Of a stretch of DNA of 64,000 nucleotides, positions 1 to 64,000 are shown piece after piece. Below the pieces are notes generated by a model that worked only from the letters and a program-made list of their open reading frames with translations, had not been told where the DNA came from and ran no database searches. Source of the stretch: Protoeuglena noctilucae (Eukaryota); assembly GCA_958009085.1 (NCBI GenBank), contig OY253673.1, positions 186,001-250,000 of the forward strand, written 5' to 3'. The position numbers and the translations under genes are program-made. Position 1 is the stretch's first letter, and each line of letters begins with the position of its first letter.

Positions 1-3000
1 CCTCGGCGTCCTCGGCAAGTTCCATCGCCTCGCATCGTCGCCGCAGCTCGTCGAGGCCCGTCAGTCGCTCGAGCGCTGCCCCGTCCCCCGCTACCCGAGA
101 AACGAAAGCCCAGCCCTCCTCCCGCAGCGCGTCCAGCACGGGGTCCGAACACGCCACGCACTGGCTAAACGCACGCCCCGACATGGTGCCCTGGGTGAAC
201 CCAAACAGGCACCCCCGCACCATGTGTGGCATGGGGCCCAGCGACGACCCCTCCTCCCGCGCCCCCGCCGGGTCCTCGCCGGGCCGGCCCGACGCGCCCG
301 CTGCTTCCGCCCTCTCCGCGCGCGGCGCCGCGTCCCCCGCCACCCACGCCGCGGCGAGCTCTGCCGCCAGGGCCCCCGCCACGGATGCCAGCCCTGGTCT
401 CGACACAGTGCACTGCTGGTCGAGCGTGCGCTGCGAGACGCTGTCGCCCGGTGCCACGACGTCGTTGCAGAAGTAGCAACCGGGTCGGTCAGGCTGCGCG
501 CCGGGCTGCCCATGCCGCATCTGCAGGGTCGGGGGTGTCGTATGGATGTGGTGTGGCGTGCGTGATGGGAGCAGCGGCAGCGCTGGGCGCTAGGCAGACA
601 GAGAGGTGCCACGAACGGAAGCAGACGAGAGGCAGGATGCGGTTGCAGGTCGCTGTCGAGGCCCACGCTGTCTCTCACCACCACGAACGTGTCGAACCCC
701 AGGGCAGCCGTCACGACCCTCTTGCCACAGAGGGCCCCCAAGGCGGTGGGCAGCCAGCGGCTTTCGCGGCTGTCCGTGAGCAGAAACACGACGTCGTGGT
801 CCTGCGAGTTGCAAACACAAGGCCGCAGGTCCAGGCAAGCAGCAAGCGAGCGTGGCACCAAAGAGCCACCGAGAGTGGCATGCGACGCTAGGAGGTACGG
901 GACGTGTTCTAAGCCACGAAGGCGCGCAGGTGCCGGGACTGGCGTGTCAACGCACCCGCACGAGGTCCATGAGAGTCTCGAATGCTGCCCTCCCTGCCGC
1001 CTCCTCGGAAGCATGCATGGGGTGTCCCGGCATGGGCACGTCGATCTGGACGCCCCTGGTGGTGACGGCCGGGAAGATGCGCCTGCACAAACGGAGAGAA
1101 CGATTCAAAACACATTGCGCACGCACCCCTGCGCCTTGCAACACGACCCGGAGTACGCCCCGCCCACCGCTCCTCACCTCAGCGCATCGGCCGCCGCCTC
1201 TGCCTTGGGTTTGCCCTCTCCCAGGGCGTCCTCGTAAGCGAAGAGGCTCTGCCGCACGGGATTGCTCATCGATACCCGGGCGTTGTCGACGAATGTCACG
1301 TGCCGAACGCCCCAGCCCAGCAGCACGCGCGACACGGCGCAGCTGCGGGCACGGCGTGGGACAGGCGGTGTACAAAGTTGGTAGTACTTGCGTGTTGATG
1401 CTGTCACAGTTGGCGTGAGTAATAATGCCATTGGCATGCATACCATATTGTGGGCAACTACGACGATAAGGGCAACGAGAGACAGGGTGAAGACACGAGG
1501 CGACGTGGCGTGGCCAGGCTACGTGGGCCGAAGATGAATGGTTTGGTGAGAGCAGGCGCCTCACCCGAGCGTCCCGGCGCCAATGAGCAGCGCGCGCATC
1601 GACTTGATGCTCTCCAGGTCGATTCCCGGCGCCGCACGCCATCGCATGAGGCGCAGGTTGAGGTCCACAGCATTCTGCGTGCAACCGATAGGAGTGACGT
1701 CAAATGCGCCCAAATTTGGTTGCTTGGATAGCCCGAGCATGGGCCAGCCCCGACCTACCGCGGCCCGTCACATTCTGCAACCTCGCGACATCGCGACACC
1801 AGCCCATGCCCCCTCACCTCCGCCATCGCCAGCGGGTCCATCTGGTCCCGCAAATCCACCGCGCGCGGCCCCGGCTTCCCCTTAGGCCCCGCCTCCCACC
1901 CCACGCACGCCAGCCCGTCCTCGACGCCCCCCACCGGCCACTCCGCTGGCAGTGGGTCGACCCGGACCCTCGCAAGCCGGGACGCCTCCGCGGACACGCG
2001 CCCGCGCAGCATGCGCACGCACAGCACGGAGACGGTGCGGGACCCTTGTCCGGCCTCCCGCAGCTCCCATGCCAGAAGCAGGAGGAGGTTGCGCAGGGGC
2101 CACCCGGCCGCGTGGGGCTGGGAGCAAGGGTCCGAGAACGCGAGGATGGCATTGGAGTCGTCGAGGAGCGTCGGGAGTGCCTTGTGAAGGGGCCGGGCGG
2201 AGAGGGCGGCGTCGCTGTGCGGGGAGAGGACCCAGGCAAAGGGCAGGTCTGGGCGCGAGAGGTGCTCCTCGCAAGCAGCGACGGCGGCGGGGGCCAGGTC
2301 GCCCAGGGCAGCGGCAGCGGAGAGCAGAGGCTCGGATTTGAAAGGAGTGGGGGGCTTGAGCGCCGGCAGCAGGCACCACGACTTGCAGACGTACCGCTTG
2401 GGGTCGACGAAAGCGGTCACGAGGAACTGGAGGAGGAGGGATGGGTCCTGTAAGGCCGAGCGGGACTGCGGGGACGGCGGGGAGGACGCGGGGGTCGCCG
2501 GTTGCGTGCAGGCGGGTCTGGGCATTGCATGCCAGGGAGGCCGCCACACCTCGACGGCTTGCCACAGCGACGAGGCGACCTGCTTCGTCATCGCGACGCG
2601 GTCTGCCGCGAGGAAGTCGCCGTTCGTGTTGTAAATGACCATCCGGCCGGGCGCGAGGTGCGCCGCGGGTCGGTCCGCGAGGGGGGCCTGCGAACGGCCA
2701 GGGAGGCCATCTCTGAGCGTCGCGGTGGATGGAGAAGTAGAATAGGAGAGATAGAATGCAACTAATGATCCCACGTGTCGTAGCGTGGCACGCTCGAGCC
2801 AGGCGGGGGCGAGAAAACCCAAAGCGTTTGCACGCATTCCTCGGCTCATCCGACGCGCACCTGGGCTGGAGGACTTGAGCAGCCGGGTCCATCATCGTCG
2901 TCGACGAGGCTGCCTTGCTCGAGAACGACGCGGGCGGACAGGCCCTCGTGCTGCGAAGGGCTGACGGTGCCCACCACCCCGACGAAGTCCTCCGAGAGCC

Positions 3001-3088
3001 GGAGCTTGTTGAGCTTCATGTCTATCGCTTGGCTCCAAAAAGAGACCTCGAAGGACGAGCCCAAAGGCTCGAAGCGCAGAATCTCCAT
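1..3088 (-). CDS. ATG7: Autophagy E1-like enzyme ATG7 (multi-exon; 3' end runs off the left edge)
   Basis: Spliced exons give [18 protein letters not shown]..., [16 protein letters not shown]...[35 protein letters not shown] and [14 protein letters not shown]...[13 protein letters not shown] (catalytic Cys). Confidence 0.95.
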
Positions 3089-3413
3089 AGCTGCTGCGCG
3101 AGGTTTAGAGAAACAGGCTTAGGTCTGGCCTGGCTCCGTGATAGACAAGAGGTATTCGCTGACCTTGCCCAAGAGCGGGTCAGTTTGTAAAAAACACAGC
3201 AGGGGGATAGGTGAATGCCTCGGCCGTTCCCCGTATGCGCATGAAATTGAGGCTTCTTGCACAGGGAGGGTTAGGCCCTTGCCTGACACGCTTGCACAGC
3301 TTCCGCGCTGACTGTTCACCTCCGGCACCTCTGCGCCCTCATATCTAACCAGTGAGCCCAGCGGGTGACTAGACTGGGTTAGAGTCGCTCCAATCAGAGC
3401 AGCTGCGCGAACT

Positions 3414-4027
3414 ATGTCGCTGCGACCCATCTCGCGGCCCCTGGTCGCAAAGGCCATTCGCATCGTGGAGATTCGGGAGTACACTTGCAAGCCAGATGGC
3501 CTGGCGCCGTATCTCCAGCTAGCCTCGGTGCGTTTTTGATGCCCATGCCGAAGCATCGTGAGGGGACAAACCCGACCAAACATCTGATGTTTTCCGCGTT
3601 CCCGCAGGCTTCAGCACACCTGCGCCAAGACTTGATGCCCGGCTGGTGAGTGGCCGGCCTGCTTCTCGCTGAGCAGCTGTCCATCTCCATGCCGCTCTCT
3701 GCTCACGCACCTTACGCACTCCACGCGCTTCCCAGGCGTCTGTTCGCGACGGTGGAGACCGGGGCGCCTATCCACAAGCTCGTGCACGTCTATTCCTACG
3801 AATCCCTCGCCGAGCGCGAGCGTGTCCGGTGCGCCTGGGGCCCATGCTTTGGCTTTATGTCATCATCCTCTGCCCGCGGCGCCCACGTCCCTCAACTGCC
3901 CCCTCACTCAGATCCAAGCTGCAGTCCGTCGAAGCCTGGAAGACCTTTCTGTCGCAAAGCCGACCGCATTTGCTAGAGCAAGCGTCCAGGCTGTTCTGGG
4001 AGGTGAGCGTCGCTGCTGCTGCTGTTA

Positions 4028-4064
<37 letters not shown>

Positions 4065-4742
4065 AAGAAGCTGGCAGGACCAGGGAGTGCGCGGAAGGCA
4101 TATAAGGGAATGGCAGGTCATGGGGTTGGTGCAGAGGTTGGGAGGTGGGGTCCTGTGGCGTTGGGCGGCACGGTAATGGTGAGGCTGTTGGCAGGTCAAA
4201 GATTGCGACCTGTGCACTCCAGCAAGCCTGCCTTGGTCTGTATCGCAGGACGCGGGCCAGGTGCGGCGCCTGGGCGGCTGCGGTGCGTGGGATGTCGCGG
4301 CGGCGAACGGGGCCGGGAATGGCGCACCACATGTGTATGAGCTGAGGTCGTACCGAGCGGGCAACGATGGGGCCGGAGAGCCGAGCGAAGAGCATCGGGG
4401 CCAGGCGCGTCTGATGACGGCGTGTCTGTCGGCATGGGGAAAGGCGGGGCGCGTGGCGGAGCTGTGGCGATACCCGAACGTGCAAGCGTTGATGGATCGG
4501 CGACTGGTGAGGGTGCTGGGGGCATCTGGGCATGCAATCACATGTTGTGACTAGCGACAGCTACCTCCTTTCGCTCCATGGGACTGACAGCTCTGCACCC
4601 GTCTTGCCTCCTGCCATGAGGCGCCTCATGCGTTGATCTCGCCGCTTCATCACAGGGCGAGATGGCTGCGGATGGGGCCCGCGAGGAGGCAGCGCTGGGG
4701 GCGGTCATACTGCGTCCCACAGCCTTCAGTCCTTGGCAATAA
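3414..4742 (+). CDS. NIPSNAP family protein (two NIPSNAP domains, 6 exons)
   Basis: ATG at 3414. Exons read IVEIREYTCKPDG, LVHVYSYESLAERERVR and VYELRSY...AELWRYPN. Last exon 4656-4742 ends VILRPTAFSPWQ*, a typical NIPSNAP C-terminus. Confidence 0.85.
4012..4064. repeat. (GCT)n followed by (GCTGTT)n microsatellite in a NIPSNAP intron
   Basis: Tandem hexamer run directly visible. Confidence 0.95.
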
Positions 4743-5094
4743 GTGTGCCAAGCAGTCTCATCAATCCCACTTGTCTGATAATCTAACTTGGGTGTCATAG
4801 CCCCACACGTCTTGCCATTCAAGGGTGTGATAGCTATAGTAGAGTTGTGCAGCGTGGTGCTTGCTGGGATGGTGCGAGGAAACGTCAGCAGGGGACGCGG
4901 GGGGTTTGCTAGGAAACGCAAAGAAGCGCAACGAACCAAAACGAGAGCCCACACTGTGTGGGTCGAGGAGAATGTTCCTGGGGCTTGAGAGAGAGAGGGG
5001 GAAAGCGCGGGGAGCAGAGCAGGACGGCCAGACACCGCCCCAGGTCGCACAAATGAGGGGCACAAAGCGGGTGTCGGGTGCCGGTGTGTTCGTC

Positions 5095-8000
5095 TCAGTC
5101 GCCGGCTCGGTCCCCCAGCGGCGACATGCCTTGCAAAACGTCGATGCTGGCGGTGCTCTTAAGCCTTTCGTCGCCCAGCCGGCTCCTGCGCTCGGCATTC
5201 GACCCCAGAGCCTGCTCCTGCGCGCTTGGGACCCTCATCCCGGCCGCCAACGCGGCAGGGGCCTGGTGCTGGTGGGAGCTGCCCTCCTCCTGCGAGCATG
5301 ACTGAGCCGTTACATGTCGCTCTGCGCTCCCCGCCCAGTGCGTCACACCGCCACAGTCGCTGTGTAGCAGTCCCGCGCAACACAGCTTACACGATCGCAT
5401 GGTCCCACCTTCAAGCTCCTGCGCAAGTCGTCCACCAGCTCCGCTCCTGATCGGCCCATGCGCGAAGCGATTGAGTCCATGCTCTTGCGATCGATGCGCC
5501 GACTGCGGTCACAGGGCACCAGCGCGCATCCCGACCTCAACGCACCTCGCACGCTGACATCAGCGTGCCCAACGGTCCCTGCTACATCCAAACCGGCACC
5601 CGCACCCGCAACCCTCCCCCGGCGTCTCATTTCATCTCACTCGTTCCCCGATCGCCCGCCTCCTCCCAGTCCCTCACCTGATGTTACTCAGATGCCCGTC
5701 CCAGTCCGCTGCCCTCTGCCTCGGGGATCCCTCCCCGTCCCCGGAGCCCCCCGCGTCCCCGCCGCCCCTGGCGCCCTCCCGCTCGTCCAGCTTCCCCATG
5801 CTCGCCGGCCTTGCGTCCGCTTGCAGCCGCGAGGGCCCCGCCGTTGCCGCCGTCCCCACGCTTGGCGCGCGGAGGCTGTTCCCCGCCTGGTCCACGTCCT
5901 TCCGCTGGGCCGAGGTGCGGAGCTCCTGCAAGACCAAGGGAGGAACAGCACAGCGCATGACGGGATGCCGTACAGGTCAGTTTGGGTGAGCAGCGTGCTT
6001 GCCACGCATGCCATGCTATGCCATGGCCAGCCGCTGCGTCACCTCCGCCAGCTTCACGGCTTGCTGGATGCTCCGATCGCTCTCCCTCGCCACGGGCAAG
6101 ATGGCGTTCCTGCGCAGAGCAGCGGCCGCCCTCGTGTTGGCCGGGTGCAGGGTGCCACTTCCAGTTCGTGCCACCACACCCACGGCCACTCACACCCGCA
6201 TCTGTACCCGCATCTCCACCCGCATCCGCATCCGCCCCTCGCCTGGACCCCTGGGCCTTGGCGGCCTGCCTCTGCCTCCACTTCGCGCTGACCGACTTGG
6301 CGATGTGCGCCGCGGCCGCGTCCCTCCTCGCATCCAACATCTCCGCCCCCAGCCGCTGCGCCTCCTGCACCGCCTCGGCCCGCCCGCCGGCCGCCGCGTC
6401 CCTCCGCACGGCCGCGGTCACGGGCGGCTGCTCGCCGTGGCCCCCCATGGTGCGCCACTTGGATATGGCCTCCGTCAGCACGTGCGACTTGGCCGTCGTC
6501 GTGATGTCCACCAACTCCTCGTAATACTGCAGGCGGCAGTGACTGAGTGGTGAGCGACGCACGAACGTTAAGCTTCGGCCTCCATGACCCCGTCGATCAA
6601 TGGGACAACCATCCCAGCATGTCTGCACCATCCCAGCGTGTTTTCAAACACGCTGCGAGCATCACCATCAAAACCGTGTTCCCCTCACACCTTCTGGAAC
6701 GGTGGCAGCACGTCTGGGTACGTGATGACGATCTCCAGGAAGTCCTCGAGCGTGATTTTGAGCATGTCGCACCCAGACAGCGAGGAGACGTTCTCTCGCC
6801 TCCTGGGGCGGTAGTTGGTGCCCTGGATGACCTCGATGGCGGAGGAGATGCCGAACATGGCGCCTTTGCACATTTGCGCCACGATCGAGTCCCGGTCGAC
6901 GTCCACGAAGACGAGCTCCCCGCGGAGCAGGATGGAGATGTCCGTGCTCGTCTCGCCGCGCTGGTAGACATACGTGTAGGCAGACACGCTGTACATCTGT
7001 GGAGACGCGGTGGGGAGGGGGAAGGGGTTGAGTGGGAGGGAGTAGCCAGGGGTGGGCAGCGACAGTGGGCAGCAGCAGTGGACTGCAGTGGGTGACAGGG
7101 GCAGCACGAGCGCGCAATCAAGTTTGCCTCAGGGTAGGCGAGAACGTGTGGGCCAGTGGCCAGGCAACCCCCTCTCCCTGCCCCTCACCTGGATGCGCAT
7201 GCACAGTCCCTGTCACCCCTGCTCACCTGGATGCGCATGCACAGGTCCGTGGTGAAGATGTCGTCCCTCCGGAACCCCAGCACGGGCGCGTTCTTGATGT
7301 CGGACTCGTACATGTGCTTGACGACCCGCGACCGCAGCTCGAACGGCAGCAGCGCCAGCACCTCCCGCGTGTCGTAGCTCTTGACGCGCTGCTTCTTGAA
7401 GAAGGACAGCACGGGGGCGCGCAGCTCCGCGGGCATCTTGACGTCACGCAAAAACACCTTGACCGTCTCCATGCGCTCCGTCTGGGCCTTCGTGGCCGCG
7501 TCGAAGCTGGACACGATGGAACCCATCCTGCGGAGGGGCGGGGGGTGTGGCGGTGGGTGACCGACCGACGCTGACCGTCGCAGAGGGGACTGCGAGCTGG
7601 GACAGTTAGGCTGAGGCCTGTTGCAGCGCCAACGTGGGCTGCGAGGTGCTGGGCAGGCAGCGACCGCAGGGAACCACTGCCCGTGGCCGTGCCAGGCATG
7701 ACACTTGCAAATGCCAGCGTCCACTCGCCGGGAGATGATTCCGGAGAAGACGAAGGCGCCGACGATGAGGGCGAAGATGTTGTAGATGCGCTCGCTGAGC
7801 GTGTTGGCCGAGATGTCTCTGTAGCCCACAGTGGTCATGGTGGTGAACGCCCTTCGACCAAGGTGGGGGGCGCAGGTCCCTCGTGGACCTTGCCGTCAGT
7901 TAAGGCAGTGCAAACTGCACGTCCGCCATCCATGGTCACACTCACCAGTACAGCGCCCCCACGTATCGCACGCCCAGCGAGAAGACCGTGTGGCACAACT

Positions 8001-9747
8001 GCGTGCTGGAGTCGTACTCGTAGGCGGTGGGGCACGAGCCGTCCGCGCCGGGGAGGACGCTGCGGGGGAGAGGGTGCACGAGCGGGGACGCTTTGCATGC
8101 GTGCAGCTGCGGGCCGACAACGCTCACGCAGCACACCCTTCGGGTGACTGGTCCCCTAACCAGGGCAACGATTTGTCGCACACAGGGCAACAGCGGAATT
8201 GGTTGGCCGTGTGGGTCATGCTGCCCGCCCCTGCGCCCCGCATCGCCATGGGCCGTGCGTTGCTCACTCGAACTCCTCGCCAAAGTAGTCCGTCTCGATC
8301 CAGTTGCTCAACATGCCGCTGGACACCAGCGCCCTCTCCTCGCTCGTCTGCCAGGACGACGTGGAGAAGTAGTAGAAGAAGCAGCCGAGGAGGTGGCCCA
8401 CGAAGGCGAGGACCGTGATCTGGCGGATGATGCCGATGGCGGGGAGGAGCATGAAGAGGGACGCCTGGTACTTTTCCAACAGGCGGTTGACGCGGGCGAG
8501 GCGGAGGAGCTTGAACAGACGCGTGACGCGCAGGATGCTGCGAGGAAGGGGAGGGGTGGATAATGGGTGTGTGGGCTGGGTGCGGTGGGGTCGACCGGGT
8601 GGGTGCGGGTGGGTGCGGTGGGGCTGACGGGAGCTGTGCCGCCCATGCATGGCGGGAAGGGTGGGAGCACCAACACCAGCCCCGTTGCTCTGTGTGCCGC
8701 AGTGCCTCACCGGAAGAGTTTGAAGAGGCGCGGCTGGGACTTGGAGGTGGAGGCAACCGCGGCCCCGCAGTGGCTGAAGGAGCACGCGAGGGTGCCGTCC
8801 GCCCCCCGGACGATGTAGTCGACGGGGAAGGCCGAGACGAAGTCCAGGGCCAGCCACGAGCACGCGTAGTGGGCCGCAATGGAGCGGGGGTGCGTCTGCA
8901 GGTCCCCTGTCTCCGTCTCGTACGCCGTGAAGAAGTTAAGGGCCACGTCGCTCATGAACAAGAGGTCGACGATAAGGTCGAAGATGAACCAGCCGCCGTA
9001 CGCGGGCCGGTCGAACCCAACGCGCAAGGGCACCTGCGGGTGCGTCCCAGGGCGCACGCATACTCAGAGAGGTCGCTGTTAGGCAAAGGGCCATCCAGGG
9101 CATGCAGGAACGAGCTCCAGGGTGCAGGCCAGGTTCACTCACTGCGATACAGATGTAGATGAGCACGAGCAACTGGAAGAGATCCCAGTTGCGGCGAAAG
9201 CGGCCGTCGGGGCTGACGATGTACCGGTGCTCGCCACCACGGTCGGGCCCCTCGGGTCGGTCCGCGTCCTCCGCAGCAGAAGTCAGGCCGGTGGCCTCGG
9301 ACCGGCCGCGGCGGCGGGCCACGTCGGTCAGCGACGCGACGGGCGAGGCCTTGAACAGGATGCCCGCGCTCAGGTTCTTCTGCGTCGTCACGCGGCCCAG
9401 CCCACGACGGGACCTGCGGGAGGGAGGCGACCCGGGCGGCCTGGGTCAGGCTCGTGGCGCGTTGCCGAGGCCACGCTCACATGTGCACCCACGCAAACAC
9501 GGCCAGGCACGGCATGGTGCAGGCAAGGGGACCCTTTGGGAAGCTGGCCTCACTTCCTGTTGCTGCCGCGGTCGAGCACGGTAGCGAGCATGTTGCCGAT
9601 GAATCCGCCCCGAGAACTCTGCTTTTGGCCCCGTCGCGGTGGGTGTGAGCTGGCTGTGCCCTCCCGCTGCATGTCCGCGCCCTCCTCTACCCTCGGGGCC
9701 GTCGAGGCCGGCGGTTCCGTTCGCTCAGTGTCGCCCGACATCTGCAT
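5095..9747 (-). CDS. Six-TM cation channel of the KCNH/HCN/plant-Shaker (CNBD) superfamily with an atypical filter
   Basis: S1 region YIVSPDGRFRRNWDLF; S2-S3 DVALNFFTAY...WLALDFVSAFPVD; S4 LRVTRLFKLLRLARVNR; pore YVGALYWAFTTMTTVGYRDI; C-linker VLALLPFELR; CNBD VYQRGETSTDISILLRGEL. C-terminal exons are less certain. Confidence 0.9.
7184..7244 (-). repeat. 23-nt direct repeat duplicating an exon end plus its 5' splice site
   Basis: ctcacctggatgcgcatgcacag occurs at 7184-7206 and 7222-7244. Confidence 0.95.
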
Positions 9748-10544
9748 CGTGTCGTGGGACGGCGGACGCGGTGAGACACAAGGGATCATGCGTGTACGCA
9801 ATGCCATTGGTTTGCGTGACGGGGGACACGTACACTCCCCCAGCGACAAAAAAAAGATCTGTTATAGTCATCCAGCACGCGGGAAGGTCATTTGTCGGCG
9901 CAGGGCAGCAGACCGGCGCGAACAGGGCCCAGTGACATGCATGACAATCACGGCGCGGCCTGGCACCGATCAGGTCAGAAGGGCGCTTGCAGGCCATCGC
10001 TGCACCTTCCTTACGTCATGGCATGCGGCAGGGCGCCCGCCCATTCCGGGGAGTCGCCGTCATTGGAACGCACCCCGGGCTCTCACCCCTGTTCAGACGA
10101 TGACAGGCGCTTTGAAGAAGCGCCCTTCCTCAGCGCCGCCCTGACAAGAGCATGCGGCACCCCGGCGTCACGGGGCACGTCCGCCGGTGCCCACTGTTGA
10201 CCCTTAGTTAGAGACTACCCTTCTTATCCAAGCGCCGGGCGCCTCCGACGCCAAAGCCGCTATGAGGAAGTGTCATCAAAGGTCGGGAACTCTGGCCAGG
10301 CCGGCCACGCCGGCTGCAAACAACAACTTCTGACGCTCGGCACCCGACGTTGTGGCTCATCGCCTTCCTCGCCTCGCCCTTTGCTTATCGATTTGTGCTC
10401 CGAGATATCTTGGGTGTTACTATACGCTCCGTCCTTAAGCAGAAGCCTCGAAGAGAGTTGCAGCGCCCACGTGGCATGGTCATGCATGCGGCGCTCGCCT
10501 GAGGAGGCGCATTCCTCGCTCGCCCGCACCATCGGCTGCCCAAG

Positions 10545-12359
10545 ATGAAGGGGTCTGGGCCGGGTCCTCAGGGCACGGAGCTGCCCCAGAGTCCGCGCCA
10601 CCCGGAACAACAGCCGGGGGAGTCCATGTACGGGGTGCTCGAGCACGAGGCCATAGCAACTGCCTTCTCCAGCATAGCATTCTCCGGGTTACGGTCGCTG
10701 CCGCCCAAGCTGGAGCCCGCTTTCCGCGAGCGCCGACGCAACAGGATCGGCGCTCAGCTCGCCAGCATGTCAGCCTCGTCATTGGGCGACCACGAGCGGC
10801 CCACGGACCGCCGACGGAGCCCGAGGACAGCCAGCCCTCGAAAGATGGCGGAGGAGGTTGCCAGAGGCCAAGTCAGGGGCTCCCACGGCTTCACGGAGTT
10901 CACGTATCTGCCAGGCGCGTTTGCGGAGCGTGCGGACATGACCCGCAGGCCGCAGCCATCCCTCTGGGTCAACCCTAAGGACTTCGTCGTTCGCTCGAGC
11001 CGGCCACCTCCGCGATTCCTCAACGAGTTCGGGAACTACACGCACAGTTCGGACCCGTTCGACAGCGTCGTCGACGGCGAGAAGAGCGAGGCGGAGATAT
11101 CGGGGATGATGCAGGCGAGCCGCGGCGGATGTGGGCCGGGAGTGAAGGGGAACACGCTTGGGAAGGGCGTGAGCGTGGCCGTCTCCTGCCTGGCATGCAG
11201 ATACACCAGCTGCCCATCAAGGGAGGCGGCAGGCCGGGGCGCGGGGAGTGGACGCTGGGGCTCCTCGACGAGAGCGTCAATGGCATTGAGAAGGACTTGC
11301 GCGCCCACTTCGGGCCGCGCCTCATCGGCGTCACCAAGGACGTCCACGGGTGGGTGCACCTGCATCGCTGCTGAGTCTCTGTGGTGCCCCTGTGCTCTAC
11401 ACCTGTGCCCGTCACTCACACCCGTCGCCCTTGACCCGCGGCCCGCAGTCTCATCGTCGTGCGCTTCCGGGACCCGTCCCGGGACAGGTCCAAGGGCCGT
11501 AGCGGGGAGGGTGCGGGGCAGGACCAGGACGTCTCTGCGTACATGCAGCAGTGGGTCCGGGGGTCGCGGTGGGCCTCCGAGCTGCGCCTGGTGCGGGAGA
11601 TCGCCTCGTGGGGCGTCCCCGTGCCGCACCTGGGGGAGATATGGTACACCCTGCGTGGGCCGTGGGTCCACCTACGCCCCGCCGTGCCCCGCCCGCTCGC
11701 CGACCGCATCGACGCAGAGCGCCGGAAGGCCTACGCCCACCAACGCCGCGTGAGGGACGCCCTGGCCTCCGTCACTGCCGGCCGGGCCTTCCTCGCCGGA
11801 CCCGATGCCGTCAGCCACGCGGGCGACCCCGGTGAGGCAGATGGACGAAGCGATGGCTTGCGGACGGTGCGTGAGGGCATAGTGATCTACTTTGCCATTC
11901 ATGGCGTCATACCAGACGAGGCTGCTCGGATGACAAGCGCTGAGGCGCAGTGCGGCTTGTGGGGATGCGACAGCCTCGCGCTCTGCGACCGCAGACCCGA
12001 CCATTCCGTCCCTGCGAGAGCCCCACGGCGGGATGCGCGAGTTCCACCTGTCGCGGCCCTTGATGGCGACCTTCTTCACCGGCCGCGGCGAGAAGAGGAG
12101 CGAGTTCGCCGCGTCCCAGCCCCGGGCGCGCGTGTGGGAGTACGACCGACGGCGGAGGGGGGTCCCGGTGCGCGCCACGCCTGCTTGAACCGGCTGCCCT
12201 TTTGCTGCAGATGCCGAGGCAGCGGCGACCACCTCGTGTGCTTCCCTTGCTTCGCTGCAGGAAAACCACGGGCGGTTCGTCCCCCCGGAGACCCCCGAGG
12301 TGCCAGCGGCGCAGGACACGTCGCAAGAAGCGATCCCGGACCCGCGGAATCTATTTTAG
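10545..12359 (+). CDS. Hypothetical multi-exon protein, no family recognised
   Basis: Long first exon from ATG 10545, phase-compatible GC-AG intron 11115-11200, coding-like downstream exons. Terminal exon (...IPDPRNLF*) is tentative. Confidence 0.55.
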
Positions 12360-12453
12360 AAAGGGCTGGTGGGTTGAAGACGTAGCCGCCCGCTCAGCTA
12401 GCGGATGAAGACGAGCGAGAGACACCCGCAGAGCAATGCCGAATGGCAGGGAT

Positions 12454-14702
12454 TTAATTTTCGCTGCGGGCGTCCCCGCGTGCCTGTCGGACGGAGCTGA
12501 CCACTGCGCTCCCCGCGTGGCCGGCCCACGTCCCTGCGCGCACCAGTCCCTGTCGCACCCCCGACCACAGCGTCCCCAGGGCGACCTCCACATGCCGCAC
12601 CGCCATCCGCGCTCCACGCGCCGCGCGCAGCTGCGTGCATGGCGTGGCCAGGCGCGGCTCACTTACCCTAGCGCCAATGAGTCGTCCCACTCAGCAAGGG
12701 CGCAACGATGCCCATGGCAACTCACCAGAGGGTGCTGCTCGTCGTTCTGTTCGGCCATGCGTCTGCTGGTCCTTGCGGCCTCCGCCGCACGCGCCTCGTG
12801 CTCCCTCGCTGCCATCCTCGCGCGGTGCGCCATTTGCTCGGCCTTGTACGCCTCCTGGAAGGCGCGTCGGGCCAGCCGCTCCGCCTGCGCGTGTGACGAT
12901 GACAAGAGACGTTGCCAATAGCACCAGAGACCATGCCTTGACGGGTGAGGCAGCTTCCCTGTCCACGGCATGGGCAGGTTTGCCCATCTCACCTCCAGCA
13001 GGCTGTCCTCGCTCATAACCTGCATGGCCCGGGAAGCGCGGCTGGCATACGCAGCGGCGTCCGCGGCCGCCTTGGACGCCACTGCCGCGGACGATGTCGC
13101 CGTCATGGCCTCTGCTGCCGCCGACTCGGCCGCCTCTGACGCCCGCTCCGAGGCTTTCAGTGCCGCCGCCACCCGCTGCTGCATGGCCCAGGAGTTGAGG
13201 TGGCCGCTGCGCACCAGCCGGTGGTCCTCCTCCACCTCTGCGGGCAGCACGCGTCGAGGTCAGGACCACTCGCAACAGCAAACAAGCGCCGCTGGCCCAC
13301 CCGGCCCGGCCCAGAAGTCTCTGTCAGGCCAGGATGGGGTAGGGGCAGTGTTGGTAATGAGGGGTGTCACCAATCTGACTTGCTTCGCTCCACCGGTCCC
13401 ACGTCCCCGGCTTCTCCTCCCTGTCGTATCGCGTGCGGACCTGCGAGGCCCAGACAGGAAACGAGACAAGTCCTTTGCACACCCGGCCTAGATCGACTGT
13501 GAAAACAAGGGACAGTCGCACCCGCCAGCCCCTCGCCTGCCCCGCCTCCTGCTCCAGCTCCCACGGCGCGCGCCCGGCCATCGTCGCGGCCGTGGATGCC
13601 CACGCGGCGTCGCGGTCGGCACCCCCGTTCGACTGCGCGCCGTCTTGCCCCGGGTCCTGCCCCGAGGCCCCCGCACGACCATCGTCCCACTCCCCAACCC
13701 GTTGGTCCCCACCCCGTTCAGCTCCGTTGCCCGCGCCATCGCGCCCCGCGTTCGCGGGCTGCCGGGCGCGCTCGTCGCCTGCGGAAGGGCCTCCCGGGGT
13801 GGATGGTGTGGCCGTCCGGGGTGCCCCTGGGGCTGGGCGCGCCCCTGTGCTGGGCGCACGTGGGCCCCGGTCCATGTGGGCCGGGAATACCCTCGTTTGC
13901 AGGAGGTGGTGATCCGGTCTCTGCGCCCGGTACTTGGCCGCCACCGTTAGGAGGAACCACGACGCACCCACCGCCATGGCCACCGTCGCACCGCCCCCGA
14001 TCCTCCGGAGCGCGCTCGGCTGCTCTGCGTGGGCCGCGCTTGCAGAACGGAAGTGAGCGAGGACCGACCCATCACCTCGCACTGCACCAGCCTGGGCCTG
14101 TGCTGCAGTGTCACGCACCAAACTCCTTGTCCCATGACTGCCGGGCCAGGCCCCAGCCCTCCAGCGCCTCCTTCGACTGCTCGGCTAACTGCAGCAACTC
14201 CCGCCCCGACTCCTCCTTCACCCTGGCGTTGCCCTGCGGGGAGGATGGCCGCCCTGTCAGCTGGGGCGGACGCGATGCGCCCCCGCTGGGATCGGGATTC
14301 TCACCTGCTCGTTGAAGGCATAAACAGCCGAGGAGTCCTCCGAGTCTTGCGACTTCGCAGCTGGCGGCACAGACACGCTCGGCTCCTCTGGGGTCGCCGG
14401 GGATGCCGGTGGAGCGGGGCCAGCGGGCTCGGATGTGGTGCTGGGCTCCTGCTCGGGCTTGTGCTCCTGCTCAGGCGCCTCTGCGTCGCAGGGACGCAAT
14501 TGCAAGCCCTTGTGAGGAAGCTGGCGGTTTTTGTCGAGCCTGCTCGCCAAAATCGGCGAATCTTCTCACGTTGAAGTGGGCGCATGAACTTTTCCCACCA
14601 AGCGCGCGGGATGACGGCCCTGGGTCGCGCCCGCGCGTAGACAAGGCTTCGACGGACACCCAGCGCCTGGTGGTTAGCCGTACGAGGGCCTGGGCTCGCC
14701 AT
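12454..14702 (-). CDS. Hypothetical protein with possible transit peptide, a hydrophobic segment and an Ala-rich coiled coil
   Basis: Exons include GGGATVAMAVGASWFLLTVAAKY and RVAAALKASERASEAAESAAAE...AREHEARAAEAAR. Boundaries approximate. Confidence 0.5.
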
Positions 14703-14949
14703 GCTGGCGCGCCCGACCATCGTCGCTGGTGCTCCACAAGGCGCGCCTGGGAGAGTGCAGCTGGGCGCAGATTGCTACGATCTGATGTGCAAACTCAAGA
14801 GGACGCGGAAAGACGATCCTTCGCGACCGGTGTCTGGCGACGGTGCCCTCCCCGGTTTCGCGCGGGGTTCCTGAGCCCCGCCGCCGCCCCTCTCCCGCCC
14901 TCTCCCGCTAGATCATCATCGCACAGGCCCCTGCTTGTGTGAGAACCCC

Positions 14950-14990
14950 TAAAACTACAAAAAACACAAAAAGCGTAAAACCAAGCAAGG
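14950..14990 (+). promoter_or_regulatory. A-rich tract upstream of PABP, candidate autoregulatory 5' UTR element
   Basis: taaaactacaaaaaacacaaaaagcgtaaaaccaagcaagg ends about 75 nt before the ATG and stands out against the GC-rich background. Confidence 0.6.
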
Positions 14991-15063
14991 CGGCGGCCAC
15001 ACGGGCCTCTCCTTGCTAAAACCCACGAGGACAAGTTCCTTCGAACGACTTGCGAGAGCAAAC

Positions 15064-16904
15064 ATGGCAGCTGTCGACGCAGCGGCGCCCCCGGCCGCGC
15101 CCCTCGAGGCCCGGACCCCGGCGGTGGCGCAGCCCCCCCAGACGTCCCTCTACGTCGGCGACCTCCAGCCCGACGTGCTGGACGAGGATCTCTACAACGC
15201 CTTCAGCAAGGCGAGTGGCGGCTCGTCCCCGCGACCCCTCTGCGCCCCGATTCGCGCGTGCGGCGCGCTCGGGTCGATTGAGGGATGCAGTGGTGCGCCT
15301 CCTGCGTGGCCGCGCGCCCTCTGGACGCCGAGCCCGCTCGTATCCACGGCCGCTCCGCTGCGCCCGCGTCGTCCGCCGCGGTGCGCCCTCCCCGGGACCC
15401 AGGCCGAGCGTTTCGCACTCGAAGCATTGCTGGGTAGTCGGCGCGACGGGCGGGGCGCGCCGATGCCGCCCTTCGCCGCCGGCCTCGGGTGCTGGGCCGT
15501 GCTTCGGCGTGTTTGTCCCCTTCCCGAGCCCGTGGCGCTCGCCGGCGGCACCCAGTGCTGATTTCGATGTCATGAATCTCGGGGGAATCCCGCTGCGCCC
15601 CCCCGCCGCGGCTCACGCGGCCCCCCCCCCCTCGTGCCCGGCCCGCAGTTCGGCACCGTCACCTCCGTCTACATCTGCCGCGACACGTACACGCGCAACT
15701 CCCTCGGGTACGGCTACGTCAACTTTGCGCCCCAGGAGCACGAGAACGCCCGAAAGGCGATCGAGGAGCTCAACTACCAGGCCATCAAGGGCCGTCCCAT
15801 GCGCATCATGTGGGTGCGCCGCGACCCGACGCTCCGCAAGACGGGCAAGGGCAACGTCTTTGTCAAGGTGATTCCTTCCGCCAGTGCCCGCGCTCCCGAC
15901 CGCCGGCAGATGGCGAGGCTGCGCGGCCGCCGGCTCTGCAGCCGTCGCTTGTGTGCAAAAGCCGCCCACGTCTCTCTCCCGCTCAGAACCTGGCCGAGGA
16001 CATCTCGGTCCGCGACCTGTACGAGGTGTTCAAGGACAACGTGGGCCCCGTCATGTCGTGCCGCGTGGCGCGTGACCCGCGCACCAACAAGTCGCGGGGC
16101 TACGGCTTCGTCCACTTCGAGAACGACGCCGACGTCGAGAAGGCGCTGAAGCTGTCCGGCCTCGAGCTGGGCGGCAACATCATCGAGGTGCAGCAGTACC
16201 TGCGCAAGACGGAGCGCGCCACGGCCGAGACGCGCTTCACCAACATCTACGTCAAGAGCCTGCCCGCCTCGGTTGACACCAACGACAAGTTCGTCGAGCT
16301 CTTCAGCCAGTTCGGGGCGGTGAGCGCGGTGGGGGACGTACAGGGGACGCACGGCGCGACGCGGCCGCTCTCGTCGCTGCTTGCCACGGCCGCCCCCCTT
16401 TGCTGCTCTCCAGATCACCAAGTCGGCGTTGATGTTCGACAACGAGACGGGCAAGTCCAAGGGCTTTGGCTTCATCAACTTCGAGAAGCATGAGGACGCC
16501 CAGCGCGCCATCGACGAGATGCACGAGAAGGAGGTGGACGGGCAGCGCATCTACTGCGCCCGTGCCCAGCAGAAGGCGGAGCGCGAGCGCCACCTGCGCC
16601 AGCAGCTGGAGGAGCGCCGCCGCCAGCGCATCAAGGAGATGGAGGGGCGCAACCTCTTCGTCAAGAACCTCGCCGACAGCGTCACGGACGACCGGCTCAG
16701 GTGCGAGGCGGGGCCGGCTGGGTCATATGGGGCGGGAGCTGGCTGGGCTGGACGGCACGGGCCGGGTGCTGCGAGTCAGCCAGTGGAGGCAGCAGAGAGC
16801 CCTGGGCGTGCCCGTGTTGCCTGGCACGGACCCGCCTTTGCTCCGTCCCCTGCCCGACGCGAGCTGGCGCCCCCGTCTCTCTCGCGCAGGGAAATGTTCT
16901 CCGA
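15064..16904 (+). CDS. PABP: Cytoplasmic poly(A)-binding protein (RRM1-3 and start of RRM4; truncated by the gap)
   Basis: [70 protein letters not shown]. Confidence 0.96.
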
Positions 16905-17104
16905 NNNNNNNNNNNNNNNNNNNNNNNNNNNNNNNNNNNNNNNNNNNNNNNNNNNNNNNNNNNNNNNNNNNNNNNNNNNNNNNNNNNNNNNNNNNNNNNN
17001 NNNNNNNNNNNNNNNNNNNNNNNNNNNNNNNNNNNNNNNNNNNNNNNNNNNNNNNNNNNNNNNNNNNNNNNNNNNNNNNNNNNNNNNNNNNNNNNNNNNN
17101 NNNN
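16905..17104. other. Assembly gap (200 N) hiding the 3' ends of PABP and FAS1
   Basis: Run of N. Confidence 1.
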
Positions 17105-20100
17105 TACCCTTCCGTGGGAGGCGCCAGGCCCGCGTGGGTGAAGGACGTCAGCAGGCGGGCGCCGTCGGCCTCGCGGGCGAAAGGGCAGCGGGGCCCACAC
17201 GCCGCGGGCGCCGGGACCAGGAGCCGTAGAAGGGCGGGCGGACGGGGGCGGAGACGTCGCCGTCGTCGCCGCGGATGGCGAACCAGAGGAACTTGCGGCG
17301 GTGCGTGGAGGCGGTCGCACGGAGGGCCGCCCCGCCGCACCCGAACCGCCGCACCAGCGCCGCCTCCACGCCGTCCTCCCCGGCAGCGGCGCCGCGACGC
17401 CGGGCCCCATGCGGGCGGGCGGCCCCACACGCGGCGGCGCTGCCCTCCCTCGCGGCGCCACCGGCCCAGGAGCCCCTCCACGCCGCCCCACGGGCCCTCC
17501 TCGGGCAGCCCGCCCCGCATGGCCTCGTCCACCTCCCGCGCGCGCTCCTCGCTGAGGCGACGGGACAGGTCCCGCACGCCCGGCGCGGCCGCGGGGGACG
17601 GCGCGGGCCGGTCGGCCGCCACTGCGAACCGCGGGCGAGGGTGCGGCCCCTGCCGGACGCTGGACGAAGGCGCTGAGCAGGGAAGCGCTGGCCTTCATCG
17701 ACTTGGCCGACCCCAGCCCCGCCTTCTGCGCCGCCTTCTCCGCCTTGCGCTCCGCCCTCTCCTGCGCCTTCACCACCGACTGCGCCTTCTGCGATGGGGC
17801 TAGGGTACGTGACATCGCTCCACGCACTCTCGGGGCTTCCTACTGCAGCGCCATCCTGCACCTGGCCCCTCCCATCCCGCGACTCGCCTTCTCGGCCTTC
17901 TTGGCCTCCGCGCCGCCCTGTTTCTCTGCCTTGGCACGCTCCCTCTCAGCTTCCTTGGCCCGTCGCTCCTCCTCCCGCCGCTCGCGCCGCGCCCGCTCCT
18001 CCGCAGCCACCGCCGCCGCCTCCGCCTCCACGCGTGCCAGCGTGTCGCACTTCGCCATCGCTTCCCTGGCGCGCTTGGCGGCCCTCGCCCACCCCCGCCC
18101 GCCCCGCTCCAGCGCCGCCGCCAGCGCCCCCACCGCCCGCAGCCGCTTCGAGGCGCCGCGGGCCACCGCCCGGCTCCGCTTCGCCTCCTCCCGCGCCTGG
18201 CCCTCCGGCAGCAGCGTCACGCGGTCCACCTCCCACCGCCACAGGGTGCCAGGCGCATCGCTCTCCCAGTCGACCTCCACTGCGACGAGTGAGCAGTTCG
18301 GGCAGTGCGTCGGGAAACGCAGTGCGACGCCGCAACGGCGCCGGCCAAGAGCTGTCGCGTACTATGCACTGCTTCGGCACTACTCTCTGGTATTACCTGA
18401 GGTGGTCTCCCGCCCTTCCCAGGCGCGCCGCTTGGCCAGCTTGACGATGCGCGCGCGGGTGGCCTCGACTGACGCGTCCGGCACGCCCGCCGCGGCGTTG
18501 ACATGCTCCGCCAGCCTCGTCAGCGGCAGAGTGCTCCCCTCCACCAGGATCGCCAGCGCTGCAGTTGCGGGCGGCAGTGACACAGGTCGTCGTGTGGCAG
18601 CAGACCATCGTATGCAGCAATTAACTGTGTCAAAGAAGCAGACATGGATACAAACAGGCGCACGATAAAGTTAGGAGCGCCTTCCTCAACCGTCAGCACT
18701 CCCCTCTTTACACGCCCGCACCTGTGTCGCTCAGCTCTCGGCCTTGCGCCTCGCCCACCGCCGCCTCCACCAGCGCGGCCGGGAACGCCGGGGTCCGCAG
18801 TGCCGCCCGCAGCGCCGCCATCTCCTCCTCACAGTCCCGCGTCTCCGTCAGTCTCTCGGCATCTGTTGGCGTTGGTGCGGCACCCTCCCCATCACACGCC
18901 TCGCTTCCCCCCCCAGCACCAGCGTCCGCCGCCCCATCGCTGCCCGCTGCCTCTCCGCCCGGCCCATCCCTCTCTGGAGCTGCCGACCCCTCTGCTGCTC
19001 CAAGGCCGGCCTCCACCTCCGCCTCTCTCGGCGTCGTCGACACTGTCCCTGCCCCCGCCTCGTCTCCAGGCAACCGTGGCTCTGCGTCACCCGCAGCTTC
19101 AGCCCCTGCCGCAGCCTCTGCCGCCGCCTGAGCCCCAGCCTGAGCCCCAGCCTCTGCTGGTGCGTCCTCGCTCGCCCCCGTGCCGCCCTCCTCGTGCGCA
19201 GCCTTGGCCTTCTTCCGGTGCTGCGCCACCCACGAGTCCACCTGCTTCACGTCGTACCCCAGCTCCGACGCCACCTCCTCCCTCGCCCGCTTGTCGGGTC
19301 TCTGTGGCGGCAAGGCACAGACACGTCATTGGCAAGCCCATGCGTGGTGTGACCACGCGCATGTATGGCTGTGCGGCAGATACCCAGGGCTCCTGGGACC
19401 CGTCCCCAGCGATGCAAGTCGCTTACCGGGTTCTCGGAGAGGAGCCGCGCGATGCGGGCGTCGACGGCCTGGCGCTTGGCGGCACGCTGCTGCTGGAACC
19501 ACCTGCGGACCTGGGCGCGGCTCAGCGACAGCGCCGAGGCCAGCGCCTCGATGCGAGGCGGCAGCGGCAGCGTCAGGCCGCCCTTGCACTCTGAAGGGGG
19601 CGGGGCAAGAGGCAGAGTAAGTCACGAGTGCCAGGCAAGGCATGAGCGGGTGCCCCAGCTGTGTGTCGCCCGCGTCCGTGCATGATGTCAATACCCACTC
19701 ACCGGAGTCCAACTCCTCCTGTAGTTGGGCCAGCTGCTCTGGGCTCAACTCCGGCCGCTCCCTCTTGCGACCCTTGGCAGCCGTCCCGCCGCCCTCAGCG
19801 GGTGCAGGCGCAGGTGTGGGCGCTGCCTCTGCCCCGCCGGCCGGCGATGGGATCTCGTCACGCTGCGAGCCCTCCCGTTTCCTGCGTGGTTCCGAGTCCC
19901 TTTCGTCGTTCCTGGGAGTCTCTTGCTCTGGGTTTGCCACACCCCTAGGTGTCTGTGAGGGCCTAACACAAACAGGAGGTCAGAAGACGACACGCAGTGA
20001 CCGCCCAGCCACCGCCCGGACGCCGTGCATGCATGCGTGCCATGCAGCGAGGAAGGCCGCGTCGCAAGTGCCGCACCTCTGGAATCTGCCGATCCACATC

Positions 20101-20350
20101 GCCCCCAACTGGCTCGCGTGCAGCTGTTGCCGGGGTGTGGCCCTTCTCTGCCACTTCCTGCACGCGCGAAGGAAACAGATATGGATGAATGTACGACTGG
20201 GATTCGCGTTCCCTCCTGCAGCCCGACCACGCGTCAACTCGCCTTGGCTTCCTTGGCCCAGGTCGGCTCCGCGGCCGGCTCAGGGGTCATCAACACAGCG
20301 CACCCGCTCCTCTTGTCTGCGACATTCGCATCATTGTCCTCCTGCGCCAT
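17105..20350 (-). CDS. FAS1: Chromatin assembly factor 1 large subunit (FAS1/CHAF1A-like) with two N-terminal homeodomain-like modules; 3' part in the gap
   Basis: AILVEGSTLPLTRLAEHV and ESDAPGTLWRWEV match the plant FAS1 N-region, followed by a K/E/R-rich helix and RKFLWF...RPPFYGSW (CAF1A motif). Apparent indels near the gap. Confidence 0.8.
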
Positions 20351-20858
20351 TTGGGTACCAGGATGCTCAGGAGGTTTCAGCAGCGATGCGTGACCCATGG
20401 CCCAGGGCGCGCGCGGCGACGACGCCGCATTGCTGACGCCGCACTTGTAGCGTGACGTCATTGAAACTTATTGCGCGCGCACAAGCGCGTGGCGGCTGCG
20501 CGCCGGGCCCTCAAATTTCAAATGGCGTGTTTGAACTGGGTGGACCTCGGCAGGCCGCGCTGCCTCGACTCACCGTAGCCGCTCGCGCGCACGTGGCAAC
20601 TTCCCCCTCTCGTGGTCGTCGAGAACCATCCTGCGCCTTTTGCCACATCTTTGCGAGCATCTTCCCGCCCACACGCCAGGCAGCCGGCTATCTAGCGCAC
20701 CCAACAGGGCAGACTCCAGCCAGACGTACGCTTCAATGCGGCCATGCCTAATCGGCGCTGATGGCGTGACAGTGGAGGAATGTGACCGGGAATGGAAGGG
20801 GTTTTGGGTTCTGACGCAGACCAAACTCAGACAGTGGCTAAGACGCTGGCTACGTTCC

Positions 20859-21531
20859 TCAGCCGCGACTGCTGCGACCTCCGAACAGTGCGGCCCCCAG
20901 AAGCCCGAGGGCCACCACCCCGGCACCCACCACGCCCACCCCAATGAGCCCCTCCTTGACGATGCGGTCCTCGACCTCGTCCAGCAGACGCTGGGCCTGC
21001 CGATGCCCTTGCGGCGAGAGAACCAGTGTGCGCAGCTTCTCTTTCGCCGCAGAGTAATGCCCGAGCCGGTAGTCAGCGACCGCGTTGATGAAGAGCACGT
21101 GCCGCCACGCCTCGTCCCGCCGGTCGCCCATTTCCGACAGCATCTCGCGCCCCAGCCGCTGGGCCGTCGCCACGTTCTCCTCCCTGCAAGGATCGAGGCA
21201 TGCCCGCTGTCTCGTCTCCACACTGTGAGCAAACGACTCCGCGAGGCACCCTAGGAGCAAACGCACCGGTCCGAGTGCGCCAGCGCGTACGCCAGCTGGA
21301 CCTGAGCGTCGAAGAAAGCCCCCCCTCCCTGTGCTTGCGCATCGTTGTACGCCTGCGGGTGGGGGCGGGCGATGCAGCAACGATGCGCAAACGCATCGCG
21401 TATGTGCCTCAGGGCCATCGCAGACGCTGTCGTTTGGATATGTAACGTTTCCACGGCATCGCACCCACCTGTCTGCACGCGGCCAGGGTCCCGTTGTCGA
21501 CCAGCTCCAGCTGGTCGCTATTGATTACCAT
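20859..21531 (-). CDS. FIS1: Mitochondrial/peroxisomal fission protein FIS1
   Basis: [15 protein letters not shown]-like [24 protein letters not shown]...[12 protein letters not shown], and a C-terminal tail anchor. Confidence 0.9.
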
Positions 21532-21785
21532 CTTGCAACGCGTCCTCCCCACCATGCACAGCTCGCCGCAGTCCCAGTAGCCACAGATGGAGCGTTTCAA
21601 CTAAGGATGACGTTCCTGCGAAACAACAGCGGCCACTCTCACAATGCGAGCCGTGGGGCCACCCTCCTCTGGCGCTCGGCCTGACTCCGAACTCAAGGCG
21701 CTGCACCAGCTGCCGGAACCGGCCACAGGTGCCTGGTTCGTCAACTCGGTCCGCGTCAACTGACCTGCCGAGTCGTGATTGTGGG

Positions 21786-22866
21786 ATGGCAGGAACCTGC
21801 TCCTTGCCAGCGGCCAAGGTGGCCCCTGGGCCCCTGTCTCGGCAGCGGGGGAATGCCGTTCGACGGGGTGTGCGGGTACATGCGGGGAAGGACCAGCCGG
21901 TGCTTCTGGAGGTCAAGGGGCTGACTGCAAAGGTAAGCGCGTGGGTGCGGCCTCCCTTCTGGGTCATGAAGGCAGCTGCCGGCCTCGGGACCTGTGCTCC
22001 GCTCTTGTCTATTCGACGACTCTGCCGTCTTGCACGGCCTGGCCGTCGTCGTCCACCGCTCAGGTTTGCGCGGAGGGATAGCACAGGCGGCCGCTGCTCC
22101 GGCCGCGATGCCGGCGCGTCGCGGAGGCGCGGGCCCGCTGCGTCGCCACACAGATCGCTGTTCGCCTTCAGAGCCCGCGCATGCCCTCGCATTGTATTCT
22201 CGCTGTGCGCCTCGCGAGGACGGCCTCCCACTCCCGACTGCACCCATCCAGATCGCCGCGACGGGGCAGGAAATCCTCAAGGGCGTGAATCTCACGGTCC
22301 GGGAGGGCGAGGTGCATGCCATCATGGGGAAGAACGGGAGCGGCAAGTCCACGCTTTCCAAGGTGCTCGTCGGCCACCCCGACTACGAAGTCACGGGCGG
22401 CGAGGTCGTTTACAAGGGTCAGGACCTCCTCGCCATGGAGCCGGAGGAGCGGTCGCATGCCGGGGTGTTCCTGTCCTTCCAGGCGAGCTGCCTGCCGCGG
22501 CGCGCGACTTCCCTCGGCTGGCCTGCGGGGCGTGCATCAGATCCTCCGCGCTTCCACCGCCCGCGCAGTCGCCGGTCGAGGTCCCTGGGGTGAGCAACAC
22601 GGATTTCCTGCGCATGTCGTGCAACGCGAGGCGCAAGGCGCTCGGGCAGCCCGAGCTGGACCCTTTGGAGTTCTACGCTTTCCTGACACCCAAGCTCGAC
22701 CTCCTCAAGATGGGTGAGGGCCCGCAGGAAGTCGGAAGTGCAACTTTGGGTAGCCAGGGTCCTACCGGTCACTGCCCATGGCTGCAGCCCGCGCCCAACA
22801 GCTGCACGCAATCGGTGCACTCATGCCCTCTCGCAGACATCCAGTTCCTCAATCGCAACGTCAACG

Positions 22867-22903
<37 letters not shown>

Positions 22904-23292
22904 TTTGCAGCTCGCCGTCCTGCAGGTGCGCCCGGAGGCCGCTGCTTGCCCTGCCGCGCGTTTGTTGTCTGTGCTGTGCCCACTGACCAGCGAGCCCCGC
23001 ATATAAGAAGCGAGATTCGCGCTGCCGTCGCCCGTCGCAGGCGGACCTGGCCATCCTGGACGAGATCGACTCGGGCCTGGACATTGACGCCCTCCGGGAC
23101 GTGTCGGGTGCAGTGAACGCGTTGAGGACTCCCAGCAACGCGGTGGTCATGATCACCCACTACCGCCGGCTGCTGGATCTCATCCGGCCCGACCAGGTGC
23201 ACGTCATGCGGGACGGGCGCATCGTCCAGAACGGGGGATTCGAGATCGTGGAGCAGTTGGAACAGGGGGGGTACTCGGCACTGGCGGCCTAG
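21786..23292 (+). CDS. SUFC: Plastid Fe-S assembly ABC ATPase SufC
   Basis: Transit peptide, [13 protein letters not shown] (Walker A), [51 protein letters not shown]. Confidence 0.97.
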
Positions 23293-23474
23293 CGTGGACG
23301 TTGCCGCGCATGAGACGGGACCAGCCCGCATTCAGTGCCTCGAAATGCGATTGCCCTGCTGTTTAGATTCAACACGCGGCACCGGGAGACCCGCACCAGT
23401 CCTAGCAGCGGGTGCAATGGATTGGTCGAACGTGACGAGAAGGCACGCCAATCGTTGGCGCGCACCAAAAACGC

Positions 23475-26400
23475 TCAGCCCATGTTGGCCGGGGCGGCCT
23501 CAAGTGCCACGAGGCCCCACGGCCCCACCGGGACCGTCCCCGGCCCAGCCACCACCCCGCCCGCGGCAGAGGTCGAAGCCACGAGTGCCCACGACGTCCC
23601 GGGGGGCGGCGAAGGCAGCGCCGCAGCCACCGGCTCCTCGTGCGGATTAATCCCGACGTACACGGCCTGGCTACCCCGGGCGCGCTTCATTCCCAAGTAG
23701 CCCTCGTTGCGCGCCCCCAGCGCCGGCTCCCAGCACGGCTCAGACATGGGCATGACCCCGTGCCACGTCAACTCCCCCTGGGGAGCAGCAAGGAGGCGGA
23801 GGACGTGAGTGATGCGGCAGGCACAGGCACCGGCACAGATATGCATGCCGTGACAGGCACTGCGTCGATTGAGCACTAATGTGTGCCAGGCTCTCGGTGT
23901 CCCTTTTTAGGTCACCAAGTAATGGCGTATCGCATAAAAAGGCAGCCGCCCTCTCAGGGGCCCTCACCATTTGGTTGTCGAAGGACTCGGGCTGGAGCAG
24001 GGAGATGTGCCTGGCTCGGAAGCTGGCTAAGACGCGGAGGAGCTTGGGGAGGTCGAGGAGGGAGTCCGGGAGATCGCCATCCAAGCCCAAGGGCACAAGG
24101 GGCACGCCCGGGGCCAGCATGATGAGGGAGATGAGGGTGCGGAGGCGCAGGGCCTCGCGAGGACCCTTCTCGCAGATCTCGCGGAGGCTCCCGACGCCGT
24201 GGGGGAGGCAGCGGACCCAGCTAAAGGACGGACGGCGGCCGGCGGCCAGGTTGCCCGGGAGGCCGGCGTCCCAGGAGGGGCCGAAGATGTCGTGTGACCC
24301 TGAGAGACAGCCGAGGGAAGCGAGATGAAGGCGAAAAGAGGGCGTGAAGCGAGCCAGGGTCGCCCCAGTGTGGGGGCACACGATTGAGGTGGGCGATGCA
24401 CCAAACACGCACTCCCAGGGACCCCACACCCTCCCGCGCGCCCCCTCACCCGTCAGCCTCGTCGCGACCTTGCCGAGGTGCTCCCTGGGCGTGGGTGCCG
24501 CCATCATGTACGTCCACAGGTCGTCTGTCACGTACCGGCACGCCTCGCTCCACCGGCCCCAGTGCGGGAAGCCCCGCGCGCCCTGCCGCGGGAGCAGGTT
24601 GGTGCTCTCCGGCGACGCCACGAGTCGGGACATCCGGCCTAGCCTGCTCATACGGGCGCAGGGAGGGGCACGGGTGAGGTTCACCGATGATGGAGCTGTT
24701 GCGGAGTGCACATGGAAGCAACCTACGACGTGGGCTAGTGGGACAGGGACGCAAACAGATGACACGATCAGCAACAATCAGCCTTTCCCTACTTGTGTCC
24801 CTCACCTGTAGTCGAAGGACAACTCCTCCACGAGCGGCGGCGCGTCCACCACCATGCCGTTGTAGTTGATGGCCAGCTGCTCCGCGTTGGCGACCACGAA
24901 GCCGTCGAGCTCGTACTCGTGGTACAGGTGCCGCATGGAGTCGAGGATGAGGTTCTGCGGCGAGTGCGAGGGCCGGCGGCGTGAGAGGTACCATCGCGCG
25001 TGCTGCCCACCCTACGCTGCCAGTGGGTCGGGGCAGCGGCCTGCCCATGTGCTGGCCGGGAGTCAGCCCCGTGCGCGGGACGCACCGCGACGACGGGGTG
25101 GTTGCAGTTAAGGATGGTGCCGTCCCGGAAGTAGAGGGCGTTGTCGCTGCCACGGAGGGACTGGGGCCCGACCTGGGAGAAGTCCCCTGACTCAGGTAAG
25201 AACCCGAAAGAGACGGTGGCGAGGACCTCGATGTCGACGGCGTGGCAGACGCGGACCAGGGCCCGGAGCTCCGAGGCGGCGGCGGCGGGGTGGCGGGCGT
25301 CGAGGCGACCGTCGGCCGGGTTGGCGCCGGAGGCCAGGGAAGGGTCCGGGCTGAGGAAGGAGACGGGCGCACGGCTGCGGGGACCAGAGCCGTCGCCTGC
25401 GCGGGCGTGGGGCGAAAGGCGCTCAGGCTAGGGCACGCGACGGCGCCGGCGGAGCGCATCGCCTCTGTTGCCAACAACGCACCCGAGAGCGTGGAGAGGT
25501 TGGCGAGGACGACGGCGTTAAATCCGGCCTTCTTGATCTCGACGACGCGCGCGGCGGCTGCCTCGAAGGACCCTCCCCAGTTTCTGACGTCGATCTCGCA
25601 GGCCATGACCTCCTCGAACGGCCGCCGCTCGCTTGGGCGGGCCGTGCCCTGCCAGTCGAAGGCCACCAGGGGCACCGCAGCCTTGGCGCCTAGAAGGTTG
25701 CCCAGGTACACGGTCGAGTCGTCCCTCTGCAGGCCGGGTTGGGTGGGGTGGGTGTGACGGCCTATGTATGCGTGGCGAGGCTGGGAGAGGCAGGAGGGCT
25801 CAGAAGAAGGCGGGCGGGGTCATTGCCGTCGACTAAGAGACCCGCCGCGCCCTCGCCTTGGTCCCTGCGTCCTCTGGCAGCGCAGAGTAGGGCAGTCCGC
25901 GGGCCAGCGTGGCGTACGGGTCGAGCATGATGCGCTGGGGGTCGAACCGGTGGGGTCCCTCCCACGTCACGTCGCCCAAGACTCGGAAGCCGTAGTACAG
26001 CGACTCGAAGTTCTGCAGGCCGTCCATGGACACGTGCCAGACGTCGCCAGTCTTGTTCACGACGGGGTCCAAAGCCAGCTCCACGAAGCCGGCCGCCTGC
26101 GGGGGTTCGGATTATCCGGGCATGCTTTGCGGAACGAAGCTGCGCGGCTGGGCTGCAGCAGCGGCCACGGACGCGGCGGTGTTGGCCAGCAGCGTTGCGC
26201 ACCCGGTCGCCACCCCGCGGGTCGTAGCGGACGAGGCAGAGGTTGACGCCGGTGGCGTGGCGGGAGACGAAGGCAAAGTTGACGCGCTGGCGAGCGCCCG
26301 GGCCGTCCGCGGCGCGCGGCCGCGGCGCCAGGCTGGCCCCGAGGGGCGAGGGTGTCCCCGCCGTGCACCCGATGGGAACCACGAAGTTGTCTCCGTTGTC

Positions 26401-27330
26401 GGGCCGGACTACGACAGCCTCGGAGTCGGGGCGGCCGCGGTAGACCTCTACGGGCAGGCAGCTGAGCATGATCGGCACCGCGTCGAGGGGCACGGTGGTC
26501 GAGAAGATGTACACGCCCGCGCCCTCCGGAGGCTTGCCCGCGCGCGTGGGCGATCGCATCATGCGCGTGGCCTCATGGTACTGGCTGCCTTCAGGGACCA
26601 TGCTCTGCGGCGTGGAAAGGCGCGGGGACCGTCGCGGAGGACCACAGGGCGCAAGCGGGTGCGTCCGGGGAGCAGGATGGCGCGCACACTGACTTGGGGA
26701 TGGTACATGCCGTCTGGGGACGACCGGTGCGCGCCCCAGTGCATGTAGACGTCCTTCTCTCTGGTCCCCGTCCGCGCCGCCTTGTACGCCACGCTGACTT
26801 GGTAGCCCCCCCCTGTCTGGGTGACGACCGCGGCCACGCTCGCGCCCGACCTGCGTTTTCAGGGTCGCAAGCGGCTGAGTATCACATAGAGATGCGGCGA
26901 TCGCAGCGACAGCCCCTGCGGGCCACGTGCGCGCGGCGGGGGATTGGATGCCTGGGGCGGGAGCGGACCGCTGGCCCGGCGCTCGAGCATGCCATGTTCG
27001 CGGATTCGGGAGTCACACCCACCTCGTCGTCCATCGGAAGCTCTCGGAGGCTGCTGAGGACGCGTCCCGGGAGAGCGCGTCGGCCACACGGCCCGCGAGC
27101 CCCGCCGCAGTCACCCTAGCCCGCCGGTCCGCCCGGGAGGAGGCCCCGCGCTCGTTGGAGCTTCGCTCGCTTTCCCCAAGTCCCCTTAACCTCTCCAGCG
27201 TGGAGAACCCGCCGATATACTCGCGGCCCCTCGGGTTGGCATTCCTGGACGGGTTACCCCCTCCCCGCGCTCCCCTCCGCGTCCCTGCCGCCCCGCATGG
27301 TGCTGGACGGCCCAATATTGCCGATCTCAT
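23475..27330 (-). CDS. ISA2: Isoamylase ISA2-type (GH13, non-catalytic subunit)
   Basis: CBM48 region (VNFAFVSRHATGV, NKTGDVWHV, MLDPYA), FDWQG, DGFVVANAEQL in place of DGFRFD, PPLVEELSFD, FPHWGRWSE. Confidence 0.88.
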
Positions 27331-27754
27331 CCACACACGAGCTCCCGACCAGCGCTCGGGCCAGCCCGGACCCAGCGGACTTCTCCCCGACGATGACAGG
27401 GACCCGCGCGTCTCTTCAACCGAAAACTCACATCGCAATGCAGCGACCGCGCAGGAGAGCTCTCGGGCGTCTGGCTGTGTCACCATCGTCTGGCAAGTCA
27501 ACCCCAGGTCCATCAGCGATTATGCCCACGCTGCCCCGCTCCCAACGAACCATTCGCGGCGGGGTCAGGCGCGCGGTGGAGCCCTTCGCCCGCATCCCAC
27601 CTTTCCCGCTTCTGCGACCCCGGGGAGCCCCGTCACCCGCCCCCCTTCCGCCCCTGCGTCGCATCGTTGACCCTCAGTGGTCCCGGGCGCTGGATCAGCG
27701 CACCGACTCGGCTGTCGCCGGTGTTCGGGCCCCGAGGGGCCGTAGGTGCCCGAG

Positions 27755-29045
27755 ATGGCCACGTCGGCCAAGTCCACCAAGATGATGCAGTACATCAACT
27801 ACCGGATGCGGGTCACCATCCAGGACGGGCGACAGTTCGTCGGCAGGTGCGTGGGCGGCTCCTCCCGCGCGATGCGCGTGGAACCGAGCGCGCTCGCCCC
27901 CCGCCTCCGGCATGCATGCTTGCTTATGCGCGATTTCCATCCGTTGCTGGGGCCCTCATGCCCCGGCTTGGCCTCGGCGCGGCGGGAACGGGGGTGGCAC
28001 CTTGGGTGCGCGCGACGGCCTTTCCTCGCGCCGCGGCGCCCCTGCCGCGACCCCTGCGTCGCTTCGGCTTCACTACTGGGATGGATCTTCTTCCCCGGCG
28101 GTGGCCTGCAGGTTCATGGCCTTCGACAAGCACATGAACCTCGTTCTGGGGGACTGTGAGGAGTTTCGCCGGATGCCGCCCAAGAAGGGAGGGGAGGAGC
28201 AGATGCAGAGGAGAGCGCTCGGGCTCGTGTTGCTGAGGTGCGAGAGGAGACCTTGAGAGGCTGACCGAAGTGCCCTGCCTGTCCCACGGGACGCCTTGAC
28301 GGGCACCGGGTTGCTTAGCGCGATCCTCTCCCTTTCCCCATACGCAGGGGCGAGGAGGTCATCACGCTGTCGGTGGAGGCCCCGCCGCCCAACGAGGGGG
28401 CGGTGCAGCGCGCACAGGTCGCGCCCAAGGGCCCGGGGGCAGGCATGCCGGCAGGCCGAGGCATGCCCATGGCGCCGGTCGGCCAGGTGAGAAGATTGAT
28501 TTGTGTTACTCTCGTGCTCGTCCGTGGTTGACCCGCGGTTTCCTTGCCTTACCTGCTGGAGCGGCGTGAGGGCGCGTCCACACGCTGCCTGTGCAGCCGT
28601 CTTTGTCAGCTCATCTGTTGCGCTGACGTGATCCGTCTCCCTTTCATCGCAGCCGGCGCCTGGACTGGCGGGGCCCGTGCGTGGGCTGGGTGGCCCGGCA
28701 CCAGCCATGATGCAGCCGCGACCTTCGCACCAGGCGAGTCCCGTCTTGTCCGCCGGTCCGATTCAAGTTTGGCGCTGTTTGGCTAGACCACGGCAGCTTG
28801 GCAGTCTCCCCTGCCCTCGCAACGGTGGGCCGTGCTCTCGGTGACCGCAGGCGCCGCCGCAGGCGTACGGGGCTCCGGGCATGCTGCCCCCCGGCATGCC
28901 GCCTCCGGGGGGCATGCCGCCGGGCATGCCGCCGCGTCCTGGCATGATGGGGCCTCCGCCGGGCATGATGCCGCCGGGCATGCCACCTCCGGGGATGGCG
29001 CCGCCCGGCATGGGGATGCCTCCGAGGGGGCCGCCGCCCGCATAG
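27755..29045 (+). CDS. SmB: Spliceosomal snRNP core protein SmB
   Basis: [42 protein letters not shown]...LGLVLLRGEEV and a PPGM-repeat tail. Confidence 0.97.
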
Positions 29046-29563
29046 CGCTCGTCCAGCGCGTTTTCTGTTCCGGCTGGGTTGCGGCTCGCTGGCTCTCCCC
29101 CTTGCGGGGACGCATTGTAATCGAGGCGCTTCCAAGCTCGGCTTGAATCCATGCCCCTTGCTGCGAAACAAAACGTGGCGACCTTTACTGCTGCGAAGAG
29201 AAGGCTGCCAGGAGGAAGTCATGAAGGCTGACGCGCGGCGGTTGGCGCAGACGGCGGACACCACCGCGAGAGCGTGAGGGGTTAATTACATATACACGTC
29301 TTTAAGCGTGACCTTTGCCCTCCTGCTTTATCTCCTTGCCATTGAGGATCCGAGGAGGCACAGACCTTTCTGCGATATCGCACGCGAGGCGCGGGTCACG
29401 CCAGTTTGCAGTCTGGCACACCCTGACCCGCGGTGCTGGCACCCGAACGCGCCTTAAACCCGGCCTCCGCGACTTGTGATCGAGGACTCTGTCCCCTGCC
29501 TGCGAGCGGGGGGGCCGTGTTGCCCGGATCGGCCGCAGATCCCCATTTTGACTTCTCCTTGCC

Positions 29564-31738
29564 ATGTCGGTGGCGCGGGCTCTCCGCGCGGCGGCGCTTT
29601 ACGCGGTTCTGGCGTTGGCAATATGCGGACACACATCGCCCGTCGTGGTCACGGCAAGGGCTGTGGATGGCTCCGCTCCGCGGATGGCACAGCGTCGCCT
29701 GCAACAGCTGCCCCCCGGCCCGGCGCCTCCGCCGGGCGGCGGTACCCCTCCTCCGGGTACTACCGGTCTCCCTCCTCTCAACGGTGGAACTCGTCCTCCG
29801 GGCACCCCGACAGGCACGGGACCGGGCGGCCTTCCGGGGGGCACGCCTGGGCCCTTGCCGGGCAGCTCGCCGTTGCCCCAGCCGGGCGGCTCGCCGGCTC
29901 CCAAGCCGGGCGGGACTCCTGTCCCGGGCGGCGGCCTGCCGGGCACCGGCACCCCGAGACCTGGCGGCACCGGAACCCCGAGGCCGGGTGGCGCAGGCAC
30001 TCCCGGACCGGCCGGGGGCCTCCCCGGCAGCACGCCGGCGCCTGTGGGCCCTAACAATCTCTGCTCGGCACAGGACACGGTCAACGGCGCGGCCAACTGC
30101 AGGCTCCGGCCCCCGACCCCAGCGCCCACGTTCCCCGCCAGTTTCCAGGCGGGTGTCGGCACGGGTGCCCTACCTCAGTACACATTCCCGGCCGGTGGGG
30201 GCTCCAACAGCTCGGGCGGCGGCTCCTTCTCCATCCCCATCCCCGGCTCGGGCAATGCGGGCTTTGGGGCTGCGGGTGGCACTGCGGGTGGCACCCCTGG
30301 ACCCAACGGCCCTGCGCCCGGCGGCCCACCGACTCCGCGGGTGACCCCCGCCCCGACGCCGGCGCCCCCGGGGCGCCTGCAATGCTGGAGCGCCGGTGAG
30401 TGCTTGCATGTGGCGAGCGGCAGGGAACGTCATGTGGTGGAACGCCCCGCGACCTCGCCCGTTCCCTTGCTTGCAGACGCGAGTTCTCTCGGCTATGCCG
30501 TCTACTTCTTCACCTCGGGGACCTTCAACCCCGCCAGCGAGTGCTTCGTCCAGTCTGAGGCGCCTAGCTACGACTGCATGCGGTACTACGGTCTGACCGG
30601 GGAGAGCACCAAGGTCTGCGAGCCAAACGAGGACCTGTGCGTGATTAACAAGGTCGAGCTGGTGAGCGAGCGCGACGCGACGGGCGAGGGCTCACGGGTA
30701 CCCGCTCGGTGCCTCTGCCTCTGGTTTCATGGCATGACCGTGCCTCACCTGCAGAGCGACATCTTCCTGGCCAGCACGCCCCAGCCGCCTCCCACGCCGA
30801 GCCCGACGCCCGTCCAGGGCCTCGGCCCCAAGAGCACCGTTGACAACACGCGGTCGTCGGCCCGCGCGGTCACCAACGGCCCCGTGTACTTTGCGGAGGG
30901 CTGCAGCACCAAGGGCAACTACACCAGCTTCTCTCCGGGCGGCAAGAGCCCCAACTTCGGGACTGCAAACGATAACGGGATTCTGAAGGCCACAGTCGGC
31001 ACATGCACGGACCAGCTCTGCAACAGCGCGAGCGCCGCGGCGGGAGGTGCGCAGGGAGGCGCGGCTGAGACCGTGCGCTTCATGGCGCGCCGGGCCTGAT
31101 CTGCGCTTCCCCCCTGCCGCTCCCCGCAGTGTCGAGGCTGCAGTGCCTCGTGAGCGACCTGTCCCAGATCGACCCGGCGTCGGACAGCTCGGGCGCCTGC
31201 ATCCCGCTCATGACCTCCGGCGTGATGACGTGGGAGTGCGCCCAGCTCATCGCCTCGGCGCCCCTGGTCAGCGTCACGTGCGGGGAGACAGCTGAAGTCT
31301 GCACCAGCGTGAAGTTCAGCCAGGTCAGTGCATCGCGATGCTTACAACCACAGCGTTGTCCTGGGCTCGCCGGCAACGACGGACGCCTCGCGGACTTGCC
31401 CTGCGCAGGAACTGCTGAGCGTGGAGGTCAACTCGGTGGTCCTGCACACGGGATGCGCCCTGGACGACATGTGTCCCGACAGCCCGGGGACGACGACCCC
31501 CCGGTGGCACAACTACTACGACACGGCCACCGTGTTTGGCCCGGGCGGGCCGCTCAACATCCAGCTCAACGTCACGTCGCTGCCGACGCCGACCCCGACG
31601 TCCACGCCGAGCCCCGGCACCACCGTCTACACGTTCCAGACCTACACGGGCTGCTGCGTCGACAGCTACTGCTCCTCTGCCGCCACCGCCGCCCTCTCAG
31701 CCCTGCTCGCGCTCGCGGTCGTGTTTCTGACCTTCTGA
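29564..31738 (+). CDS. Secreted Pro/Gly/Thr-rich, Cys-rich, probably GPI-anchored surface protein
   Basis: Signal peptide, long PGGTP-type low-complexity region, two Cys-rich domains starting RLQC, hydrophobic terminus SSAATAALSALLALAVVFLTF*. Introns 30396-30476, 30662-30754, 31047-31129, 31324-31408. Confidence 0.8.
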
Positions 31739-31860
31739 GCCGTCCTCCAGATTCAGTTTGCTCTCAGCTGTCATGCACGTTATCCGCGACCCCCCTTTCG
31801 TCAGCCCTTGTATGCCGCAGCTTGCTGGGTTATCATTCAGTGTCGCCGCCTTGGCTAGTG

Positions 31861-32683
31861 ATGCGTGGCTGCCCCCCCTCCTCCTCCTCACCGCGCTTGA
31901 TACAGCGGCCGCGCCTTCTTTTGGAAGCTTCGAAGCTCAAACGCACATCGGCACCGGCACGCGACCTCGGCGCCTTTGTGGGCGCGTTCGCAGGGCTCTG
32001 CGTTCTCCTCTCGGCAGGTTCCGCCCACGCGGGGCTCTTCGGCGGCAATGACCCCATCGACCCTTTTACTGTGATGGGGAGAAACGTGAAAAAGTGCGCT
32101 TTGGGACGGGATTGCCTTGGATGGGGAAGATTTTCATCTGGCCCATGCACCCGTTCAGATAATCAACGACAGGCCAATTCTGCCCGCCTTTTCAGGTATC
32201 TCATTGAGCAGCTGGAGGGGGAGAAGATTGTGCGGCGAGAACGGGGCTTCACAGTGCAGACGTGCACGAGCACCGTGCGGCAATCCGACGAGGTGAGGCG
32301 CAGTGACATCCATTCCGCTTTTGCGGCCGAGCTTTTGTAATCCAAATCTTTCCCTCCGGATCCCGACAGGCGCAACGTTGCAAAGACTTGCTGCCTCTCC
32401 CCTGCAGGGGCTGTCCGGCGGTTTCGGGGTGGATGAGCGCAACCAGACCTGCGCCCAGAGCGTGGGCACCGAGCTGCAGCCCGCGTGCCAGTCCTCATGC
32501 CTAGGCGCATGCACCGAGACCCTGCGGGCCTACAACGAGGAGAGCGTGCGGCTGACGGGCTTCGGCCTCGACGACGCCGCGCTGGGGAGGGTGCTGCGGG
32601 CTTGCGAGCGGACGTGCCAGTACGAGTGTAGCAAGCCGGGCAAGGCGCACGAGTTCAGCGTGACGTCCAAGAGTCTATTTTAA
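31861..32683 (+). CDS. Probable thylakoid-lumen protein of unknown function, Cys-rich C-terminus
   Basis: Bipartite-looking presequence with hydrophobic core ending SAHA|GLFGG; mature part has CQSSCLGAC and CERTCQYEC. Start codon inferred. Confidence 0.65.
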
Positions 32684-32804
32684 CACTAAGAAGAGCTGAT
32701 GCACCCGGTGCATCTCGGCGCGTGCGTGGGGAGGGGTGGCTCGAAAGAGAAAGGGTCACATGCGACTCCAGCCACCCTCAGCCAGCCCCGGTGGCGGACC
32801 TCCG

Positions 32805-33960
32805 TCAGTGGTGGTCGTCGTGGAAGTCGTCCGGGAGCTGGTCTGTCTTCTGGAGCACGAACCACTTGGAGTTCTCAATGATCTGCGGCGGCGAAGAAAG
32901 GCGAGGGCTCGCCTGGCGGGCTCTGCGGCCACGGGCCACGGGCCTCTGCGGGCGCGCCCATGCAAGGACCGTCTGCGCACCTGGACAGGCCCGTCCCCCA
33001 CGCGAAGCTCCCTCCACCAGATGGTCGCGTCGTCGTCGGGGTCCACGATCCCGATGATCCGCGAGTCGGTGGCGCACGGGACGACGATCGGGTTCTGCTC
33101 CGAGTCCCCGTCCTGGGGCCAGGAATCGCACGGGCACACTTCCCAACCCCGCCCCTCGTCTCGACCCGCAACGCCAGCCCGTCCGCGCGAGTGTGACACC
33201 TCACCTTGTCGTTATAGCGCCACTCCTCGTCGAAGGGGTCGAACCCGCGCTTCAGCAGCTCCATCTCGTACCGCTCAATGCCCGTGGCGTGCTCGAAATC
33301 CTGGTCGAATGCGCCCGCGTCTGCCTTCTGCGGGAGACGAGAGGGACACGTTCGAAACGCAGGGCGGGCGGGGAGGCGGCCCGAGCGCGGCGCCGGCGCG
33401 GGGAGCCACCTGCAGCTCCGACTCGTTCCCCGACGGCTTGACGGCCTTGTCGGCGAAGGAGCGCCCCCACAACTGCTGCGGTGGCAGGAGAGACAGAAAG
33501 CGCGTCGGCAATCGCCCAGCATCGCCTCCGCGCGGCGCGGGGGGTTCCACAGGCCAAACACGCAGGCGTGCAGGGCCCACCCATCGCCGACGCGCGGTGA
33601 GCCCCCGGACACGGGGCAGCGCCCAGCGATGCCAGGAGCGCAACGAGTAGCGCGCATCGGCACGCCGGGAGGCCCGCCCCTCGCGGGGCCGGGGAGCATC
33701 AGCGTGGGCCATGCAGCCCGCTTCACGCCGCGGCGTCATGATGCACGGTTCGGCTGCTTTGCGTGCATATTTCTCCCGGGGGTGAGCGGGCAGGCCGGAT
33801 CGCTCACCTGCGACGCCGGGACCGACCCGGCCCAGCCCCTTGCCCCCCAGGTCGTTGATGCCGCCGCTCCCCCGGGGCACCTCAGCGCCGTTGTCATGCG
33901 GCTGGCCTCGGGGGCCTGCAGCAGCGCGCGGGCGAGCGCGGCGACCCCGCGGAATCGCAT
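32805..33960 (-). CDS. COX5B: Cytochrome c oxidase subunit 5b
   Basis: EHATGIERYEME...GFDPFD and NPIVVPCATDSRIIG...IWW, with an N-terminal mitochondrial presequence. Confidence 0.85.
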
Positions 33961-34587
33961 CGTCGTCCAAACAAAACCACCTCGCGCTCACAACGCCGGC
34001 GAGGAGGCTGCGCGACCGCGGTGACCCAGAGGCGCGCGGACCGCGAGCTGGGCGGGACGGCTCGACGCGAACGCGGTCCTGGCGTGCAGCTGCCCGATCG
34101 ACGAACCCACCGCGGCAGTGTGCGGAGCGTGCAAATGCAGGCGCCGTGCCGGCTGTCCCCCTGCGTCTCGACGGGGGACACAAATTTCGGTTTTCTGACG
34201 CGGTTTCCGACAGCGCGCGGAGGGGGACGCCCGCTGCCCTCCCCGCCCCCTACGCGTCGCCAGTGACACGCAGGACGCGCGGTGTTGCCTCGGCTTGCAG
34301 CTCGGTGCGCTGTTGCGTCACAGGACCGGCGCGAGGACATAGCGCAGGGGCCCGCGGCTCGGCGCGCGACGTAACAGGCCGGGCAGGCACGCAGCCCGGT
34401 ATCGCGTGTCGTTGGTGTAGCGCGTGCCAGGCACCGCGCGCGGGGAGCCATTGGCGGTGGCCTGGGCGGGAAAAACTAGGGTCCGCGTCGGGCTCTTCGG
34501 GGGCTCTGGGGGCCCCTGCCCTGTTGCGGGCCCGGGGTCGAGTGGGGCGTCGCGCCGTCGGCGTTCCGGGGAAGGCGCGGGGAGGCG

Positions 34588-36909
34588 ATGGCGGGGGGTA
34601 ACGTCTTCCTCATCGTGGTGGCGGTGGTGGTGTTCGTCCTCCTGCTGGTGGTGAGCGCGCGGGGCGCTCGCGGCCCCTCGCTGCGGCTCGCAACCGTCAG
34701 CAGCCCGTCGACGTTACGTCGCTGCCGCGGCATGCCACGGCGCCCGCCCCCGCGGCCGCAGGGCAACGTCTACGTGCTGGTGCACTACCAGCACCCCGAC
34801 GACCGCAACGATGCATGGATATCGAAAGGCTTGGTCATTATATCGCTGACGATCGCTGAGGTCTCGGTGCTCATGTTCCCCATGGACATATCTAACCGCA
34901 AGAGCTGCAGCCACCTCATCGACCTGAGCGAGGTGAGGCGCTGCGCCTGGCCCGCCCTTGCCGCCGCTTGCCGCCGCAGGGGAGCCCGCGCCCGCGCCCG
35001 CGCCATGCCCGCGTCGACGTCGAGTGCCCGCAGTGCAACCTGACGATGCCCATGCGCAAGCTGTGGTACGCCGTGTGGCTGTCGATGGGCATCCTTGCCT
35101 TCATCATCCTGCCCTTCGCGCTGTTCTTCTACGAGGGCGACTCGGAGTGGAGCGCGGGGAAGAAGTTTGGGAGCGCTCTCATGTGGACCCTGGCCACGAG
35201 TGAGCAGCGGTGCTGATGCATGACGCCGCTGCGACCGTCGGGCGCCGTGGACGTCCAGCTCACGCTGCTTTCACCCCGCGCAGGCGTTGTGGTCCTCCTC
35301 ATCATCATCATCCCCTACACGACCGTCGCCTACGCCCAGTACCCCTTCCAGGCCCTGGCGAGCGGCACGGCCAACATCGGCGTGTTCAACTTAGGCGCCA
35401 GCGTCAGCGACGGATGCGTGCCGCCCTACTGGTTCGGCGCCTACGACCTCGGCGGCGGCACGGACTGCAACCCCAACCTCCTCGGCCTCCCCGAGGGTAC
35501 GTGGACGCAGCGCGTGCAGTTCCCCGTGTACCTGGTCGCCATCATGTCCATTCTGGGCTGGTGCCTCATGTCCGTCTTCGCGGCCGTGGGGTCGCTCGCG
35601 CTGCCCATCGACTGGCTCCTCGACTTCGCCGACCGGCCCAAGAAGGTCATCACCAAGTCCGAGTACATCAACAAGGCCCGGCAGATCGCTAGGTGTGCCC
35701 CAGCGCTGTGCGTGTGCCGTGGCCACCCCTGCGGCCCCGCGGGACCACGCCCGGCCGCAAGGCCCGTGCGACACCGGCTGCGTTCCATGTCCGCAGGCGC
35801 GCGAAGAAGCTGCGGGACATCGCCACGTCGCTGAAGCGCGAGGAGATGGCGACCGGCAAGACGCGCAAGTGGCGCCGGCAGGCGGGGGAGCTCAACAAGC
35901 AGGTCAACCTCATCGTGAAGGACGAGGAGACGCTGTCCAAGTCCTTCCCCCAGGGAGAGCAGCGGGAGGCCCTGTGGATCCTCATCACGCTCGGCTACTA
36001 CGTCAAGCTCCTGGGGGGCCTCGTCGGCGGCGCCATCTCCATCATCTGGCTCATCCACATGATCGTCTACCTCTTCATCAAGCCCCCGGCCTCCCCTTTC
36101 CTCAACCAGTTCTTCATCGCATTCCAGGCAAGCCCCGCCGCGTTGCCCCATCCCGCCATGGGCAGCTGCGTTGCCTCGCCCCCTCTTGCCACTGGCAGCC
36201 GCAGCCCCGCGCCCTCCGCCCCATTTGGAACGAACGTGGTTTTGCGTGTCCGCAGAACGCATGGGGCCTGCTGGGCGTGCTGGTCTTCGGGGCCTTCTGC
36301 CTGTACCTGGTGGCCATGACGGTGCACGGCCTCTTCCGCCTGGGCTTCTTCGTCGGCGTCATGGCCATCCACCCGATGAAGGTCGGCAAGACCTTCATGT
36401 CCACCTTCCTCTTCAACTGCATCCTCGTCATGATCATTTCACCCGCCGTCGTCCAGTTCTGCGCCTGGGCCTTCGCCATGTACGCCGAGGGCACCACCGT
36501 CCAGGACATCTTCCTCGGGGAGGTGAGAAAGCGCCCGAGCGTAGCACACGACGACCCAAGGGGGGGTGTTGGTGGGTGTGCACCCGGCCAGGGTGTCAAA
36601 GGGGCATGACGTTGGTATGGCAGCGGCTGGGCGCACAAGGGCTTCCCGGTCAATGGCGGCTGTGGTTCGGATGTCGGCTCTGCTCTGCGAGCCCGACGGC
36701 CCTGGCGGCGCTTCCCGGGGGCCATCGAGAGTCGTGTCACCACTGTTGCGCCCCCGCCCCTCCCCCAGGTGCAAAACCTCCGAGGCTTCCGGCCCCTGTA
36801 CTCCAAGAGCATCTTCCAGTACATTTACGTGGCATCGCTGCTCCTGGGCGCCCTCTGGCTGGGGTTGACGATGGGCGGCAAGAGCAAGGCCAAGGGCGAA
36901 ATCCAGTGA
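34588..36909 (+). CDS. LMBR1/LIMR family membrane protein
   Basis: NVYVLVHYQHPDDRNDAW, LMFPMDISNR, PFALFFYEGD, IHPMKVGKTFMSTFLFN; multiple TM segments. Confidence 0.93.
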
Positions 36910-37011
36910 CGTGCCCGGCATGCCGGCGGGCGCTCGATCCCGCAGTTTTCTTTTAGCTCACAATTGAACGCCAAGCACGTCTTGCGCGAATGCCGCGCCG
37001 CGAGGTCTGTC

Positions 37012-38213
37012 TCAGAACACGAGGCCGCCCTCGCGCGCCGCGTCCGCCACCGCCTCCACACGCCCGTGGTACAGGAACCCCCCGCGGTCGTAGGAGACCT
37101 TGGTGATGCCCTTGGCCGCGCAGGCCTCCGCGATCAGCTTCCCTACCGCCTGCGGGCGCGGCGACGGGCGGGGCGCTCTCTAGCGATGCCACACGGCGTC
37201 GACCCACTCTGCCCGACCGGGCGCCGCTCAGAAACTGTGAAAGCTGTTGCCAGAGCATCACCCATGGCGAAACGCCGCGTCAAGGCATCGGAATGGCTGT
37301 ATCCTCTTCGCGGCGCGAGCATCGCCCTGCCGCATTTGGGGCACTCGCCTTGGCGGCGTCCACCGTCGCCCCGTTCTCGGCCTTCATCGCGAGCGTCGAC
37401 GCGGACGCCAGCGTCATGCCCGCCACATCGTCGATGACCTGCGACGGGTGGCGCGGGGAGGTTAGCCGGCACGGGGGCGCAGCCACGCATGCCCGCCACC
37501 CCAGCACGGGTCGCAGACCACCTGGGCGTAAATGTGCTGGTGCGACCGGAACACCGCGAGCCTGGGCCTCTCCGGCGTCCCCGAGACCTTGTTCCGAACG
37601 CGTTTGTGGCGCTTGTCCCTCTTCTCCTGCCGGGTCTGGACCTTGGCCTCCACGACCGCCACGTACCTCCCTGCGCGCGCCGGGGACCCTCCATGGCGCT
37701 CTCCGCGGATGCAGAAGCGCACCATAGCTGATAGAGATGCTCGCGTTTGCAAAGAGACGCTCGTGGAAGGCGGCGGAGAGGGGGGAGGGCCGCACGCCCC
37801 CGACCAGGTGCACAAAACGGCGGACGCAGTCCGAGGTGACGGCCAAGGGGGCGGCCAGGCCAGCCCGCCGCTGTTGAAAACTCGGAGAGCGCGCCTGGCA
37901 TGCAGCCCGGCCCCGCGGGGGCCCCCACAGAGTGGATGACGCGGTGGTGGCTGCCCCCCCCTCGCCCGAACCCAGCGAGCTGAGCACTGGCGGGCAGCGC
38001 CACGAAAATAAAACTCGCGACGTCGAAAGACCACCGCGACGGCCCCCCGGAGCTTCCTCGAGCACGTCCCGAGTCGACCGACCAGGCCGGGGAGGGCGGT
38101 GGCGGCCGCACGAGTCGATTGATTGACCGAGTCTCACCAGTTGAGCTGGCGGCCTGCCGCGTGCTCAGAGCCGCGCCACGGAACGTGGACGAGGCGCTGG
38201 CGAGGCTCTGCAT
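37012..38213 (-). CDS. RPL18: Plastid 50S ribosomal protein L18
   Basis: Transit peptide [55 protein letters not shown]. Confidence 0.96.
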
Positions 38214-38447
38214 CCTTTCCGCCGCCCCCTTTGCGCTGGCCAACCGGCAAATAGGCGGGGAATGCGCGCTGTGAGTGGACGCGGGACTGCCTGCGGGTTT
38301 CAGGTTGAGTCGACACACTCGCTTCTGACATGGCGAGTCGCCTGCTTGCTCCTCCGTTGGGGCGATGGGCCGGCGCGATGGATTGTTTCGCGCCAGCGAC
38401 GAGGAGACACGAGCCCATCGCGGAGCCGGCGCACCAATCGTGGCCAC

Positions 38448-40911
38448 ATGGGCTCCGCGACGGTTGCAGCTTCAGCGGATAGAATGGTCCCGGGTGCCCG
38501 CAGCCTGACCTTCCAAGCCGCGCGAAGGATTGGGGTCCGTGCACATGCATCGCTCATCAGGTGCTGAGAATGGCTGGAGGGCGGGTCCCGGCCGCGGCGC
38601 GCCCGTCTCGGGCTCCAAGTCCGTGCGGCCACTTCGACGCAGGCAAATTCGAGGGGACGTCGCGACCAAGCGCTGCACGGCGCTGGAGACGACGGAACAG
38701 TGCCTAGCGCAGCTGAAGCAGGACGAGCTGCTCATCCGCGCGTTCATCTCTGTCCACCCAGGTGGGCCAGGGACCGGTCATGCAGCCCTACAGCCGCCAG
38801 GGCTCCCGTGGTGGTTCAGCGACGAGAGTATCTTCCTTCTGGTCCCGCAGAGAAGGCCAGGGAGCAGGCTCGGCAGGTGGATGCCGCGGTACAGCGGGGA
38901 GAGGGGGTGGGACCGCTGGCGGGGGTCCCCATTGCCGTCAAGGACAACATATGCACGCGGGACATGCAAACAACGGCGGGGTCCAAGGCGAGTGGCTAAG
39001 TTCATGCTTCATGTGCAAGCTGCACCTCCCTCGGCGCACCCCCGAGCATCACGCGTCCTGACGTATCCTACATCAGGTCGAGCAGTCATGCACTGGCATC
39101 ACTGCAGGTGTTGGAGGGGTACGTGCCACCATACGACGCGACGGTCGTGCGAAAACTGCGCGAGGCGGGCGCGGTGATCGTGGGGAAGACCAACATGGAT
39201 GAGTTTGGCATGGGGTCCAGCACTGAGGCTTCAGCGTTCCATCCAACCAAGGCAAGGGACTGCGAGGGGCCGCTCAAGCATTGCTGCCGGCGAGCGCCGC
39301 TGCATGTGCTCGCGTTGAGGACGAGAGAGCGCACCACGCAGCGCATTGCGCTGCCCGCCCTGGCCGTGAATGCGACAGCCCCTCGTGGTCGGCCCTGTCT
39401 GCAGAACCCACGCAGCACGGGGCGCGTGCCAGGGGGTTCGTCCGGGGGTTCGGCTGCGGCCGTGGCCGCCTCCTTCGTGCCCGCCGCCCTGGGGTCCGAC
39501 ACGGGGGGGTCCATACGGCAGCCTGCGTCCTTCTGTGGGGTCGTGGGCATCAAGCCCACCTACGGCCTCGTGTCCCGCCACGGCCTCATCGCCTATGCCT
39601 CGTCCCTGGACACCATAGGTCCCATGGCGCGAACCGTAGAGGACGCTGCCCTGCTTCTTGACGTCATCGCCGGGTGAGTGGGGCTGCGGAGGTCGGGAGT
39701 TGGGTGCAAGCAGGGACGTGTGCAGCTGCACGCGGGCCGTCCATTAGACCTTCTCATGTATATGTATGCCGCGGACAACGCAGCTCGGCGTACTGCTCTT
39801 CGCAGGTCGGACCCATACGACGCGACCTCCGCGTCTGGGAGCCGCAGCCCGGGCCTGGCCGCCGCCTGCCGCAAGGCAGAGGAGCTGTCCAGCCAGCCGC
39901 TGCAGGGCATGCGATTCGGTCTCGTCACGGAGACGATGGGGGAGGGCGTGGACGAGGGCGTGCAGGATGCGATCAGGTGCCCACACGTCGACCAACCCCG
40001 CCTTCACATACTGTCCTCATGATAAGCGTGCCCACGCCCATCTTATGCACTATGACGAGGTGGATGGTTCCCCGCGCAGGAAAGCCGCCGAGCATTTCGA
40101 GTCCCTGGGTGCGTCCGTGGAGGAGGTGTCTCTCCCGACCTTCGCCATGGGCCTCCCCGCGTACTACGTCATCGCCTCGTCTGAGGCCAGCAGCAACCTC
40201 GCGCGGTACGACGGCGTGCGATACGGCCTCCGGACGGACGCGGCGGACCTCGCCCAGGTGCAGCTTGTTGCAAAGACGTGTGCCCGATGCAACCGCCGTT
40301 CTCACTTCGTGCGGGTGTCTGCAGTGAATGCTTCGCTTCCTTGTGCCGCAGATGTACGGCGCGACGCGGTCGGACGGCCTGGGCGCCGAGGTCAAGCGCC
40401 GCATCCTCATGGGCACCTACGCGCTGTCTGCGGGGTACTACGACGCATACTACAAGCGCGCCCAGCAGGTGCGCACCCTGGTGCAGAGGGAGATGGAGTC
40501 GTCCCTCGGCACGTTCGATGCCCTACTCATGCCCAGTGCCCCGACGGTGGCGTACAAGTCTGGCGAGAAGACGGCCGACCCGCTGGCCATGTACAAAGGC
40601 GACGTCATGACCGTCAACGTCAACCTCGCCGGCCTCCCGGCGATCTCAGGCGAGTCGGAGTCTCCCTTGGCAATGCCAGGGACCCGGGCACCCGCGGGTG
40701 GTGCTTGGCTGTGGCTGGCACACGGCCCGAGCTGGCCCACACCCTCACTCCTGCAGTGCCGTGCGGATTCGTGGACTGCCCCGGGGAGTCCGAGCCCCTG
40801 CCCGTGGGGCTCCAAATCGTGGGGCGCGCGTTCGGGGAGGCGGCCATTGTGGGCATCGCGGATGCTTACCAGAAGACAGCCACCTTCGCCTACGATAGCC
40901 TACTTCGCTGA
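38448..40911 (+). CDS. gatA: Organellar Glu-tRNA(Gln) amidotransferase subunit A
   Basis: [92 protein letters not shown]. Confidence 0.97.
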
Positions 40912-40987
40912 AGCAGTCGCGAGAGCGCGTTTTCAACAGATCCCAGGAACCCCATGCCCGATACCATGCCACCGCCGACGCATGCGC

Positions 40988-43120
40988 CTATGCGACCATG
41001 ATGTTGTAGGACACGTAGGGGTAGATCTCATCGTTGGCCATGAGGCCCGCCCGCGCGTCCTCCGGCGTCGCGGCCCAGAGAGACGCCGAAGAGCGACCGA
41101 AATCGCTGGCCAGCACCGCCCGCACCTTGGCCTGCAACCGGGGGTGACGATGGGGTGACCGTCGCTCGCCCTCACTGGTAGCTGTGAGCGTGCCGCTCTC
41201 GCGCAGGCAGCAACCAGCGCTGAGCAAGAGGGACGGAACGGCGGCCGCCAGGTGTCGAGCACAAACAGAGCCCCATGACGCGACAGCTCTATGCAGACCC
41301 TCGCGCGCACCTCGGCCTTGTCGACCGGCTTGAGCACGGCTGCCTGGTACTGGGGCGGGAGGCCGTAGCGCAGGATGCTCTCGACGAAGACGCGGATCAT
41401 GAGGAGGTGCATGAAGCCCGAGAAGCACTCGGTGAAGGCCGAGGAGAGCCACTGCCGCAGGGACTGCTGCTTGTCGAGCATCTGCGACTGCAGGGTCTCG
41501 GGCGAGCGCTGGTCCTCCCCCTCCACGGGGGGCTTGTACTCGCGGACCTGCAGGCCCTTGGCGCGAGCCTTAATCTTGAAATCCTCCGCGATGCGCTTGA
41601 AGACCGTGACCTGGGGCCAGGGGCGACGGGCGGTAGGTGACGCCCGACAGCTAGCCAAGGCTGGCGTGGGAGAGCCATGACGGGGCAGGGCGGACGCAGC
41701 GGAGCGGGCGCGCGGTCGGGCGGTGCGATGCAATCGCACGGACCTGGTACAGCGAGTAGTCGTTGTCACTGGCGATGAGCTTGGAGCTCCCGGGGACCAC
41801 TCCGCTGCGAGCGAGGGGCGAGGTGCGGATGTCAGGGATCACGACAAGTGCAAAGATGCTTCTGCTTTGCTGTCAGGAACCCGACAGCCCTCGTCGCGCC
41901 TTGCCTGAACCGCTCAGAACCCCGCCCCAGAGACGCATCCACCAACTTGGTGTACGTGTGCAGGAACTGCGGGGGTCACCGGGAACCACGCATTGCAAAT
42001 CCCGCCCTGCATGTCGCCGAGCAGGGGCGCACGCAGCTCCCACCGCACCTCCTGCACGCTGTACTTGGCCACCACCACGTAGAGTGCCTGCAGGTTCTCC
42101 GTGTCCACGTGCGGCCTCCGGTGCTCCTGCGGAGAGAGCAGCCGGCGCTGAATGAACTTTCCACGGCCCGTTGCGCCCATCCCCTGCGTCGGTTCCTCCA
42201 CACTCGCCTCGAGGATGGTGTGCAGGTCCTTCACGACCAGCGACCCCTGGTGCTTGCGCGTGATCGCTGACAAGCTGCCTTTGAGCGAGTTGTACTGCGC
42301 GGGGGATCAGAGGCGGGTCCCGTCGCGCGGTGCGGCCCGACACTGCGTTGGCGCGGCTTCCAACCCGGCTCCCCTCGCGCACCTCCGCCATCTGCGCCTT
42401 CAGGTCATCCTCGAGCTTGGTGACTTCCTCCACGATCTTGTCCACAATCTCCCGGAGGTTCTTGCGCGGCGAGTAACGCGCCTCGTTCCACTGGAAGCCG
42501 CGGACAAACTCCTCCGTGGAGTTCCCGTCCACCTGCGAAACACGGAATCAGGGCGACGCAGATGGAAAATATATGTCGCGGACACGGGACGCCAGCGGAG
42601 AGCCGGCCGAGGCGGCACCGCATCGGCGCGCACGCCGCCCTGGCTCCCGAATCCACGCGGTCGGCCCACCCCTCCCGCCAGCCCGCACCGTCACGGCATC
42701 CTCCTCGCCATCCGGACTCAGGTCGATGAGCGTCCGTCGCATCTTCATCACCGCGCTCTCCACCGCCGCTGCGGGCGTCGCATAGGGGGGAGTTCAGGCT
42801 GTCCGTGTGCCGCGCTGCCTCCGCGCATCACGCGTGACAGCCAGTGCTTTGAGCCTACCAACGACGACTTCCGCCGGGGCGCCTGTACGATCGAAGGGTC
42901 TGCTGGGCGCCGGAGGAGGGCCCAGGGTGCGCTTCTCACCGTTAATCTTGACGAGGTCATCGGACAGCCCCAGCAGGGAGTCCAGCGTCCCGATCTTGAG
43001 GGTGGGCAGGTTGATGCTGGAGACATCGGCCAGGTTCTGGAACTTGAGCTTGCTCTGCAGCAAGTTGCGTGTGTGCCCCTGCGACTCCACCAGCGGCACG
43101 GACACGACCCAGTACACCAT
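40988..43120 (-). CDS. VHA-C: V-type H+-ATPase subunit C
   Basis: [71 protein letters not shown]. Confidence 0.96.
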
Positions 43121-43602
43121 CCCGGCGCCTCCGGATCCCCCTCGCGCAGCTGCCCTTGTCGCGCCCCCGAGTCCCGCTGCAGGGAGTGCCCGTGGCTCTT
43201 GGGAGAAAGAACTACGCACGCTTCGCCGGGACAGACGCCTGACTCGACCTTGCCGCGCACAGGTTCTCCAGACACCGCGTGCTTTGCGTCGCAAGGGCGG
43301 CGAGGCGCGGTCATTTGGGCCGAGGGCAGGCACTTTCTCTGGCAAGAGGGCTTCCCCAGCTCTTCCCCCCCGCCCCATCCGAAGCCCTCCTGCGATCACC
43401 GCGACATTCATCGGGTAACGGCCCTCCCGATTCGCAGTCTGCGGCTGAGACGCGCGCAGTCTCCTCGGGCAGGCCCGGGCAGCGCACCCTCCGCGCATCG
43501 GGGGCGCACGGCGCCTCTCTGCGGTTGTTTCAGGACCGCGTGTGACGCTGGGCTTGCGGGCATCGGGCCAGGGTCGGCAGGGGGGTCGAATTATCCCTCG
43601 AG

Positions 43603-46600
43603 ATGAAGTTCGGCAAGCGCCTGGCCGCCGAGGCCAATCGCAGGGCCGAGTGGAGCGAGTCTTTCGTCGACTACAAGCGGCTGAAAAAGGCCACCAAGCT
43701 GGATATCGGCGAAGCAGGCGAGGGCGACGCGCGAGCTTTTTTGACTTGGGAACCTTGCGAGCAGCCGGCCGCGGCTCGGAAGGGGACGCAGCGGGCGCTA
43801 TTTTAGCGATTGCCCGCAAGGGCCATGGACGCGCGTCGAGGATACCCCGGTCCCGCTTTGGATTCCGCCCGCCACCCCCCCTGCCTGCGCCTGCCGTCGC
43901 CCCGCGCGCCTGCAGCCCAGCCGGCGCGGCCCGGCCTTTGCGACCCCGTTTCGAATGCCTGGATCGCATGTGCGGCAGGACGGCCGCCGGCCTCCGCACG
44001 GGGGGGGCAGAGGAGGGCAACAACCAGCCGCGCCCGGTGGCATCCGAATGTCGCCCCGCCGACGACGGCGTCGCCGCCCTCCTCCGCAGACCTGTCGGGT
44101 AGCCTCTTCAATGCCGCCCTGGATGAGGAGATGGAGCGCGTGTCGCGCTTCTTCAAGCAGCGGGAGCTCGACCTCCAGGTGCCCCCTTGCCCGCGGAATC
44201 CGCGCCGTGGCGCCACCGGACCCTCCGCCGCGTCGCGTACGGCTTCCTTGCTTCCTCCTCGCGGCCTCGGCGATGGACGCCCCCCTATATCTCCGGCTGC
44301 CGCGCCGGGCCCGCGGGCTCTGCGCACAACGCCTCCTGGCCCCGCGCGACGCTGAGCGCGCGACGCCCCTGCCCCGAGCGCAGGCGCAACTGCAGCGGGC
44401 ACGGAACGACAGGAATCAGGTGCAGAAGTTCACCGCCGACCTGCACGACACGCGCAAGTTCGTGATGCTCAACTACATTGCCGTCGTCAAGGCCCTGAAG
44501 AAGCGCAACAGGCGAGCATTTGCGGCCGACATTGACGGGCGGAAGATTATCAAGCAGCCCGCTCCTGCTTGCCTGGCGCCCGCGCGCCGCGTCCGCGGGA
44601 AACGCGAGATGCCTCCCGAGTGCGAGGCGGCGGGAGGAGCGCCGTTGCGCGCCGCGCGCGAGGGCCGCCCCGCCGCGCCCGCAGGCTCATGGAGGAGGCG
44701 TTCGGTTCCCGCGTGGAGGCGGTGGACCCCATCAGCGTCCTGTCGCAGCAGCACTTCTTCACGAGCACCGTCCTCGCCCAGCTCTCGACCCAGGCCGAGG
44801 TGCTCTCCCGGGACGCCCTGCCCGACTGGAAGCTGCAGCAGCTGGGCATCCTCGACGAGTTCACGTGCCCCGTGTGCCTGGGCGTCCTCCACGACCCCGT
44901 GATCCTCTCGTGCGCCCACCGCTTCTGCTGGGGCTGCGTCGTGGCCCACTGCGCCAACCAGATGATCACGCGGCAGAAGGCCCAGGCGACCCAGGGCGGC
45001 GAGGTGCAGAAGGAGGTCAACGTCGGCAAGGCGAGCGACCGGCCCCGCGCCCCGCCGGGCACCCCAAGCGGGTTTCAACTCAAGCGTGTGCGTGTGCCAA
45101 CTTCCGCTGCCCCATACCCTACCGACCCTGCACCCGCCGCCGCATTTCCTGCAGAACCCCGAGTCCAAGGGTACCACGCGGGTGCCCGAGTCGCCCAACT
45201 CGCACCCGCACCCGTCCGCCACGCCCCCGGCGGTGTCGCCTCGCCTGGGCCCTGCGCATGGCGGCCAGGCCAACACGTTCGACTGCCCGGTCTGCCGGAA
45301 GCCGCAGATCGTGGACGACGCGGGCCTGCAGGTGGACGAGGAGCTGAGGTGAGCGGGGCTGCGAGGGGCGGGGCACGCGCGAGGGGTGCACGACAGACTG
45401 CCCCATGTCCCTCTCCTCACGTGCTGCCCTGCGACGGACCCCTCCCGCCCCCCGCCCACAGCCGCTTCGTGGAGCGCCTGCAGAACCTGCGGCTGACGCA
45501 GACGGGGCAGTCGGTGCCGGGCGCCGGCGCGGCGGACCGTTCGCGCGACATGCTGGAGAGCATGGTGTCGTCGCACGCGGCCCTGGTGGACACGCTGCGG
45601 GACCTGGTGGTGCCGCACCCCTCGCACTGGCTCTCCGAGGTGCAGTCGACGGCGCAGGGCGAGGCGGACCCGGGCGAGAGCGGGGAGAAGCCGGCGGGGG
45701 CCGCCATCACGATGGGCATCCGCCCGGCCCCGGCAGAGGAGCGCGGCGCGAACGGGGCGGCCGACGTGCAGCGGCCCCGGAGGGGGACGCTGGGCGCGCC
45801 CGCCACCGTGTCGGACGCGCTGCGGGTGCAGGGCCTGCACGGCCCCGAGGGCGGCGACAAGGAGAAGTACGGCGCGCAGGTGGACCGGCTGGGCGCGGAG
45901 CAGGCGCTGCTGCCCGAGCAGCGCCCGGAGCACCGCGGCAAGCTGACGGTCGTGCTCGACCTGGACGGCACCCTCGTGAGCACCTACACGGTCAAGCGCG
46001 CGCCGGCCGTGCCCCGGGGGTACCTGCGGGCGTACGTGGTGGGCAAGGGCGGCCCCCTCAACACCGACGGCGTCTTCGTCGTCGAGCGCCCGGGGTTACG
46101 CGAGTTCCTGACGTCCCTCTCCCAGGCGCGTCACGCCCGGCGCTTGCAGTGCCTCGGAGCGTCGCGCCACGTCGCCCGCAGCCCACCGTCTCCCCCTCCC
46201 CCTCGCTCCGCAGGTGGCCGAGGTGGTGCTCTTCACGGCCGGCCTGGAGGACTACGCCAAGCCCATCGTGGGTGCCCTGGACCCGGACGGCACCCTCTTC
46301 ACGGCGTGCCTGTACCGCCCGGCCACGGTCGAGTCGAAGTATTACCAGTGCGTCAAGGACCTCAGCCGGCTGGGGCGGAACCTGGCGCGCACAGTGCTGG
46401 TGGACGACACCCCTTTGGCGTTCCTCAACCAGCCCCACAACGGCATCCCGGTCTTCTCCTTCAAGGGCGATGTGGACGACCGCCTCCTGGGCGAGGCCAT
46501 CCTGCCCCTGATCTGGAACCTCTCCCGGCAGCAGGACGTCCGCCACGCCCTGCGCCGGCGCTTCCAGATGGGCCGGTGGTTCCTCTCCAACGGATTCGAC

Positions 46601-48482
46601 CTCAACAGCCTCGGCATCAGCCTCGAGCTCCCCGAGCCGCCCGCCCACGGTGCGAGACTGTTGTTGGGCCCTGCCCTATCCTATCCTGTCTTGCGCAAAT
46701 TTCGTCGCAGCCGCGTACCGGGCGGAGTGGCTGCCCCACCTGCCCCTCGCTCCAGCCACAATAAGACCTGACTCCGCACCGACCCACCCCCGCAGCGGTG
46801 TCCGTGAGCAAGCCCTCTGCGCTGGTGGAGCCCTCGACGATGACGCGCGACGCCCACGGCCCCGCGGACACCGAGTCGGCGGCGACGACGGCGACGGCGG
46901 CGGGGACGTCCAAGGCGGGCGACGACGCCACGGCCCCCGCGGCCCACGTGGATGCCGACGCGGACGGGGCCTTCGACATGGACGAGGACCTGGAGGTGAG
47001 CGATGCGGCGGTGGTTGCTGCGCTCTTCTATGGCAGTTCCGGATGCATCGCCGGGGGTAGGCAGGCGCACGGTTGCGCCCGTGTGTGGGTCGCGCCATGC
47101 TCTTCGGGACCCGCCCCCGCCACGCTGCTTCTTTGCAGGTCGAGGGCGGCCAGAGCGAGCCTCGCCTGCACCGCTCCAAGATCCAGCGCCTGGCGGACGC
47201 GCGGGCGGACCGGTCGGGCACGGGGACCTCCGCGTCCCACGCCGCGCCCCCGCTGCTCGTCTGCGACTTCGACCAGACGCTGCTCGACTACGACTCGCTG
47301 GGCCGCCTCATCGGCCTGCTGGCCCCCGACCTCCTGCGGATGTGGATGTCGGTCAAGCAGCCGCAGAACTTCATCCCGATGACCAACTCCATCTTCGGGG
47401 CCTTCCAGCGCCGGGGCATCTCGGCCCACACCATCGAGCACACGCTGCGCAAGATGGGCCGCATCGAGTTCCCCCGGGAGTCCGCCGAGCTGATCCGGGA
47501 CGCCGCCAGCCGCGGGTGCAAGGTCTTTGTGCTGTCCGACTGCAACGACTGGCTCATCGAGCTCATCCTCGCGGCGGCGGACGTCATGCCGCACGTGACC
47601 CAGGTCATCACCAACACGGCGCTCTTCACCCACGCCTCCCACCTGGACGACACCACGCCGCCCACCGGGGGCGCCCCGCGCGACATGGCCGACCCCGCCC
47701 TGCGCCTCGCCGTGTTCCCGAGGCACCCCTGGGACAAGCCGCCCCACGGCTGCCCCTACTGCCCCGCCAACCTCTGCAAGGGCGCCGAGCTGTCGGCCCT
47801 GCGCGCCGCCTTCCCGGGCTCGCCCGTCGTCTACTGCGGCGACGGCGCCAACGACTACTGCCCCAGCCTGCGCCTGGGCGACGGCGACGCAGTGCTCGCG
47901 CGCAAGGGTTTCGCGCTGGACCGCCTCATCCAGCAGAGCCTGGGGGACGCCGTCTGCAAGGGTACGGCCCTGGGCGGCCTGGGCCCCTTCCACGCGGACA
48001 TGCGCTCCTGGTCGGACCACGAGGACCTCCGGAGCCAAGTGGGCGACCTCGTCGACGCCTGGGTGGCCGAGGTGAGCTCGGGGAGACCTGGCGAGTGCGG
48101 CGCTGGGCCGGGGGCGTGACTGCGTGGTGGCGGGCCCAGACGTAGCCCAGTGCATTGCCTTCACTGTCTCCGATGTTGGGGCGCTGGTGTGCAATATTGA
48201 GCCGTGATTAGTACCGGCGACCTGAGACCCCACCCTTTCGACCCTCGTTCCGCTCCCTGTGACGTGCAGGGGGAGAAGCGCAAGTCCCGCATCTCGGCCC
48301 AGAGCCAGAACCTGACCGCCGGCAACCAGCTGCCCGCGCACGCCCCCCGCGGCATGTCGCCCGTGGCGTCCCGGGGCGACCTGCAGGGCATGAGCGTCGG
48401 CAGCACCCCTGGGTTTGGCACCGTAGACGAGTCGGTCGCACCAGGCCGCGTGGCAGAGGCAGTGGTCGCCAGCGCCGAGTGA
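43603..48482 (+). CDS. SPX-RING-SCP/NIF HAD phosphatase-PHOSPHO1/PECP-type HAD phosphatase multidomain protein (~1105 aa, 10 exons)
   Basis: Exons 43603-43717, 44090-44178, 44384-44511, 44685-45030, 45155-45348, 45462-46125, 46214-46649, 46796-46995, 47139-48071 and 48270-48482 sum to 3318 nt and join in frame. Motifs: MKFGKRL/DYKRLKK/NYIAVVKALKK; CPVC..CAHRFCWGC..CPVCR; DLDGTLV..RPGL..VKDLSRLGR..LVDD; DFDQTL..LSDCN..NLCKG..GDGAND. Confidence 0.85.
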
Positions 48483-48929
48483 CGGGCCGCACGCGGTCTC
48501 ACTAGCCTTTGCTCTATCGTGTTCACGCCGCCCCCGCGGCCCCCCCTGTTGCCCACCTATTCCTCCCAAGTTGCCCCTCCACGCCGGCCCTCCACGCCGC
48601 CCCTCTGCGCGACCCCCGCGGCGAGTGGCGGCTCAACCCGTCTGCCCCGCCATTCGGCGATTTTTCGACCGGACTGCCGGCCCGCGGCGCCCGGGGCTGC
48701 GTGGCCTGGGCAGTGATCGCCTGCCCTGCCCTGCACAGACCGGTGCATCGATCCCCTGGGCACCGCTACGGGCATGCTCGCCCGCCTACCCTTCCCGGAA
48801 TCACGACTTTGAAGACACAGGCAACGAACGAAGCACCGGCAACAGAGCTTGAGCAACCCATGAGCCCCGGCAATTGAGCACGCCCCATTCAGCACGCTCC
48901 CTCCATCGGCCTTGTCCACTCGTGGCGTT

Positions 48930-51900
48930 TCACTTGTCCATCTCCGCCTGCAGGGCGCGCGCCGCGGTCGGCCAGCCCCGGTCCGCGTGGAAGGATCCCC
49001 ACGCGGTGTCATCCGCCGGCCGGGGTGCGTAGGGGCGGCGCGTGTGCTGCACAAACGGCGAGATGCCATCGGTCCTATGACCGCACCGCGATCCCTCTCT
49101 CGGCTCCCAGAACCCCCACACGCACGACATGACAGGGTGTTAAGCAGATGGGGCTGCCCGCAGCGCTGTGGCTTGGCATGGCCACATACAGGTCCGCCCT
49201 CTGCTACCCTCTCAAAGCTCACCTGCGCCAGCATGTAGTTGTACGTCATCTCTATCAGGCGCTTGTCGTCGGGGAAGGCCTCGCGAACCCTGCAGAGCCA
49301 ACGCCACCCAGGGTGAGTAACAGGGCCGTCACCCAAGCCCCACGCGTGTTCCAGCAAATCGCCTCATCTCGCGTGTGATTACAGACCTTCTGATGTCGCA
49401 CATAGTGTGAGGGGCGTCACAACGCACCGCGGCAGCCTCACCTGTCGTGCAGGGCCTGTGCCGCCTGGGGCGTGACCCCGACTCCGCGCTCGGCCAGGAT
49501 CTCAAACAGCGCCACGCAGACGGGCGCCGATCGAGCGCGGACGGCGGCCTTGTGGATCAACGACGTGGCGACGAAGAAGTGCAAGTGCAGGTCTCGCTTG
49601 CCCGCCGCCAGCCCCAGCAGCTGCACCACCGTGGGCTCCACCGCCTCGTCCGGGCCGCCCCGCTCCATCAAGTCCAGGCCGAGGTCCACGAGACTCAGCA
49701 GCGTCGTCGACATCGGGAACTCCGAGTCGTTCATGCCCCTCCCCTCGTCCATGTCCGCCCACTCCGTCCTGCCGCTGGGCGCGCCCTGGGGTAAACCCTC
49801 CACGCTCTCTCGGAAAACGTCCACGGCATCGAACCACTCCGACGTCGCCGACGCCAGGACTTGGCGCGTGCGCCGGGCTTGCTGTGGAGAAGGGGGCGCG
49901 GGTGCATGGTCGGGGGCGTGGGCAGTGCGGAGGCCGTGTGGCGGGCGGAATTGAATGTGAGCATGTTGGTACTGTCTGCCCTCCCTGCCTCAGAGATCGC
50001 TGTGATTGCAAACGGCTCTCGCTTGAGCTCTCACCGCCGTTTCAGCTGCCTCAGTCAGCGCACGGGTCAATCCGTCCTCGCCCCGCCCCTCGGCGCCTTC
50101 CCCGCCGGCGTCACGAGCGCCCCACAGCTGCTGGTGCAGGCGCTCGGGCGGCGCGGGGCCCGGGATGCTGCGGGGCACCGCGATGGGAGACGACGGCTTG
50201 CTTTGCCGCAGGACCAGGCGCCAGGGACAGGGGTGGCTCCTCAGTCCTCAGCAGGCCTTTCATATACCCGTACTGCCACCTCACCTCCGCTCTCTCAGCG
50301 CTCGATCCACTTCCACCCGCGGCGGCAGTGGCAGCTGCATCTGCAAAGGCAATACACTCGCAGTCACACCCTCCGCATCACCGACAGCGCCCCGCAGGAA
50401 GCTGCTAGTACCCGCCCGCTGCTCAAGTCTCACCTGCCCACCCAAATTGGCAGCGAGGTCCCCACCCCTGCCCCTCTGATGCGCGAGGTGCGCTTTCCAC
50501 CCGGTCAGCCTAGGCGGGCCCACGCCGCCCCACGCTGCCACGTCCATTGCTGATGTCGAGCCCCACACGGCCTCGTCGCCTGCAGAAGTGAAAGCATTCA
50601 CTATTGCTGGGCCATGGGCCATGGGCAAGGCATGGGCACAACACGCCAAGAGAGCGTTTGGAACAGCATGCAGACCCCCAACGGCACTCACCGCCCCGCG
50701 CCGCGTCCTCGTCGGTCCCCGTGCGCAGCCCCGGCACCGCGTACCCCAGCGCTAGACCGTGGAGGGCCATGCGCGCGCGGATGACCCGCACCCCGCACGC
50801 CACCGCCAGCATCCGCCACGTCAGCATCGTCTCTTCCACTTTCGACGGCATCGGCACCGACACCGACTGCGCCACCAAGTCGTCCGCGGCGGCCTTATCC
50901 CCGACCTGCGCGCCGGATGCCGCAGTTTCAGAGCCGCAGCCAGGACCCGTCTGCTGTGGCCAACGCAGTCACTGCAGCGCGCTGGCCCCTCGCCTTGCCA
51001 AACACCTCGGCCGCCGCAAGCAGGCACATGTACGAATCCTGGCCTTTCTTCTTGGGCTGCCGAGTGACATCGACGTAGGCCCCGGCAAACACCGCCCCTG
51101 CTGAGTCGACGTATTTGGCCTCCTGCGGACCAGACAACGGCAAGCGAGTCAATTGAAGGGAATGCAACGACCATTTGAAGCTACAGTGGTCAGACAGAGC
51201 GCCAACTGGCCACAGAGGGAGCCACCGTGCAGGGTGCGATGGGCCCGCCATCAACGCCCTTCGCTGGTGCAGCATGCGGGGCGTCGGCTGCTTTGACTGT
51301 CCTGCATGAGACGAGGACGCCGGCGCTCGTCGTCGTCTCACCTCGAGCAAATCCCGGATGCACTTGCGATTCCATTCCCACGGGCGCCCAGGCACGGGCC
51401 ATATGTACATGCGGATCATGGACGCTAGGTAGTTCTCGTCGGCCTGCATGTCGCGGAACGAGCAGGATATGAGAGAGGCAGGAGGACAAGTTCAGCCATG
51501 CACAGCGCAGGGAGTGTGTCGTCACAGCCGGGGCGAGCCGCGGAGCCGCCTGTCCCTCGCTCACACCGCAGGCACTGCGTCTAGTCCAGGCACTGAAGGT
51601 TTTGAATATTCAAATGCACTCGCCTTGACCCCCATTTCGGACATCTTGGCCTCCAATCGCTGCACCATGGACCAGTCGCCCACCATGGCGATGTTCAGCA
51701 GCATCTGCGAGGCACGGCGAGGCTCGACGCGTTTGGTTGGGAACGAGTCACACGGACAGCTTCGCAGATGCCGCGACGCCCGCTGATGCGCTGGGCTCTT
51801 TGGCAAGGACCTTGCCTGGGAGAAGTGCAGCGGTGACGGTGGCGGGGACACCTCAGCGATGCTGTCGAGCAGACGGAAGGCGTCCTCGTGCAGGCTCAGC

Positions 51901-52802
51901 CGGCCCATCGCTGCGGGCGAAGCGACGCGCGCGGTGCTTCGCCAGACAGCCTAGACAGCGAGCGGCTCCTGTCGCAGGCAAGAGGGTGTCAGCCACGGTG
52001 CCTTCGTTTCGCACCTGCCAGCGCCATGTGGTAGAGGCTCGTGGTGGGACGAAAACCCCGACGTAGGTAAGTCCGCCAGGCTTGCAGGGCCATGGACGGG
52101 CGGTGCATGACGAGGAAGGACCGCATCAGTGCTGCATACGCCTCCGCGGGGACCATCAGCCCATCCGCCTCCATGCTCGCGACCTGCGCGAGCACGGATA
52201 TCGCCCGGCAGCACGTCAGGCAAGCTGTGGACACAGTAGACAAAGCACACGCATGAGTGCCCGAGCACACCCAGAGACGCACCACATCTGGGATGCGGTT
52301 GTGGAGTTCCCGGCGCTGCAGCTCCCTGATGAAACCCATGGCCTCGTTCACTGGGAGCGGAAAACGTCACTCGGCTGCAGCAGCGGCGGCAGAACAGCGA
52401 ATGCACAGCGTGACACGCCCGCCGCAGCTCCACACCTGTCCTCAGCGGGGCCCACATGCCCTGACCCACTTCTCTCAATATCTCTGACACGTCCGACGTG
52501 CCCCTTCTGTCCGAGCCGGGATCGTCGGGCCGCTCGTCGCGGTGGCTCGCGACTGAACTAGACACCCCTCGCGAGACCACCTCCCCCGGCCCGATAGCCG
52601 CTGCCGGCGACATGCACCGGCCGCGGCAACCATCATGAACGCATCGGGAACCAAATCCCCTCGCCGCCAAGCCCCTAGCCGTCCTGCGGTCCCACGCTGC
52701 CCGCGGTCGTGTTGCGCCTCCCGGCAGCCGGGGTCCGGCCGCGACAAGGAAGATGCAGAGCGCCCGAAAGACTTCAGCGACGTGTCGTCCCTTGGACGTC
52801 AT
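48930..52802 (-). CDS. Helical-repeat (PPR-like) protein, probably organelle-targeted
   Basis: MEADGLMVPAEAYAALMRSF...ALQAWRTYLRRGFRPTTSLYHMAL and MSEMGVKADENYLASMIRMY resemble PPR motifs. Many short exons; ends approximate. Confidence 0.55.
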
Positions 52803-53172
52803 CAAAAACGTGATTGGATGCCCGGGGTCGTCGAACAAGGACCCCCTCAAGTGCTTTGCAGCAATGTGGGCTCCGAGGGACTATGCACAGCGCCTGCTAT
52901 CAACCCGCGGTACGCTTGACAGCACATGTGCACGATGGCAGTGCCCGGGGCAGCAGATGTGCGTGCAAATGTGTATTCAGGCGCCTGACTGGCGTCAAAG
53001 AGCTGTCCAGAGTTGTTGGCTCGGCCTCTCCCGCGCCTGTCGAGTTTGTCGTGCTCAGCATGTGCAGAACAGCGTAGGCCAAGTCCTGGCATGCGCCGTA
53101 GCGGAGCCAAGCAACCTCTGGCTCTGCGCCACTCCTTCCTGGGCAGCCTGATGTTGCGTCGTGACCGAGGCA

Positions 53173-56100
53173 ATGACGGATGACTTTGCGGAGCTTGAAG
53201 CGCAGATTGCTGCGCTTCAGCAGAACAACCGCTGGAAGAAGGAGGACGCGAAGCAGGCGACAGGTGCAGGCACCGCCTCCGCGAGCTCTAACGCTGTCCT
53301 TTTGAGCCATGCGCTGGACCTTGACGAAAGGCTCAAGTGAGCTGCTGGTTGCCGGTGGTTGCGCGGCTCCAACACACATCGCGCGCTCGGTCGCCCACGC
53401 AGTCGGTCGGCTCGTGGTGGAGGCGCCCGAGAAGAATGCAGGCGACGCCTCCGCCGAGCGCTCTCGCTTTGCGACGCTGGAGGTCTGGGAGGTGGAGGCC
53501 GAACTCGCGGAAGGTGCGATGACCGCCACCGCGCATGCAGCGATGGTAACATGCACGACGTTCATCGCCCTGGACGCCATCCCCGGCCCCGCTCTGCCTG
53601 CCCGTGATACATGGACTTCGTTGCATATCAAACATTCGTTCACGATCCTCTGGGCTCGCCCACCCGCAGCGTTCGACACGTCCGCTCTGCTGCAACATGA
53701 GGAAATCACCAGCTTCGACAAGGTCCGCGTGGGGGAGGCGTTTTCGTCTGACGCTATGGACGACTTCAAGAACTTCATGGCCACAATCATCCAGGTGCCC
53801 GCCGCGGGGAACGGAGGCCGCAGCGAGGAGCCCGGCGTCACGATGCATGAGGTCGCAGCGCACTCTCGAGCCCCTGCGCCCCCGCAGTCTCAAATTCGTG
53901 GTTGGCTCCAGCAGCGAGAGTACCGCAGGATGCACCAGGCCGCGAGCAAGGTGCAGCGGCGCTTCCGCTTCTACTTCCGGCACAAGGACTTCATCAAGCG
54001 GTACGAGTACCGAATGGCGCGAAGAATTCAGGTGACGCTGCCCCGGGCGCGTATCCAGAAATTTTGCGCTCATGTGGATGTCACGGGGTTGTGCAATGCC
54101 TTGGACAACGCGACCTAGAGCCATGCGAAAGGGTGGCATGCCGGGACCGCCTCCGCTCCGCCGCGCTCGCAGCGGGCATGGCGCGGCCACCGGGACAGCC
54201 GCATCTATTCCTTTTACCGCGACATCATCACCTCCAAGCAGCGCACCGACCCCGTCCAGGTCCTGCGATGCATTAACCCCCGGGAAGCCCAGCTGCTTGA
54301 GGCAGGCTCAGGTGCCGGTCGCAGCGGCGGCAGAGATCCCGCGCCGCGCAGCCTCCCGCGCGAGCGCATCCCCCGTGTGCCTCTCTCGCAGGCCTCGTCG
54401 TGCGTTTCCGGCTGGGTGGCGCCACCTTCCCACCGCTCATCTACTACAAAATCTTCACAAAGAACCCGGTGGTGGACATCAACGCCTTCGCGCCGAGAAA
54501 CTACGCTCAGGAGGACGAGAGCGAGCTGAGGGCGCGGGAAGCAGCCCACCAGAGGTGCGGCGGGGCTGTCAGCACGGCATGCAGCGAGGCTTTCCAACAG
54601 CTGCATGCTGTGCATGGAACGACAGAGGAGCTCCGCGTCCCCGGCGCCTCGCAGAGTGAGGCACGAGGCGACGCAAGTCAAGGGCTACGAGGGCGATGCG
54701 GCGTACTCGACCTGCACCGTGGGCATGGCGCTGCGTGAGAGAGCGGGTGCGCAGGAGCGGGGGACGTTGAGAGCCGGAGACGGGGCGGGTTCGAAGGAAC
54801 CACCGCCGTCCACGTCGGCCTTTGGGGGCGCGGAGATGGGCAGCACGGGCCCGGCGCACGTGACGGTGCCGCGTGCCGCACGCGCGCCAGTAAACGAGGG
54901 CGAGTTTCTGCTGGAGGAGGTCCTGGTGGAGTACATCAAGCCCGATGGGTCCGTGGGCCGGCGCCCCGCCGTCGGGTGGTACCACCGGGGCGGGTGCAAC
55001 GGCTGGCGGGCCGTGTCGGACCGTGCGGTGATCCTCGACGAGCCGGTGGCGGAGGCCAAGGCCGCGCGGCGCGTGTTCCAGCCCATCCCGCAGCTGCGGC
55101 GGGAGGAGCGCGTGCGGCGCATCCGGGAGAGGCGCCTCGAGTGGCTGCGGCGCGCCTTCGGGATGGCCAAGGAGGGGCGCGCGTTGGACAACGCATCGGG
55201 CGACGCATCCGAGAACATAAGGGGTGCGCCTGCGAGCATGTCGGGCGTGGTGGAGGACGCCGTGTACGCGCACAGCGTGGGGGCCTCCCTGGGCACGGTC
55301 GATGAGGAGGTGGACGCGCTGTTAGAGGGCGATGACGACGCGCTGCTGCGGTGGACGGACGCGCTCGACTACGAGGGCTACTTGGAGACGTGGGAGGGCA
55401 TGGCGTCGACGGAGGTGGCGGGAGAGTGGCTCCTGGAGGCCCGGACGGCACGACCACACACCTCCGAGCTGCTGGCGGGGGGGCCGGAGGTGGAGTTGGG
55501 GATGCGGGAGCTGCTGTCGGGCCTGCAGTCGCGGGACGCGCACGGCGCCATGATGGGCGAGAGCGGGCTGCGGCTGATGAGGGAGGCGCTGGCGGCGGGG
55601 GTGGACGGGGGCTGGGGCGATCCTCAGGGGCCGGGGTCGGCGCCGCGCGTGGCCGGGGGCGCGGGTGGCGCAGAGGTTGAGGTGGCAGAGGCAGAGGCGG
55701 CGCAGACGGGGCCGTCCGTGCGCGGCGAGCTGGGCGTGGTGCCCAATGAGGCTGCCGAGGTGGCGCAGGAGCCGCTGGCGGCGGATCGCAGCCTGGGTGA
55801 CATGATGCGGGGGTCGGTGGTGGCGCCGCACCGGGCGACCCCGCCACAGGTGCAGCAGCCGCTGCGGGTGGAGGGGAGCGAGGAGGGCGCGGGGCCGGCG
55901 CAGAGATTCGAATCTCAGTCAGAGAGCTGGGGCGCGTGGCGGCGCGCGGGGAGTCATGTGGGAGCGTCCGTGTCTGGGAAGGGCGACGGGGGGCAGGCCA
56001 AGCCGAGGCTGGCGGCGGTGGTGGCGGCCGCGTCGGTCGCGCCCTGGTGGGGCCCGCAGATGTCGCTGTCTCGCATGCCGGGTACCGCTGAGCCCCTGGA

Positions 56101-56615
56101 GCCGGACGACCTGACCGTGATGACGGTGCGTAGCACCAAGGGCGATGTCGTGCGCATCACGGGGACAAGGGAGCGGCGCCACGAGGGCGAGGCGTCCCTC
56201 ATCGCGGGCACCGACGCCATCCAGAAAGCCAACGCGGCGCTGTCCAAGGTGAGCAAGGTCGCGTGTTTGAGAATCCGCTCGGCGCACCGACTGGCGTCCA
56301 TTGGCGTCGTTTATGGGATAGCACAGCGGGCTTCACCCTGGGGCACAAGTGACCCGCCCACCCCAGGACACCTCCCCGCTTCCCTCGCAGCGGTCGTCGC
56401 CCGTCGGCAAGCGCGGCGGGTCGCCGGTGCGCGGGGCTGCGGGCCCCGCACCCGAGGCGTCGCAGAAGAGCGCGGCGTCCAAGGACAGCGCCCAGGGGCG
56501 CAGCAAGCCAGGCGCCGAGCGCAGCGCGGTGTCCAAGTTCTCTTCGACGGCCTCTTTGGAGCAAGTGGATGAGCAGGTGGTGGGACCCTGGGCGGGGACC
56601 CAGGGTGAACCTTGA
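53173..56615 (+). CDS. IQ-motif protein of the C11orf65/MFI family
   Basis: Three IQ-like motifs (IQSQIRG, VQRRFR, IQRAWRG), VLRCINPREAQLL, RFRLGGATFPPLIYYKIFT..FAPRNY, GWY..NGWR, LLRWTDALDY. Confidence 0.85.
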
Positions 56616-56888
56616 TGACGCGACCCTTGTCCCGGCATCGGGGCTGGCCCGCGCGTGCATGAGCGGCGATGTGACCCTAGCCATCGTGGCACCTTGGCTT
56701 CCTTACCCTGTAACCTGCTGCTCTCCATGTGATGTGCGTCTGGCATGTCTGGGCGCGCTTCAATGCCACAGATGTTCAGAGATGCCTCGTTAGTTCAAGG
56801 CCCGGCCTGGGTGCCATTTCTTCGCACAAGAGCCAGGCAGTCTTTCGCACTTGGTGACGCGCGCACAGCCACCGGCGTCGTCTGCTGC

Positions 56889-59800
56889 TCAGTGGTAAAA
56901 GACGCGCGAGCCAAAGGAGCAGCCGTCATCGAAGGCGCCCGTCCCCGGGGCACAGCAGGACAGCCAGGATGAGAAGATGAGCGGACCGCGCTCCTCGCCG
57001 TCGATAACCTGCCCTGCCGTCGGATCGCTCTCCCGCCGCTCGGTGCAGACCTGCGACGCGCCGACACAGGACGGGTCATGCACCCCAGCTGTGCATGGGA
57101 CGCGCCTACCCCAGACTACCTGGGCCTGCCTGCCAGCACCCAGAACCCTCCCGTTGCGATGCTGTGCCAGCCTCACCGACTCGCGCTGGATGCACGACCT
57201 CATGCCCCCGTCCTTCTGGCCCACCCAGCAGGGAATGCCCTCCGCAACGCTGGGGGAGTGCGACACCCGGTGCATCATGCCTGCGTGCCGGCCCATCTCC
57301 TCCCACAGGCCCGTGTCTGCGCGAATGGGAATCGAACAGACACACCTCAGACGCGTCAAGCGCGTTTGATGCAATGCAGCCGTGACCCATGACTCACTGC
57401 GCATGTGAGCCACACGAGCCAGGCCATGCTCCCCTATCTTCCTGCTTTTAAACTCACCGTAGGGGTTGACGTCGAAGGTAGCCGGCGTGTAGCTCGCTTG
57501 CACCCGGGCGTCGATCCTCCACACCTGCGACCCGCCCACCTTGTAGGCCAGCTCCGGCCGCAGCATCACCTCCTCAATGCGCGCGTACGTGGCATTCATA
57601 AGCTGCTGCGTCAGGGCCAGCTGGTCGGGAGGGAGGTGGCGACTGGGTTGCAAAGGGCGAGACGAAGGGTGAGAGTGGAGGTCAAGTGGCCTGTGGGGTG
57701 CGTATCATGCGGACACTAGGCCGGCTTGGGAGCAGGTGGCGCTGCATGGGCATGACATGAGCTGGTCACTTGCAGTTGGTCTTGGATGACTCGGTGAGGA
57801 AGTAAGCGGAGACGAGCCAGGAGATGAGCTGGTTCCATGCCCCGCCCTCGCAGATCTCCGTCGCAGATGCCCACTGCGCACACGCATGGGTGATTGCGTG
57901 CGACATGGCAGACATGTGAGGGAAGTGTTGACCGATGCAAAGAATAGAGCCTTGAATATGCATGTACTGGTGCGCGAGCTGGGCAGAGGCTGATGCTGGG
58001 ACATCATGGGCGTTGTTCTGACAGCCTGGCAGGGCCAGTGCCCGCACCACCGCGGCGCCCACCGTCCCGTAGCGCCGCTCACGTTGAGGACTGGGTGCCC
58101 GAACTCCTCCAGCACCACCGGCATCTTGAGGCGCTCGTTGGCCACTTGCACGTGCTGAGTCAGCCAGGTACTGGTGAAGGTCATGTCGGGGTCAGCAATG
58201 CCCCAGCGCTTGGGCCAGGCGTGTACTGCAGGCAGAGAGCAGGCAAAACGTGCAGCAAGCTTGCAAGACGACCCTGGCTTAGGCACCCAACAAATCAGCG
58301 TGGATGGCCATCCATGTCACGCCGCGACCGCACCTGTCGCGAAATCGATGCCCTTGATGAGGTGGTTTCGAATGAACCGCTGTCCCATCTGCGCCATCCA
58401 CTGCCCCTCCCTGCGTCAAAGGAGCCGAGTTCTGCTCTGGTCACACCCTCGCCGCGTCTCACGGGCCTCGCATGCACAGCACGTATGCCAATGCCGCAGC
58501 AAGGGCGCCGCGGCGCTCGCGAGTCACTTCTGCCACGCGACAGGGACGCGGTCCTCGTAGGAGAAGAATCCCTCGGACCCGATGGACAGCAGGTGCTTGT
58601 CGTCGATCTGACGGAACGCAGCTGCCGCCTTCTCCAGCCACCGATGAAGCAGCTCTTCGCAGTCGGGCACCGCCCACGTCTCGCACCGGGGCTCGTTGAT
58701 CAGATTGAACCCGAAGATGGCCGGATCGTCCTTGTACACCCGGTGCGTGTACTTGTTCCGGCGGTTCAGGATGCGGTGGACGTGCTGCGGGTGCTCGAGG
58801 TGCGGTGAACGTGCTGCGGGAGGGCCGTGCGTGCAAAGAGACTCCGCATGCTGCCACTCGGTTAGAGGACAACAGCAACATGTCACTTACTTCCACTTAA
58901 GTTACCTTTTGGGAAGAAAAGGGGCTACCTTCTCCTGGCAACGCCACCCGCGCCGCCTCACCTTCGCGTACAAGTCCCAGGTGTGGGGGTCTGAGAAGAA
59001 CAGCGCCTGTCGCTCCGCCAGGAGCCGCTTCTGCTTGTCGGTGACCAAATTGTAGTCGACGTCGCCCGTCACTGCGTCAGGAGCGCGCGCATGTCGCTGG
59101 TGAACACAGTTTTGATGTCAGGGCACCCCCCGTCATCACCCGCAGCAATTCACGGCAGGCCTTGCCCCTCGCTTCCCGCAGCCAGCCACGGTGGTAGCGA
59201 CAGCGGCGTGACGGTCCCTGCCACGCCCCCCATGCAAGAGCTGGCGCAAACCCCGTCCTCTGCACACCTGGGTCCTTGGGGATGTGCGTGTCCAAGGCAT
59301 CGAGGGAGGCAACCGTGGGAGACCAGTCCAGGTACTGTGGCACGCTCGACCAGTTGTCGATGAGCACCAGCAGCACCTTGATGTCGTACATCTTGGCCAG
59401 ATAGAGCGTGTAGTCCAGACCTGCAAAGCGCAAGGCGACACAGCCGGACGTGCAAGGAAGGGCCAAGCGGGCGGACCGGCCAAACAGCAACGGTGATGCT
59501 CTCACCGTCCAGCACGGCCTCGTCATACTTGTCGGGCGCCACTTGCATCTTGCGCTCGCCCTGCACGTTCGTGGCCCACACACGCAGCACCGACAGGTGG
59601 TTTCTGGCGGCATCGTCGAAGAGCTCCTGCATGGCATCGGGACCTGCAAATCTGCGTGCTTACTGCCGGCGAGCGCGGCGCGGACGGGAGGCATGCGGCA
59701 GGCTCGCTCGCCTTCACAATCTCCCGCCCCGTCTTGCCGCCGCGCGTGGCGTGCGCGGGCGGGTTGATGGTCGGGACCACCGACAGGTCATGCGTGTTCC

Positions 59801-60187
59801 ATCCCGCCCAGTAGAAGGCCCTCCCGTCCAGGTCAAAGCGGCCCTCCTGTGGCAATTTGGAGGGGAAAGGATGCAGGCACGGCACAGCACGGAGCGCTGG
59901 CAGCGGCTGCGGTCTTGCCTGGCGCGGCCTCACCGGCGACACACGGACGAAGCCCTGGTGGTGTTGCTGCTTGGAGGCGGTCACAGCCCAAGTGATGACG
60001 TAGCCGCCCACGACCACCAGCAGGGCGACGGCGACGACGATGCACCAGCAGCACTTGGGCCGGCGGAAGATCCGCCTGCGGCAAAGCGGAGAGTCGAGCG
60101 AAGTCGGGCCTGGAGAGGAGGGTGGCAGTGCGGACTACGTAGACGGGGATGCGGGCCTCACTTCGGCTTTGGATCCTCCGTGGCCAT
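56889..60187 (-). CDS. GH5 endo-beta-1,4-mannanase-like glycoside hydrolase with N-terminal signal anchor
   Basis: FYWAGWN, VLRVWA, YKDDPAIFGFNLINEPRC (acid/base Glu), HLLSIGSEGFF, HAWP, MPVVLEEFG (nucleophile Glu). Confidence 0.9.
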
Positions 60188-60737
60188 GGGGACCCGTGCC
60201 TCTGACCCCTTTCTCTGCGTCAATGCCAGCACCTGACTGAATGTACTGCGAACGACAGATGGAGGTGGTGTCAAGCTCCCGCGCCGGCCCCAGGCAAGCC
60301 AGGATAGCCCGGATGCATGCATCCGAGGTGAAGGGCTCGGCCCCCGGCGAACCCCAGCGCGTCTTTTCGGCAGAAATTAGGCTTCATGCTGTCTGAAAAA
60401 GCGCTTTCATCATCCCGCGCGTTCGTTCGTCGGGACCGGCACTCGGCCCTCCCCAGAAATCAAGGCCCGCTGCTGACGGAGATGGCGACCGCTGACGTTG
60501 GCCAGCTGATCTCTACCCCGTATACCTTCAGGTCGCAGCGCGTGAGCCCGCACCCGCCCTCGCCTGGTGTCGCTGCGGCTTCAACCAGGCGCTGCGTTGA
60601 CCCACGGCGATGCTGGGCCATCCGCGCGCGCTGCAGTAAGCTTGCAGTAGGTCTAAAGATGTCTTAGCCAGCACACCATGCTGAGCCCCCTCCCGGCGCT
60701 GGTGGCTGACGCACCAGCGCGACATGGCCTGACCTGA

Positions 60738-61870
60738 CTACGCGTTCGCCGGGTAGCAGACGATGCGACTGGTCGGGCTCAGGGGAGGCGCGAACCTACA
60801 ACCACGAAGCGTCGTGTGATGGCGGGGCCAGACTCCCCCATGCCCAGCGCTCAGGATCATTGGGCCTTCCACTTCACAGCATCACCACACCTGCTGTCCC
60901 CACACAAAAGGCTCGTCGTCATCTCGAGCTCGTACTTGCACGTTGCGTCCTCCCGCACCGACTGCAGCACCGTCATGTCGCTGTGGCTGCACGAGTAGGT
61001 CACCTTGGCCTCCCGCGGCCGCCCCGTGAGGTCGCAGGGGGTCCCCTGCCCGAGAGAGAAGCTGAGGACCTGACTTGAGTCGTGCTGCGAAGACCCTTTG
61101 GTCGGTTCCACCTCCACGGTCAGCGGACCCCCGCCTCGTGCGCTCCCCAGCACGTACTCCTCCGACACCTCGCCCGCTTCGTCCTGGTGGAACTGCCGCA
61201 CCTGCGCAGCGGGCGAACGGAAGCAGAATATGCCTCGCAAGCCCGCATTCTGCGAGTCGGACGCGGGGAGAGAGGGACGGCGAGCGCGGAGGGGTCGCGG
61301 GCCGCTCACGTGGTCCGGATGGCAGACCTCGAACGTCCACCACCCCTCCTTGCGCACGAAGCACTTGCCAAGCAGAGGGAGGAGGAGGTCAGCTGGGCTG
61401 CCGTGCTTGGCCTCCGCCTGCGGGCCCGGAACGACGCGCGTCAAGTCCCAACAGTTCCGACAAACGCGACGCGCGAAAGCCGGGGTTCGGAAGTTCATGC
61501 GGGCTACCTCGCGATTCGTGCGCCCCTTGCCTGCGCAACGGGCACGACGGCCGAGTCCCCGGGCGCCGGCAGCACGCATTGGAAGCGCATCCACGAAGCC
61601 AGTGTGATGGGCATGACCCGCTGCCCGGGCTTGAGCGCCGGCATCGCGCCATCCATCGCCATGACCGTGTACTTTGGAAACAAGTAGCCATCTGCGGCAC
61701 AGAGGCGGTGCATTGACTCATGAACTCGAGAGGCACGCGTCCACCTGTTTCTCCACCTGTCGAGAGTTACCCGAGAAGCTGGGGAGGTCTATGGGGAGCA
61801 CCCCTGCAACCAGTGCCACCCACGCCCAGCTGGCCACGAGGACCAGGAGAAGCCCGCCCGCCATCCTCAT
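60738..61870 (-). CDS. OS9: OS-9-like ER lectin (MRH/PRKCSH domain)
   Basis: Signal peptide, CFVRKEGWWTFEVC..VRQFH, GTPCDLTGRPR..C..VRE..TCKY..LLC, last exon RIVCYPANA*. Confidence 0.88.
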
Positions 61871-62380
61871 GCCGCAGCGCGTTGCCATGCCATGGCGCCG
61901 TGGCGCGGCCCCGAGGCTGCAGCTCTTGGCCGAAGACCCCGACAGTCGAGGCCTGACCCGCGCCGTCGGATCTGCCGAGTTGTCCCGGCCAGCCATTGCC
62001 TTCTCTGACAAGGGTAACAGGCGGCTGCCCCGAATTCCTCCCACCGGCCCCGCACGCATCAAATCACCCTTGCGCGGGGCAAGTTGGAGTGTCTAGAGCC
62101 CGAACGACGTGGTGGATCGTGCAGAGAGGTCAGGTGGGCGCGGGAGTAGCAAAAGCCTCCTCGTGGCCGGGTCTTTTTTCGCCCCGCGTGGGCCAATGGA
62201 CCCACGCTAGCCCGCCACCCCTGTCTGCCCCATTAGCAAGCTAAATAATCTAGCTCCTGCCATGCGCACAGGCCTCCGGGACCGCGGAACGAGCGGGGGG
62301 GGCCTGTACCTGGTCGAGGCGATGTGCTAGCGCACGCCATGGCTTTGCGCCGGAATCAGCGCCATTGATTTGTCTCTCCA

Positions 62381-64000
62381 ATGCAGGGGACGGAGCCGAT
62401 GGCCATGCTCTGTGCGGGACCGATCGTGTGTGGGCATGCCTCGCCGAGGAGGGGCGCCGGCGCGCATGGCGCGACGCGCGCGTGTCGGAATTGTGACGTG
62501 GCTATCGTCGGGGCGGGACCTGCGGGACTTAGCGCGGCCATCGCGATCCGACAGGCCCTCCCTGGGGTCAGCGTGGAGGTGTTTGAGAAGGCGGCCAGGT
62601 TTCAGCCGGCAGGTGAGGCCGCCGCGGCGCGGACCATCCCCGCGTCCTCATCCGTCGATTTGGCATCGTGGGGGCCTCGAACGGCCGGCCCGATCACACC
62701 GACATGCGCGCGCGGGGCCAGGCGTCGCAACGGATGAGTTTGGGGGTCGCGCGTGCGCGAATCGCGCGGGATGCTGCCTTGCGGGGTCTCCATCGCGTGC
62801 ACGTTTGCATCACTGACCGCGGCGCCCGGCAGCAGCGAGCGCGCCCAACGGGTGGTGCCGACCGAGGCCGGGGGCACCGCGCAACGTGACTCTCGCGCGG
62901 TGGACTCGCGCGCGCAGGGTCGGTGATCAATTTGGGGGTGAACGCGATGAAGGTGTATCGGGCGATGGATCCCTCCGGTGGCCTCTACGAGAAGCTCGTC
63001 GCGGCCAAGGCGCCATCGACCTTTGCGGCCGTGTGGACGCTCGAGGGGCACGAGGCGCGCCGGCTGTGGCTGGAGGAGCTCGACCAGGCCAACGTGGCGC
63101 AATACGGACTGACGAGCCAACGCATGGCGTGGTTCGACTTCCAGACGGCCCTCCGCTCGCACCTCCCGGACGACTGCGTGCACGTCGACCACGCCTTCCA
63201 TCGCTTCTCCGAGGACGACGAGGGCGTGCTCGTCACCTTCAACGACGGGTCAGCGGCGGTGCGATGCAAGCTCCTCATCGGCGCGGACGGGGTCAACAGC
63301 CAAGTCCGCCGGCAGCTTGCGGAGGGCAGGTGCGAGGCACGCGTCGGCGGACCCACCATGCAGGGGCCTGCCATCCGCCGCCGCGCTGTCTCCAACCTTG
63401 TCGTCGACCCGCTTTGCGACGCAGCCAGCAACTCGAGTGCACGCGCCGCGTGCTGGCCCGGGCGGCGTGTTCTTTGGAGAACTGGCACGGCCCCAAGGAC
63501 GCGTTTGCGGGGATCGACAACTTCATCATCTACACCCTGGGGGGCGCCGCGGGGGCGTCCCTCCACTCCCTGTTCCACGGCTTGATTACCTTTAACGCCG
63601 TCTTCCCTCCGGAGTCTCTGGAGCAGGCGGGGGTCTCGGTCCTGTACGACCACACCGACACGACGGTCCGGGCTCACCTCGTGACCAAGGATGGGGCACT
63701 CAACTCGGACGACGGTGAGGACCACGCGATGGCGTCTTCATGTTGCTCCCAACGCTGTTGGTAGACCCAGTTGGCGGCATCGGTTGGCCCCTGTCGATCG
63801 TCTTGTGGTTGCTCCTCAAACGTGCACAGCCCTCGGGACGCGCCGCGGGTGCTCTGTGGTTCGCAGAGGATCCCGAGGTGGGGAAGCAAATCCTTCTCCG
63901 GTTGCTGGCGCCTTTCCACGACAAGGTCAAGGGCATCGTGCAGGGTATGCCCGCTGCCAAGATCGTGCTGCACAACGACTACCTGTGCGTGGACCCGGCG
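62381..64000 (+). CDS. FAD-dependent monooxygenase (class A flavoprotein); runs off the right edge
   Basis: DVAIVGAGPAGLSAA..VFEK and LLIGADGVNSQVR. Confidence 0.9.

Follow-up and report, generated by a model that had tools for sequence, protein, structure and literature searches.

SPX domains are eukaryotic receptors of phosphate status. In the green lineage their textbook targets are transcription-factor repressors, transporters, the polyphosphate polymerase and the ligase NLA. The available portions of PMC11528361, PMC12526157 and PMC13573052 name only SPX, SPX-EXS, SPX-MFS, SPX-RING, SPX-VTC and SPX-SLC proteins. The accessible text of PMC8717665 lists algal SPX fusions, a four-module one being absent from that list, and places the RING class in later-diverging plants. 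NLA ubiquitinates PHT1 transporters (PMC11528361, available portion). Signalling by IP8 through the fission yeast SPX-RING protein Spx1 requires both its IPP-binding site and its RING, and Spx1 is implicated as the transducer from IP8 signalling to the 3'-processing/termination machinery (PMC8749416, in excerpt).

The window analysed here, a 64,000-nucleotide stretch of Protoeuglena noctilucae DNA, contains one real gene whose single polypeptide carries four modules, SPX, RING, NIF and Put_Phosphatase. We infer that the 1105-residue product is probably a cytosolic, vertically inherited, InsP-gated E3 ligase and phosphatase that serves phosphate homeostasis in core green algae, a variant of the SPX-RING proteins NLA and Pqr1. 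Full-text literature searches found no paper describing a four-module SPX class, and the four-part protein has apparently gone undescribed and unstudied.

Gene structure and transcript

The gene comprises ten exons (43603-48482, + strand) with the following features.

43419..43602, + strand: 5' UTR, from the start of the RNA contigs
43603..43717, + strand: exon 1, SPX N-terminus (K2, K5, Y24, K28, K32); then GC-AG intron 43718-44089
44090..44178, + strand: exon 2, SPX helix; then GT-AG intron 44179-44383
44384..44511, + strand: exon 3, SPX helix bearing the K104/K107/K108/R111 lysine cluster and predicted to pack on NIF; then GC-AG intron 44512-44684
44685..45030, + strand: exon 4, final SPX helices (FFTS..LAQL) and the first six RING ligands, C172-C195; then GC-AG intron 45031-45154
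45155..45348, + strand: exon 5, extended low-complexity loop of the RING, then the last Cys pair C270/C273; then GT-AG intron 45349-45461
45462..46125, + strand: exon 6, linker, then N-terminal part of NIF with DLDGT at 45958-45972; then GC-AG intron 46126-46213
46214..46649, + strand: exon 7, C-terminal part of NIF (FTAG, K560, VLVDD) and family-specific helix RRRFQMGRWF; then GT-AG intron 46650-46795
46796..46995, + strand: exon 8, Ala/Asp/Ser-rich linker joining the two phosphatases; then GT-AG intron 46996-47138
47139..48071, + strand: exon 9, entire Put_Phosphatase/MtnX-like HAD-IB domain with DFDQT at 47265-47279, SDCN, NLCKG and GDGAND; then GT-AG intron 48072-48269
48270..48482, + strand: exon 10, 70-residue tail; stop TGA at 48480-48482
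48483..48816, + strand: 3' UTR, as far as the RNA contigs reach

Joined, the exons form an open frame of 3318 nt (1105 codons and the TGA stop), which has no internal stop codon. No ATG lies upstream of 43603 in the 184-nt leader (43419-43602). Splicing was observed in RNA contigs. Runs X1 and X2 each yielded one fully spliced contig (3836 and 3834 nt), extending from 43419/43421 to 48816, with nine joints at the predicted introns and 0 other letters compared with the genome. Run X4 gave three shorter contigs that cover 8/9 joints, and run X3 gave unspliced pieces only. All four runs belong to one metatranscriptome study and were read at the contig level, so additional shorter isoforms may exist.

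The preliminary description had predicted about 1105 residues from ten in-frame exons, and both the frame and the X1/X2 contigs bear this out. It had also named three introns for an RNA check (45349-45461, 46650-46795 and 46996-47138) and transcript ends near 46771 as the sign of two genes. All three introns are GT..AG and are removed in the X1, X2 and X4 contigs, and the X1 and X2 contigs continue past 46771 to 48816.

The linker in exon 6 is conserved only in the two nearest relatives, and the 70-residue tail of exon 10 has no counterpart among the aligned orthologues.

The four modules

Residue conservation was examined in an alignment of the window protein with 53 orthologues, those of the 63 chosen whose N-terminus is complete. 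The KxxKK cluster of SPX helix 4 is part of the basic ligand surface. YxxxKxxxK is defined as the SPX ligand motif in the excerpted text of PMC8749416. The algal protein has both, as Y24/K28/K32 (DYKRLKKATK) and K104/K107/K108/R111 (KALKKRNR). K2, Y24, K28, K104, K107 and K108 are kept in 54/54 proteins, R111 is R or K in all 54, and K32 is kept in 34/54. Pfam SPX (PF03105) matches exon 1 at 30.0 bits against a cut-off of 27.8 (E 7.3e-07), and its C-terminal part matches exon 3 (E 0.052). A profile of 10 orthologues matched the solved SPX domains of rice SPX2 (3.9e-10), Vtc4 (8.7e-10) and XPR1 (3.7e-07), and rice SPX1 as well. The ligand-cluster motifs noticed at first reading are intact, and the basic surface is conserved across the 54 aligned proteins.

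A C3HC4 RING follows the SPX, as first described. Its eight zinc ligands (C172, C175, C187, H189, C192, C195, C270, C273) are each kept in 53-54 of 54 proteins. The first six, on exon 4, are matched by zf-C3HC4_4 (1.5e-07) and zf-RING_UBOX (1.6e-07), and the orthologue profile matched solved RINGs of TRIM proteins, TRAF6 and BRCA1 (1e-07 to 1e-05). The loop from C195 to C270 is 74 residues long. The limit for a classical RING loop is about 48 residues, which the algal loop exceeds.

The third module was examined by profile, motif and fold, and all three agree with its earlier assignment as an SCP/CTDSP(NIF)-like phosphatase with intact DxDxT. Pfam NIF (PF03031) is contiguous over the splice, with positions 1-52 on exon 6 (2.3e-05) and 53-160 on exon 7 (4.3e-27). 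NCBIfam TIGR02251, the dullard-like phosphatase domain, is likewise divided into 1-57 on exon 6 and 58-167 on exon 7; despite its name this model spans the entire SCP/Dullard group. The catalytic DLDGT occupies residues 457-461. D457, D459, T520, K560, D576 and D577 are kept in 54/54 proteins and T461 in 53/54. Among solved structures, the orthologue profile matched SCP2/SCP1 best (8e-34, 120 bits), then CTDNEP1 (7.9e-28, 100 bits). With exon 7 alone, phmmer found SCP1/2/3 (4.7e-17 to 1e-16, 64-65 bits) and CTDNEP1 (3.4e-12, 50 bits). Foldseek was run with the AF2 model of P0009, the Picochlorum orthologue, whose NIF region has moderate pLDDT; TM(target) was 0.78-0.81 for SCP1 (E 2e-12) and 0.6 for CTDNEP1. 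The alignment extends over the whole SCP catalytic domain.

The C-terminal module has DFDQT at 767-771, SDCN at 857-860, NLCKG at 935-939, preceded by a Cys pair, and GDGAND at 958-963. Exon 9 matches positions 2-230 of 234 of Pfam Put_Phosphatase (PF06888; 3.1e-29, 102.5 bits against a cut-off of 27), which we take to be the family of PECP1 and PHOSPHO1. TIGR01489 (MtnX-like HAD-IB) scored 80.8 bits, slightly below its cut-off of 81.55. The catalytic residues D767 (52/54), D769 (53), D858 (53), K938 (53), D959 (52) and D963 (54) are conserved, and T771 is T or S in 53/54. A sequence search of solved structures with this domain detected no relative. By Foldseek with the P0009 model the nearest structure is MtnX (2fea, 0.71), followed by phosphoserine phosphatase (0.64-0.68). 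The Pfam match and the conserved motifs I-IV uphold the PHOSPHO1/PECP1/PPsPase-like identity proposed earlier.

The relatives of NIF bear on two other readings of the protein. In the first, SPX-bound inositol pyrophosphate would control NIF on the RNA polymerase II CTD, or on a transcription or termination factor, and the RING would act on nuclear targets, as proposed for Spx1. SCP-family enzymes have many non-CTD substrates, however, and a transcription device leaves the constant metabolite-type HAD-IB phosphatase (95/120 matches, see below) unexplained. It is unlikely, even though the closest solved relatives of NIF by phmmer, profile and Foldseek are the CTD phosphatases SCP1/2/3, NIF aligns over their entire catalytic domain, and Spx1 is itself an SPX-RING protein implicated in signalling from IP8 to termination (PMC8749416, in excerpt).

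In the second reading NIF would target a lipin-type phosphatidate phosphatase, as Dullard/Nem1 does, phosphocholine and phosphoethanolamine head groups would be the substrates of a PECP1-like C-terminal domain, and SPX would couple both to phosphate status for the recycling of membrane-lipid phosphorus. Among solved relatives CTDNEP1 (Dullard) ranks second, the top NCBIfam model bears the dullard-like name, though for the whole SCP/Dullard group, and the PF06888 match presumably points to PECP1 and PHOSPHO1. SCP nevertheless beats CTDNEP1 throughout (64-65 against 50 bits, 120 against 100 bits, TM 0.8 against 0.6) and the RING is left without a role, making a lipid switch equally improbable. 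An InsP-gated ligase and phosphatase remains the preferred reading.

Distribution in green algae

A profile search returned 120 matches, 95 of which have NIF plus Put_Phosphatase; by count from the match table, a RING family is annotated in 75 of those 95 and SPX in 32. All 20 longer matches to exon 9 have NIF plus Put_Phosphatase, with a RING family in 14/20 and SPX in 7/20. The named hosts number about 30 species, which belong to the Chlorophyceae, Trebouxiophyceae, Ulvophyceae, Chlorodendrophyceae and Pedinophyceae. Closest to the window protein, at 51% identity, is that of Pedinophyceae sp. YPF-701, and the two group together (support 97) in a tree that recovers the algal classes. Full-length transcript-derived forms come from Tetraselmis chuii, Dunaliella tertiolecta and a Trinity assembly. 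Its recurrence in many species, with the modules in the same order, puts the architecture far beyond chance. The sequences suggest that the four-module family was inherited vertically in core Chlorophyta. When the SPX-RING part of P0009 was compared with shorter proteins to look for orthology with land-plant NLA, 0/32 matches were named as land-plant, by a weak method that needs shared 5-residue words.

Some public models are shorter. Those of Chlorella variabilis (670 aa), Coccomyxa C-169 (561 aa) and Monoraphidium neglectum (669 aa) contain SPX-RING-NIF only and may be split annotations or genuine shorter forms. Fusion of neighbouring SPX-RING-NIF and Put_Phosphatase genes by read-through or contig assembly is largely refuted and hardly credible: the RNA evidence is contig-level from one study, and several public models stop just past NIF or begin before it (P0246, P0252, P0064, P0062 and P0016/P0024, the latter two on one 7783-nt contig), but X1, X2 and X4 show the introns on both sides of the 200-nt linker exon removed in frame, colinear fusions, transcript-derived ones included, make up 95/120 matches, and the joined frame is free of internal stop codons.

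The preliminary description had listed SPX classes (solo, EXS, MFS, RING, VTC, SLC13, ANK-GDPD), none of them with this architecture. It is indeed missing from the class lists in the available portions of the papers cited above, but it is not peculiar to this genome. The search of algae that it proposed shows the fused proteins to be widespread in core Chlorophyta, where they bear automatic names only (e.g. "CTD small phosphatase"), and no characterisation of them was found in the literature. Since they are already in public protein sets under such names, the family is uncharacterised rather than unseen.

Predicted SPX-NIF contact and proposed function

To model domain contacts, residues 1-190 and 335-839 of P0009 were submitted to complex prediction using ESMFold2 without an alignment. 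The SPX-NIF complex scored 0.85, compared with 0.00 for the best of 3 controls. The three SPX-NIF runs share at least 71% of contacts, with partner pLDDT of at least 78. The score mark, from one method and with a calibration not made for two parts of one chain, is reached by 51/78 solved complexes and 2/108 mismatched pairs; among eukaryotes it is reached by 39/65 solved pairs without a like complex among older structures and 2/126 unrelated pairs. In the predicted complex the lysine-cluster helix of SPX packs against NIF, and the family-specific helix RRFxMxxWF at the NIF C-terminus would also touch SPX. Conservation is higher at the predicted contact residues than elsewhere in the same domain (NIF, 0.92 vs 0.70, p 5e-05; SPX, 0.65 vs 0.48, p 0.005); part of this difference is expected, since D577 of catalytic motif IV and core helices are among the contacts. 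The full-length AF2 model of P0009 has a pTM of 0.38 and therefore gives domain packing no independent support; its RING is poorly modelled (pLDDT <50 over residues 191-327). The complex prediction supports, but does not demonstrate, binding between SPX and NIF. The InsP-gated hub that the preliminary description had inferred gains its sole new support from this predicted, conserved contact.

We propose the following mechanism, taking ligand, substrates and direction of regulation from family knowledge. SPX would read phosphate status by binding inositol pyrophosphates at its conserved Lys/Tyr surface. Packed in cis on NIF, it would respond to ligand by changing how active or accessible NIF is and how substrates are presented to the RING. 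Like those of NLA and Pqr1/Spx1, the RING may ubiquitinate phosphate-homeostasis proteins, e.g. phosphate transporters, and NIF may strip regulatory serine phosphates off the same or associated targets. The C-terminal phosphatase, tethered by a probably disordered linker, would free phosphate from small phospho-metabolites such as phosphoethanolamine, phosphocholine or pyrophosphate.

A bolder version is possible, though doubtful. SPX might be an allosteric lid on the SCP-type phosphatase, such that inositol pyrophosphate at the helix-4/N-terminal surface, which is modelled against the motif-IV edge of NIF, toggles between "dephosphorylate" and "ubiquitinate" on the same targets. The protein would then be the ancestral hub of phosphate signalling in core green algae, and the SPX-RING cassette a portable sensor-ligase unit that became attached to kinases, GDPD and phosphatases in various protists. 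If the lid reading is true, this would be the first protein phosphatase under direct inositol pyrophosphate control.

A conserved chlorophyte protein with putative E3 ligase, protein phosphatase and metabolite phosphatase activities on one SPX adds a missing class. It offers a directly testable way in which inositol pyrophosphates could govern the phosphorylation of proteins. Close relatives of Chlamydomonas reinhardtii have orthologues, as do Picochlorum, Dunaliella, Haematococcus and Ulva, so the hypothesis is genetically testable; it also bears on phosphorus recovery and on luxury uptake by microalgae. Chlorophyte SPX-RING proteins also contradict the view, in the accessible text of PMC8717665, that this class originated only in later-diverging plants.

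The N-terminal part resembles Arabidopsis NLA/BAH1 and fission yeast Spx1/Pqr1 in having an SPX with YxxxKxxxK and KxxKK followed by a C3HC4 RING, but differs from both in the 74-residue RING loop. NLA ends after the RING. Spx1 (470 aa; PMC8749416, in excerpt) also stops there, whereas the algal protein adds about 830 residues with two phosphatase domains and is therefore an SPX-RING variant, not a plain member. The NIF aligns with the whole catalytic domain of human SCP1/CTDSP1, CTDSP2 and CTDSPL and keeps their DxDxT, T, K and DD motifs. SCPs are stand-alone enzymes of about 260 residues; unlike them, the algal NIF is embedded between the RING and a second phosphatase and carries its own C-terminal helix. 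The last domain shares PF06888, all four HAD motifs and the Cys pair with PHOSPHO1, PECP1 and PPsPase1. Known members of that type are free-standing enzymes that phosphate starvation induces, whereas the algal domain sits at the C-terminal end of an SPX-RING protein. In joining an SPX receptor to a catalytic module of phosphate metabolism the protein is like Vtc4 (SPX-polyphosphate polymerase) and Gde1 (SPX-ankyrin-GDPD), in which ligand binding to SPX regulates the fused enzyme (PMC8749416, in excerpt). Vtc4 and Gde1 have one enzyme per SPX, whereas the algal protein has three predicted activities, an E3 and two phosphatases, on one SPX.

Modules of the protein and their conservation

The gene under study occupies ten exons of the + strand at 43603-48482. 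Its SPX, C3HC4 RING, NIF and Put_Phosphatase modules were located by running Pfam on single-exon translations.

Table. Exons of the gene and Pfam matches of their translations
43603-43717, + strand, exon 1: SPX (7.3e-07, 30 bits against a cut-off of 27.8)
44090-44178, + strand, exon 2
44384-44511, + strand, exon 3: C-terminal part of SPX (E 0.052)
44685-45030, + strand, exon 4: C3HC4 RING families (1.5e-07)
45155-45348, + strand, exon 5
45462-46125, + strand, exon 6: NIF positions 1-52 (2.3e-05)
46214-46649, + strand, exon 7: NIF positions 53-160 (4.3e-27)
46796-46995, + strand, exon 8: linker
47139-48071, + strand, exon 9: Put_Phosphatase positions 2-230 of 234 (3.1e-29, 102.5 bits)
48270-48482, + strand, exon 10

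In NCBIfam, TIGR02251 (dullard-like phosphatase domain) is divided 1-57/58-167 between exons 6 and 7, and exon 9 scored 80.8 bits against TIGR01489 (MtnX-like HAD-IB phosphatase), whose cut-off is 81.55. The solved structures closest to exon 7 are human CTDSPL (4.7e-17) and SCP1 (9.5e-17), followed by CTDNEP1 (3.4e-12) and Tim50. The exon 9 sequence had no match at E ≤ 0.01 among solved structures. A profile of ten orthologues (A1) matched SCP2/SCP1 (8e-34) and CTDNEP1 (8e-28), the SPX domains of rice SPX2, Vtc4, rice SPX1 and XPR1 (3.9e-10 to 3.7e-07), and the solved RINGs of TRIM, TRAF6, BRCA1 and COP1.

Residue conservation was examined in an alignment that combined the window protein and 53 orthologues starting MKF or MKY (n=54). 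These are 53/63 chosen long matches, the 10 with cut or extended N-termini having been left out.

Table. Motif residues of the window protein and their retention in the alignment
SPX: Y24/K28/K32 and K104/K107/K108/R111; K2, Y24, K28, K104, K107 and K108 kept in 54/54, K5 in 52/54, K32 in 34/54
RING: eight zinc ligands C172, C175, C187, H189, C192, C195, C270 and C273; kept in 53-54/54
NIF: DLDGT 457-461, FTAG 519-522, VLVDD 573-577; D457, D459, T520, K560, D576 and D577 kept in 54/54
Second phosphatase: DFDQT 767-771, SDCN 857-860, NLCKG 935-939, GDGAND 958-963; D767, D769, S857, D858, K938, D959 and D963 kept in 52-54/54

The SPX ligand-cluster motifs, the NIF DxDxT and all HAD motifs, which the preliminary description had pointed out, were located in the window protein and are largely conserved in its orthologues. 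Judged by sequence, none of the modules looks like a dead copy.

Predicted SPX-NIF contact and possible role

AlphaFold2 was run on P0009, the Picochlorum orthologue, with alignment A1. Confidence was high for the SPX helices and for the C-terminal phosphatase, moderate for NIF, and below a pLDDT of 50 for the RING and linkers (mean pLDDT 64.5, pTM 0.38). Because of this pTM and the poorly modelled RING, the model is uninformative on domain packing. In Foldseek, its NIF domain matched SCP1 (E 2e-12, TM to target 0.78-0.81), and its last domain matched MtnX 2fea (0.71), phosphoserine phosphatase (0.64-0.68) and 5'-nucleotidase III.

Contact between modules of P0009 was examined by a complex test in which SPX (1-190) served as the partner chain, residues 335-839, covering NIF and the second phosphatase, formed the other chain, and the alignment was unused. 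The three scores were 0.85, 0.80 and 0.85 versus 0.00 for the best of three controls, with at least 71% of contacts in agreement and a partner pLDDT of at least 78. The mark of this test, whose calibration does not extend to two parts of one chain, was reached by 51/78 solved complexes and 2/108 mismatched pairs; for eukaryotes the figures were 39/65 solved pairs without a like complex among older structures and 2/126 unrelated pairs. This prediction supports binding of SPX to the NIF part. Every confident predicted contact of SPX lies in NIF, the C-terminal phosphatase having none. In P0009 numbering the contacts involve positions 446, 467-470 (motif IV edge), 481-501 and 518-528 (the family-specific helix RRFxMxxWF) of NIF, and positions 3, 6, 113-127 (lysine-cluster helix) and 152-173 (FFTS..LA helix) of SPX. 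The predicted contact residues correspond in the window protein to F3, R6, K93, Y99, L130 and F136 of SPX and to D600, D601, R602, F629, M631 and W634 of NIF. Conservation at the contact positions exceeds that of the remaining domain in both NIF (0.92 vs 0.70, one-sided Mann-Whitney p 5e-05) and SPX (0.65 vs 0.48, p 0.005), as is partly expected of core and catalytic positions.

Inositol pyrophosphates are ligands of SPX domains, SCP/FCP enzymes remove phosphate from phospho-serine in proteins, and PF06888 enzymes act hydrolytically on small phospho-metabolites. By analogy with these systems and on the predicted contact, the best reading is that SPX and NIF would form a ligand-gated unit, with the RING carried on the loop between them and the metabolite phosphatase tethered to the unit, and that the whole protein would act in phosphate homeostasis. 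Passages of PMC8749416 report that IP8 signal transmission by fission yeast Spx1 requires both the ligand site and the RING, and passages of PMC11528361 name PHT1 transporters as targets of the SPX-RING ligase NLA. The protein could instead have a CTD or transcription-coupled role, which we consider improbable; a role in lipid recycling of the lipin/Dullard plus PECP1 type appears no likelier.

Transcripts, introns and neighbouring genes

Ten in-frame exons encoding about 1105 aa had been proposed, and reading of region 43000-49200 bore this out: the joined exons comprise 3318 nt, or 1105 codons and a TGA stop, in a window of 67% G+C. Words sampled from 43300-48900 were all present in four runs labelled with one organism, and 0.55-0.64 of them were present in four runs of one metatranscriptome study (X1-X4). 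X1 and X2 each yielded a single contig (3836 and 3834 nt) extending from 43419 and 43421, respectively, to 48816 through nine joints with no differing letters. Once joint ambiguity is allowed for, these coincide exactly with the model's nine introns; the support consists of contigs, not reads, from one study and is compatible with additional shorter isoforms. Since the 184-nt leader lacks ATG, the contig has its first AUG at 43603. X4 gave three shorter contigs with 8/9 joints. One of them, of 2261 nt, runs from exon 7 through the linker exon 8 and exon 9 into exon 10. The possibility that two genes were joined artificially is essentially excluded.

Introns 45349-45461, 46650-46795 and 46996-47138, for which a transcript check had been advised, are each GT..AG and are spliced out in the X1 and X2 contigs. 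Four of the other six have a GC donor, making 4/9 overall GC-AG (43718-44089, 44512-44684, 45031-45154 and 46126-46213). Their donor context is CAG/GCGAG or AAG/GCGAG, all four are confirmed by RNA joints, and no alternative GT..AG cut for them lies within joint ambiguity. The intron between exons 6 and 7 is checked independently because the NIF profile runs on exactly across that splice. If it holds genome-wide, this share of GC-AG introns would be unusually high.

X3, from the same RNA study, contained only unspliced pieces over 43962-48625 (e.g. 46734-47270, across an intron), suggesting that this library contained DNA or pre-mRNA. Some X2 and X4 contigs match about 25 bases of a GCG/GAC-rich stretch of exon 8 (46878-46903) and then diverge from the window. 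Those matching only this stretch are probably other transcripts with the same simple repeat.

By Pfam, the neighbours are ordinary housekeeping genes, which also include ribosomal L18, LMBR1-like, ABC transporter, Fis1, RRM protein, ATG7 and PRKCSH genes. No phosphate gene cluster was found among the neighbours in the window.

Table. Other features of the window
40936-43130, - strand: V-ATPase subunit C (Pfam), upstream of and diverging from the SPX gene, with ~470 bp between start regions
39000-41155, + strand: amidase (Pfam), its 3' end overlapping that of V-ATPase subunit C
16905-17104: 200 N, an assembly gap

Distribution of the family and its SPX-RING relatives

A search with exon 9 among longer proteins returned 20 matches. 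In precomputed Pfam, 20/20 have NIF plus Put_Phosphatase, 14/20 a RING family and 7/20 SPX, and they share the window protein's colinear order between MKFGKRL and the last HAD motif. Profile A1 had 828 matches at E ≤ 1e-30 among 1.84 billion cluster representatives, with full-length ones on top. Pfam was run on 28 among the 150 matches listed, and RING, NIF and Put_Phosphatase occurred together in 10/10 long ones tested. In the scanned representatives SPX was often sub-threshold, matching only its first 30 residues, so Pfam-based SPX surveys may miss the family. In the named database the profile matched 120 proteins at E ≤ 1e-30. NIF plus Put_Phosphatase is present in 95/120, from many algae, with a RING family listed for 75 of the 95 and SPX for 32 (counted from the table). 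The algal architecture search thus found the fused form and showed that it is not a one-off.

Table. Named sources of family members
Chlorophyceae: Volvox (2 species), Gonium, Astrephomene, Edaphochlamys, Haematococcus, Sanguina, Dunaliella (2 species), Chlamydomonas incerta, C. schloesseri, C. eustigma, C. sp. UWO 241, Scenedesmus, Tetradesmus, Raphidocelis, Monoraphidium
Trebouxiophyceae: Picochlorum, Trebouxia (5), Micractinium, Elliptochloris, Apatococcus (2), Myrmecia, Symbiochloris
Other: Ulva mutabilis, Tetraselmis chuii, Pedinophyceae sp. YPF-701

No streptophyte or mamiellophyte with the full architecture was found among the named matches, which, given the method, argues only weakly for absence. 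In the source records the proteins bear automatic names ('CTD small phosphatase', 'FCP1 homology domain-containing protein', 'PSR2', 'Dullard-like', 'hypothetical').

Several public models are shorter. SPX-RING-NIF models that end right after NIF occur in Chlorella variabilis, Coccomyxa C-169, Monoraphidium neglectum, Haematococcus (one) and Scenedesmus NREL 46B-D3 (one) (database proteins P0246, P0252, P0064, P0062 and P0248), and one family member is split into two models, P0016 and P0024, on one contig. Such models may be mis-annotations that hide the architecture, or real losses. P0104, a 340-aa ORF-style entry of the representative library, matches exon 9 at 99.7% identity across 313 residues; this near-identity indicates that the organism, or one almost identical to it, was sequenced elsewhere and its genes predicted by a prokaryote-style gene finder.

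The best BLASTP match of the window protein is a Pedinophyceae sp. YPF-701 protein (50.7% identity over 975 residues in one alignment), followed by database protein P0001 (45.8%). FastTree analysis of the window protein and 33 orthologues (31 with a named source) recovered Chlorophyceae and Trebouxiophyceae and grouped the window protein with the pedinophyte (support 97) and P0001 (support 100). Ulva forms a long branch. The tree fits vertical descent from a core Chlorophyta ancestor and a source of the window in a marine alga resembling pedinophytes.

The SPX-RING part of P0009 was also searched among shorter proteins, by a method that needs shared 5-residue words; no land-plant NLA was returned, and most matches belonged to the same family as fragments or as split models. 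In Protein Atlas its best score was 0.87, below 0.9 and thus a lead only, to an SPX+RING cluster commonest in Haptophyta. In the representative library the cassette MKFGKRL..YxDYKxLK..NYxAxxKxxKKRN..CPICL..CxHRFCWxC..CPVCRK occurs in P0166, P0188, P0187, P0184, P0121 and P0165, with a protein kinase (554 and 552 aa), with GDPD (977 aa, an MMETSP transcript), with a CCCH-like tail (644 aa) or alone (335 and 272 aa). Because it is found with other C-terminal modules, it looks like a portable sensor-ligase unit.

In Chlamydomonas over-expressing PSR1, passages of PMC10413257 describe strong repression of the E3 'XBAT31' (Cre09.g403500) and induction of the C3HC4 RING gene Cre16.g681100. The four-module family weakly matches the XB3-XBAT31 RING profile, so either gene might be the Chlamydomonas orthologue; both are candidates. 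By gene number, Cre09.g403500 lies near VTC4.

A survey by Wang et al. (2021, Mol Plant) is reportedly the main one of algal SPX classes and may bear on novelty. In the full-text literature, which did not cover that survey (doi 10.1016/j.molp.2021.01.015), we found no description of SPX with NIF/Put_Phosphatase and none of PF03105 together with PF03031 or PF06888. As had been claimed, the known SPX classes omit the four-module architecture, at least in the sources consulted: it is not among the algal SPX fusions enumerated in the main text of PMC8717665, where the RING class is dated to later-diverging plants, and the parts of reviews consulted name only already known classes. The SPX-RING-NIF-Put_Phosphatase architecture was rated as widely conserved but uncharacterised, and as belonging with the SPX-RING ligases, such as NLA of Arabidopsis and Spx1/Pqr1 of fission yeast.
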